Assembly: GCA_965372715.1 (NCBI GenBank)
Contig: CBDVDH010000031.1
Coordinates: 1 to 42,530, forward strand
DNA from: an uncultured bacterium
Lineage (GTDB): Bacteria > B130-G9
Direction of reading: 5' to 3'
Length of the DNA stretch: 42,530 nt
Shown here: positions 1 to 42,530 of the stretch, piece by piece
Numbering within the stretch: the first letter of the stretch is position 1
Layout: each line of letters opens with the position of its first letter
Program-made: the position numbers and the translations under genes
The notes under the pieces: generated by a model
The model's database searches: none
What the model saw: the letters and a program-made list of their open reading frames with translations, nothing else
Told to the model about the DNA's origin: nothing

Positions 1-175
1 GGCTTTACTCGCTTATAGACCACGAGTTTGCCTTGCCTCGACCCCACATCACACACCTGAGGGATGGCTTGCACTAAATCCGGGTTACCTGCTCGGAAGC
101 GTTCGCCGCGCGGCGAAGAAAGCCGCACGTCCGGTTCTGTGAGGGTGAAAGCCAGTAATGGCTGAACTACTCGAC
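1..175 (+). mobile_element. 3' end of a group II intron (domains IV-VI); domain V appears damaged
   Basis: AAAGCCGCACGTCCGGTTCTGTGAGGG (119-145) matches the 3' half of DV and the linker. The DVI-like hairpin AGCCA-GTAA-TGGCT is followed by the typical ending CTACTCGAC (167-175). Confidence 0.8.
3..77 (+). CDS. C-terminal end of a group II intron reverse transcriptase/maturase (5'-truncated by the window edge)
   Basis: Frame 3 reads LYSLIDHEFALPRPHITHLRDGLH*. LPxPxIxH is a typical C-terminus of endonuclease-less bacterial intron-encoded proteins, and DV/DVI-like RNA follows immediately. Confidence 0.75.
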   Translation, partial: LYSLIDHEFALPRPHITHLRDGLH

Positions 176-334
176 GTGCGCCGCTTTCACTTGCCGCGGC
201 CTGACGCGGCGTGAGCACTGTTGGAGGACGTCCTATTCTCTGGATCACGGCTTCCAAGTTCAAAACAGATGTCCATCAGAGGGTGGTGTCGAGCCACCAC
301 CAATGAAAGCGGCGTCAAGCCGCCGCAGTCCAAA
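176..334. repeat. REP/BIME-like composite palindromic repeat (GGA[G/C]TGCGGCGG family), one end truncated by the intron
   Basis: The reverse complement starts TTTGGACTGCGGCGGCTTGACGCCGCTTTCATTGG and ends GCCGCGTCAGGCCGCGGC..AAAGCGGCG, matching both arms of the intact copy at 14504-14677. Confidence 0.8.
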
Positions 335-745
335 TCACCCATCGGGTGAAGACGCATCGCTACTGTATGCAACAAGAGAGGCCTCGTGAATGGCTCAGGC
401 GAGCTCAAGACGCGATGTCAGGGGCCATCAATCTGATTCTTGGGATCACGGTTCCGTCTTGACATTCGATGGTCATCAGTGCTTGATGGTGCAACCCGGG
501 GTGGTCTGTTGCCGGGGCATTGAATGGACTTTATCCTTCGCCACCCAAACGGGCTTCGTCGTCAGTTGGGATGTTCGGATAGCGTAGTAAGCGCCAAGGG
601 AAATCAGCAGCAGGCGTGGGTTTCGACCCATGGCTGAGATGAGACGAGAGCTCCTTAGCCGTGAAAGCGCTGAGTAACGTATGAAAACGACAGCAGGCCG
701 GCTTCGCTCAGCGATAGCCGTTCACGTCTGGCCGGATTGGGTGCG

Positions 746-1339
746 ATGACGCAGATTCTGCTCGTTGTATTCGCATATTTTCTGGGGTCGGTCTCGTTCG
801 GCTATCTTATTGGCCTGTTATCTGGCAAGGACGTCCGCGAGGTTGGCAGCGGCAACATCGGCGCGACCAACGTCATGCGAGCGGCGGGCAAGACGGCGGG
901 CATCATCACGCTCGTGCTCGACACGGCAAAGGGCTACGTGGCCGTCCTTTTGGCCGAAGGCTTCTCAGGGCCCGACGAATCACTCCCCCTGATATGCGGC
1001 GTCGCGGCCCTTTTTGGACACTGCTTCCCAGTCTTCCTGAAGTTCAGAGGCGGCAAGGGCGTCGCGACCGGCCTCGGTGTCTTTCTGCGCCTCGCCCCGT
1101 TCTACGTCATCTTCGCGCTGGGCGCGTTCCTGATCGTCCTCGCGATCACAAGGTTCGTATCGGCGGGCTCGATGGCCGCGGCGGCAACGATGCCAATCGC
1201 CCTTTGGATAGGAGGCGCCTCGTCCGAACGGGCCTTGCTGGCCGCAGCGATCGCCGCCCTCATTATCGTCAAGCACCACAAAAACATCGCCCGCCTCGTA
1301 AAGGGCGAGGAAAACAGGCTCGGCGCGAGGCGCGAGTAG
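746..1339 (+). CDS. plsY: glycerol-3-phosphate 1-O-acyltransferase PlsY
   Basis: AYFLGS, GSGNIGATNVMR, LDTAKG, GHCFPVFLKFRGGKGVAT and KHHKNIARL motifs; multi-pass membrane protein. ATG 746 (TTG 737 is an alternative start). Confidence 0.97.
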   Translation: MTQILLVVFAYFLGSVSFGYLIGLLSGKDVREVGSGNIGATNVMRAAGKTAGIITLVLDTAKGYVAVLLAEGFSGPDESLPLICGVAALFGHCFPVFLKFRGGKGVATGLGVFLRLAPFYVIFALGAFLIVLAITRFVSAGSMAAAATMPIALWIGGASSERALLAAAIAALIIVKHHKNIARLVKGEENRLGARRE

Positions 1340-1370
1340 AGGCGCCAGTCACCGAATCGTGGCCCATACC

Positions 1371-1504
1371 CTAGGGGCAGACCGCCGTGTCTGGCCTCGC
1401 GGCTTCATCGTTTGCCATCGTCTTGGGGCTGTAGGGGCGGCTCACGAGCCACCCTCTCCTGACGTCACGCAACATATCAAGGGCGGCTCGTGAGCCGCCC
1501 CTAC
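1371..1504. repeat. GTAG-type REP sequences (inverted pair plus a degenerate copy)
   Basis: GTAGGGGCGGCTCACGAGCCACCC (1431-1454) is inverted against GGGCGGCTCGTGAGCCGCCCCTAC (1481-1504). A related CTAGGGGCAGACCGCCGTGTCTGGCC starts at 1371. Confidence 0.8.
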
Positions 1505-1557
1505 AACGTCCTGCACCGAATCATGACCACCCCAATCCAATTGTCGTCGGATCAGGC

Positions 1558-1697
1558 TGGGTCAGTTTCTGACCCAACTGTCTGGCCGGCAGGGGTGGGT
1601 CAATAATTGACCCACCCCCTGAGATTCCGCTGATAAAAGGCGATCCCGTGGAATCACCGTGCCCGAAGCCCGTCGAAGTGGATCAAAATTGATCCAC
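1558..1697. repeat. three related short hairpins (GG[G/A]TCA-n5/7-TGA[C/T]CC core)
   Basis: TGGGTCAGTTTCTGACCCA (1558-1576), GGGGTGGGTCAATAATTGACCCACCCC (1592-1618), GTGGATCAAAATTGATCCAC (1678-1697). Confidence 0.7.
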
Positions 1698-1879
1698 CCT
1701 GCCCTCACCTCGCCGGGGCCAGAATCAGGCGCCTCGCGTGCGTAACGGCAGGCATATAGCCGCGCATACGCGCCTTAGCCGTAGATAAGCCACACGAATG
1801 GCACGAAATCTGGTTGAAATTATGGGTGTAATTGGCAAGAAACTGTTAATCTAATCGTGCAACATAGGAGGCGCAAAAA

Positions 1880-3391
1880 ATGCAGACCACAACACAACCG
1901 ACAAACTTCGCCTTATTCGTAGCCCTTCTCCTCATAGCCGCCCTGATGGGCCTCCTCGGCGCCTACCTCGCCGACGGCCAAGTCGTCGATGGGGACCTGA
2001 CGTATTGGGGCTATGATGAGACAGACGAGCTTTGTTTTAGCACCTGCTTGTTTGAGGCTATCGAGGGTCGAGGCATTGCAGCAGTAGGGCCAGAACAAGT
2101 CTCCACATTTGACGGAGAGGGTTGGAGTCACTTTGCAGATTCGTTTGTGGAGCTTTCAAATGCAGTTCAGGGACCCGACGGGAAGATATGGTTCCGGGAA
2201 ACACCACAAAACCGAATTGGGTGTGGGTTCTGGGATGAAAATGGCGACATGCATCACACACAGTTTGGGGGCGGACTCAGCCAAGATGGTTGGACGCTGG
2301 AGATGGAGCGTTGGCAGGGCAATTACTTTTTTATGTTCGGTGTGATCCCCCTCGGGGGGCGTGTTCGGGTATATGGCTACTGCAAGCCCTCTTGCAGCAA
2401 TATGGATGGGATAACTGGTTTTGATGGCCCGCCCTATCCGGAAAGCGATTATTGGGATTATTATCCCGTCTATGTCTGCCGGGTTTCCGGTGAGTATTTG
2501 ATCCTACTGTCATCGGGCCCGCCCAAAATTGCCCGCCCATATGCGCATGAAGAGAGTTGGATATTGGAGGATTTCCCTTCGCTACGTTTCTTTGGCGCAT
2601 GCGCCGGCGCTGACTCATATTTCTGGATAGAAGCACAGAAGCATAGGGGGATTAGTGGCCCCCTCGAACCAGTAGCGATGATACAGGTTGACGCGGTGAA
2701 TAGGACCGTCGAACAGATTCCGTGGCTGGATGGGATTCCTATCGCCTCGCTGGCATGGGATTGGCATGGCTTGTGGGTTTTCGGGGGCGGTTCATTCGGT
2801 GAGGATGAGCGGATGCCGTTAGGGGTGGCGTTCTGGTCCCTTCAGGATACAACTCCCGACGTTTTCCGGCTGTTGCCGGACCAGGCTGGATCCGACAGTG
2901 CCCGACCGGGCGGCGGGATTGGCCGCCTCATATACTACGGCATGGAGAGAATGGCCGTTGATGATGGACCTAGTCTTTGGTTTGCGACGGACAAGGCTGT
3001 CTGCCGATGGTCGCCGGACCCCGAGCTGATCCCGATGCCTTACGAGGCGCGGGTTGAGGCGCACGCGAAGGAGGGTGGAGCGGTCGAGGTAGAGATCGAG
3101 TTCGACAACCTGCGGATCATCCGTAACGACGCGACGCTTCACCTCAAGATCGAATTCCTCAGAGAGGGCGACACGGAGCCGATTCCGCAATTCGAGGCGT
3201 ATAGCATCCATCACGAGTTCCAGCCACAAGAGACATTCTACTACTCGTTCGAGTATGTTCCCGCCGCGCTGCCGTCTGTGGACAGGATTCGATATTCGGT
3301 CTATACCACATACATCGACGTCAACGCCCCTCCAACAGACGAAGACATCATCACCTCGAACGTCGCGATGGCGGAAGTGCAGCTGGATTAG
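1880..3391 (+). CDS. secreted/membrane-anchored hypothetical protein, probable beta-propeller-like centre and Ig-like C-terminal domain
   Basis: RBS GGAGG upstream; N-terminal hydrophobic signal; propeller-like motifs (GPDGKIWF, FDGEGW, DDGPSLWFAT); beta-rich C-terminus. Confidence 0.7.
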   Translation: MQTTTQPTNFALFVALLLIAALMGLLGAYLADGQVVDGDLTYWGYDETDELCFSTCLFEAIEGRGIAAVGPEQVSTFDGEGWSHFADSFVELSNAVQGPDGKIWFRETPQNRIGCGFWDENGDMHHTQFGGGLSQDGWTLEMERWQGNYFFMFGVIPLGGRVRVYGYCKPSCSNMDGITGFDGPPYPESDYWDYYPVYVCRVSGEYLILLSSGPPKIARPYAHEESWILEDFPSLRFFGACAGADSYFWIEAQKHRGISGPLEPVAMIQVDAVNRTVEQIPWLDGIPIASLAWDWHGLWVFGGGSFGEDERMPLGVAFWSLQDTTPDVFRLLPDQAGSDSARPGGGIGRLIYYGMERMAVDDGPSLWFATDKAVCRWSPDPELIPMPYEARVEAHAKEGGAVEVEIEFDNLRIIRNDATLHLKIEFLREGDTEPIPQFEAYSIHHEFQPQETFYYSFEYVPAALPSVDRIRYSVYTTYIDVNAPPTDEDIITSNVAMAEVQLD

Positions 3392-3553
3392 GACGGCAAT
3401 ACCAATCCTACCGTGGGCCACAGAAGATCGATAGCGACCAACCTACTCGCAGTCCGAGGCGACGCGAGTCCTGGGCTGAAATGCTAGGGCTGATGTGGAC
3501 AAACCCACTGCTCTTGGCTATTGTTCAGTATTGCAGGACGATTGCCCACAATA

Positions 3554-3844
3554 ATGCACGAGGACAACGTGGTGGCGGACAATAGCGCCGAGCATAATAT
3601 CGTTTACACTTTGCATGCTTTGGAGCAGATGCAGGAGCGAGGGACGACGAAGCGCGAAGTTGAGGTGGCGATAAGCAAAGGAGAGATGATACCGGCCAAG
3701 AAGGGCAGGGTTTCCTTTCGCCATAACTTCCGGTTTGATTCCAAGCGTGGAGGCAGGCATTATGAAGTGAAACAGGTAGTCCCCGTTGTCGTCCACGAAG
3801 AGGGAGAGATCGTGGTGATCACAGTGTATGTTTTCTATTTCTGA
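3554..3844 (+). CDS. DUF4258 family putative toxin (RelE/BrnT-like)
   Basis: YTLHALEQMQERG near the N-terminus and IVVITVY at the C-terminus; directly upstream of DUF2283. Start uncertain (ATG 3554 or GTG 3569/3572). Confidence 0.85.
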   Translation: MHEDNVVADNSAEHNIVYTLHALEQMQERGTTKREVEVAISKGEMIPAKKGRVSFRHNFRFDSKRGGRHYEVKQVVPVVVHEEGEIVVITVYVFYF

Positions 3845-3856
3845 AGGAGCAGGACG

Positions 3857-4078
3857 ATGAAAATAACTTACGATCCCCGTGCGGACGCGGTGTATTTTCG
3901 ATTTGTGGAGGGTCCGCGGGAGGTGACGACGCTTCGCCTCACCGAGGACGTGGCCATCAACTACGATCCGCAGGGCGGAGTTGTTGGACTGGAGATACTC
4001 TCCGCACGCGAGCATCTCAAGTTCAACGCTGGCGAGCCAGAGCTAGAAGTGGAAAACCTTCGCGTGGCCGGAAGATAG
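3857..4078 (+). CDS. DUF2283 family putative antitoxin
   Basis: MKITYDPRADAVYFRF...YDPQGGVVGLEILSA signature; RBS AAGGAG. Confidence 0.9.
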   Translation: MKITYDPRADAVYFRFVEGPREVTTLRLTEDVAINYDPQGGVVGLEILSAREHLKFNAGEPELEVENLRVAGR

Positions 4079-4177
4079 AGGTTATTATCCGAAAACCGGA
4101 CGGAGATGTAGCTGAGACATGGGTTGGGCAGTCATCCAAACGAACGAATAGCGTTGGTTTCGCGGAAGAAAAACCAG

Positions 4178-5104
4178 ATGACAGCTGAACGAGTGCGAGT
4201 GCCACCGATCAAGTGTCAGGGCATAAAGACGAAGCTCGTCAATTGGATAAAGCAGAATCTGCCGGAGAACGTTAATGGTACATACTTCGAGCCGTTCCTG
4301 GGTTCCGGTGTGGTCGCCTTCAACGTTCGACCGCAGAAGGCTCTTCTTTCAGATTCAAATCCGCACATAGTCGCGTTCTACGATCAGGTCCTGAAAGGAC
4401 GTATCACACCAGCGCTTGTATCGGAGTTCTTGAAGACCGAGGGGAGAAAACTCTCCGCGTCCGGGGCGGACTACTACTACGAAGTGAGGAAGAGATTCAA
4501 TGCCGGACAGGACCCACTGGACTTCCTCTTTCTCTCTCGGTGTTGCTTTAACGGTCTTATCAGATTCAACAAGGACAGATTGTATAATGTCCCTTTTGGC
4601 CACAAACCCAACAGGTTCAGCAGGTCATACATAACGAAGATATGCAATCAGGTGAAATGGGTCTCCCAATTGATAAGGCGAAATGACAACTGGACAATTG
4701 CGTGTATGGATTTCAGAGAGGCGTTATCGCAGGCTGGACCGGATGATTTTATCTATTGCGATCCGCCTTACGTTGGCAAACACGTGGACTACTTCGATTC
4801 TTGGTCCGAGGCGGATGAAATGGAGCTTAACGCAATTCTGAGAGGCTCAGAGGCAAGATTCATTCTCTCGACCTGGTATGAGAATAGATTCAGAAGGAAC
4901 AAGTGTGTCGATGATATTTGGTCTGATTTCCGAATGCTCACTAGAGAACACTTCTATCACGTGGGGCCTAAAGAGACCAATCGGAACTCAATGACGGAGG
5001 CCCTGATCCTCAACTACGAGCCGGTAGCCACGAGCAACCAGCGTGTCACGGAAGTCGGGCAGATGGAGCTATTTGAATCCCTCGCACCAGCCCACAGCAG
5101 CTGA
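4178..5104 (+). CDS. N6-adenine DNA methyltransferase, D12/Dam class, M.EcoRV-like
   Basis: PPIKCQGIKTKL, YFEPFLGSG (motif I), FNGLIRFN, NVPF, YCDPPY (motif IV), HVDYF and EHFYHVG closely resemble M.EcoRV as recalled; AT-richer than its neighbours. Confidence 0.92.
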   Translation: MTAERVRVPPIKCQGIKTKLVNWIKQNLPENVNGTYFEPFLGSGVVAFNVRPQKALLSDSNPHIVAFYDQVLKGRITPALVSEFLKTEGRKLSASGADYYYEVRKRFNAGQDPLDFLFLSRCCFNGLIRFNKDRLYNVPFGHKPNRFSRSYITKICNQVKWVSQLIRRNDNWTIACMDFREALSQAGPDDFIYCDPPYVGKHVDYFDSWSEADEMELNAILRGSEARFILSTWYENRFRRNKCVDDIWSDFRMLTREHFYHVGPKETNRNSMTEALILNYEPVATSNQRVTEVGQMELFESLAPAHSS

Positions 5105-5140
5105 GTTTCAATGCTGATTTCTCCCGGCCTGCTTCGCGCC

Positions 5141-5424
5141 TAGCCTGAGTTTCCTAGTTACTGAAAAGGTGTAGTTCAGATGAGGCTTTCAGAGCGGGAC
5201 TTGCATGCCGTTGGGTGTATTGCCCTGCGATGAGGTTGCCGGTGTGTTTACGTCCAGGGCGAGTCTGCTTTGTTTGGCTGAGATTCGGGTTATGGCGATG
5301 TGGTCTTTGTGGTTGGCCTTATAGAACGGGTAATAGACCAAGCAAGAAACCCAAGACCCCTCTGCGGGCCGGATTAGCACAGATAAGCGGACCGAAGAAT
5401 CAGCTAGAGCGGAAACTCAGGCTA
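5141..5424. mobile_element. MITE-like non-autonomous element (284 bp) with perfect terminal inverted repeats
   Basis: TAGCCTGAGTTTCC (5141-5154) and GGAAACTCAGGCTA (5411-5424) are exact 14-bp reverse complements; no credible internal ORF. Confidence 0.7.
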
Positions 5425-5443
5425 TGAGGCGGGTTCCGGTTGT

Positions 5444-6256
5444 CTATTCCAGCTCTTCAAGCTGCGCCTTGGCCAGTCGCGCCTCGCTGCAATCTGGGAA
5501 GCGCTTGGACACCTCGGTGAAGAATTCGGCGCCCTTTTGCGGCTCGTTAAGCCGCACGTGGCATATCCCGAGCCTCAGAAGCGTCTCCGGCGTTCTGTCG
5601 CTCTTGGGATAGTTGTCAAGTACTCGCGTGAACTCTGTTATGGCTTTCCTGTAATGCTTGGTCGCAAAGAACGATTCGCCAATCCAATACTGGGCGTCGT
5701 CCGCCGCGGAACTATTTGGATACGCGGCCAGGTAGTTTCTGAAGCCCATTACTGCGGACTCGTATTTGCTTCTGTTGTAGTCCTGCCTCGCTGCGGCGAA
5801 GATGCGCTTTCGTGACTTTTTCTCGGTCTTTCTGGAGCCCTTGCTGGGTAGGCTGCTGATGATGTCCTCGAGGTCGAGCACCGCCGAACGCAGGGCCTCT
5901 TGCCGCTGGGAGAGGTCCTCGAACGTCATAAGGAGCTCGTTGAGGCGCTGGGCCAGCTCCTTGAGCTCCTGCGTTGTGGCGGCGTTCTTGGCTCGCATCT
6001 GATCCGACATCTTATCGACCTTCTGGCGGAGCAATTCGAGATTTGTTCTCATTTGCTCCTGATCCCTCTTGATGTCGATGGTGAGCAAGTTCGTCTCGTC
6101 GGTCTTGGCGCTCAGCGCCCGCATCTTGTTGGTTGGCGCGCACGAGGCCATTCCCACACACAAAGCAAGAAGCAGAAGGAACCTCGCAAGGAGCCTGAGT
6201 CCTTGTTTACTCGTCGTGATACTCCTTTGCATTACAGTCACCTGCGGCCGCGCCAT
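5444..6256 (-). CDS. cpoB: Tol-Pal system protein CpoB/YbgF (lipoprotein, coiled coil + TPR)
   Basis: Lipobox-like GMASC, coiled coil, TPR with YPNSSAADDAQYWIGESFF and YPKSDRTPETLLRLG; downstream of pal. Confidence 0.92.
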   Translation of the reverse strand: MARPQVTVMQRSITTSKQGLRLLARFLLLLALCVGMASCAPTNKMRALSAKTDETNLLTIDIKRDQEQMRTNLELLRQKVDKMSDQMRAKNAATTQELKELAQRLNELLMTFEDLSQRQEALRSAVLDLEDIISSLPSKGSRKTEKKSRKRIFAAARQDYNRSKYESAVMGFRNYLAAYPNSSAADDAQYWIGESFFATKHYRKAITEFTRVLDNYPKSDRTPETLLRLGICHVRLNEPQKGAEFFTEVSKRFPDCSEARLAKAQLEELE

Positions 6257-6284
6257 TTTCGACTTGCCCAGAGAGCTTCAGCAA

Positions 6285-6842
6285 CTAGAGAAGAACCACA
6301 AAATGCGCTCTGCGGTTCTTGGCCCACGCCGCCTCGTTGTGGCCACGCGCGAGCGGCATTTCCTCACCGTAGCTCAACGTGCTTATTCGGTGTGGTTCAA
6401 CTCCCATCTCAATCATGTAGTTCTTTGCCGCCTTTGCACGCCGTTCACCCAGAGCGAGGTTATACTCATTGCTGCCTCGCTCGTCGCAGTGGCCCTCGAT
6501 AATGAGCGAAAGTTCAGGTCGATCGAACATGAGGCAAGCGATTTGGGTGAGAATGGGCCGCGACCGGCTTTTGAGCTCATATCTATCGAAGTCGAAGTTG
6601 ATGTCCTCAAACTCGATGGGATCGGCCTCGGCTGGTTCCGTCTCCGGGGCCGGCGCCGGTTTGACCTCCTCCACCTGTGGTTCAGGGGCCGGCTCTTGAG
6701 CGGGTTGAACCTCGGCCTGCTGTGCCTGCTGCTGGTCTTTTGCGGCCTGTTCCTTAACCCCGGGGCCACATGCACAGAAGCTCAGCAACGTCGCCGTAAT
6801 CGCGACAAGCGTTACCAATACGCGGATCATCTGTCTTTGCAT
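6285..6842 (-). CDS. pal: peptidoglycan-associated lipoprotein Pal (OmpA_C-like)
   Basis: INFDFDRY, IEGHCDERGSNEYNLALGERRA, SYGEE, AWAKNRRAHF; signal peptide with Cys; Pro/Glu-rich linker. Exact start uncertain. Confidence 0.96.
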   Translation of the reverse strand: MQRQMIRVLVTLVAITATLLSFCACGPGVKEQAAKDQQQAQQAEVQPAQEPAPEPQVEEVKPAPAPETEPAEADPIEFEDINFDFDRYELKSRSRPILTQIACLMFDRPELSLIIEGHCDERGSNEYNLALGERRAKAAKNYMIEMGVEPHRISTLSYGEEMPLARGHNEAAWAKNRRAHFVVLL

Positions 6843-6894
6843 TTCAACACCCAATCCTCAATTGAAGTTCTTATTCAAGGATACGACGCCGCCC

Positions 6895-6923
6895 ATCGTA
6901 GTAACATCGCGCCACCGGGTCAA
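6895..6923 (-). promoter_or_regulatory. putative sigma70 promoter for pal-cpoB
   Basis: Minus strand TTGACC-N17-TACGAT, about 50 nt upstream of pal. Confidence 0.5.
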
Positions 6924-7249
6924 GCACAAGCTCAAGCGTTATTCTCTCCCCAATAACCGGACTGGGATGTTCTCGTGGTTCTTATTGCACCCCGTTGCAC
7001 TTGCAATCGGCGGAACAGGTTCATAAACAACCAATTACAGGAATTACCGACGAGCTGAAAAAGATGACAAGACGCAGATCAAGCTGCGTCCTTCAAAGGC
7101 ACTTCCCCTCCCTAACCAGCCTGACCCCACTGATAATCCCTTGATCGCCGCCCCTCATACCAATCTGATCATAGCGGAAGGCGTGGCGGACGTGGTGCGG
7201 GGAGGCGCAGACGCGCGGCCGGTGCCGCGCTCGTCTAGTCAACTCCTAC

Positions 7250-7282
7250 AAAAAAGCAAGGGGCAGAAACGCTCCGCCCCTT
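7250..7282 (-). terminator. rho-independent terminator after the 39-aa peptide gene
   Basis: Minus strand AAGGGGCGGA-GCGTT-TCTGCCCCTT stem-loop followed by GCTTTTTT. Confidence 0.8.
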
Positions 7283-7324
7283 CGTGAAGCCGCGCTCTGA
7301 CGCGGTCGGTATCAACCTATGACG

Positions 7325-7444
7325 TCAGCATTTCACTGAACCGCCGAAGCCCGTGCAAGAGAGACTTGGCCCAAGAGCAGTCACCAGCGCCTCGGCGTCA
7401 AGCGTCAGAACTCTCGGCGACTCGTAAACCTCATTCGTCTTCAT
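7325..7444 (-). CDS. 39-aa RiPP-precursor-like peptide (MKTNEVYESPRVLTLDAEALVTALGPSLSCTGFGGSVKC)
   Basis: ATG 17 nt after the upstream gene's stop, with GGAG 6 nt before it; YxxPxV leader-like motif; Gly/Ser/Cys-rich C-terminus; terminator about 40 nt downstream. Confidence 0.7.
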   Translation of the reverse strand: MKTNEVYESPRVLTLDAEALVTALGPSLSCTGFGGSVKC

Positions 7445-7461
7445 TGTTATCTCCATTGTAT

Positions 7462-9882
7462 TCATTGATTGGCAGTCGGAGACCGAAGGTCGGAGATTCG
7501 CCGAACGGCGAATTCGATCAATTCGAGGCCCATTGGCGACCTTGCAGACACTGGCCCGTGGGCGGTCCATTTGCCCGTCGTCTCGATGTCAACCAGCCAG
7601 TAGTTGTAGGAAACGCCCGGCTCAACGTTCATGTCCGTGAAGCTGTATGAGGCGCCGGACGCTGGACCACCTCTCGCGGCGATCAGGTCGCTCATCTGCT
7701 CATAGTCTTGCGCGCCCGCGATCATCCTGAACAGCACGAACCCGGCGTTGTCAATCTCAGCGCCCGTCTGCCATGTCAGGCAGATGTTTGAGCCTTCAGC
7801 GCGCGCGTCAAACGACACGAGCTCGATTGCCGTGATGCCCCAATACCTATAATGGAAGCCCATATCAACATCGTCTGCGGTCGTCATATCGAGGTACCCA
7901 CCGATGTCGGTGATATACCTCGAATTGGAGCCGCCGCCGTAGGGATTCACACTCATATTTCCCACATCGATACACAGGCTCTTGTCAGAACCATCCTGGT
8001 CCAGGAAATAGTCATCGTAATCAACAACGCTACCACCCAGCGTGCGGAACTCAGGATCCGAGTTGATGTTACCGGCTCCGGAATACCCGCCCTGGACATC
8101 CGAGTAGGTGATCGTAATCGTCGAGCTGTCCTTGAGGCAGACTTCCCCACCACTGTCCCCCCACAGAATACAGTTCGTCATCGATGGAGAGGGGTCATCC
8201 ACGGCGCAATATATGCCACCACCCTGGCTAGCAGAGTTGTGTGCCACTGTGCAGTTAATGAAGCTAGGGGCCGTGCCCGTCGAGGAACAGCAAATGCCGC
8301 CGCCGGTGTTGGCGCTATTCCCGATGATCAGGCAGTTTTCGATCGTTGGCGATGAGTTACACGTCGCGGATATGCCGCCGGCGTCGTCCTGCGTCGAGTT
8401 ATACGCGATAACGCAGTCAGAAATAGTTGGCGAAGACTCCCAGCACTGGATACCTCCGCCGGAATACGTGGGCGTATTGTGAGCGATAACACAGTCGTCG
8501 ATTGTCGGGCAAGCGTTGTCCCAGCACCCAATGCCGCCTCCGCGAATTGCATGGTTGTAGGTTATCTTGCATTTGCTTATGGACGGAGACGAACCATAGC
8601 ACAGGATGCCACCGCCAAGCTGCCAAGGGCTACTCGCCTCGCCCCTGCTGCCGCCGGTGATCGTGAGACGGTTAACGGCCGCGCCATCCACGTGATCGAA
8701 GAGAATCACACGGTTTGTCCCATCCGCATCGACGGTTACCGTCTTTGCGGACGTACCTCTTATTCTCACGTAGTCTTCCATATTGAGTGGGAAAGTCTCA
8801 CCCAATGACGTATCATACGTTCCCGCTGCAACGTGGATCGTCACGCGATAGGCCGCGCTGCCTGAGGCCTGCGTCAGGGCATAAGTGATCGTCTTCCAGG
8901 GATTGGCGCTCGTCCCGTTGCCGGTTGTGTCGCTGCCAGTGTTCGCTGAGACGTAGTAGTCGCAAAGCGCCACATAAACCTCTGCCCAAATCTCACCTGA
9001 TGACGAATCGGGATGTGCCGCAGAACCGCCGAATTTGTAGAATTTGCCAGCAATCACGGTTCCGCCGAAATCGCGCCCTAGGTAGTTGTTGTCCTCGACA
9101 CGCTCCCAGCTGTCCGTGTGAGGATCATACTTAAGTGTAACGGAGTCTTCGCCCTTCTCGCGGTCACCATAGACGTAAATGTGGCTGCCAATCACTCCGG
9201 CGACTGCGCAGTTCATCACATACGGCATGTTCGTCTTTGTGTCCCACGTATTTGTGAAGACGTCATATTCCCACGTGTTGGTGTGTCCTCCATGGTAGCC
9301 GCCTGCAAACACATATATCTTGTCGCCATACACCGCCGCTCCCGGCTGGCCTCTTGGGCTAGGGAGTGAGGCCCTGTCGGACAACCACGTGTTGGTAGCT
9401 ATATCGTAGGCCTGAACCCGATCCGTGTTATGGCCTCCTATCAGGTAAATCACGCCGTGGTGGACCACCGCGCGGGTCCCCCACGGCGGATTCGGAATAT
9501 TTGCTCCGTTTGCCCAGCTGTCCGCATCTGGATCGTAGATCTCTACCTTTGGAGAGGCTGATTCGTCGCTACCACCGAGGACATAGATCTTGTCCTGATA
9601 GGTGACAGCATCTGCTCCTCCGCGGGCTGTGGGCATCGCCGCCATTTCCGTGTAATCATCGGCATCGGGGTCGTATTTCCAAACGACCGTAGAATACGCT
9701 CCCCCACCAGATCCGCCAAATATATACACGTTGCCATGCCAAGCGGCCACGGCAACATTCTTCTGGGCTTCCGGCAAATCCGCTAATACTTCCCAGCCCG
9801 TTGCATAGGCGCCGGCTACCATGGTCACGAGAACCGTGATCGCGGTGGCGAGCGTCAATCTCATTTCTCTGCGAACGTACAT
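7462..9882 (-). CDS. secreted multidomain protein: Kelch propeller + DUF1565 + right-handed beta-helix + C-terminal Ig/FN3-like domain
   Basis: RBS GGAGGAGG before ATG 9882; signal peptide; about six Kelch repeats (IYVLGG..YDP..W); YYVSANTGSD..GNGTSANPWKTITYAL; repeated GGGI-C units; C-terminal AIELVSFDA..WQTGAEIDNAGF. Confidence 0.88.
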   Translation of the reverse strand: MYVRREMRLTLATAITVLVTMVAGAYATGWEVLADLPEAQKNVAVAAWHGNVYIFGGSGGGAYSTVVWKYDPDADDYTEMAAMPTARGGADAVTYQDKIYVLGGSDESASPKVEIYDPDADSWANGANIPNPPWGTRAVVHHGVIYLIGGHNTDRVQAYDIATNTWLSDRASLPSPRGQPGAAVYGDKIYVFAGGYHGGHTNTWEYDVFTNTWDTKTNMPYVMNCAVAGVIGSHIYVYGDREKGEDSVTLKYDPHTDSWERVEDNNYLGRDFGGTVIAGKFYKFGGSAAHPDSSSGEIWAEVYVALCDYYVSANTGSDTTGNGTSANPWKTITYALTQASGSAAYRVTIHVAAGTYDTSLGETFPLNMEDYVRIRGTSAKTVTVDADGTNRVILFDHVDGAAVNRLTITGGSRGEASSPWQLGGGILCYGSSPSISKCKITYNHAIRGGGIGCWDNACPTIDDCVIAHNTPTYSGGGIQCWESSPTISDCVIAYNSTQDDAGGISATCNSSPTIENCLIIGNSANTGGGICCSSTGTAPSFINCTVAHNSASQGGGIYCAVDDPSPSMTNCILWGDSGGEVCLKDSSTITITYSDVQGGYSGAGNINSDPEFRTLGGSVVDYDDYFLDQDGSDKSLCIDVGNMSVNPYGGGSNSRYITDIGGYLDMTTADDVDMGFHYRYWGITAIELVSFDARAEGSNICLTWQTGAEIDNAGFVLFRMIAGAQDYEQMSDLIAARGGPASGASYSFTDMNVEPGVSYNYWLVDIETTGKWTAHGPVSARSPMGLELIEFAVRRISDLRSPTANQ

Positions 9883-10012
9883 TTTTCTCCTCCTCCAAGA
9901 AAAATACTTGTTTCGTCTCTGTGAAATCACAAAAGCACGAACATTCATCCCATCCCAGATTCCATCAGCCGATAGGCATCACCTCCCACGAATATCTCTC
10001 ATCGTTCAATAC

Positions 10013-10099
10013 AAGGGCGATTTGACGTTCCGTCGCGCTCCCGCTTTGTGAATCGCCCCTACAATTCCATCTAGGGCGGGTCAAAGACCACGCCACTAC
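10013..10099. repeat. degenerate GTAG-type REP hairpins
   Basis: Minus strand GTAGGGGCGATTCAC...AAATCGCCCTT with an internal insert, next to GTAGTGGCGTGGTCTTTGACCCGCCC. Confidence 0.6.
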
Positions 10100-10286
10100 A
10101 CGTCACAACTCACGCGCACGATTCTTTCTCCATAGAACGTGCTTACAGGTTATGCAAAGGAAGGGAGATTGCGGGTGGATTCCCCGCTGAGAAAGGAAGA
10201 CAGGACAGAAGGCTGACCTAATGTCCTATTCTCGTTTCCGACTCCCTACTCACATTTTACTCGCATTTTCTCTGTGTCAATATACA

Positions 10287-10315
10287 ACGATATGTCGGCG
10301 TTGGTCTGATGTCAA
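10287..10315 (-). promoter_or_regulatory. putative sigma70 promoter upstream of the Kelch gene
   Basis: Minus strand TTGACA-N17-TATCGT in an AT-rich stretch; a second TTGACA lies about 35 nt downstream. Confidence 0.4.
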
Positions 10316-10458
10316 CTGGTTTTTTGAGAGGAGTTTTCGTAATATTATGCCTTGATGCGGCTGGAAACGTGGTAGCGGGGTGAGTTTGAGGGATTCCGGC
10401 GCCAGAAACTTTTGCAGTCTGGTCAGGAGGCGGGACTGTTCGAGAGTGATGCTTCAAT

Positions 10459-10661
10459 GCCCTGAAGGGGCATCATGTGGGTAGCCGTGGGTTTCAACCC
10501 ACGGATCAAGGCCAACAGAGCGACCTTTCAACCCTGAAGGGGTTGAACAAAGAGGAACCGTACGGAGAGTGTTCAACCCCTTCAGGGTCGAGGATGTCTG
10601 TGGATCGAACCGATTCCGTGGGTTGCACCCACGGCTACCATTGTGGTCCCCCTTCGGGGAA
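10459..10661. repeat. ~200-bp nested inverted repeat resembling HUH (IS200/RAYT-like) transposase-associated palindromic elements
   Basis: Hairpins CCCTGAAGGG, GGTAGCCGTGGGTTTCAACCCACGG and TTCAACCCTGAAGGGGTTGAA are mirrored by TTCAACCCCTTCAGGGTCGA, CCGTGGGTTGCACCCACGGCTACC and CCCCTTCGGGG. Confidence 0.75.
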
Positions 10662-10872
10662 CCGAAACGCAGCATCACGTCAACCCTAATTCCACTTTTT
10701 TCTTGACCAAAACCAAGCCGCACAGCCAACAACCCAACACTCCTTAATCAGAGAATACGAAAACTCCCGTTATTTGTGGAGCTGTGTTGCAGCGGGCTGG
10801 CGCTAGTGATACGGTTCTTGACGCTATGGGCTGGACAGCGGCACTGCAAATGCACAACACAATCGAGGCGGT

Positions 10873-13245
10873 TTGTCCGTGAAGGTCGCGGGTCTTTGTA
10901 GATTACTCTTTGCTGTTGTTCTATCCGCTGTCGTAACAGTGGTCGCGGTCATGTGGGCTCAGCGGCATGGAGTGGCTGAAAAACGCCCGGCCGAGCGAAC
11001 CGGTTACTGGAACATGATCGATTCGCTCGAAAAGGGCCGCGTAGTCTCGACCGCCACCGCGTCCGTCCTATTGCCGTTTGCGGACGTGATGACCAACAAC
11101 GATTCGTATCTTGTGGCCAACAGGTGGGGCATGAAAAAGAAGGTCACGATAGCAAACGAGCAGCGAAGCGCCGTCTTCGCGCCCAGCGCGACATCAATAG
11201 AATGCTGCGTAAACGTTCCAGCGGGCGGGGTCCTCGATTTCGGCTACGGCATCTCGCCGGACGCCTGGCCAAGGGCCGGCGATGGGTGCGAATTCGAGAT
11301 TGTTCTCGAAGACGCCGATGCGAATGAGCGTCTTTTCTCGCACTACATCAATCCCAAGATGCGGAAGGAGGACCGCAAATGGTTCGATGTTCGGCTGGAC
11401 CTTTCGCCCTGGGCCGGCAAGGACGTTACGCTGACTTTCTCAACACGCGGAACCTACCGCGTCAAGCCGCCATTCAAGCGGCAGCCTGACGTGCGATACG
11501 ACTATGCCCTGTGGAGCAACCCATTCATCGCTCGAGACGATGAGTGGCAGACAAATGCCAACGTCATATTGATCAGCATCGACACGCTGCGCGCGGACCA
11601 CGTGTCGTGCTATGGCTACGATAGAGACACCACGCCGAATATCGATGCCCTGGCCGCTGACTCAGTGGTGTTTGAGCAGGCGATCACGCCCGCCCCGTGG
11701 ACGCTGCCCGCGCACGCCTCGCTCTTCACCGGGCTTCTGCCGTCCCAGCACGGCGTCCAGAACTTCTACCAGAACCTGTCGGACGAGGCGCTGACACTTG
11801 CGGAGGTGCTTCGGGCCAGGTCGTTTCTCACACTCGGCGTCGCGAGTTTCGAGTATCTGTTTCCCGATTACGGCCTTGCGCAGGGATTTGACGAGTACTT
11901 CTTTCGTTATCCACTCAGGGCCGAGAAGATCGTCGAAAAAGCGCTCGACATGCTTGACAGACATCGCGGCAAACGGTTCTTCATGTTCCTGCACTTTTTC
12001 GATCCGCACGATCCGTACAATCCGCCGGCGCCCTACAACGGCATGTTCTGCCCCTTCGGAGAGAAGGGGTGTCTCAAGACGCAACATAGAAGCCCCATAA
12101 AGGCCTTTCTCGGCGAGCGCAGGCGCCCAACTCATCGCGATATGGAGGCCGTAATCGCGCTTTATGATGGCGAGATCAGGTTCGTTGACGAGCAGCTCTT
12201 TTTTCTATTTGAGCGGCTCAAGGAACTCGACGTGTGGGACAACACGATGCTAGTCGTTACGTCCGACCACGGTGAGGAGTTCTGGGACCATGGATCGCTT
12301 TCGCACGGCTTTAGGCTCTATGAGGAGCAGATCAGGGCGCCACTCATCGTGAAGCTGCCTCGTTCTCGGAATGCCGGAACCAGGGTCGAACGCCAGGTCG
12401 GGCTGATCGATGTGGCGCAAACGGTCTTCGCCGAGCTAGGGATTGAGGAGGATGCCGACGGCCCCGGCAGGTCGCTCTTCTCTCGGCCGAATCTCGAGCT
12501 GGCAGAGAAGCGATATTACGTATCGGAGACCGTGGCGCACGGCATCAAGAGGCTTTGCCTACGGACCAACATCCTCAAGTACATCACGCCCAACTGCTAC
12601 AACTACAAGGGCTTGAGCTACCGCAGTCCAGAGCTGCTCTACGATCTCCAAAACGATCCGCACGAGACAGAGAATCTCATCGCCCCTGAGGCCGAACTCG
12701 TAGCGTTGCTCAGAAAAGACGCCTACGAGCACCTGTTTGGCCTCTCCTCACCCGGTTGGCAGCTTCTGTTCTCAACGCCAAATCGGCAATCGAAGTTCTC
12801 GGGCACTATTCGGACCGAAGGCCGCCTCAAGAACGTCTATAGCCTGACGTGCCTCGGCGAGACGGTTACTTGCGACGGCCACTCCATTGAGTTCTCAAAA
12901 GTGGTCGAGACTTACGAAAGCTCGCTTTCGTTCCAGGTGGAGCCGCTGGACGCGCCGATCGAGATTGAGATTCAGATCGACGATAGTCTGGAGTGCCTCG
13001 ACCGTATCCTGTTGGCTGCGAGCACGAGGCATCCATCATCCAACCCGTTCACGCTCACTGTCGAGGAGGCGCCAGCCGACGTCGAGAGCCTGATCGCGGC
13101 GTCGGAAGGCAGGGGCAACCGGGAGCGCGTCCTGATCTTCTGCGTCCCGGGCACTGCAGAGCAGCCCTTGAGGCGAAGTGTCGGAACGGTTAAGATCGAC
13201 GCCAGGAGGCATGAGGCGCTGAAAACGCTTGGATACGTGAGGTAG
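10873..13245 (+). CDS. membrane-anchored sulfatase-like (alkaline phosphatase superfamily) hydrolase/transferase
   Basis: NVILISIDTLRADH, APWTLPAHASLFTG, FLHFFDPHDPY, YDGEIRFVD, TSDHGEEF, ELLYDLQNDPHE, C-terminal LKTLGY; N-terminal TM helix and beta-sandwich. Confidence 0.92.
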   Translation: MSVKVAGLCRLLFAVVLSAVVTVVAVMWAQRHGVAEKRPAERTGYWNMIDSLEKGRVVSTATASVLLPFADVMTNNDSYLVANRWGMKKKVTIANEQRSAVFAPSATSIECCVNVPAGGVLDFGYGISPDAWPRAGDGCEFEIVLEDADANERLFSHYINPKMRKEDRKWFDVRLDLSPWAGKDVTLTFSTRGTYRVKPPFKRQPDVRYDYALWSNPFIARDDEWQTNANVILISIDTLRADHVSCYGYDRDTTPNIDALAADSVVFEQAITPAPWTLPAHASLFTGLLPSQHGVQNFYQNLSDEALTLAEVLRARSFLTLGVASFEYLFPDYGLAQGFDEYFFRYPLRAEKIVEKALDMLDRHRGKRFFMFLHFFDPHDPYNPPAPYNGMFCPFGEKGCLKTQHRSPIKAFLGERRRPTHRDMEAVIALYDGEIRFVDEQLFFLFERLKELDVWDNTMLVVTSDHGEEFWDHGSLSHGFRLYEEQIRAPLIVKLPRSRNAGTRVERQVGLIDVAQTVFAELGIEEDADGPGRSLFSRPNLELAEKRYYVSETVAHGIKRLCLRTNILKYITPNCYNYKGLSYRSPELLYDLQNDPHETENLIAPEAELVALLRKDAYEHLFGLSSPGWQLLFSTPNRQSKFSGTIRTEGRLKNVYSLTCLGETVTCDGHSIEFSKVVETYESSLSFQVEPLDAPIEIEIQIDDSLECLDRILLAASTRHPSSNPFTLTVEEAPADVESLIAASEGRGNRERVLIFCVPGTAEQPLRRSVGTVKIDARRHEALKTLGYVR

Positions 13246-13247
13246 GG

Positions 13248-13451
13248 ATGGGGAAGTTCCTCATAATCTTCGGCTTTGCAATTGTCCTGTTGGGCGTGAT
13301 TGTCTCGGTCGCGCCGAGGCTCGGTTTGGGCCATCTGCCGGGCGACATCCTGATCAAGCGCAAGAACTTTACGCTTTACATACCAATCGCCTCCAGTATA
13401 TTGATAAGCGTCATTTTGACGTTGCTATTGAACCTTTTCAGGCGGAGATGA
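13248..13451 (+). CDS. DUF2905 family small membrane protein
   Basis: LGHLPGDILIKRKNFTLYIPIASSILISVILT signature. Confidence 0.92.
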   Translation: MGKFLIIFGFAIVLLGVIVSVAPRLGLGHLPGDILIKRKNFTLYIPIASSILISVILTLLLNLFRRR

Positions 13452-13496
13452 GGCGTCCGAAGGACGGCTCCGCATAAGACCTGGGAGACCTTTGCT

Positions 13497-14300
13497 ATGA
13501 CAAGTCCTATCGTTACGCTTACGACAGATTTTGGGACCCGGGACAACTACGCGGCCGCCGTGAAGGCCGTGATGCTCAACATAAATCCGGACCTCAACAT
13601 CGTCGATATCACGCACGAGGTCAGGCGCCACGACATAATGGAAGCCTGTTTCCTTATCGCCAACACGTATCATTACTTCCCGAACTGGTCCATCCACGTC
13701 GTCGTTGTCGATCCAACTGTAGGTAGCAGCCGAAGACCACTCGTTGCGTCGATCAACAGCCATCATTTCATCGCGCCTGATAACGGCGTGCTTTCGGGTC
13801 TCTATCAAGACCCTGAGGACATAAGCGTCTATGCAATCAAGGCCGAGCATTATTACTTAAGGCCGTTGTCGTCAACGTTCCACGGGCGGGACATCTTCGC
13901 CCCGGTCGCGGCCTGGATGGCGAAGGGCATCGAGATGGAGAACTTTGGGGACAAGATCGACGACTACGTCGATCTCAAGCTGCCCGCGCCTGTTGTTGGT
14001 GAAGAAGGCGAGCTAGAAGGTGAAGTTATCCACATCGATTCGTTCGGGAACCTCATCACCAACGTTACCCGAGCCCAGTTCGAGGAGATGCTCGAGGAGG
14101 CCGAGAAGCACGCCTTTGAGCTCAAGATCGGCGACCAGACCTTGTCTGAAATCAAGCGGCTTTACGCGGAGTGCAAAAAGGACAGCCCGGCGGCGCTTTT
14201 TGGCAGCACCTCCCAGCTCGAGGTCGCGGCCAAGCAGAGAAGCGCGAGGGAGCTACTCGGTCTCGAAAAAGGCGCGAAGTTCACGCTGAAATTCTTGTAG
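13497..14300 (+). CDS. SAM hydroxide adenosyltransferase / SAM-dependent halogenase family (DUF62)
   Basis: TLTTDFG, VDITHEV, VVVVDPTVGSSRR, IAPDNG, STFHGRDIFAPVAA, IDSFGNLITN. Confidence 0.94.
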   Translation: MTSPIVTLTTDFGTRDNYAAAVKAVMLNINPDLNIVDITHEVRRHDIMEACFLIANTYHYFPNWSIHVVVVDPTVGSSRRPLVASINSHHFIAPDNGVLSGLYQDPEDISVYAIKAEHYYLRPLSSTFHGRDIFAPVAAWMAKGIEMENFGDKIDDYVDLKLPAPVVGEEGELEGEVIHIDSFGNLITNVTRAQFEEMLEEAEKHAFELKIGDQTLSEIKRLYAECKKDSPAALFGSTSQLEVAAKQRSARELLGLEKGAKFTLKFL

Positions 14301-14503
14301 TTGCCCGTTGGCAGTTAGCCGTTGACAGTTCATCGCCCCGCTTCAACCGAGGCGGCGGGATGGCTACCATTGCATTAGCCCCAGCTGAAGAGGCCGTCCA
14401 AGTGAGTGCTGGTGTGTGCTGGGACAGTGATTCGAGCGGGTCCATTTTATAGGGTAGTTGCGCCTAACCAAGCGCTCGTTTGACTACGGCGCCAGTTCCG
14501 CCA

Positions 14504-14677
14504 TTTGGAGTGCGGTGGCTTGACGCCGCTTTCATTGGCGGTGACCTGGCACCGCCTTCCCAGAAGTGCTTTCTTGGCGGTGAACGGACGATTTCATGAA
14601 CCGGGAATGATCAATCGGAGCGGGTGCCGCGTCAGGCCGCGGCGAGCCAAAGCGGCGTCAGGCCGCCGCACTCCAAA
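14504..14677. repeat. REP/BIME-like composite palindromic repeat (intact copy)
   Basis: TTTGGAGTGCGGTGGCTTGACGCCGCTTT at one end and inverted AAAGCGGCGTCAGGCCGCCGCACTCCAAA at the other, plus an internal hairpin GCCGCGTCAGGCCGCGGC. Confidence 0.85.
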
Positions 14678-14887
14678 AGGCCCTCTTTGTTCGGCCCAAT
14701 CTGATTTTTCGGGTCTCTAGTCCCAACTTGACTGTGTATGTTCGCAAATGCTATCTTGGCGGCCGGCAGCGTGGGTTGAGAAACCGCAGGCTGTTTTTGG
14801 TATGGTTTGACGTTGTTTAGTAGGATTGGTCGGGTGAGTGGGTCTTTTTCCGCTCCCGCTAACTTAATCGGTCGAATCGGAGGCAGA

Positions 14888-15823
14888 ATGGCAGTAAAAC
14901 TTAAGGGGCGCGACCTTCTTACGCTTGGCGACCTCACGGTTGAGGAGATTATCCAGATACTCGAATACGCGCAGACGCTCAAGATGAGGCATTTGGCTGG
15001 CGAGGAGCATAGGCTCCTTGCGGGGAAGACCATCGCAATGATATTCCAGAAGCCGTCGCTTAGGACGCGTGTGTCCTTCGAGATTGGCGCGAATAATCTG
15101 GGAGCTCACGCTGTATATCTGGCGCCAGGGGACATCAGTCTGGGCGAGCGAGAAGGCGTGGTGGACGTCGCGAAGGTTCTCTCGCGCTACGCGGACTGCA
15201 TTGTGGCTAGAGTCTTTGCGCATCAGACTGTGGCCGACCTCGCGGAGCATGCGAGCGTCCCGGTCATAAATGCGTTGTGCGACACCTACCATCCTTGTCA
15301 GGTTCTGGCCGATCTGCTGACGATATGGGAGAAAAAGGGCGAATTCGAGGGCCTCAAGCTCGCATTCATCGGCGACGGCAACAACATGTCGAACTCGCTG
15401 ATGCTCGGCTGCGGGACAGTTGGGATGGACGTCAGCGTCGCCACGCCACAGAATTACGAGCCGAACCTAAGGATCGTCGAAAAGGCGCGCGAGAAAGCCT
15501 CGGCGAAAGGCGGCGAGATACTGATCACCGGCGACCCGAAAGAGGCCATAAAGGATGCCGACGTTGTTTATACGGACACGTGGACTGGAATGGGTCAAGA
15601 AGACGAGGCCGACAAGAGGAAGAAGGACTTCGCGGGTTACGGCCTCAACACTGAGCTGGTGTCGCGGGCGGCCCCGGATGCTATAATCCTGCACTGCTTG
15701 CCTGCCCGTTATGGCGAGGAGATAACGTTTGAGCTCGTCCATGACGACCCGAGGTCGGCGGTTTTCGACCAGTCCGAAAACCGGATGCACGTGCAGAAAG
15801 CGGTGCTTGCGCTACTGATATGA
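14888..15823 (+). CDS. argF: ornithine carbamoyltransferase
   Basis: FQKPSLRTRVSF, HPCQVLAD, GDGNNM, DVVYTDTWTGMGQE, HCLPA, QSENRMH; RBS GGAGG. Confidence 0.93.
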   Translation: MAVKLKGRDLLTLGDLTVEEIIQILEYAQTLKMRHLAGEEHRLLAGKTIAMIFQKPSLRTRVSFEIGANNLGAHAVYLAPGDISLGEREGVVDVAKVLSRYADCIVARVFAHQTVADLAEHASVPVINALCDTYHPCQVLADLLTIWEKKGEFEGLKLAFIGDGNNMSNSLMLGCGTVGMDVSVATPQNYEPNLRIVEKAREKASAKGGEILITGDPKEAIKDADVVYTDTWTGMGQEDEADKRKKDFAGYGLNTELVSRAAPDAIILHCLPARYGEEITFELVHDDPRSAVFDQSENRMHVQKAVLALLI

Positions 15824-15895
15824 GTACTTCTCACGAGGGTTTGCTGAAGCAAAGTCATCTGAGATACAACCTAGCCTTTTGCATGGAGGATGCCC

Positions 15896-18800
15896 ATGAA
15901 TAGACTGAGCAGCATCTTAACGGCGCTTTTGCTGGTGGCGCTGATGTTCACGGGCGCGGGCGCCTTTCACCTGAGAATAGGTCTGTACGACGGCGCCGCG
16001 TCGGACGTGCTCGACGTCACGGACTTGTGCGAGGACGTATTCGGTTTCACCCCAACGAACATTGTCCCTCTCAACGCTTGGGGGGATGCGCTGATAGATG
16101 GTTACATTGGCTTTAACGCCGACACACTCCTGATGTCCTACTGCGACCTCGAGACCCTGGATGCGCTGCCGATAGAGGATTTCATATCGGACATCTTTGG
16201 CTTCCAGCCGCTGAGGCTTTCCGTCGTTCATCGTTACGGTCAATTCGATGAGCTCGTGGCGTGGGATTACGACCGAATCGTCCTTCTGAATCTCGACGAT
16301 TTTGAGACACAGGACGTAACGATGGAGTTTGCTGGGGCGCTTTGTGTGTCAGGTTTCTGCTTCAATGAGTTCTCGAATCTGGACGACGTGACCCTGGCCT
16401 ACGACGGCGAGAACTGGTATCTCGGCTTTGAGTATATCACTGAGCTCGTGAACGGTCTGCTCGGGGCCGAGGTGGTGCGACTGACCGCGCTTAACGTTTG
16501 CGGTTCGACTGCGGACGATGCCATAATCTTCACCTTCAAGGCAGAGAACTCGGCCCCGGTGGCCGAGTTCGTCGTCTCACCTCCGACCGGCGATTCGACC
16601 ACTACGTTCCTGTTTGACGCATCCGACTCGTGGGACCTGGAGGACGAAACGGATAACTTGAAGGTTCGCTGGGACTTCGAGTCCGACGGCAATTACGAAA
16701 CGGAGCTGTCGTTCGAGAAGACCGCATATCACAAGTTCTCTTCCCCTGGCGAGAAGCAGGTAACCCTCCTTGTCATGGACACCGAGGGCGCCACCGGGAC
16801 AAAGACGAACGTTCTTGCAGTCAGCAACGCTCAGCCAACCGCAGCATTCACCGTCAATCCCGAATCGGGCACTGTGGGCACGGTGTTTTTCTTCGATGCG
16901 TCGCAGTCCTCGGATTACGAGGACGCAGCCCAGGAGCTTCAGGTGCGGTGGGATTTCGAGTCCGACGGGGTCTTCGAGACGGAGTTTGTAAAGGACAAGA
17001 CCGCATACTACCAATACGACCGGCCGCGGCTTTACACAGCCACGCTTCAAGTCCTGGATACTCATGGCGACGTCGGGCAAACGGCGGGCGATGTTCTCGT
17101 TCAGAACAGCGCTCCCTTCGCCTGCCTCACGATAACGCCACAGGAAGGCACCGTGATCACGGAGTTCGAGTTCGACGCAAGCTGCTCGAGCGATATTGAG
17201 GACGACCTCGATGCGCTTCAGGTGCGCTGGGATTGGGACAACGACGGTGAGTTCGACACTGAGTTCAGCCTCGAGAAGATCACGCATTACGTGTTTGGGG
17301 AGGTTGGGACGCGCACAGTCGGGCTTGAGGTCTTGGACTCGAGCGGTGGAAGGACCATAACGATTAGAAGCCTCGAAGTGAACAACACGCCGCCGCACGC
17401 CGCATTCCTTGCCCAACCTCAGGAGGGCACCGTCAGGACAGCATTCTCGTTTAACGCCTCGCTCTCCTACGACCTCGAGGACCCCGCGCCGGAACTTCTG
17501 GTGCGCTGGGATTTCGAGTCCGACGGTGAATACGACACCGAGTTCACGACGTTCAAGACAGCGTCTCAGAACTTCAGCACGCCGGGTCAAAAGACCATAA
17601 CGCTTGAGGTGGCGGACACCCTGGACGCCCGTTCCACCACCACTCGCTCAGTAACTGTCGTGAATACCGCACCTACTGCCTGCTTCCAGTTCACGCCTTC
17701 CACGGGAGACACGAACACTGAGTTTGCATTCGACGCCTCCTGCTCAACTGACTGGGAATCCACGGCTGGCACGCTCGAATTCCGATGGGACTTCGAGGAC
17801 GACGGCACGTTTGACACGTCTTTCTCAAACCAGCCAAAGGCCTATCATCGATTCGATACATCCGGCGTCAAGACCGTCGTGGTCGAGGTCCGGGACGAGC
17901 AGAGCTACACCGATCAGGCGAGGCATTCCTTCGAGGTCGAGCAGGGCAATCTGGCCCCCGTCGCGTGCTTCACGATTGACCCCCAGTCGGGGACTACCGA
18001 GACCGCGTTCGAGTTCGACGCCAGTTGTTCCAGCGACCCCGACTCGGCTGACCCCGCCCAGCTACAGGTCCGGTGGGATTTTGAGGGCGATGGCGCATTT
18101 GACACCCAGTTTAGTTACTCGAAGGTGGCGTATTTCACGTATAGCGCCGCCGGTTACAAGACGCCGACCGTCGAGGTCAGGGACCCTGAAGGCGCCACCG
18201 ACACCGATGACAAGCTTATCTTCGTTGAGGAGACGAACATCCCGCCAGTCGCTTGCTTCACAGTGGCCCCAGACAGCGGCAACACCGCGACCGAGTTCTC
18301 GTTCAACGCATCGTGCAGCGCCGATCCTGACGGGACGTTCGCAACGTTGCAGTTCAGATGGGATTTCGACAACGACGGGACCTACGACACGTCGTATCTC
18401 ACGTCCCCGACAATATCCCGCCAGTTCACGACGCCTGGCACAAAGACCATCGTTCTGGAGGTCAAGGACTCGGCCGGGGACACCGACACCGCACAGAGGG
18501 ATATCGAGGTCGAGGCCGAGAACGAGCCGCCTGTAGCCTGCTTCACGGTAACCCCTCCTACCGGCGACACGGCCACAGATTTCGAGTTCGACGCATCGTG
18601 CAGCACCGATCCGGGCGGCACTGACGCGACGCTTCAGGTCCGCTGGGACTGGGAGAACGATGGCACTTTCGATACGTCATTCTCGACGACCAAGACCGCG
18701 ACTCATAGGTTCACGACGGCTGGCACAAAGACCATCAGGCTTCAGGTTAGGGACACAAGCGGCGCCACCGACCAGACCACGTGGACAATTGACGTGGATG

Positions 18801-19378
18801 AGGGGAACGTGCCTCCCTCCGGCTGCTTTACGGTTACCCCTGAGGCCGGAACAACCGAGACTGACTTCTCGTTCGACGCCTCGTGCAGCACGGACCCGGA
18901 TGGGTCGGACGCGACGCTTCAGGTGCGATGGGACTGGGAAAACGACGGGACCTTTGATACCTCTTATACGACGACCAAGTCTGCGAGCCATCGCTTCGAA
19001 GAGCCAGGGCAGCCGACCATCGTCGTCGAGGTTCTCGATGAAGGCGGGGCTACGGGACGCTACGCAAGAAAGATAACGGTTGATGCTTCCGGCAACAACC
19101 CACCCGTCGCATACTTCACCGTTACCCCGGACTCAGGCACCGTCGGGACTGTGTTCTTCCTCGACGCGTCTGGCTCGTTCGACGAGGACGAGGCGACCAC
19201 AGGCACGCTTGAGGTCCAATGGGATTTCGACGGCGACGGGTCCTTCGACACGTCATACCAGACCGAAAAGACGACCACGCACTCGTTCCCTGACCCAGAC
19301 GCGTATGACATCATGCTCCGCGTCAGGGACCCCGAGGGAGCGACCGACACCTATACCAGAAGGGTCTATGTTTACTGA
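15896..19378 (+). CDS. secreted surface protein with 10 tandem PKD domains
   Basis: Signal peptide; ten ~92-aa repeats NxxPxAxF..FDASxSxD..L.VRWD[FW]xxDGxxDT..; acidic and Thr-rich; RBS GGAGG 6 nt before ATG 15896. Confidence 0.92.
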   Translation: MNRLSSILTALLLVALMFTGAGAFHLRIGLYDGAASDVLDVTDLCEDVFGFTPTNIVPLNAWGDALIDGYIGFNADTLLMSYCDLETLDALPIEDFISDIFGFQPLRLSVVHRYGQFDELVAWDYDRIVLLNLDDFETQDVTMEFAGALCVSGFCFNEFSNLDDVTLAYDGENWYLGFEYITELVNGLLGAEVVRLTALNVCGSTADDAIIFTFKAENSAPVAEFVVSPPTGDSTTTFLFDASDSWDLEDETDNLKVRWDFESDGNYETELSFEKTAYHKFSSPGEKQVTLLVMDTEGATGTKTNVLAVSNAQPTAAFTVNPESGTVGTVFFFDASQSSDYEDAAQELQVRWDFESDGVFETEFVKDKTAYYQYDRPRLYTATLQVLDTHGDVGQTAGDVLVQNSAPFACLTITPQEGTVITEFEFDASCSSDIEDDLDALQVRWDWDNDGEFDTEFSLEKITHYVFGEVGTRTVGLEVLDSSGGRTITIRSLEVNNTPPHAAFLAQPQEGTVRTAFSFNASLSYDLEDPAPELLVRWDFESDGEYDTEFTTFKTASQNFSTPGQKTITLEVADTLDARSTTTRSVTVVNTAPTACFQFTPSTGDTNTEFAFDASCSTDWESTAGTLEFRWDFEDDGTFDTSFSNQPKAYHRFDTSGVKTVVVEVRDEQSYTDQARHSFEVEQGNLAPVACFTIDPQSGTTETAFEFDASCSSDPDSADPAQLQVRWDFEGDGAFDTQFSYSKVAYFTYSAAGYKTPTVEVRDPEGATDTDDKLIFVEETNIPPVACFTVAPDSGNTATEFSFNASCSADPDGTFATLQFRWDFDNDGTYDTSYLTSPTISRQFTTPGTKTIVLEVKDSAGDTDTAQRDIEVEAENEPPVACFTVTPPTGDTATDFEFDASCSTDPGGTDATLQVRWDWENDGTFDTSFSTTKTATHRFTTAGTKTIRLQVRDTSGATDQTTWTIDVDEGNVPPSGCFTVTPEAGTTETDFSFDASCSTDPDGSDATLQVRWDWENDGTFDTSYTTTKSASHRFEEPGQPTIVVEVLDEGGATGRYARKITVDASGNNPPVAYFTVTPDSGTVGTVFFLDASGSFDEDEATTGTLEVQWDFDGDGSFDTSYQTEKTTTHSFPDPDAYDIMLRVRDPEGATDTYTRRVYVY

Positions 19379-20334
19379 TGCACCAGGGGATGATCGTCGC
19401 GGATGCACACTGCGACACAATGCTGAGGGCGTTCGACGGGCATGATCTGACTTGCGATGACCCGGACTGCCACATCGACGCCCCGAAATTGCGGTTGGGT
19501 GGTGTCGATTTTGAGGTCTTTGCGCTGTGGACGAGCGTCTCCACCCTACCGAAAAGGGGCGGCGAAAGGCTGATGACGCTTGCTGCGCATCTGGCGTCGT
19601 TCCTGTCGCTTGCCGCAGAAACAGTTGCTCTTGCACGGTCCTATTCCGATTTCGAGCGGAACCTCTCGCAGTCGAAGACCAGCGTCGTGCTCGGCGTCGA
19701 AGGCGCCCACTGCCTCACGCCGGGTGAGGCCTCGATTGACCTCTGCCGCGACATTGGGGTCCGGATAATAACTCTTTGCTGGAACAATACCAACTGGCTG
19801 GCCGCTTCCGCGGTTCAGGCCGTCTCGTTTCCGTATGGGTTGACCCCGCTGGGTCGCCGCGCGGTCAGGAGAATGTGCCAGCGGGGCATCATAGTTGACG
19901 TATCACACGCCTCGGAGCGGACGTTTTGGGACGTCGCGGAGACCTGCGACAGGCCGTTTATTGCGTCACACTCCTGTGCCAAGGGGGTGCATGATCATCC
20001 CCGAAACCTTGACGACGAGCAGATACGCGCGATCGCATACGCTAACGGTGTGATCGGCATCAACTTCCACAGGGAGTTCCTGAGGTCCGACCCAGGCGCT
20101 ACCATCGACGACGTAATCACCCACACCGAATACATTCTCGGTATTGTGGGCGATGACCACGTTTGCTTTGGTTCTGATTTCGACGGCATCTCGATGGGGC
20201 CGGAGGGTCTCGAGAACGCCACTAAGTTCCCAGTGCTAATAGACCGCCTCCTCGAAAGGGGGCATCCTGAGGCGACGGTGCGAAAAATCGCGGGCGAGAA
20301 CCTCCTCCGAGTCTTCGGGGAAGTCTGCGCATAG
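19378..20334 (+). CDS. membrane dipeptidase family (peptidase M19)
   Basis: DAHCD, LGVEG, LCWNNTN, IVDVSH, IASHS, HPRNLDD, FGSDFDG, KIAGEN; TGATG overlap with the PKD gene. Confidence 0.95.
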   Translation: MHQGMIVADAHCDTMLRAFDGHDLTCDDPDCHIDAPKLRLGGVDFEVFALWTSVSTLPKRGGERLMTLAAHLASFLSLAAETVALARSYSDFERNLSQSKTSVVLGVEGAHCLTPGEASIDLCRDIGVRIITLCWNNTNWLAASAVQAVSFPYGLTPLGRRAVRRMCQRGIIVDVSHASERTFWDVAETCDRPFIASHSCAKGVHDHPRNLDDEQIRAIAYANGVIGINFHREFLRSDPGATIDDVITHTEYILGIVGDDHVCFGSDFDGISMGPEGLENATKFPVLIDRLLERGHPEATVRKIAGENLLRVFGEVCA

Positions 20335-20350
20335 CTACGGAAAAGAGCCG

Positions 20351-22576
20351 ATGACTGGCTATTTCTCCGCCCTCATTAGGCTGTGGGCCGTCAGCTTTGG
20401 CCTAGGCGTCATAGCCCTGCCAGTCGTCCTACTTCCATGTAAATCACTCCGCGACCGGGGATACGCCATTAGCAAGGTCCTCGGCGCCCTCTTCATAACC
20501 TATGGCGCCTGGCTGGCGTCGTCCCTCAAGATTGCCCCGTTCGGATTAGTCTCCATCCTGACATCTGCCGCAGTTCTCGCCATAGCGTCGGTAGTGTTGA
20601 TACTCCTGAGGCGCAAGGAGATGACGAATCTCATAATACCTCGGCTGCGGACAATAGCGCTGACCGAGGCCCTTTTCATCGTCCTCCTTGCTCTGATTCT
20701 CCTCCTGATTGGCTTCTATCCTGACATAAAACCGGGCTCAGAGGGGATGATGGACATTGGCATCCTCAACTCGGTGTCCAGGACAGAGTACTTTCCCGCA
20801 AAGGACGTATGGATGGGGGGTGAGAACATAAATTACTACTATTTCGGCCAGGTCCTCGCGGCCGCGGTCTCCAAGCTGTGCGGCATGACGCCAGGCGCCT
20901 TCTACAATCCTGCAAAGGGCCTTGTATTCGCCTTATTCTGGCTCTCGGTGTTTGCGCTGGGTCTCTCAATGACAGGGCGCGCGTTATACGGTCTTCTTGC
21001 ACTCTTCCTGGTGGGGATAGCTGGCAACCTCGATGCTCTGCTCCAGCTCCTTGCATTTTACAGCCCGCTGTCTCTGGATTGGTTCGGCGCCTCAAGAATC
21101 ATTCCGGGCACAATAAATGAGTTCCCTTTCTTCAGCCTGCTGTGGGGCGATCTGCACGCCTATGTCCTGTCGTTTCCGCTCTTCGCGACATCGCTCAACC
21201 TCCTCTTCTGCCTGAATGCGCGCCTCAACCCCTCGCACAGGGATTCAGCCCACGCGAAGACCCCATACGGACTCATAGGGCTGCTGGCGCTGTGCGGGGG
21301 CGCGCTCGTGGTCACTAACGCGTGGGACTTCATATCGATGTCAGTCGTTCTGTTCATCGTTGTTGTGTCGATGTTACCTCTACTGAAAGCAAATCTTGCG
21401 GGCCGCATCGGCGCTGTTGTCAAGGTCGCTGCCCCAGTTCTTGTAGGGGCAATCGTTCTCTTTCTGCCTTTCATAACCTCGGTATCCCAGAAACGTCCCA
21501 TTCGCCTCGTAAAGACGCGCACAGACTTCGCCGATTTTCTGGTCGTTTTTGGGATTCTGCTTGGGCCGATCCTCGTTGAGGCGATCGCTACCATTCATCG
21601 GGCCCGCGTGGGTCAAAAAGCGACTCTATCTCGAGCCGGCTGGGTGGTCCCGACGTTCATAATCGCCTGTGCGTTCGTGGCTTTCGGAAGGCCAACCTGG
21701 ATTCTGATTCTCATTATCATCCCAGTCGCGATTCTCGAGCACTTTTACGTAGGCCGGCTCTGGTCTGGACAGGGCGAAGCAGAGCGCGGCAAAGGGTCGC
21801 TCTCTCGGGGCAACTTCTTCACGATCCTGGTTATCTCCGGCGCGTTGATCGCATTCAGCTGCGAGATGTTCTTTGTAAAGGATGTTTATGCCGAGAGGCT
21901 GGCTCGTATGAATACGGTATTCAAGCTCTACCTTCACGTATGGATTCTGTGGGGCCTAGCGGCGTCGTATGCGATGTGGGTGGCCAGACGGCACTTAATC
22001 CGCCAACTGACTCCCTTCGCGCGTCGAGCGGCCAACGCGCTTGTGGTCTTCTGCCTCGGCGCCGGGGCCCTATATCCGATGCTCGCGCCGATTTCTAGAA
22101 CCGAGCTTTTCTCACAGCCTTACAGCCTCGATGCGGAACGTGAGTTCAGGAATAAGTACCCGCAGGATGCCGCGGCCGCGAAGTGGCTTCGGGAGAATAT
22201 ACAAGGTCAGGTCGTCATCGCCGAGGCGAGTGCTTCAGCGTACGACTGGCCAGGGCGAATTGCGGCCTTCACTGGGCACTGCGCCGTCATCGGGTGGCGC
22301 GGGCATGAGGCCGGCTGGCGGGACGAATTCAGCGGGCCGTATCACAGGTCATACGAGATGAGTCGGCTGTTCACAACGACGGACCCCGAGGTCGCGCTGG
22401 GCATACTGTCGGAGTTCGGCGTTCAACTGATCTACTATGGTGAGGTTGAAAGAGAGCTGTATGGCGATGGGGGTCTTGAGATGTTTGAGCGCGCGTTTTC
22501 GACTATCTACGCTTCTGATGCGGTCAAGGTGTTTGATGTGAGCAAACCGAAGCTAGATTTCGGAGAACCTCGATGA
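20351..22576 (+). CDS. DUF2298 (YYY motif) polytopic membrane protein, putative GT-C glycosyltransferase
   Basis: EGMMD, INYYYFG, TINEFPFFS..GDLHAY, TNAWD, RMNTVFKLY, VIGWRGHE motifs; many TM helices. Confidence 0.9.
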   Translation: MTGYFSALIRLWAVSFGLGVIALPVVLLPCKSLRDRGYAISKVLGALFITYGAWLASSLKIAPFGLVSILTSAAVLAIASVVLILLRRKEMTNLIIPRLRTIALTEALFIVLLALILLLIGFYPDIKPGSEGMMDIGILNSVSRTEYFPAKDVWMGGENINYYYFGQVLAAAVSKLCGMTPGAFYNPAKGLVFALFWLSVFALGLSMTGRALYGLLALFLVGIAGNLDALLQLLAFYSPLSLDWFGASRIIPGTINEFPFFSLLWGDLHAYVLSFPLFATSLNLLFCLNARLNPSHRDSAHAKTPYGLIGLLALCGGALVVTNAWDFISMSVVLFIVVVSMLPLLKANLAGRIGAVVKVAAPVLVGAIVLFLPFITSVSQKRPIRLVKTRTDFADFLVVFGILLGPILVEAIATIHRARVGQKATLSRAGWVVPTFIIACAFVAFGRPTWILILIIIPVAILEHFYVGRLWSGQGEAERGKGSLSRGNFFTILVISGALIAFSCEMFFVKDVYAERLARMNTVFKLYLHVWILWGLAASYAMWVARRHLIRQLTPFARRAANALVVFCLGAGALYPMLAPISRTELFSQPYSLDAEREFRNKYPQDAAAAKWLRENIQGQVVIAEASASAYDWPGRIAAFTGHCAVIGWRGHEAGWRDEFSGPYHRSYEMSRLFTTTDPEVALGILSEFGVQLIYYGEVERELYGDGGLEMFERAFSTIYASDAVKVFDVSKPKLDFGEPR

Positions 22577-24588
22577 GCACACACAAGAGCGCCTACGATA
22601 CATTCTTCTTCGTCTTCGTGGCAGTCTCGCTTCTCTCCGTCCTTCTGCGCTTCTGGGACCTTGAGGTTAAGCCGCTTCATCACGATGAGGGCGTCAATGG
22701 CTTCTTTCTGGACAAGCTTGTCGAGAGGAACTTCTACCGCTACAGCCCGGAGAACTACCATGGGCCGCTCATCTACTACCTAGCTCTCGTGTCGGTCAAA
22801 CTGTTTGGCCGAAGCATCTTCGCGCTTCGTTTCTTTCCCGCTCTCCTGGGTACCCTGACGGTGGTGTTGCTTTGGCAGCTGAAGGACCGGCTCGGGAAGT
22901 TCCCCGCGGCCGGGGCTGCGGCTATACTCGCGGCCTCGCCCACTTTCGTCTATTACAGTCGTGAGTTTATCCACGAGATACACATCGTCTTCTTCACGCT
23001 GCTTTTCTTCCTCTGCGCAGAGCGTTTCAGCCGAACCCGACGCGGCAGCATGCTCGTCCTTGCCTCGTTATCGCTGGCTCTTTGCTTCACAACGAAGGAG
23101 ACAGCGCTGCTTCACACAATCGTGATGCTGGTCGCATTCATGATTGCGACCGGCACGGGCGCCGGGCGGGGCCGCTCGGGCCCGGTCGGTGTCGCCCGGC
23201 AGCTCGTCGCTGGACCCACGCGGGTCTTACTCTCGACCGTTGGGCGCCATCCGTTGGCCTTCGCCGCCTCGGTGGTTCTCTTCTGGGCGACGATAGTGGT
23301 CTTCTTCTCGTCATTCTTCACAAACTTCAAGGGGATTGTCGATTTCTTCGCGGCCTTTACCGCCTGGACGAGAACAGGGGTGGAGATTGGCGGCCACGCC
23401 AAGCCAGTTTTCTACTTCATCCCAGTCCTGTGGCGGATGGAGCCGCTGGCGCTGATGCTGGGGGCGCTCGGGCTTGCCGGAGCGCTTCATTCGCGAGATA
23501 CGTTTGAGCGTTTCGTTTCCATTTGGGCCTTGCTCACGTTCGCGCTCTATTCGGTCATTCCCTACAAGACGCCCTGGCTTACGATGAACATTATGACCCC
23601 GCTGGTCGTCTGCCTGGGATGTTTCATAGGTCGCGTTCAGCGCGCTTTGAGGGGCCGTCCGTTAGCGGCCGCAGTCTGTGTTGCCGCATTCGGCGGGGCG
23701 ACCTGGTGGTCGGCAGCGCTCGCCTGGGATATCGCACTCGTGCGATATGACGACAACACCGAGCCAATCGTTTACGTCCACACGTTCCGTGAGATCGATG
23801 ACCTGATGGCGCGGATCGAGGAGGTAGCAAGCAGGATCAAGGGGCGCGAGACCCGCATCTCTGTTTTCTCGGACCGTCAGTGGCCGCTGAGCTGGTACTT
23901 GCACCATTTCAACAGCGCGTATCCGGACGATGTAACCGCAGAGAAGGTCGATCGTGCCGACATTATCGTGGCTTCGATCGATCAGGAGGATGAGATCGAG
24001 GAGCTTAGTAACGGCAGATTCGTTGGCGAGCGTTACAACTTAAGACCTCAGGTTTCGCTGACCTTGTTTGTCCCTCGCGAACATGCGGGGCCCTTGAGGC
24101 AGTCAAGTAGGCGGACGGAAGCCTTTCTGCCGCTTGGGACGCCGGTTGCCCTGGCCAGGGGCCTTGTGGCGAGCTACTTCAAGGGGCGGCAGCTGCTTCC
24201 ACCTGCGTATCGAGTTGAGGTGCAGAAAGTAGTTGAGTTTGAATATGATGACAAGAGCGGCAAGGATTTCACGCCCCCCGCGAGCATACGGTGGGATGGG
24301 TATCTGAAGGTCCCCAAGACAGGCGAGTATAGTTTTTTCCTTACTTCTGACGACGGCTCCCGCCTGTGGATCGACGACGTCCTATTGATCGATAATTGGG
24401 GCGAGCACGCGGCAGATACAAAGGCCGCCTCAGCGACTCTCGCCGGAGGCTACCACCGCATTCGCGTGGAGTACTTCGACTGCGGGGGTGGTGCGGTCAT
24501 AAGACTCGAGTGGCAGCCACCCGACAGAGACACGGAGCTCTTGACGCCCATATTCCTCTACCATCCGGAGGACGCCGCTCCTGAATAG
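22573..24588 (+). CDS. TIGR03663/Agl23-like PMT-family membrane protein with a C-terminal PA14 domain
   Basis: LRFWDL..KPLHHDEG, YSPENYHGP, YSREFIHE, TTKE, YKTPW, WPLSWY; PA14 motifs RWDGYL..GEYSF..SDDGSRLWID; ATGA overlap. Confidence 0.88.
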   Translation: MSTHKSAYDTFFFVFVAVSLLSVLLRFWDLEVKPLHHDEGVNGFFLDKLVERNFYRYSPENYHGPLIYYLALVSVKLFGRSIFALRFFPALLGTLTVVLLWQLKDRLGKFPAAGAAAILAASPTFVYYSREFIHEIHIVFFTLLFFLCAERFSRTRRGSMLVLASLSLALCFTTKETALLHTIVMLVAFMIATGTGAGRGRSGPVGVARQLVAGPTRVLLSTVGRHPLAFAASVVLFWATIVVFFSSFFTNFKGIVDFFAAFTAWTRTGVEIGGHAKPVFYFIPVLWRMEPLALMLGALGLAGALHSRDTFERFVSIWALLTFALYSVIPYKTPWLTMNIMTPLVVCLGCFIGRVQRALRGRPLAAAVCVAAFGGATWWSAALAWDIALVRYDDNTEPIVYVHTFREIDDLMARIEEVASRIKGRETRISVFSDRQWPLSWYLHHFNSAYPDDVTAEKVDRADIIVASIDQEDEIEELSNGRFVGERYNLRPQVSLTLFVPREHAGPLRQSSRRTEAFLPLGTPVALARGLVASYFKGRQLLPPAYRVEVQKVVEFEYDDKSGKDFTPPASIRWDGYLKVPKTGEYSFFLTSDDGSRLWIDDVLLIDNWGEHAADTKAASATLAGGYHRIRVEYFDCGGGAVIRLEWQPPDRDTELLTPIFLYHPEDAAPE

Positions 24589-24635
24589 AACGACCCCACC
24601 CGATAGCAGCATCAGCCAGCGCCCGGGTGGTTCGC

Positions 24636-25361
24636 CTACTCCGTGTCGCGCCTCTCGATGCGCTCGTCGATAAGCCTCTTGGCGATGTCCGTCTTCTCCT
24701 GAATGAACCGCAGGACGGCCTTTTCGTCGTAGTCGGGGTGCTTCCCAAAGAAGGTCGAGGCGAAGTGAATCAAGTTGCCTGGGACACAGAGCGGCTGCGT
24801 GCCCGGGTTGCGGTCGCCGACGGCTATCCCTACGCTCTTGACGCCCTTTTCGGCCAGGAGTTTGAACTTCGCCTCGCGGGAGCCGACGTCGTAAACCGGC
24901 GTCAGGAAATCGAGCCCATAGTGTTTGTAGAAGCCACGAATGGCGACGACGCTCTGCGGCATTTGCTCAACGTAGTACTCGGTCTCGCTCGATGAGCCGT
25001 CGCTTGCTGCCTGAATGTCGTGTTCGAGGCAATAGATGATATTGCCCGCATGCATCGAGAGCTTGCAGGCCAGGCACCATATAAACCGCGACTTGTAGCT
25101 CTTGTAGTCGCGAACCGCGCTTCTGACGAATATGCGCTGGAAGATGTCCTTGACGGAGGTTATGACGTGAACGAAACGCTGCGGGCCATAGACCTCGATC
25201 AGTCCATTCGCCCCCTTTTTAGCCCAACTGAGAAACAGCTGGCCGTAGCCGTAACTGTACGTTATCAGATGGAGCCTCTCAAACTGCTCAAGCATGATGA
25301 TCGCGGAGGCAGAGGAGTCCAGCCCCCCAGAGTACATCAGCAGCGCCTCGTTCTTGGCCAT
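24636..25361 (-). CDS. PP-loop (adenine nucleotide alpha-hydrolase) family protein, only N-terminally QueC-like
   Basis: ALLMYSGGLDSS PP-loop; CLAC and QPLC cysteines; RBS AAGGAG before ATG 25361. Confidence 0.8.
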   Translation of the reverse strand: MAKNEALLMYSGGLDSSASAIIMLEQFERLHLITYSYGYGQLFLSWAKKGANGLIEVYGPQRFVHVITSVKDIFQRIFVRSAVRDYKSYKSRFIWCLACKLSMHAGNIIYCLEHDIQAASDGSSSETEYYVEQMPQSVVAIRGFYKHYGLDFLTPVYDVGSREAKFKLLAEKGVKSVGIAVGDRNPGTQPLCVPGNLIHFASTFFGKHPDYDEKAVLRFIQEKTDIAKRLIDERIERRDTE

Positions 25362-25509
25362 ACGTTTCTTCTCCTTACTGTCAACCAAATGGTAACGCCG
25401 GACATGCGTACCTAAAGGGGACGATACCCGCAGGCTCGCTTGCGGTCAAGCTCTGCGTAGGGCGCGAACAGAAACTGTAACAACTCTCAGAACATCGCAC
25501 ATGGACGTA

Positions 25510-25538
25510 TTGACACGGCAAATCGGAAGAGGTACATT
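25510..25538 (+). promoter_or_regulatory. putative sigma70 promoter of the signalling operon
   Basis: TTGACA-N17-TACATT. Confidence 0.6.
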
Positions 25539-25695
25539 CCATGTGAGGTTAGGTGTATCGCATCGAGAAAGGGAACGGCAGGTCGGTGTCTCACTACGGC
25601 TTTCAGTCGCATAGCTCCTGTCATCTTGAGGTCATTCAACATCAACCGCCCGGCGGTGCCCCAGCGAGGTTCTCGACCCGAGTGAGAGATATACC

Positions 25696-28600
25696 ATGAA
25701 AATCAAAGAAAGATTAACGCTCGTTCTTCTGATCATGTCGCTGGTTACGCTTGCCGTCACCGGTATCGTTTCGTACACGATCGCCAAGCGAGCTCTCACC
25801 CGGCAGGTCCTCGATCAACTTCAATCCGTTGCATCAATCCAGGAGAACAGGCTCGTTGCCATCATTGAGCGGAACCTTGAAAGGCTAGCCCTGGTCTCGA
25901 GCCGAACTCAACTGCGGCTCAGTCTAGAGAGCTTTGTCAAGAACCCTCAAAAAGAGTCTCAGGACAAGATGAATCGGATACTGCGTGACGCGGTCACCTC
26001 AATCACCTGCATAAGGAAGGCATCTGTACTGAATCTCGAGGGAGAAGTGGTTGCCTGCACGGATTCGGCAGAGATCGGAGCGAGCTGGGCCCACGAAGAA
26101 TGCTTTCTCAGAGGCCGAACAGCCAATCGCGCGGACCAGCTCCATCTGGATAAGGACGGGAATCTGGATCTGCACTTGTCTGGGCCGCTGCGCCTCAATG
26201 GCACGCTGTTGGGCGTTGTATTGATCGATGTTGATGCACAGGACATCGTCTCGTTGGTCAAGGACTACACCGGGCTGGGGAAGACGGGCGAGGCGCTTGT
26301 GGGCAGATTGGGGCCCGAAGGCGACGGGATATTCTTGACCCCGCTGCGTTTCGACAAAGATGCTGCGCTGAGGAGAAGAGTGTCCAAGGAGGCCTTGGAG
26401 TCGCCGGCGATGCAAGCTCTGCTGAAGCACGAGGGGCTATTCCTCGAGACAGTCGATTACCGCGGCGAGCCTGTTTTAGCGGCAACTCGTTACATCGAGG
26501 CAATCGGCTGGGGCCTCGCTGTAAAGATTGACAAGTCCGAGGCGTTTGAACCCATAACCCGGCTGGGCCACCTGCTGATGTTCTTTGTCTTGGTTGCCTC
26601 TGCCCTGGCCGTCTATGTCTCCCTTTATCTTGCCAGGTCCATTGCGAGGCCCATCGCCAAGCTCGCGCACGTGACAGACAGAATCGCTCAAGGCGACCTG
26701 GAGGCAAGGGTGAAACCGACCTCAAAGGACGAGATCGGCAATCTGGGGCAGACCTTCAATCAGATGGCCGAGTCACTTAAGACAGACGTCGCCAGACGGG
26801 AGCGGACCGAGGCCAGGGCTGAGCATCTCAATCTAACGCTTCGTGCCATCCGTAACGTCAACCAGCTCATCACGCAGGAGAAGGACCGCGACAAACTGAT
26901 CAAAGGCGCGTGCGAGAACCTCACCCAGAATCGAGGGTATCATCACGCATGGATCGTGCTCTTGGATGAGTCAAGGCTCCTGTTGACGGCGGCCGAGTCC
27001 GGTTTGGGCGAGCATTTCCCATCCTTTCTGGAGCCAATTCAGCGGGGCGAGCTAATCAAGTGCGGCCAAACTGCGCTTGAGCAATCCGGCATCCTGGCGA
27101 TCGAAGACGTGGGATCCATATGCATTGGCTGTCCTTTGTTTGCTCCACACCGAGGTCAAGGGGTGTTTGTCACACGCCTGGAGTACGAAGGAAAGACATA
27201 CGGTGTCTTGGGCGTCTCCATCCCGTCTCAGCTCGCCTCGGACGAAGAGGAGCGTTCCTTGTTCACAGAGCTTGCGGGTGATCTGGGCTTCGCACTTCAC
27301 AATATTGAGGCTGAAGAAGAACGCCAGTGGGCGGAGGAGGCGCTGCACAAGAGCGAGCACAGATACCGGACGTTGGTTGAGAATCTTCCACAGAAGATAT
27401 TCGTTAAGGACAGGGAGTCCCGGTATGTTTCATGCAACGAGAACTTCGCCAGCGACTTGGGGATCTCAGCTGAGGAGTTCGCTCGGAAGACGGATTACGA
27501 CTTTTTTCCGAAGGAGCTAGCCGACAAATACCGAGCCGACGATAAGCGAATCATGGCCAGCAGGGAGATCGAGGAGCTGGACGAGAAATATCTTCAAGAT
27601 GGTGAGGAACGAACTGTCCATACAGTCAAAACACCCTTGAGAGACGATGAGGGCAATGTTACCGGGATATTGGGCATTTTCTGGGATATCACGGAGCGCA
27701 AACGAGCGGAGGATCGCCTTAGGCTCTCTATTCAGGTGCTGGAAGTGCTCAGCCAGAGGCTTGAGGCACAGGAGATTGCCCGCTCAGTTCTTCTCTTGAT
27801 ACAACGGGCCTGGGGATTCGAAGCCGTCGGTCTGCGCTTTCAAGAGGGTGAGGACTTCCCCTTTTACGAGACACACGGATTCCCCGATGACTTCCTGGAG
27901 GTAGAGAATACTCTATGCGCTGTGGATCAAGCGGGAGAAACGGTTCGAGACTCGGACGGTCATGCGTATCTGGAGTGCATGTGTGGCAACGTGATCAGCG
28001 GACGCACCGACTCATCATTGCCGTTCTTCACAGAGGGTGGCAGCTTCTGGACCAATTGCACGAGCGACCTTCTCGCCTCGACTACCGAGGAAGAGCGCCA
28101 GGCCCACACGCGCAACTACTGCAATACCTGGGGCTATGAATCCATGGCGCTCATACCGCTGAAGTCAGGAGAGCAGCCTCTTGGGCTCCTTCAGCTGAAC
28201 GATACTCGCAAGGATATGTTTAATCTCGAGATGATAAGATTCTTCGAGGGTATCGGGGTGAGCATTGGCCTGGCAATCTCCGGCAAACGGGCGCAGGAGG
28301 AATTGGCTCGGCACCGCGCACACCTAAAGGAATTGGTCAAGGAAAGAACACGAGAGCTTGAGGAGACCCACGAACAGCTCGTCCGGCAGGAGAGATTGGC
28401 CGTCCTCGGTCAGCTCGCTGGCGGCGTGGGGCACGAGCTGCGCAACCCGCTGGGCTCGATCAAGAACGCCGCTTATTTCCTTAACATGGTCCTCGAAGTG
28501 CACGACCCGGAAGTTGGTGAGGCGCTCCAGATACTTCAGAAGGAAGTCTCAAGATCAGAGGGGATCATTAGCAGCCTCCTTGATTTCGCTCGACCGAAGC

Positions 28601-29052
28601 GCCCTGCCCTCCAGATGGTGGAAGTCAATGACCTCATCCAGCAGTCCTTGAGCGGTATATCCATGCCCGATAATGTAAAGATCGAGACTCCTCTGTCCGA
28701 ATCGCTGCCATTGATCGAGGCTGACCCGGATCAGCTCGCCATGATCTTTAGGAATCTCATACTCAACTCGATCCAAGCCATGGAGGGAGGAGGTCAGCTA
28801 ACCGTCGAATCAAAAGCATTGGACGACAACTGGATTGGCATCTCTTTCATCGACAACGGACATGGAATGAGCCAGGAGGACGTGGCGAGGATCTTCGAAC
28901 CCCTCTTCACAACCAAGGCCAAGGGCATTGGATTGGGATTGGCTCTATCCCGGCATGTAGCAGAGGCTCATGGTGGGGCCATAGAAGTACAAAGCGAATT
29001 GGGCAAAGGCAGCATCTTCACCATCAGGCTACCCGTCAAAGGAGGCCCGTGA
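25696..29052 (+). CDS. membrane sensor histidine kinase (Cache-HAMP-GAF-PAS-GAF-HisKA-HATPase)
   Basis: Two TMs flanking a Cache-like domain (VDYRGEPV), HAMP (DEIGNLGQTFNQM), PAS/PAC (WDITERK), H-box HELRNPL, N/G1/F/G2 boxes. Confidence 0.95.
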   Translation: MKIKERLTLVLLIMSLVTLAVTGIVSYTIAKRALTRQVLDQLQSVASIQENRLVAIIERNLERLALVSSRTQLRLSLESFVKNPQKESQDKMNRILRDAVTSITCIRKASVLNLEGEVVACTDSAEIGASWAHEECFLRGRTANRADQLHLDKDGNLDLHLSGPLRLNGTLLGVVLIDVDAQDIVSLVKDYTGLGKTGEALVGRLGPEGDGIFLTPLRFDKDAALRRRVSKEALESPAMQALLKHEGLFLETVDYRGEPVLAATRYIEAIGWGLAVKIDKSEAFEPITRLGHLLMFFVLVASALAVYVSLYLARSIARPIAKLAHVTDRIAQGDLEARVKPTSKDEIGNLGQTFNQMAESLKTDVARRERTEARAEHLNLTLRAIRNVNQLITQEKDRDKLIKGACENLTQNRGYHHAWIVLLDESRLLLTAAESGLGEHFPSFLEPIQRGELIKCGQTALEQSGILAIEDVGSICIGCPLFAPHRGQGVFVTRLEYEGKTYGVLGVSIPSQLASDEEERSLFTELAGDLGFALHNIEAEEERQWAEEALHKSEHRYRTLVENLPQKIFVKDRESRYVSCNENFASDLGISAEEFARKTDYDFFPKELADKYRADDKRIMASREIEELDEKYLQDGEERTVHTVKTPLRDDEGNVTGILGIFWDITERKRAEDRLRLSIQVLEVLSQRLEAQEIARSVLLLIQRAWGFEAVGLRFQEGEDFPFYETHGFPDDFLEVENTLCAVDQAGETVRDSDGHAYLECMCGNVISGRTDSSLPFFTEGGSFWTNCTSDLLASTTEEERQAHTRNYCNTWGYESMALIPLKSGEQPLGLLQLNDTRKDMFNLEMIRFFEGIGVSIGLAISGKRAQEELARHRAHLKELVKERTRELEETHEQLVRQERLAVLGQLAGGVGHELRNPLGSIKNAAYFLNMVLEVHDPEVGEALQILQKEVSRSEGIISSLLDFARPKRPALQMVEVNDLIQQSLSGISMPDNVKIETPLSESLPLIEADPDQLAMIFRNLILNSIQAMEGGGQLTVESKALDDNWIGISFIDNGHGMSQEDVARIFEPLFTTKAKGIGLGLALSRHVAEAHGGAIEVQSELGKGSIFTIRLPVKGGP

Positions 29053-29059
29053 AGACAGC

Positions 29060-29866
29060 ATGAAAGACCAGACAAACATCCTGATTGTTGACGACGACAC
29101 CAGCTTCCGTAGGAGTATGTCACTCATCTTGGCGCGCGAGGGGTACTCAGTCCAAACCGCCAAGGATGGGCCGGAGGCCCTCGCTAAGGCTACTGAGACC
29201 GCGTTCAGGACGATCTTCATGGACATTAAAATGCCGGTCATGAACGGTGTTGAGGCATACAAAAAAATCAAGAACATCAGACCCGAGGCCGAGATTGTCA
29301 TGATGACCGCTTATAGTGTCGAGGAGTTGATTCAGGAAGCGATTCAGGAGGGCGCGTTTGCGGTGATCTACAAGCCTGTTGACATCGAGAAGGTCATCGC
29401 GCTCATCGGGGGAGTGACGGCAAGGAGCGGGCGAGTGACGGCAATGGGCGGGGGAGTGACGGCAAGGGGCCAGAGGGTGTCGATCCTGCTCGTGGATGAC
29501 GATCCCGTGTTTTGCGACGGCCTGAAGGACATGCTGGCCATTGATGATTACGACGTGGATATCGCGCTGACCGGGGAGGAGGCTGTTTCCGCTTCTCGAA
29601 GAAGGCCGTACGACGTAGTATGCATAGATTGCAGACTCCCGAATATGAATGGTCTGGAAACCTATATTGCCATCAAGGAGATCCGCCCGCACACGACAGC
29701 TATCATGATGACTGGATATCGAGAGGAGATGGCTGAGCTGGTGGAACATGCTATAGCCAGCTGCGCCTACTCATGCCTCTATAAGCCCTTTGAGACAAGA
29801 GAGCTCCTGAAGCTGATCGACGAGATCGGCAGTAGGACTAATGCGGCAAAACGACCTCAGGAATGA
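29060..29866 (+). CDS. response regulator with two receiver domains
   Basis: ILIVDDD..MDIKMP..MMTAY..YKP and ILLVDDD..IDCRLP..MMTGY..YKP. Confidence 0.93.
   Translation: MKDQTNILIVDDDTSFRRSMSLILAREGYSVQTAKDGPEALAKATETAFRTIFMDIKMPVMNGVEAYKKIKNIRPEAEIVMMTAYSVEELIQEAIQEGAFAVIYKPVDIEKVIALIGGVTARSGRVTAMGGGVTARGQRVSILLVDDDPVFCDGLKDMLAIDDYDVDIALTGEEAVSASRRRPYDVVCIDCRLPNMNGLETYIAIKEIRPHTTAIMMTGYREEMAELVEHAIASCAYSCLYKPFETRELLKLIDEIGSRTNAAKRPQE
29411..29473 (+). repeat. 3 x 21-nt in-frame tandem repeat in the REC-REC linker
   Basis: GGAGTGACGGCAAGGAGCGGG / CGAGTGACGGCAATGGGCGGG / GGAGTGACGGCAAGGGGCCAG. Confidence 0.9.
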
Positions 29867-29870
29867 GCCA

Positions 29871-31562
29871 ATGGGCGAGAGAGCAAACATTCTCATAGTT
29901 GACGATGACGTGAGTGCCGGCAGAAGCCTGGAGCTCATATTATCCAAGGCCGGGTATGGGATAGAGAGAGTCACCTCTGGGAAAGAGGCCCTCGAGAAGG
30001 CTCAGGTAGGGTACTACAACCTCGCGTTACTGGACGTCAAACTGCCGGACATGGGTGGTGTGCGCGTGCTCACGGCGCTCAAGCGAATCCATCCCGACAT
30101 GACGGTCATAATGATAACCGGGTACGCCTCATTGGAGTCGTCAATATCCTCGCTGAACAAGGGGGCATCAGCATACATAACGAAGCCATTGGACTTAGAC
30201 AATGTGCTGGCTGAGGTCTCCCGGGCCCTGGAAAAGCAGCGCCTAATAATGGAGAACAGGAGGCTCTACGAGGAGGTTAGGCAAGCCCTAGCAGAGAGTA
30301 AGAAGACAGAAAAAGCGCTGCGGGAGAATGAGGAACGTTTTCGCTCTTTGGTCGAGACTTCCGCCGACTTCGTGTGGGAGACAGATGAAAACGATGTCTA
30401 TACCTACGCCAGTCCAAAGATACGCGACATATTGGGTTACGAGCCTGAAGAGGTGCTGGGCAAGACGCCCTTCGACCTGAAGGCCCCAGAGGAGGCCACT
30501 CGTGTTGCTGAGATTTCTCGTTCCATAGTCGCCTCGCAAAGACCTTTCTCGCTTCTCGAGAACAAGCACCTTCACAAAGATGGGCATCTAGTCATTCTCG
30601 AGTCCAGCGGCGTCCCATTCTTCGACAGCGACGGGACATTTCGCGGCTATCGTGGCATTGACCGGGACATCACGGAGCGCAAGGTCCTTCAGAGCCAGCT
30701 GGCGCAGGCGCAGAGGCTGGAGGCGATTGGGCAGTTGGCGGCGGGCATTGCGCACGAGATCAACACACCGACCCAGTATGTGGGTGACAATGTCAGCTTC
30801 CTTAAAGACGTGTCCCAAGACATCATGAAGCTGCAAGGCGAATACGGCAGGTTGCTCGACGCAGCCAGGGACGGCACAATCACGCCAGAGCTCATATCTG
30901 AGATCAGCGCCGTTGCCAAGGAAGTGGACGTGGGCTTTCTGAGCCGGGAGATGCCGTCGGCGGCAGAGCAGGCTCTGGAGGGAGTGGAACGCATCAGCAA
31001 CATCGTCCGTGCGATGCGGCAATTCGCGCATCCTGGCGCCGAGGAGAAAGTGGCGACAGACGTCAACAGAGCAATTGAGAATACAGTCATGGTCTCTCGC
31101 AACGAGTGGAAGTACGTGGCGGACATGGAGACCGATCTGGACCCGGACCTGCCTTTTGTTCAGCTCTTGCCCGGTGAGTTCAACCAGGTCATCTTGAACA
31201 TGATTGTCAACGCGGCACATTCAATTGCTAATGTGGTCGGCGACGGATCGGGCGGCAAGGGCAAGATAACCATCAAGACGAGGCGCAACGGCGAACTGGC
31301 TGAGATACGCGTCAGCGACACCGGAACGGGCATTCCTGAGAAGCTCAGGGACAGAGTGTTTGACCCATTCTTCACGACCAAGGAGGTCGGCAAGGGAACA
31401 GGCCAGGGACTGGCAATCGCACATGTCGTCATCGTTGACAAACACAATGGGACTATCGCCTTGGAGTCGGAAGAAGGAAAAGGAGCGTCCTTCATCGTCC
31501 GGCTGCCCATCGGCCCCGATGACTGTCTCAAAGACCAAGACAACGAAGGGGTGCGGCACTGA
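29871..31562 (+). CDS. hybrid histidine kinase (REC-PAS-HisKA-HATPase)
   Basis: N-terminal REC (LDVKLPD), PAS (RDITERK), HEINTP, NMIVNA, DTGTG, FFTTK, GTGQGL. Confidence 0.94.
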   Translation: MGERANILIVDDDVSAGRSLELILSKAGYGIERVTSGKEALEKAQVGYYNLALLDVKLPDMGGVRVLTALKRIHPDMTVIMITGYASLESSISSLNKGASAYITKPLDLDNVLAEVSRALEKQRLIMENRRLYEEVRQALAESKKTEKALRENEERFRSLVETSADFVWETDENDVYTYASPKIRDILGYEPEEVLGKTPFDLKAPEEATRVAEISRSIVASQRPFSLLENKHLHKDGHLVILESSGVPFFDSDGTFRGYRGIDRDITERKVLQSQLAQAQRLEAIGQLAAGIAHEINTPTQYVGDNVSFLKDVSQDIMKLQGEYGRLLDAARDGTITPELISEISAVAKEVDVGFLSREMPSAAEQALEGVERISNIVRAMRQFAHPGAEEKVATDVNRAIENTVMVSRNEWKYVADMETDLDPDLPFVQLLPGEFNQVILNMIVNAAHSIANVVGDGSGGKGKITIKTRRNGELAEIRVSDTGTGIPEKLRDRVFDPFFTTKEVGKGTGQGLAIAHVVIVDKHNGTIALESEEGKGASFIVRLPIGPDDCLKDQDNEGVRH

Positions 31563-32707
31563 AGAAACGGATTCTGTTCGTGGACGACGAGCCGAATGTC
31601 CTCAACGGGCTTCGGCGCCTTCTGCATGACCAAAGGGACGTTTGGGACATGAGTTTCGCGACCAGCGCGGACGAGGCGCTGGAGCTGGTGGCAAGGAAGC
31701 TGCCTGACGCGATAGTGACCGACATCAACATGCCGGGCAAGAGTGGCCTGGAGCTTTTGGCGGAATTGAAGGGGGCTGACGCGACACGGGAAATAGAGGT
31801 GGCAATGCTCACGGGGCTCAAAGAACAGGACCTCAAGCGTCGGGCGCTAGAACTAGGGGCGACTGACCTCCTTAACAAGCCCGTGCACAAGGACGACCTC
31901 ATCACTCGCCTCAACAGCATGCTCCGCATGAAGTGCTACCGGGAGACGCTGCACGCGCAAGCCGAGGCGCTCAAGGAACAGCTGATCCGTTCCCAGAAGA
32001 TGGAGGTGCTCGGCGTACTCGCCGCCGGCGTGGCCCACGATGTCAACAATGCCCTGACACTAATAATGGTCCACAGCGAGTTGGCGGCTATGGAACTGGC
32101 CAAGAGCTCGCCGACGGTGAAGAGCATCAAGAACATCGAGTGTGCTTGCGAACACGCAGCTAACATTATCCAACAGGTCTTGCGATTCACATGCGATTCT
32201 GGCGCGCGCCGCGGGCTGTGCGATTTGGGCGAGGTAGTTGATAAGAGCCTGGAGCTCTTGAGTCCGTCTATCCCGGCGGGGATCGAGGTCGATTGGGCAG
32301 GTGCAGGAGCCGAGCACTGGATCGAGGCGGACTCTACGCAGATGTATCAGGTTCTAATTAACCTCTGCCTTAACGCTTGCCAGGCCATGGGGGACGAGGG
32401 TGAGCTCAAGATAGAGCTTTGCCAGACTGAAATTCGTGCCGAATCGCTGCCGTCAGACGTGAATGTCAGCCCTGGGGAATACGTGAAGTTCTTGGTGTCC
32501 GACACCGGCGGCGGCATGGACGAGGGTGTCCTTGAGCGCGCGTTTGATCCATTGGTCACGACAAAAACACAAGGCTCGGGCCTCGGACTTTCTGTCGTTA
32601 AGTGGATTGTGAAAGACCACGGCGGCTTTGTAACGGTTGAAACCTCAGCCGGCAAGGGCGCCACATTCTCGGTCTATCTGCCCTGCGCCGCGGGCAGGTC
32701 GGCTTGA
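31559..32707 (+). CDS. hybrid histidine kinase (REC-HisKA-HATPase), probable CTG start
   Basis: LKKRILFVDDE REC start lies upstream of the called GTG 31580; HDVNN, NLCLNA, DTGGG, GSGLGL. Confidence 0.88.
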   Translation: MKKRILFVDDEPNVLNGLRRLLHDQRDVWDMSFATSADEALELVARKLPDAIVTDINMPGKSGLELLAELKGADATREIEVAMLTGLKEQDLKRRALELGATDLLNKPVHKDDLITRLNSMLRMKCYRETLHAQAEALKEQLIRSQKMEVLGVLAAGVAHDVNNALTLIMVHSELAAMELAKSSPTVKSIKNIECACEHAANIIQQVLRFTCDSGARRGLCDLGEVVDKSLELLSPSIPAGIEVDWAGAGAEHWIEADSTQMYQVLINLCLNACQAMGDEGELKIELCQTEIRAESLPSDVNVSPGEYVKFLVSDTGGGMDEGVLERAFDPLVTTKTQGSGLGLSVVKWIVKDHGGFVTVETSAGKGATFSVYLPCAAGRSA

Positions 32708-32711
32708 GGTT

Positions 32712-32734
32712 GTGGGGCGGCTTTCTAGCCTGCC
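32712..32734 (+). repeat. single REP-like hairpin inside the signalling operon
   Basis: GTGGGGCGGCTTTCTAGCCTGCC resembles the arm at 42276-42299. Confidence 0.55.
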
Positions 32735-32758
32735 GAAGTGGGATGAGGGGATAACAAG

Positions 32759-33964
32759 ATGAAGAAGATACTCTTCGTGGATGACCAGCCTTCTGTGCTC
32801 CAGGGGCTTCGGCGGATGCTTCATGGCATGCGCGGCGACTGGGATACGAGCTTTGCCGAGAGCGGCCAGGAGGCCTTGGACCTTCTTGATAAGGACAAGT
32901 TTGATGTCATCGTGAGCGACATGCGGATGCCAGGGATGGACGGCGCACAACTCTTGGCCGAGGTTCGGGAGCGATATCCATATATTGTGCGGATAGTCTT
33001 ATCCGGTTACTCGGATCAGGAAACCGTACTACGCTCGGTCGCGGCGGCCCACCAATACCTCTCAAAGCCATGTGATGTAGCAACGCTTAAGTCCACCATT
33101 TCGCGTGCCTGCTCACTTAGAGCGCTTCTGAGCAATGAGAGCATCCAACGATGTATCTCGACGCTGAAATCGCTGCCGAGCCTTCCATCGCTATACGTTA
33201 GACTCATGGATGAGCTGAGATCGCCTTCCCCGTCGATTGCGAAAGTTGGGGAAGTGATTTCCAGCGATGTGGGTATGACCGCCAAGATACTTCAACTCGT
33301 CAATTCCGCGTTTTTCGGTATCAGCCAACACGTTTCGAGCCCCACTCAGGCCGTAAATCTGCTGGGGTTCGAGACGATCAAGTCGCTGGTTCTGTCGGCA
33401 CAGGTGTTTTCACAATTCGAGGCGCAGCGACTGCCGGCGCATCTGGCAAGCCACCTCTGGGACCACAGTCTGGCGACCGGGGCCTACGCCCGGGCCATCG
33501 CCCGACTCGAGGACTCCGACGTGCGGACATCGGACCACGCGTTCGTGGCCGGGCTGCTTCACGATGTTGGCAAGCTCGTGCTGGCCGTCAACCTCTTCGA
33601 CCGATACAGCAAGGCGCTCGATTTATCAGAGCGCGAGAACCTGCCTTTGGTCACCGCGGAGCTGAAAACGCTGGGAGTAACCCACGCAGAGGTCGGTGCG
33701 TATCTCTTGGGCCTTTGGGGACTTCCGGACCCAATCGTCGAGGCGGTTGCCTTTCATCATTACCCGGCTGAGTGTCCAACAGAGTGCTTCATCCCGCTGA
33801 CGGCGGTGCATGTGGCCGACATTATCCAGCACGAGGTGCACCCAGACGCGACCGAGGTTGTATCCCACGCTGATCTTGACCATCTTGGCAGACTGGGTCT
33901 TGGAAAACGTTTTGACGCATGGCGGGACGCCTGCGAGAGTGTAAACAACAAGGGAGATGAATAA
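32759..33964 (+). CDS. response regulator with an HDOD domain
   Basis: REC (SDMRMP); LPSLP, AKILQLVNSAFFG, LWDHS, AGLLHDVGKL, THAEVGAYLLGLWGLP, FHH. Confidence 0.95.
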   Translation: MKKILFVDDQPSVLQGLRRMLHGMRGDWDTSFAESGQEALDLLDKDKFDVIVSDMRMPGMDGAQLLAEVRERYPYIVRIVLSGYSDQETVLRSVAAAHQYLSKPCDVATLKSTISRACSLRALLSNESIQRCISTLKSLPSLPSLYVRLMDELRSPSPSIAKVGEVISSDVGMTAKILQLVNSAFFGISQHVSSPTQAVNLLGFETIKSLVLSAQVFSQFEAQRLPAHLASHLWDHSLATGAYARAIARLEDSDVRTSDHAFVAGLLHDVGKLVLAVNLFDRYSKALDLSERENLPLVTAELKTLGVTHAEVGAYLLGLWGLPDPIVEAVAFHHYPAECPTECFIPLTAVHVADIIQHEVHPDATEVVSHADLDHLGRLGLGKRFDAWRDACESVNNKGDE

Positions 33965-35130
33965 TGCCTGAGAGGATACTCTTCGTTGACGATGATCCCA
34001 GTATTCTGGCTGGCTTCAGACGGCAGCTGCACAAACAGTTCGACGTCTCTACGGCTGAGAGCGGCCAGGCTGGCCTCGACCTGATCGTTGACAGCGCGCC
34101 GTTCGTGGTCATTGTTGCTGACATGAATATGCCAGGCATCGACGGCATCCAGTTTTTGAGGCAGGTCAAGAAGATTGCGCCTGACACGGTGCGGATAATG
34201 CTGACGGGCCAATCCGACATGCAGGTTGCCATCGAAGCGGTCAACGAGGGCAGTATCTTTCGTTTCTTGACGAAGCCCTGCCCGGCCGACGTCCTTGTCA
34301 AGTCGCTTGCGGCCGGGATCGAGCAGTATCGGCTCATTACCGCCGAGAAGGAGCTCCTAGAGAAGACCTTGAGCGGTAGTGTCAAGGTGTTGAGCGACGT
34401 GCTGGCACTGACCAGAACCAAGTCGTTCGGCCACGCTCAAAGGGTCAGGCGCCTCGTGAAGGAGCTCATGTCCCGCTTACGCATCGGCAGCGCCTGGGAA
34501 ATAGACGTTGCCGCAATGCTCTCGCAGATCGGCTGCGTCACGGTACCAGACGAGGTGCTGGTCAAGTTCTACAAAGGTGCCGAGGTCACCCAGGATGAGC
34601 GGCAGATGTTCCATGCACACCCCGCGATTGGTGCAGAGCTCATCCAAAGCATTCCGCGGCTCGAGAACGTCGCAAAGATCATCGCTTATCAGGAGAAGGG
34701 GTTCGACGGTTCCGGTGTCCCTCGGGATGACATAAGCGGGGAGGACATCCCTCTCGGGGCGAGGCTGCTAAAGATCACGCTGGATTTCGACAAACACACA
34801 ATGTCAGGCAGTAGCCTGCCCGATGCGCTCCAGCAGCTAACGAGAAGCAGCGCTCTATACGATCCTCGGGCGATGGAGGCCCTCCGCGAGGTCATTGCCG
34901 GAGAGCTCGTGTATGAGATTAAATCGATGAGGGTGGACGAGCTGCCACCCGGCATGATCCTGGGCGCCGACGTGAAGACAAGAGAGGATGTGCTCCTCGT
35001 TCCCAGGGGCCAAGAAGTAACGGCAACGCTGCTCTTGCGACTCAAGAACTTCGCCAAGATCGGTGTGATAGCGAACAGCGTCAGCGTCCTCGCCAGGGCC
35101 GATGGGTCTCCGGACACAGAGCAGGAATAG
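33964..35130 (+). CDS. response regulator with a degenerate HD-GYP-like domain
   Basis: REC (ADMNMP); GHAQRV, AAMLSQIG, HPAIG, YQEKGFDGSGVP, GEDIPLGAR. Confidence 0.9.
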   Translation: MPERILFVDDDPSILAGFRRQLHKQFDVSTAESGQAGLDLIVDSAPFVVIVADMNMPGIDGIQFLRQVKKIAPDTVRIMLTGQSDMQVAIEAVNEGSIFRFLTKPCPADVLVKSLAAGIEQYRLITAEKELLEKTLSGSVKVLSDVLALTRTKSFGHAQRVRRLVKELMSRLRIGSAWEIDVAAMLSQIGCVTVPDEVLVKFYKGAEVTQDERQMFHAHPAIGAELIQSIPRLENVAKIIAYQEKGFDGSGVPRDDISGEDIPLGARLLKITLDFDKHTMSGSSLPDALQQLTRSSALYDPRAMEALREVIAGELVYEIKSMRVDELPPGMILGADVKTREDVLLVPRGQEVTATLLLRLKNFAKIGVIANSVSVLARADGSPDTEQE

Positions 35131-35336
35131 CGCCGCACCGTCGCGATTGGCGGCCAACTACTGACGATTCAAGGAATCGGTAGGCGTCGGAGCGTAAGCC
35201 CGGTTTCCACCGGCTGACGGTAAGGACGTTGCTTGACTCTTGCAGCCCAGCGGCTGCTGCTGTATGATCCCCGTCCGTTGATGTTGAGGCGCAACGCCTT
35301 CCCAGCAGGAATTGATACTGATATCAGGGAGTCGAG

Positions 35337-37778
35337 ATGACGAAAATCAGAATCGAAGAGCTGAAGCCCGAGGATTTGAGATGGTCATACAGACGCTACG
35401 ATTTCCCGCTCGGCAAGGCAGCGAACGCTGAGCCGATTCGGGGAACCGTTGGTCAGGACAGGGCAATCGCGGCCCTCAAGACCGGCCTTCAAGTCCCCTG
35501 GCGCGGCTACAATGTATTCGTCTGCGGGCTGAGCGGAACGGGCAGAAGGTCTTCCGTTAAGGAGATCGTCAAGCGCATAGGCACAGTGTCGCCGCCGCCT
35601 GCGGATAGGTGCTACGTCTATAACTTCGGCGAGCCCGAGAAGCCGATCCTCATCGAGCTCAAGAAGGGCGAGGCGAAAGAGCTCAAGGACGATGTGGACG
35701 AGCTGATTGATCGGCTCACGAAGCAAGTGCCACGGCTCTTGCGGGACAAATCGTTCTCCGAGGCGAGCAAACAGCTTGAGGTCGAGTTCAAGGCGAAGGG
35801 CCAAAAAGTACTCAAGGAGTTCGAGGGGAAGCTCAAGGACACTCTATTTACTGTCGCTCAAGTGCAGGTCGGGCCTCTCACGGTTCCCGACGTCTTCCCC
35901 GTCATCGACGATAAGCCAGTAACGTTCGAGGACTTCGAGAAAGCGGTCGCCGAGGGCAAGGTCCAAGTCGAGGACATGCAAGCCTTCAAGGCCCTCTATC
36001 AAGAACTCAAGCGCGATCTTGTTGAGGTGCTCAAGCGCACGCGACGCCTTGAGGCGGAGGCGCTGCGGCGGATGAAGGGCCTTACGATGCACTTCGGCAA
36101 AGCGCTAGTCGAGGGCTATATCGAGGACCTCAAGGAGAAATACGCGAACAAAAAGCTCTCGAAGCACCTTAGCGCCATCGGTAAGAACATCGTTGAGCAT
36201 TTGGGTCTTTTCAGGTCCGCCAGCGATGAGTCGCAACCGTCGTCAGGGAGCGGCGCCGGCGATTCGGGCAGCTCTTCGGACCCATTCCTTCGCTACCGCG
36301 TGAATGTCCTTCTGGACAACACCGACAGGGAGGATACGCCGATTGTCATCGAGACAGAGCCAACGCCTCGGAACCTATTCGGAATCATCGACCTGGTGCC
36401 AGAGTCCCCCGGGCAGTGGCGCACGGATTTCATGCAGATCAAGGGCGGCTCGCTTCTCATGGCGGACGGCGGACATCTTATCGTGAACGCGATCGACATC
36501 CTCACGCAGCCCGGCGTCTGGGAACAGCTCAAGCGCACACTCAAGAACCAGCAGCTCAGGATATCCGTCCCAGAACTGGGCTATCCATTCGCACAGCACT
36601 CTCTTCAACCGGAGCCCATCGACCTAAACGTCAAGGTCATCATGACCGGGGACGCGGTGATGTTCGAGATGCTTTACGGTCTCGATGACGATTTCAAGAA
36701 AATCTTCAAGATAAAGGCCGAGTTCGACACGCAGATGCCGCTCTTGCAGGACAATGTGGCGCATTTTATGTCGGTCCTATCGAAGATAAGACATGACAAG
36801 AAGCTCATCCGGTTTCAGAAGAGCGCGCTGTTCACAGTGCTTGAGGTCGCTATACGAAGGGCCGGAAGGAAGGACAGGCTCTCAACGCGTTTCGGAGAGC
36901 TGTCGGACCTAATGAGCGAGGCCAATCTGATTGCAGTGAACGAGGGCGCCAAGTCTGTGTCCGAAAAGCACGTTCAGGCCGCAATCGACGCCACTATCCA
37001 GCGAAACAACCTCATCGAGACCAAGATCAAGCAGCTGATCAAGGACGGCACGATCATCATCGATACGGACGGCGAGGAGGTCGGGCAAGTCAACGGCCTC
37101 TCCGTCCTTGCAACCGCTAACCACGCATTCGGGCAGCCGACGAGAATCACCGCCTCGACCGCCGCGGGCGAGGGAGGCATCATAAATATCGAACGCGAGG
37201 CGGACCTTTCGGGCAGCTCCCACGACAAGGGCGTCCTGATTCTCGCGGGGTTCCTGCGGCAACGGTTCGGTCAGGACAAGCCCCTCAACCTCTCCGCCAG
37301 TATCTGTTTCGAGCAATCCTACTCAGGCGTCGATGGCGACAGCGCCTCGTCAACGGAGCTCTACTGCATTATCTCGAGCCTCTCCGGCGTGCCGATCAAA
37401 CAGGGCATCGCGGTGACCGGCTCGGTCAATCAGAAGGGCGAGATACAGCCGATTGGCGGGGTCAACCACAAGATCGAGGGCTTTTTTGAAGTCTGCAAGG
37501 CGAAGGGCTTGACTGGCGAGCAGGGCGTCCTCATCCCGCGCCTCAACGTCGAGTCGCTCATGCTCCGCAAAGATGTCGTCGATGCGGTTGCTAACGGCAA
37601 GTTCCACGTCTATCCCGTCGATACAATCGACCAGGGCCTCGAGGTCCTGACTGGTAGGCCTGCCGGGAGGCCCGACCCAGACGGCAAGTTCCCCGAAGGC
37701 TCGATCAACTACCTCGCCAATGAGAAACTCACAAGACTCGCGAAAGCTCTAAAGGAGTTCTCGAAAGAGAAGGACTGA
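35337..37778 (+). CDS. Lon-like ATP-dependent protease (AAA_32 + S16 domain)
   Basis: GQDRA, YNVFVCGLSGTGR, GQVNGL, FEQSYSGVDGDSAS (catalytic Ser), GSVNQ, IGGVNHKIEGFF (catalytic Lys). Confidence 0.94.
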   Translation: MTKIRIEELKPEDLRWSYRRYDFPLGKAANAEPIRGTVGQDRAIAALKTGLQVPWRGYNVFVCGLSGTGRRSSVKEIVKRIGTVSPPPADRCYVYNFGEPEKPILIELKKGEAKELKDDVDELIDRLTKQVPRLLRDKSFSEASKQLEVEFKAKGQKVLKEFEGKLKDTLFTVAQVQVGPLTVPDVFPVIDDKPVTFEDFEKAVAEGKVQVEDMQAFKALYQELKRDLVEVLKRTRRLEAEALRRMKGLTMHFGKALVEGYIEDLKEKYANKKLSKHLSAIGKNIVEHLGLFRSASDESQPSSGSGAGDSGSSSDPFLRYRVNVLLDNTDREDTPIVIETEPTPRNLFGIIDLVPESPGQWRTDFMQIKGGSLLMADGGHLIVNAIDILTQPGVWEQLKRTLKNQQLRISVPELGYPFAQHSLQPEPIDLNVKVIMTGDAVMFEMLYGLDDDFKKIFKIKAEFDTQMPLLQDNVAHFMSVLSKIRHDKKLIRFQKSALFTVLEVAIRRAGRKDRLSTRFGELSDLMSEANLIAVNEGAKSVSEKHVQAAIDATIQRNNLIETKIKQLIKDGTIIIDTDGEEVGQVNGLSVLATANHAFGQPTRITASTAAGEGGIINIEREADLSGSSHDKGVLILAGFLRQRFGQDKPLNLSASICFEQSYSGVDGDSASSTELYCIISSLSGVPIKQGIAVTGSVNQKGEIQPIGGVNHKIEGFFEVCKAKGLTGEQGVLIPRLNVESLMLRKDVVDAVANGKFHVYPVDTIDQGLEVLTGRPAGRPDPDGKFPEGSINYLANEKLTRLAKALKEFSKEKD

Positions 37779-37998
37779 TCGGCATAGCTTCGGCGCTCAC
37801 GATGGGGCCCGCACGAGAGAATCTGTCGGACGCCGGACCACTCAAGGTCTGGCACTGTGTCAAGGTCTGTCTAGACGGCGGCCCTCAACAGCGGCGTCCG
37901 CTCAATTGCCACGCCGCACCGAATGCCAATTCTCGTAGCAATAGCGCCTCGAACGATTCAGACTGTGTATAATGCGAGCAGTTGGCATGATGAGGTAG

Positions 37999-40929
37999 GT
38001 GCTTTTGCGGAATATCGATTGGCGGAGCTTTCTCACAACTCATAGGGCGCTGATTGCGCAGATCGGCTTCCTGCTGGCTTTAGTGTTGATCTTTTTCCGG
38101 AATGCTCTCTTCACACATAAGCTGTATTTCTACTACGACACGATCATGCAGAACTTCCCGTTCGGGCAGTTCTTTGCCGAGGGGTTTAGTCAATTCAAGC
38201 TTCGCCTCTGGTGTCCGCACATCTTCTCCGGCTTTCCGCTTTTCGCTGAAGGTCAGGCCGGGCCGCTTTACCCGCTTTTTGCCCCGCTTCTACTTCTTGC
38301 GCCGTTCTGGGTGATCTACAAGTATTCAATCGCTCTTCACTCGCTCCTGGCGGGCGTTTTCATGCTGATATTCCTGCGCCAGATGAAGCTCAAAAGCCCC
38401 AGCTGCCTCTTCGGCGCGGTGGCGTTCGCTTTCAGCGGGTTCTTCGTCGCACAGGTCTCGCACACGAATATCATCCGCGGCTATTGCTACCTTCCGGCTA
38501 TCCTTGCCGCAATCGAGGCGGTCAGAAGGCGTGGGATGCGCAGATGGTGGCTCATCCCAGTGCTTTTCGGGACGTTCCTTCTCGGCACGCATCCTTACGT
38601 GGCGATATACGTTGTCCTTGCGATGGCTCTGTGGCTTCTGTTCGCGCTTTTCGAGCGGCACCCATCCCCCAATGCCGTCCTCAGAGTAAGGTGGCTCGCA
38701 GTAATCGGCGGCCTGGTCGTGGGTCTTGGGCTTGCGGCCTGCCAGCTGCTTCCGAGCGCGGAGCTCTTATGGCTCTCAACGCGAGGCGAGGACGTCAACA
38801 TGGGTTTCTTGACGGCCGGCTCATTGCCGCTGCGGAACCTACTCACTTTCCTTCTGCCCAACTTCTTCGGCACGCCGGCCACAAACTGCTACTGGGGACC
38901 GGGCGAGATCGGTCTTTTCGCGGAGTTCTGCGGCTACGTTGGCGTCCTGACGCTTGTCCTTGCCGGCGTCGCCGTATTCTTCAGCAGGAGCAAATGGCTT
39001 CTATACTTCGTGCTGCTACTCGCCGCAGGCCTTCTGCTGGCTTTCGGCAGCCAGACGCCGCTTTACGCAGTCGTCGGAAAGGTCCCGATCCTGAACGCCA
39101 CACGAACGCCCGCAAGGTTCATCTATCTCGTCGTCTTCGCGCTGTCGGCCCTGTCGGCCTACGGCGTTGAATACCTGCTTTCGATCTCGGCGGACAAGTC
39201 AAAGAGGCGATGGCCGAATGCGTTTGTGCTCGTGTTAATTGTAGCCTGCTCAGTCATTGTGTATCACGTTGCGGCGCCCAATCTGAAAGCCGTCGAGCTC
39301 GAGCGAGCGCAGCGAACATCATCGCGACAGCTGATTAGCCAGGAGAGCAGAGCGTCATTTGAGCATTACGGCCAGGCGCTTGCGGGCGATCTCTGGCGAT
39401 TTGCGCTGGTGGCAGTTCTGTCTGTGGTTCTCCTTTTGGGCATCATCAACCTGCCTCGGATGGGGCGATACGTAGCTTTCGGGTTGCCAGTGCTGCTATT
39501 TGTCGATCTGCTCTGGTTCGGCTACGACTTCAATCCTGTTGCGACCACAAAGGTCTATACGAGACCTCGTAACATCACGAAGCTGCCGCAAACGGACCCA
39601 GATATGTTTCGGACTCTGCGCTGGCAGGTGAACGAGATATGGCGCCCAAAGGTCCATCTCGACGAGGGGCAAAGGCGAGCAGACCCGTTCACGCCCGGCT
39701 GGGCGAACCACCTTGAGAGGTATCGCGATTGCACCGCATCGCACGTGCCGAACACGAACATGGTGCACGGGATTGACAGCGTCGATGGATACACGTCGTT
39801 CACGCTATCCCGATACAACCGGCTATTGGGGGCGCCCGGCAAGTGCGCCTTGCCCAGGTTCGAGCCGTCCGCGGGACTGATGTCGCTGCTGAACGTCAAA
39901 TACGTCATCTCCTCGCAGGTCATTGACTACGATCGGCTCACGCCGGTCTTCACCGAGGCGGACCTGTATCTTTATCAATATGCTGACTTCTTGCCGCGTT
40001 TTTTCCTCGTTGATAAGGCCATCGTCCTGCCTACGGAAGAAGACGTAGTAGCTGCTGTGGCCGACCGCAGTTTTTGGCCCCTTTCAGGCGTGCTGCTTGA
40101 CGCTGACCAGCTGCGACGCGCAGATGATTTCAATCTTGGCTCGCTGTTCCGCCAGTGGTCCATAGAAGGCGTGCAGGGACCGTCGGAGGGCGTAACCGAA
40201 GCAGGTCGCGGCGCCCCCGGGGAGGTCTCTGTTCTCGAATACGACGCGGGTGAGGCAACGCTTGAGGTTAACGCCAATCGAGCGAGCTTTCTAGTTATCT
40301 CGGAGAATGATTACCCCGGCTGGAAGGCATACGTGAACGGCGAACCGACGCCAGTTCTGCGAGCCTACGGCTTCGTGAAAGCGGTCGCCGTGCTTCCAGG
40401 CAAATCCGTTGTGAGACTGTCATTTGAGCCGAAGAGCTTTCAAATCGGCCTTTTGATGACGCTTCTTTCCGCCATGGTTGTCAGCTGCGTGGCCTTCGCG
40501 TTTCGATCGTCGGGACAAGCTGATGAATCACCTCCAAGGTCAGTGCACGGCGTATCACGAACGGCTGGTAGATTGTTGGTTGTGTCAATCGCCGTTGGCC
40601 TTATCGTTGTCCCGGGCGCTGTCTCACGTGATAGCAGCTTCGCTGCCGAGCAGCTGCGGTTCTGCAATGTTATAGCGAAGGTCTATTGCGTGAAGGCCGC
40701 AGATGCCTTGACGCGCGGGGACAACGAGGCAGCCAAGAAGGCAGCGACTTCTGCGCTTGCAATGACACCGGAGAACGTCAGGGCGCATTATATGCTGGGT
40801 GTTGCGCATTTCAGGCTAAAAGATCGGGACCGTGCTCGCGAGGAGTGGGAGCGATGCTTGGCGAGCGACCCCGACTACGGGCCGGCGCTTCGGGCGCTCA
40901 GGCAGCTTGGCCGGGGATTTGGGGACTGA
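37999..40929 (+). CDS. YfhO-family polytopic membrane protein (putative GT-C) with C-terminal TPRs
   Basis: LWCPHIFSGFP, LYP, AFAFSG, QLLPSAE, YVG, RTPARF, LLNVKY, SENDYPGWKAYVNG; TPR motifs at the C-terminus. Confidence 0.88.
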   Translation: MLLRNIDWRSFLTTHRALIAQIGFLLALVLIFFRNALFTHKLYFYYDTIMQNFPFGQFFAEGFSQFKLRLWCPHIFSGFPLFAEGQAGPLYPLFAPLLLLAPFWVIYKYSIALHSLLAGVFMLIFLRQMKLKSPSCLFGAVAFAFSGFFVAQVSHTNIIRGYCYLPAILAAIEAVRRRGMRRWWLIPVLFGTFLLGTHPYVAIYVVLAMALWLLFALFERHPSPNAVLRVRWLAVIGGLVVGLGLAACQLLPSAELLWLSTRGEDVNMGFLTAGSLPLRNLLTFLLPNFFGTPATNCYWGPGEIGLFAEFCGYVGVLTLVLAGVAVFFSRSKWLLYFVLLLAAGLLLAFGSQTPLYAVVGKVPILNATRTPARFIYLVVFALSALSAYGVEYLLSISADKSKRRWPNAFVLVLIVACSVIVYHVAAPNLKAVELERAQRTSSRQLISQESRASFEHYGQALAGDLWRFALVAVLSVVLLLGIINLPRMGRYVAFGLPVLLFVDLLWFGYDFNPVATTKVYTRPRNITKLPQTDPDMFRTLRWQVNEIWRPKVHLDEGQRRADPFTPGWANHLERYRDCTASHVPNTNMVHGIDSVDGYTSFTLSRYNRLLGAPGKCALPRFEPSAGLMSLLNVKYVISSQVIDYDRLTPVFTEADLYLYQYADFLPRFFLVDKAIVLPTEEDVVAAVADRSFWPLSGVLLDADQLRRADDFNLGSLFRQWSIEGVQGPSEGVTEAGRGAPGEVSVLEYDAGEATLEVNANRASFLVISENDYPGWKAYVNGEPTPVLRAYGFVKAVAVLPGKSVVRLSFEPKSFQIGLLMTLLSAMVVSCVAFAFRSSGQADESPPRSVHGVSRTAGRLLVVSIAVGLIVVPGAVSRDSSFAAEQLRFCNVIAKVYCVKAADALTRGDNEAAKKAATSALAMTPENVRAHYMLGVAHFRLKDRDRAREEWERCLASDPDYGPALRALRQLGRGFGD

Positions 40930-40930
40930 G

Positions 40931-41512
40931 ATGTTCTATTCACCAGGGAAGAGGCTTGGCATTTTCAGAGCCGCTATTTGGGGGATAAGTAAATGCGGTA
41001 AGACCGAGACGCTCAAGGGCCTGGTCTCACAGCTGCCGCCGCAGATCACGAGGGGCAATTGGCTAGACTATGACGTGCTTTCTGAGCGGGACAAGGACCT
41101 GCTCCTGGAATACGTCCCAGTCCGACTTGGGCAGGTCAAGGGAACGGACTTGATGATCGAGCTTTTTGCGCCTCACCCAGACCAGGCTGCTTCCAAAACT
41201 TGGCTGCAACTCGTCATCGACGCCGATGGGATTATCATCGCGGTCGATTCACAGACATCCAGGCTTTCCGAGAACATCAACTCACTCCGCAGCCTGAAGG
41301 AGCTTCTCGCCCGCGCCAATAAGTCGCTCATGAGGATGCCCGTGGTCTGTCAGTTCAACAAAAAAGACCTGCCGGATGCCCTGCCCTTTGAGGTGCTCGA
41401 GAGGGCAATTGATCTCAGGACTGCGCCTGTGTTTGAGACCGTCGCATCCCAGAAGCTCGGACTTATCGATGTTGTCCAAGCGTTAAGCAGGTTGCTGGCG
41501 CGGGCGCTCTAG
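40931..41512 (+). CDS. MglA-like small GTPase-fold protein, degenerate
   Basis: P-loop GISKCGKT, DGIIIAVDSQ..RLSENINSL, PVVCQFNKKDLP (G4), ETVAS (G5); ATG 1 nt after the YfhO stop. Confidence 0.82.
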   Translation: MFYSPGKRLGIFRAAIWGISKCGKTETLKGLVSQLPPQITRGNWLDYDVLSERDKDLLLEYVPVRLGQVKGTDLMIELFAPHPDQAASKTWLQLVIDADGIIIAVDSQTSRLSENINSLRSLKELLARANKSLMRMPVVCQFNKKDLPDALPFEVLERAIDLRTAPVFETVASQKLGLIDVVQALSRLLARAL

Positions 41513-41637
41513 TTTGGTCCTAATACAACCGGTTGTGTGTCAGGCGTGAGCGAGCGCTATCGGTGGTGTATCTTGCGAGATTGTCGTGCATCGAGCGTTG
41601 GAGGGATACAACATCTTGACGTTAGATAGATTTCGCC

Positions 41638-41667
41638 TTGACATAGCACAATCTATGCGACTAATAT
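41638..41667 (+). promoter_or_regulatory. putative sigma70 promoter for the CBS gene
   Basis: TTGACA-N18-TAATAT in an AT-rich intergenic region. Confidence 0.4.
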
Positions 41668-41734
41668 CTCGAACATCAAGCGCGATTATTTATTGTTTCT
41701 AGACTTTCTAAACTCAATCAACGGAGGGATGGGG

Positions 41735-42118
41735 ATGAAAGCAAAAGACATCATGACCGCGAAGGTCGAGTTCATCGATGGTTCCAGGACGGTTGCCGAC
41801 GCCATCAAGCAGATGAACGAGTACAACGTCAGCAGTCTGATCGTCGATCACCGCGCTGTTGAGGATGCCTACGGGATCGTCACGCGGAAGGACATCGTGA
41901 ACAAGATCGTCGCGACTGGGGATGATCCGCATACGACCAAAGTCGCGGAGATCATGAGCAAGCCTCTGGTGTTTGCGTCGCCTGGGCTTGAGCACAAGTA
42001 TGCGGCCAGACTCCTTGAGAACACTGGTTTCAGGCGGCTGCCAGTCTTTGATGGCAAGGTCATAGTCGGGATGCTTTCCAATTCCGACATCTTTGCGGCA
42101 TATTCAAAGATTATCTAG
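41735..42118 (+). CDS. CBS-domain pair protein
   Basis: AKDIMT, VSSLIV, GIVTRKDI, VAEIMSKP, FRRLPV, VGMLSNSDI; RBS GGAGGG. Confidence 0.93.
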   Translation: MKAKDIMTAKVEFIDGSRTVADAIKQMNEYNVSSLIVDHRAVEDAYGIVTRKDIVNKIVATGDDPHTTKVAEIMSKPLVFASPGLEHKYAARLLENTGFRRLPVFDGKVIVGMLSNSDIFAAYSKII

Positions 42119-42275
42119 TTCTGCCGCTGCTGGTTCTTCTTTCTCCTTTGTGTGGCCCCGGCGCCTACGGGTGACGGGGTCATTTTATCCGGTCTGCGAG
42201 CGCCTCGGCGTGCAGTTTGGTTGTTTTTGCGTTGCTCTAGCCCGTATGATTCATAAGCTGAGGCTGGGATGAGAT

Positions 42276-42381
42276 GTGGGGCGGGCTTTCCAGCCAGCCT
42301 TTCGTGGTTGCCTTGTCTGCTACAGGCAACGTTCTGTCGCATGGGACCTTATTCTTTGGCAGGCTGGAAAGCCCGCCCTAC
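42276..42381. repeat. inverted REP pair (GT[A/G]GGGCGGGCTTTCCAGCC family)
   Basis: GTGGGGCGGGCTTTCCAGCCAGCC (42276-42299) and GGCAGGCTGGAAAGCCCGCCCTAC (42358-42381). Confidence 0.8.
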
Positions 42382-42414
42382 ACCCGCGAGAGCAGCAGTC
42401 TTGAATCATTCGGC

Positions 42415-42530
42415 TCAGAAGCCGTATCTGTAAGTGAAGCCCATGAAGTCCAGAAGCGTGAGCAGGAACTGGTTGGCCGTGAGGCGACAGAGCCCTCCCC
42501 TTTGGCAAGACCGCTCCGAGTAGCCAGAAA
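42415..42530 (-). CDS. probable C-terminus of a gene running in from beyond the window edge
   Basis: A minus frame is open from the edge: SGYSERSCQRGGLCRLTANQFLLTLLDFMGFTYRYGF*, with host-like codon use, ending just before the REP pair. Confidence 0.45.
   Translation of the reverse strand, partial: SGYSERSCQRGGLCRLTANQFLLTLLDFMGFTYRYGF

Follow-up and report, generated by a model that had tools for sequence, protein, structure and literature searches.

The window analysed here is the whole stretch of 42,530 nt read from base 1 of contig C31, which belongs to a 112-contig assembly of an uncultured bacterium (genome G000), and its left edge falls inside a group II intron. Since the contig begins within the intron, the 5' junction of this copy lies outside the window and could not be linked to it. 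The 3' end is where a reading made from the sequence alone (the sequence-only reading) had placed it, at position 175. The terminal bases read ...CTACTCGAC, and the domain V-VI model RF00029 was matched at positions 118-175 with 25.6 bits against a gathering score of 40, the alignment having 6 nt where the model has 22. Immediately downstream the sequence continues as GTGC-GCCGC-TTTCAC, the remainder of a composite palindromic repeat (type 1), which together with a second dispersed family forms a repeat mosaic upstream of a plsY-like gene. The features of the window are listed in Table 1.

Table 1. Features of the window discussed in the text
Feature	Position	Strand	Basis
Last 175 nt (3' end) of a degenerate group II intron with its ORF deleted	1..175	+	RF00029 match and exact 55-nt contig overlaps
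RT/maturase C-terminus remnant (~last 45 codons), frameshift near 52-56 relative to the C51 copy	3..139	+	tblastn
16-nt palindrome TTCGCCGCGCGGCGAA, at the place of the 10-nt domain V 5' strand CCGGATGCGG of intact relatives	102..117	+	comparison of copies
Remaining domain V 3' strand, domain VI, and 3' splice site (...GAACTACTCGAC)	118..175	+	RF00029 alignment, fold
GTGC, first 4 bases of the 3' exon, rest of the hairpin loop	176..179	+	repeat alignment
Rest of the composite palindromic repeat (type 1)	180..334	+	BLAST, alignment
Type 1, 3' stem strand GCCGC	180..184		
Type 1, inner hairpin	193..210		
Type 1, intact right arm AAAGCGGCGTCAAGCCGCCGCAGTCCAAA	306..334		
Second dispersed repeat family adjoining the type-1 repeat	304..447	+	copies on C82, C5, C44, C16, C39, C30, C15, and C13
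ORF of the plsY-like gene	737..1339		
Type-2 element, first unit of an inverted pair	10452..10504	+	
Type-2 element, second unit of the pair	~10606..10672	-	
Intact, unoccupied type-1 repeat with both arms (sister copy)	14504..14677	+	BLAST

The type-1 repeat was characterised by BLAST comparison of window positions 1-700 with the whole assembly, which produced 108 HSPs, 30 of them near full-length copies of positions 176-334, and by a pattern scan of the assembly, which located 101-103 type-1 arms. In the alignment of the 30 copies, 28 open with the head TTTGGAGTGC, followed by a GC hairpin made up of the stem strand GGCGGC, a 5-nt loop such as TTGAC, and the stem strand GCCGC, and the copies terminate in an inverted arm. 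The two exceptions were found on C38, where the repeat is occupied by an intron derivative, and on C74, where the left end is different. The ~17 nt that had been described as missing from the window repeat are exactly TTTGGAGTGCGGCGGC plus one loop base, and they are also absent from its twin on C51. The copy in the window that had been taken for the intact sister is a genuine member of the family, but it is a distant one that aligns at the arms only; the closest intact copy is that of C42, at 91%. These repeats are short GC-rich palindromes that occur in many copies and between genes, in which they resemble REPs, the intergenic position being that of the copies in the window. None of the four Y1_Tnp matches has a type-1 arm within 1.5 kb, and by this measure the repeat has no RAYT link.

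Because assembly was interrupted at repeats, the remainder of the window intron is located on other contigs. Contig C51 carries the same intron 3' end and flank, with 95.6% identity to C31 over 364 nt plus an 89-nt insert, and exact 55-nt overlaps join the end of C48 to the start of C51 and C51:167-221 to C31:1-55. The upstream continuation of the window intron would be C51:1-166 and, before it, the end of C48, giving an intron path (C48-C51-C31) of 699 nt that is based on assembly-graph overlaps with no spanning read. There is one full-length 5' junction contig (C48) against two 3' junction contigs (C31 and C51), and C48 may belong to either. It is scarcely credible that the assembler created the junction at the contig start by chimerically joining sequences at a repeat. 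The window does start exactly 55 nt before its first difference from C51, which is a de Bruijn graph branch point, but the same junction lies in the interior of C51, C38, and C50, of contigs of two related genomes (G001 and G003), and of a metagenome contig.

The intron 5' start, GTGCGTCCTGAAAG, occurs four times in G000 (C48, C13, C38, and C50), each time directly after a repeat arm (...GGAGTGCGGTGGCC, ...GCGGCGGGT, ...GCGGCGGCT, and ...GGACTGCGGCGGCC), and all four intron ends begin with GTGCG, in agreement with the GUGYG of group II 5' ends. Upstream of the arm the four sequences are unrelated, and within the arm the 5' exons differ from one another (GGTGGCC, GGCGGGT, GGCGGCT, and GGCGGCC). 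All own-genome junctions are at one loop position, both on the 5' side (4/4) and on the 3' side (4/4; C31, C51, C38, and C50). A ~245-nt derivative on C38 and a 34-nt remnant on C50 have both of their junctions within one repeat each, and a stem / 5-nt loop / stem hairpin is restored when the insert is taken out of either. These two copies and the arm junctions therefore place the insertion site one loop base beyond the 5' stem strand. The central observation of the sequence-only reading, that a group II intron occupies the loop of a hairpin in a palindromic repeat, is confirmed, and the repeat is an abundant one. The copy of C13 (C13:72482-72531 and C107:1-53) is interrupted by an element whose ends are inverted (TTAACCCGAATAATTCA... 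and ...TGAATAATACGGATTAA), probably an insertion sequence whose body is unassembled; its C107 part is also cut off in domain IV and fused to a repeat arm.

Junctions were collected from G000 and from four related genomes (G001, G002, G003, and G006), giving a total of 17 5' junctions, 4 from G000 and 13 from the relatives. One of the 14 5' ends initially obtained from the relatives by pattern search, on contig C175 of G006, was a chance match in an rpsD leader and was dropped. Besides G000, 4 of the 6 other genomes of the window's own family contained the intron, and it was absent from all 54 of the more distant genomes sampled. A scan of the genome contigs with an internal 18-mer returned 10 loci, which comprised 5 intron copies with junctions already counted and 5 chance matches, and it revealed no further species with the intron. 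Thirteen of the 17 5' junctions are located at one nucleotide of the type-1 arm (4 in G000, 3 in G001, 5 in G003, and 1 in G006), and the same insertion position is used in three genera. The other four (3 in G001 and 1 in G002) have a second type of context, ...(small hairpin)...G(T/A)AGCCGYGGGY^, where the caret marks the junction. On the 3' side, 14/17 junctions are in type-1 repeats, including one in the repeat's inner hairpin (G001:C46), 1/17 is in the second context (type 2), and 2/17 are elsewhere.

The intact type-2 element reads GTAGCCGTGGGT-GCA/TTCA-ACCCACGG, so that the intron is again positioned at the border of 5' stem and loop, and the type-2 3' junction of G001:C73 shows the matching remainder, GCA-ACCCACGG. 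Type-2 elements have a GTAG head, which is described for REPs in the available text of PMC3733652, and they flank Y1_Tnp (RAYT-like) genes on C28 (inverted) and C41. The window itself contains an inverted type-2 pair ~100 nt apart that resembles a REPIN doublet (Table 1), each unit consisting of a small hairpin followed by GTAGCCGTGGGT, a loop, and ACCCACGG. The proposal that a multicopy REP family serves as the homing site is supported for the type-1 repeat, in which most junctions are found and the outer flanks differ, but it has to be widened to include a second, unrelated REP family. The repeat arm that had been expected upstream of the intron was found at the 5' exons of the other copies, if not linkable to the window copy itself, and neither a 5' flank other than the missing arm nor a scatter of homologous introns over unrelated sites was encountered.

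A metagenome scan with the first 17 intron bases returned at least 120 stretches, of which 80 were examined; the pattern was unspecific and only four loci (L089, L106, L129, and L134) were used. Most of the examined matches to GTGCGTCCTGAAAGCTG (loci L086-L165) were not this intron, but either a leader reading ...ATG followed by GTGCGTCCTGAAAGCTGGACCAGACCAGCGGGTG.GAGTCCCG... or introns of other lineages. The conserved leader, which is preceded by TA-rich promoter-like boxes, is possibly a riboswitch-like RNA. The introns of other lineages have 5' exons ending in ...RGGY, and another set of related introns has the conserved 5' exon ...ATGAATAATNCRGGY in common.

The intact relative, L106, occupies bases 506-2400 of a metagenome contig (1895 nt) and encodes an RT of 460 aa with a TIGR04416 score of 361.9 bits (cut-off 300). 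RVT_1 was the only Pfam family of this protein at E <= 0.01, and there was no endonuclease match. The window intron had been called endonuclease-less; the window copy has no reading frame, and the term applies only to the protein of this intact metagenomic relative. RF00029 was matched with 62.3 bits both in L106 and in G003:C43, and RF02005 (group-II-D1D4-6) with 95.9 (L106) and 106.9 bits on intact relatives; the C48 part of the G000 intron scored 51.6 bits (gathering 49). The 3' flank of L106, TCGC-ACCGC-TTTT..., comes from a repeat arm of the same kind. Bases 1-505 and 506-2400 of the contig form a head-to-tail pair of intron copies that are not separated by an exon (...CTACTCGAC^GTGCGTCC...), which is either a true tandem or a recombination product. 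The GTGCG-starting 3' exons of G000 (n=3) may be related to such a tandem, for example as the start of a deleted second intron copy. An RT fragment from G003 was compared with solved structures, and the best matches were IIC RTs (3e-41 for GsI-IIC and 9.2e-38 to 1.6e-36 for others), followed by LtrA (IIA, 2.7e-30) and a IIB RT (4.3e-16); classes D-F have no solved structure for such a comparison. By this similarity, the lineage appears closest to IIC and may be regarded as class-C-like.

The candidate EBS1 is a 6-mer in the 9-nt hairpin loop of the RF02005 model, after GCCGATG in domain I. In 7/9 copies it pairs at 5-6 of 6 positions with the last 6 bases of that copy's own 5' exon (Table 2). 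Of the remaining two, the candidate EBS1 of G001:C22 fits the type-1 arm, though this copy is in a type-2 site, and the 5' exon of L106 in this comparison is the preceding tandem intron copy. The candidate EBS1 also changes with the target, GGCCTC being found with GAGGCT, GCCTAC with GTGGGT, and GATTGC with GCAATC. A cross-pairing control gave a mean of 4.7 with the own exon versus 4.2 crosswise, and is weak because most targets are alike; the weight of the pairing evidence lies in the three co-varying cases. The pairing with the REP arm, a check proposed in the sequence-only reading, is borne out to this extent: the candidate EBS1 both pairs and co-varies. About 90 arms in G000 carry an IBS1 that pairs 6/6 with GGTCGC, only 3 of which are occupied, and the fourth occupied arm, on C13, reads GGCGGGT and pairs 5/6 with GGTCGC. 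No rule was found for EBS3/IBS3, the first 3'-exon base varying (G, C, T, A).

Table 2. Candidate EBS1 and the last 6 bases of the 5' exon in nine intron copies
Copy	Candidate EBS1	5' exon	Paired positions
G000:C48	GGTCGC	GTGGCC	6/6
G003:C152	GGCCTC	GAGGCT	6/6
G003:C182	GGCCGC	GCGGCT	6/6
G001:C38	GCCTAC	GTGGGT	6/6
L129	GATTGC	GCAATC	6/6
G003:C65	GGCCTC	GCGGCT	5/6
G001:C46	GGTCGC	GCGGGT	5/6
G001:C22	AGCCGC	CGAAGT	1/6
L106 (tandem)	GCGCTC	CTCGAC	1/6

It is very improbable that the introns recognise an ordinary upstream stem-loop and a short IBS1 in the canonical IIC manner, their place in the loop of the next hairpin being incidental. A hairpin of 5-6 bp (e.g., CACCC...GGGTG or ATGCCC...GGGCAT) is present upstream of all 4 type-2 and several type-1 sites, and the use of 5'-exon stem-loops by IIC introns is known (PMC1702495). 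However, this hairpin ends 18-21 nt before the insertion, compared with a stem-loop-to-splice-site spacing of 3-11 nt in the available text of the same source, and no such hairpin was found at 3/4 G000 sites (C13, C38, and C50). The one feature shared by all sites is a 5' stem strand whose end coincides with the junction and which pairs over 6 nt with the candidate EBS1.

The G000 introns are extensively decayed. The intron path keeps only the C-terminal ~50 codons of the RT (...RRSQK...LPRPHITHP...), and tblastn with the RT of the intact relative placed residues 417-434 at window positions 3-56 and residues 430-460 at 44-139 in another frame, the loss from the window-type copy amounting to ~1.3 kb of RT gene. 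An RVT_1 profile search of the whole 95.9%-complete assembly produced no match, and the RT remnants detected in G001 by tblastn have stops and deletions. Compared with intact forms, the G000 intron has extra domain I inserts of 36 nt and ~44 nt. The latter belongs to a small imperfect-palindrome repeat of ~40 copies with the core ...CTTCGCCATAGTAGCC-loop-GGCTACGTCGGCTGAA..., which sits in domain I of the G000 copies (path ~160-205) and, in a longer reverse form, in domain IV of C51 only (C51 251-339). All 9 of the G000 and G001 copies that cover domain V have TTCGCCGCGCGGCGAA in place of its 5' strand CCGGATGCGG, which is intact in G003 (3/3) and L106 (2/2); the fold of the lesioned region has a z of -1.7 versus -4.7 and -4.3 for intact relatives. 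The window copy has neither a canonical domain V/VI (RF00029 score of at least 40 bits) nor an RT in domain IV. With its domain V disrupted, it has most likely lost the ability to home, and the present G000 copies, judged from their sequences, appear to be inactive relics of earlier insertion.

The TTCGCCGCGCGGCGAA that replaces the domain V strand belongs to a 16-nt palindrome family (mostly of this sequence) with 74 copies in the genome, which include window positions 102-117, C5:49290, C5:49800 (locus L216), C16:37665, C24:50382, C6:84916, and ~70 others. The palindrome is found at the tip of hairpins or in place of one of their strands, in intron domains V, II/III, and IVa as well as in both REP types. 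In two pseudo-copies of tRNA-Asn, GGTAGAG-CAGGTGGCTG-TTAACC has become GGTAGAG-palindrome-TTAACC, the part affected being the 5' strand of the anticodon arm, and in domain V as in the tRNA copies the 16 nt stand in place of exactly 10 nt that follow ...AGAG. A small GIY-YIG-like ORF is located at ~690-930 (- strand) of locus L216, on C5, between a tRNA-Asn gene and the palindrome-bearing pseudo-tRNA-Asn. Two hairpin-seeking elements might prey on each other here, namely the REP-homing introns and a palindrome that overwrites pre-existing hairpins by an undescribed structure-directed replacement, possibly driven by a RAYT, thereby inactivating introns. We consider this speculation rather unlikely; if it were true, palindrome replacement would be what inactivated the introns here.

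Part of the spread of these elements is difficult to attribute to the intron RNA. A 363-nt derivative that lacks most of domain I is present at two different G001 sites (C40 and C17) with exact intron ends, and an inactive RNA could not by itself have placed it there. The domain V lesion is common to at least 7 G001 copies at different sites, and was spread either by conversion or by a lesioned form that is still mobile, the latter contradicting the reading of these copies as dead. Contigs C31, C51, and C38 share the GTGC 3' exon, and the first 35 nt of their 3' exons are identical. In intact arms this place is taken by TGAC or CGAC, and GTGCGCCGCTTT occurs four times in the genome, 3 times at intron-occupied sites, once at an unrelated site on C99, and in no empty repeat arm. 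The shared bases therefore fit common descent or conversion better than three independent homings, and the claim of homing has to be qualified, some of the spread probably being due to DNA duplication or conversion.

On a more radical version of this argument, the intron entered one repeat once and was from then on a passenger, copied or converted together with the repeat (as a MITE- or REPIN-like unit) or with larger segments, and homing played no part. Besides the common GTGC loop and exon start, such a history would suit the similarity of C31 and C51, which extends over ~270 nt of 3'-flanking sequence (with 91% identity for the repeat copy that ranks next), and the occurrence at more than one site of non-ribozyme derivatives with exact ends (363 nt in G001; ~245 nt and 34 nt in G000). 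It is nevertheless quite improbable, given that the four G000 5' exons differ within the arm and have unrelated upstream sequences, that the repeat body of C38 is only 81% identical to that of the window, that insertions are also found in the inner hairpin (G001:C46) and in a second REP family with a matching change of the candidate EBS1, and that the position is identical in three genera.

The reading that we prefer, with a probability of roughly 0.8, is that an IIC-like intron lineage retrohomes into palindromic repeats by EBS1 pairing and that the window copy is a relic of it; it builds on several observations, namely where the junctions lie, the family of repeats, the pairing and how it co-varies with the target, the loss of the ORF, and the replacement in domain V. 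Under retrohoming, the 6-nt EBS1 in domain I would pair with the 5' strand of the terminal GC hairpin and the first loop base, so that the intron would enter at the 5'-stem/loop border (...GCGGCGGC-Y^YGAC-GCCGC...), presumably through reverse splicing, the hairpin DNA being single-stranded or melted. In sub-lineages whose EBS1 is different, the intron would take the same structural position in the type-2 REP, GTAGCCGTGGGT^GCA-ACCCACGG. The window relic would subsequently have lost most of its RT gene and gained small palindromic inserts, one of which replaced the domain V 5' strand, and its present place, within an intergenic repeat that precedes the plsY-like gene, appears to be harmless. Some copies, such as the C31/C51 pair and the identical deletion derivatives at two sites, may have arisen by DNA duplication or gene conversion.

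Class C introns aim at DNA stem-loops (terminators, attC), and the way in which they read the structure is a subject of current work. The copies described here and their targets provide a natural series in which the insertion is inside the hairpin, the stem strand is the predicted partner, and the exon-binding loop changes with the target across two REP families, and the intact relative makes the roles of base pairing and hairpin structure directly testable. They also suggest that retroelements of a poorly known, uncultured lineage find first a safe harbour and later a graveyard in REP-type repeats, and they document a route of intron decay in which the ORF is lost, palindromes become nested in the intron, and domain V is lost. 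In the annotation of these genomes, they account for contig breaks and for odd fragments of intron ends at repeats.

ORF-less derivatives of group II introns multiply beside RT-encoding copies, for example in Thermosynechococcus. The present elements resemble these in being internally deleted copies with exact intron ends at several sites, and differ in that the assembly has no RT copy, domain V is damaged, and there are forms of 34, ~245, and 363 nt without most of the ribozyme. With IIC introns such as B.h.I1 they share a compact ribozyme (domains I-III ~300 nt in intact relatives), multicopy and intergenic occurrence, an En-less RT/maturase (L106), an RT that is nearest to IIC among solved structures, and a DNA hairpin as target. 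Unlike B.h.I1, which inserts downstream of terminator-like stem-loops at a spacing of 3-11 nt (PMC1702495), they are inserted inside the hairpin at the 5'-stem/loop border (stem strand plus 0-1 loop base), and the predicted EBS1-IBS1 pairing involves 6 bp on the stem strand itself versus 3-4 bp after the stem. IIC-attC introns, which insert directly after or into the attC stem-loop (PMC7923331), are likewise a lineage specialised on a multicopy structured site, and their insertion can fall within a stem-loop; here, in contrast, the target is of REP type with no integron context, and the consensus is GCGGYGGSY^YGAC versus TTGT^T. REP palindromes are also landing sites of the mobile elements ISPpu9, ISPpu10, ISPa11, and IS1397, and a group II intron of Pseudomonas putida KT2440 is REP-associated in 2/9 copies (PMC1525189). 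That association is 22%, with no mechanism given in the available text of the report, whereas here 13/17 junctions are at one nucleotide, 4/17 are in a second REP, and the predicted base pairing co-varies. A literature search, mostly outside subscription journals, found no description of a REP-homing group II intron lineage. The element is best classified as a REP-homing variant of the known stem-loop targeting of IIC introns, apparently dead in this genome, and not as a new kind of element.

Follow-up and report, generated by a model that had tools for sequence, protein, structure and literature searches.

The locus described here raises the question of what is encoded by a 39-codon open reading frame (ORF) lying directly behind the gene of a large secreted protein, and with which other proteins its product would work. 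Genes of 39 codons, which lie below ORF thresholds, can define a system. The ORF is located in a window of 42,530 nucleotides, by which we mean the whole stretch of DNA that was analysed; the window is contig C31 of a 3.56 Mb genome of Candidatus Coatesbacteria, which consists of 112 contigs and is 95.9% complete. A preliminary description, made from the letters alone, had read the ORF as the gene of a RiPP-precursor-like peptide, modified in trans and functionally tied to the secreted protein. That reading was followed up computationally. Coordinates are those of the window, and all features named below lie on the reverse strand.

The peptide gene occupies 39 codons (7328..7444) and is followed by a stop codon at 7325-7327. 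Its ATG (7444-7442) stands 17 nt past the stop of an 828-aa ORF, and a GGAG ribosome-binding site (7451..7454) lies 6 nt before it; the same peptide at the same spacing had been reported in the preliminary description. Also as reported there, the mechanical ORF list conceals the gene inside an over-extended 81-aa ORF (7325-7570). A terminator-like hairpin of 11 pairs, 6 of them G-C, followed by a T-run (7282-7258) closes the two-gene operon; it was recognised by a consensus scan only. The earlier claim of a strong terminator at this place stands as to the hairpin and its T-run and falls as to the strength, since the scan of the region yielded 3 such sites versus 2.8 expected from shuffles. Taken alone the hairpin is weak evidence for a terminator, and we use it as a supporting detail only. 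Searches with the peptide against Pfam and NCBIfam matched 0 families. For 7200-10100 the sequencing runs listed include none of RNA and three of DNA, the latter with small shares (0.07-0.10).

A six-frame search of the host genome yielded seven copies of the peptide gene, all of them with an ATG start (7/7). Their alignment contains 17 invariant columns, namely Y7, E8, P10, V12, T14, L24 and nearly all of S27-C39. Between the paralogues mean dN is 0.29 and mean dS is 1.66 (synonymous sites being saturated), with dN/dS at about 0.17, and over 21 pairs the final 15 codons of the stretch under comparison show 171 synonymous versus 35 non-synonymous codon differences. This protein-level selection indicates that the 39-aa ORF is translated, and on such evidence it is a genuine gene. 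We rejected the idea that the large gene is simply prolonged by read-through or frameshifting, since the reading frame of the peptide differs from that of the large gene and each paralogue carries an ATG of its own, with a GGAG-type site in 6 of the 7. When the search for homologues was carried to the relatives, as had been proposed at the outset, copies were found in all seven species genomes that the collection has for the phylum (2-16 per genome, about 50 altogether). The Cys-x8-Cys arrangement noted in the single peptide likewise holds: C30 and C39 are invariant in the paralogues, and among 31 distinct copies, chosen by a motif pattern permitting at most 3 residues beyond the last Cys, the spacing is x8 in 25 and x9-x11 in 6, with a terminal Cys in 31/31.

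The peptide can be divided into a proposed leader (residues 1-29, 7358..7444) and a proposed core (residues 30-39, 7328..7357). The leader carries a YESPRV motif, of which Y, E, P and V are invariant, and ends in LGP plus a small-x-small site (S-L-S). The core has a Cys at both ends and a conserved aromatic residue and Gly-Gly-Ser between them; C30, T31, F33, G34, G35, S36, V37 and C39 are invariant in the seven paralogues. A profile search of 1.84 billion representatives gave 26 matches to the peptide family, and a search of 5.8 billion proteins gave 62 clusters, all unnamed or called 'hypothetical protein'. Distant members retain the N-terminal YExPxV, the acidic stretch ending in LGP and three further residues, after which 6-20 residues vary freely. 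Over the 62 matched members (1 of 63 sequences lying outside the pattern), the position three residues before the proposed junction is S, A or T in 62/62, the position immediately before it is S or A in 61/62, the one between is variable, and the first residue after it is Cys in 52. On account of this small-x-small pattern the junction was set after S-L-S, three residues later than in the preliminary description, and the core would thus consist of the last 10 residues. A small-x-small rule at the junction resembles that of signal peptidase I.

Across the family, a conserved leader joined to a variable core is, as judged from these alignments, the usual pattern of a RiPP precursor, so that the first characterisation of the peptide is borne out; a short ribosomal peptide in which a constant leader precedes a separate core is also what the general class of RRE-recognised RiPP precursors calls for. 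The YxxP-type motif is what the RREs of lasso systems bind. Unlike in most RiPP families, the core itself is strongly conserved among the Coatesbacteria paralogues. Two metagenome loci with weak matches of 14 and 13 residues (L093 and L094) were set aside as chance.

The gene upstream (7462..9948, with its TGA at 7464-7462) is the 828-aa ORF, which encodes a secreted protein with a Kelch beta-propeller and a DUF1565/right-handed beta-helix; the database copy has 806 aa and starts 22 codons later. The ORF begins with a hydrophobic stretch that by eye resembles a signal peptide. Thirteen ORFs of the genome, mostly beta-helix proteins and one C25 peptidase, end in a stretch that corresponds to the last 120 or so residues of the protein; this stretch contains a domain of about 100 aa (7540..7827), hereafter the C-terminal domain (CTD). 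An AlphaFold2 model built from a 45-row alignment (mean pLDDT 82) predicts an Fn3/Ig-like beta-sandwich with six strands, at residues 28-123, and a less certain tail, which is variable and modelled with low to medium confidence (7465..7539). The linker before the CTD contains a conserved DMG[YF]HY motif (7849..7866), found in the alignments and modelled at a pLDDT under 50, which is a possible processing site. Foldseek returned only generic Fn3/Ig matches for the CTD model, and there is no existing Pfam or NCBIfam model for the domain. The Protein Atlas gave a best score of 0.86, with clusters of type IX secretion system (T9SS) sorting domains at 0.80-0.81; these are leads that Pfam does not bear out, as none of 45 CTDs matched Por_Secre_tail (PF18962/TIGR04183, at E<=0.1) or FlgD_ig. 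When the CTD (alignment of 45 rows) and the peptide (42 rows) were folded together, the score was 0.02 (mark 0.32), which is evidence for neither side.

A peptide gene and a CTD gene were counted as paired where both share a strand and 0-140 nt separate the CTD ORF from the peptide gene behind it, the CTD being recognised by its profile and the ORFs at the compared loci being taken by a longest-ORF rule without a gene caller. So defined, pairing was found for five of the seven copies in the host genome, 19 of 25 loci in six relatives and 8 of 10 metagenome loci. The other loci of the relatives comprise two at 424-470 nt and four without a CTD ORF within 1.5 kb. The sixth copy of the host genome sits directly upstream of a C25 peptidase gene whose product itself ends in a CTD, and the seventh, on contig C6, follows a gene for a 927-aa protein without a CTD. 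One of the two unpaired metagenome loci, L084, has only 94 nt of sequence upstream; the other, L091 (287 nt upstream), is a true miss, with no enzymes nearby either. At L085-L092 the CTD protein is a small secreted protein of 250-270 aa, and the pairing is unchanged. Five of the 13 CTD genes of the host genome have no peptide gene on either side, and no degenerate peptide ORF was found in the 450 nt downstream of eight CTD genes, these five included. The suggestion that CTD genes recur before such peptides, and that the peptide is tied to the CTD protein, thus agrees with what is seen at most loci, distant lineages included.

None of the 23 scanned ORFs of the window resembles a maturase gene, as had been noticed from the start. 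Model PF05402 (PqqD/RRE) has two matches in the host genome, and both fall in a single operon on contig C15: a stand-alone PqqD protein of 91 aa and the N-terminal part of a radical SAM (rSAM)/SPASM enzyme of 463 aa. The gene order is PqqD, RRE-rSAM-SPASM enzyme, HprK-like kinase, an exported C25 peptidase of 1117 aa and, last, an S24-like peptidase, so that the PqqD/RRE, SPASM radical SAM and S24/S26 peptidase loci that the preliminary description had thought worth seeking are all found in one operon. The first four genes keep this order in all five of the seven phylum genomes that have a contig spanning the stretch; in the remaining two the contig ends inside the third gene. Presence of the S24-like gene could be verified for genomes G000, G002 and G006. 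The best family matches of the rSAM enzyme are the sactipeptide maturase StsB and the mycofactocin maturase, far below cut-off, and the model of the PorU sortase aligns with some 700 residues of the C25 peptidase and scores 244 bits, the cut-off being 420. The HprK-like kinase is single-copy in the host genome, and a word-based search with it returned 10 close relatives only.

The S24-like proteins checked (5/5) have no hydrophobic 19-residue window and carry a Ser motif of the S24/S26 type. Because of its N-terminal hydrophobic segment the C25 enzyme would act outside the cytoplasm, where the CTD proteins are; it and the CTD proteins appear to be exported, and the rSAM enzyme, kinase and S24-like protein look cytoplasmic. 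No peptide exporter was found in any operon. The 1.3-kb gap upstream of the C15 operon contains no conserved ORF and no Rfam match, nor did the operon show a further gene that could encode a substrate. Within the phylum the peptide genes never adjoin a C15-type maturase operon. The maturase of the peptide may be a different enzyme, because PF05402, the sole RRE model used, misses some RRE domains, the host genome has 14 SPASM matches and the assembly, at 95.9%, is incomplete.

The connection between peptide and operon is provided by other lineages. Metagenome contigs were scanned with distant family members, giving at least 12 loci, and among 144 genomes sampled from outside the phylum a peptide match turned up in one, G052, at locus L103. 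At least four loci from outside the phylum, representing three lineages, are informative. L083 has the order CTD gene, peptide, RRE-rSAM-SPASM enzyme, HprK-like kinase, C25 peptidase. At L084 the peptide gene is followed by the RRE-rSAM gene. L085 consists of CTD gene, peptide, HprK-like kinase, C25 peptidase, S24-like peptidase and an NTP_transf_5 nucleotidyltransferase, with no rSAM gene between peptide and kinase. L103 starts, at the contig end, with the tail of a CTD gene, and continues with peptide, RRE-rSAM-SPASM enzyme, HprK-like protein, C25 peptidase, S24-like peptidase and a VanZ-like gene. The enzymes of these loci align nearly full length with the C15 proteins, at identities of 30-34% for the rSAM enzyme, 23-31% for the kinase and 27-31% for the C25 peptidase, and the best host-genome match of each one compared is the C15 gene. 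On these two grounds the C15 operon is, as far as comparative genomics can tell, the counterpart of the cluster that directly follows the precursor gene elsewhere. An RRE protein and a modifying enzyme are therefore linked to the precursor, as expected of a RiPP: adjacent to it in L083, L084 and L103, and in trans only in the host genome. The proposal of modification in trans is upheld by comparative genomics, the C15 operon holding the PF05402 matches of the genome and its orthologues lying directly 3' of the peptide gene in L083, L084, L085 and L103. All four cores linked to an rSAM enzyme (this phylum, L083, L084 and L103) contain Cys.

Several known systems share parts with this one. Lasso systems have in common with it the YxxP-type motif of the leader, PqqD-like RRE proteins and an HprK-like kinase, the latter in every operon found (L084 showing only the peptide and the RRE-rSAM gene), and at L085 also the NTP_transf_5 nucleotidyltransferase. 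In lasso precursors an HPr-kinase homologue and a nucleotidyltransferase act on a Ser, according to PMC8498205. The present operons differ from lasso operons in containing an rSAM enzyme and a C25 peptidase instead of the cyclase and B2 protease, neither of which was found in the operons scanned. A lasso peptide was accordingly tried as a candidate and rejected: the core has no Asp or Glu, as had been pointed out, and so offers no acceptor at position 7-9, and no protein of the host genome passes the PF13471 cut-off. Among the relatives only G002 has a true lasso cluster.

With sactipeptide and ranthipeptide systems the locus shares a radical SAM/SPASM enzyme that carries a fused RRE, and a core that is short and contains Cys; among NCBIfam models StsB ranks first for the C15 enzyme and second for the L083 enzyme. 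The family cut-offs are not reached, with 138 versus 625 bits for StsB and 97 versus 340 for PapB. A further difference is that here the precursor genes are scattered and paired with genes of secreted proteins, and that the operon adds a kinase and C25 and S24-like peptidases. Mycofactocin systems resemble it in having a stand-alone PqqD-like chaperone by an rSAM/SPASM enzyme, in placing the conserved part of the peptide at the extreme C-terminus, and in a neighbouring GT2 gene that matches MftF best (63 versus 280 bits, below cut-off). The rSAM enzymes reach 137-158 bits against the 265 required, the peptide ends in Cys and not in Val-Tyr, and no equivalents of MftD or MftE were seen.

The SynChlorMet cassette and the HPr-rel-A system, compared by their NCBIfam and Pfam definitions only, combine a PqqD-like protein, an rSAM/SPASM enzyme and an HprK-related protein as the C15 operon does, and differ from it in that all matches are below cut-off: ScmD 35 versus 100 bits, ScmE 121 versus 400, HprK_rel_A 53-67 versus 200. 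There is a weak ScmF match as well, and in the Atlas a neighbouring cluster carries PF27840 (ScmC) on 13% of its members. These systems are not known to have a C25 peptidase or a CTD-protein partner; our literature search retrieved no text on either.

Type IX secretion offers a parallel for the exported components, namely a large exported C25 (clan CD) peptidase and cargo-like secreted proteins sharing a C-terminal beta-sandwich. It differs in that the PorU match stays at 244 of the 420 bits required, the CTDs are unlike Por_Secre_tail, and T9SS is not known to be linked with any ribosomal peptide and rSAM enzyme. A canonical T9SS was thus rejected, no SprA or PorV being found in the 7 genomes and 0/45 CTDs matching Por_Secre_tail or FlgD_ig. 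The SprA result (0/7) is a weak blank, as the model is also silent in 14 control genomes; PorV is likewise at 0/7, and Por_Secre_tail (PF18962) occurs in one of the seven phylum genomes.

Every family-level match of the operon enzymes is below its curated cut-off. Within the literature covered, which comprised listings and the opening parts of abstracts outside subscription journals, we found no paper that places a C25 or PorU-type peptidase within a RiPP or radical SAM cluster, and neither this literature nor Pfam or NCBIfam holds a description of these peptides. The comparison points to parts of known kinds (RRE, rSAM/SPASM enzyme, HprK-like kinase, clan CD peptidase) brought together in a peptide-plus-protein combination that would be undescribed.

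We consider it probable, on the strength of synteny and conservation, that the 39-aa ORF is the precursor of an undescribed RRE-dependent RiPP-type family, matured in trans by the C15 operon and working with the secreted proteins whose genes precede it. Going by the gene layout, the peptide gene would be co-transcribed and translated with the Kelch/beta-helix gene. The leader (residues 1-29) would then be bound by the stand-alone PqqD protein, by the N-terminal RRE of the rSAM enzyme or by both, as the family pattern and the gene linkage suggest. By analogy with known maturases, the rSAM enzyme would cross-link the 10-residue Cys-containing core, most likely through a Cys-derived thioether, which is favoured by the presence of Cys in each of the four cores linked to an rSAM enzyme. 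Phosphorylation of a conserved Ser may fall to the HprK-like kinase, as HPr-kinase homologues phosphorylate a Ser of lasso precursor peptides (PMC8498205), and at L085 the nucleotidyltransferase may extend the Ser phosphate, after the same paper. The soluble S24-like peptidase would cut off the leader after the small-x-small site (S-L-S).

In a last step the exported PorU-like C25 peptidase would act on the CTD-bearing proteins. In type IX secretion, PorU cuts a beta-sandwich domain from the C-terminus of the cargo and links the cargo to an anchor. For this step we favour, as a tentative and by itself rather doubtful reading based on analogy, that the C25 enzyme cleaves off the CTD and joins the Sec-exported protein to the putative rSAM-modified, leader-less peptide, which would serve as a covalent tag or anchor, one per protein. 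Such a conjugation is attractive because a PorU-like C25 enzyme, a shared C-terminal beta-sandwich, a linker motif and a peptide gene behind the cargo genes occur together. If this is true, a peptide would here take the role that A-LPS has in attachment by type IX secretion or that a GPI anchor has.

The alternative that survives best is an ordinary diffusible RiPP, a signal or antimicrobial that is released, with the C25 and S24-like enzymes as maturation proteases and the CTD proteins as unrelated neighbours or, at most, carriers or receptors to which the peptide is bound neither covalently nor in fixed stoichiometry. The variable cores of the wider family are typical of bioactive RiPPs and the best matches of the rSAM enzyme are peptide maturases (StsB and the mycofactocin rSAM, both below cut-off); for five CTD genes out of 13 there is no peptide gene, and L091 is a lone peptide gene. 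We nevertheless regard this alternative as unlikely, given that the order of CTD gene and peptide gene, at 0-140 nt, is kept in the phylum and in at least three other lineages, and that seven copies with a nearly identical core fit a supply proportional to partner proteins better than diversification. The scanned operons moreover contain no transporter or immunity gene, and the C25 enzyme is PorU-like over about 700 residues, that family being known as a sortase and not as a leader peptidase.

Considerably less probable is that the peptide is an unmodified small protein partner, acting, for example, as a chaperone, as an adaptor in secretion or by donating a strand to the Fn3-like CTD, while the rSAM operon of the phylum serves another substrate. 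The tight one-to-one gene pairing would fit such a role, as would the strongly conserved C-terminal half, which resembles a structural motif, and the fact that the maturase operon is never adjacent in the phylum. It is opposed by family members whose genes immediately precede the orthologous RRE-rSAM gene in L083, L084 and L103, by the YxxP-type motif in the leader and by the lack of any alternative substrate gene seen in the C15 operon; moreover, the CTD proteins are exported, whereas the peptide lacks a signal peptide. That the ORF is an accident of the 3' untranslated sequence behind the large gene, for which its shortness and the lack of a Pfam or NCBIfam match might speak, is refuted by the seven paralogues, the roughly 50 copies across the phylum, homologues in other lineages and a dN/dS pattern in which the protein is conserved over saturated synonymous sites.

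If the preferred reading of a trans-matured precursor holds, the peptides form a RiPP-type family with an unusual enzyme set (RRE-rSAM, HprK-like kinase, PorU-like C25 and S24-like peptidase), whose precursor genes are systematically coupled to genes of secreted proteins sharing one sorting-like domain. This coupling suggests that ribosomal peptides may be partners of surface proteins, possibly covalent ones, and not only free natural products, and it would give PorU-like enzymes a role outside type IX secretion. It would also provide testable components in the candidate phylum Coatesbacteria, about which almost nothing is known.

Some minor observations concern individual loci. An NTP_transf_5 gene is present on contig C7 of the host genome and is only 22% identical to the L085 gene. 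A prophage context for the copy on contig C6 was considered and rejected: among 11 proteins compared with PHROGs the sole match with a phage function is an endolysin-like M15 peptidase, the remaining matches being a glycosyltransferase, an aminotransferase and one family of unknown function. Genome G052 has at least four further CTD genes, and behind one of them lies the gene of a divergent, Cys-rich peptide in which a YExP motif is again present.

The gap that separates the GT2 gene from the PqqD gene of the maturase operon contains a conserved stretch of about 310 nt (locus L082, 8163-8476; about 58162-58475 of contig C15 in the window's genome, G000), in which every frame is interrupted by stops. 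It is kept in the related genomes G004 (95%), G005 (73%) and, in part, G006. The stretch starts with an invariant TGGCAC-N5-TGCTT, which resembles a sigma-54 -24/-12 promoter, and a long conserved hairpin closes it at the other end. RNAalifold predicted 77 pairs, with compensatory changes in 13, from an alignment of only four sequences, and a comparison of the stretch with Rfam gave no match. It could represent a small RNA or else a leader that regulates the maturase operon.

The proteins sharing the Fn3-like C-terminal domain (CTD) end in Arg in nearly all Coatesbacteria cases (alignment A4), the window's own CTD protein ending in Gln instead. Runs of Lys and Arg make up the tails in G052, a genome outside the phylum, and at metagenome loci of the L085 type a conserved Pro-rich motif closes the CTD proteins. 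A short basic tail behind the beta-sandwich may belong to a sorting signal.

One peptide copy, on contig C165 of G003 (L036, 3138-3252) and located directly 3' of a CTD gene, consists of two overlapping matching pieces in different frames, which reflects either pseudogenization by frameshift or an assembly error. Within the window's genome, the most divergent copy (L012, contig C6, 9914-10024) comes after a 927-aa protein that lacks the CTD. The neighbourhood of this copy also includes an M15 endolysin-like peptidase and several large proteins without family; close relatives of its subtype occur elsewhere (database proteins P0009 and P0016).

The relative G002 carries a canonical lasso cluster absent from the window's genome (L101, contig C54, 2028-4815), composed of a transglutaminase-like B2, a PqqD B1 and an Asn-synthase-like cyclase, and its PqqD B1 accounts for the third PqqD match in G002. 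In the sister genome G004, the PorU-like C25 gene precedes a second paralogue that shares 58% identity with the C15 protein (L095, contig C49, 189-3425, minus strand).

Upstream of the large Kelch/beta-helix gene, at a distance of about 900 nt, is a divergent sulfatase-family gene (window 10873-13245, plus strand). Downstream of the peptide operon of G052, a few genes away, are another rSAM/SPASM gene and a gene of the phosphodiesterase/sulfatase family (L103, 9298-12235); the presence of sulfatase-family genes near both may be coincidence. Elsewhere in the window, a run of six signalling genes (25696-35130, plus strand) encodes a Cache/HAMP/GAF/PAS histidine kinase, a double receiver protein, two hybrid kinases, a receiver-HDOD protein and a receiver-HD protein.
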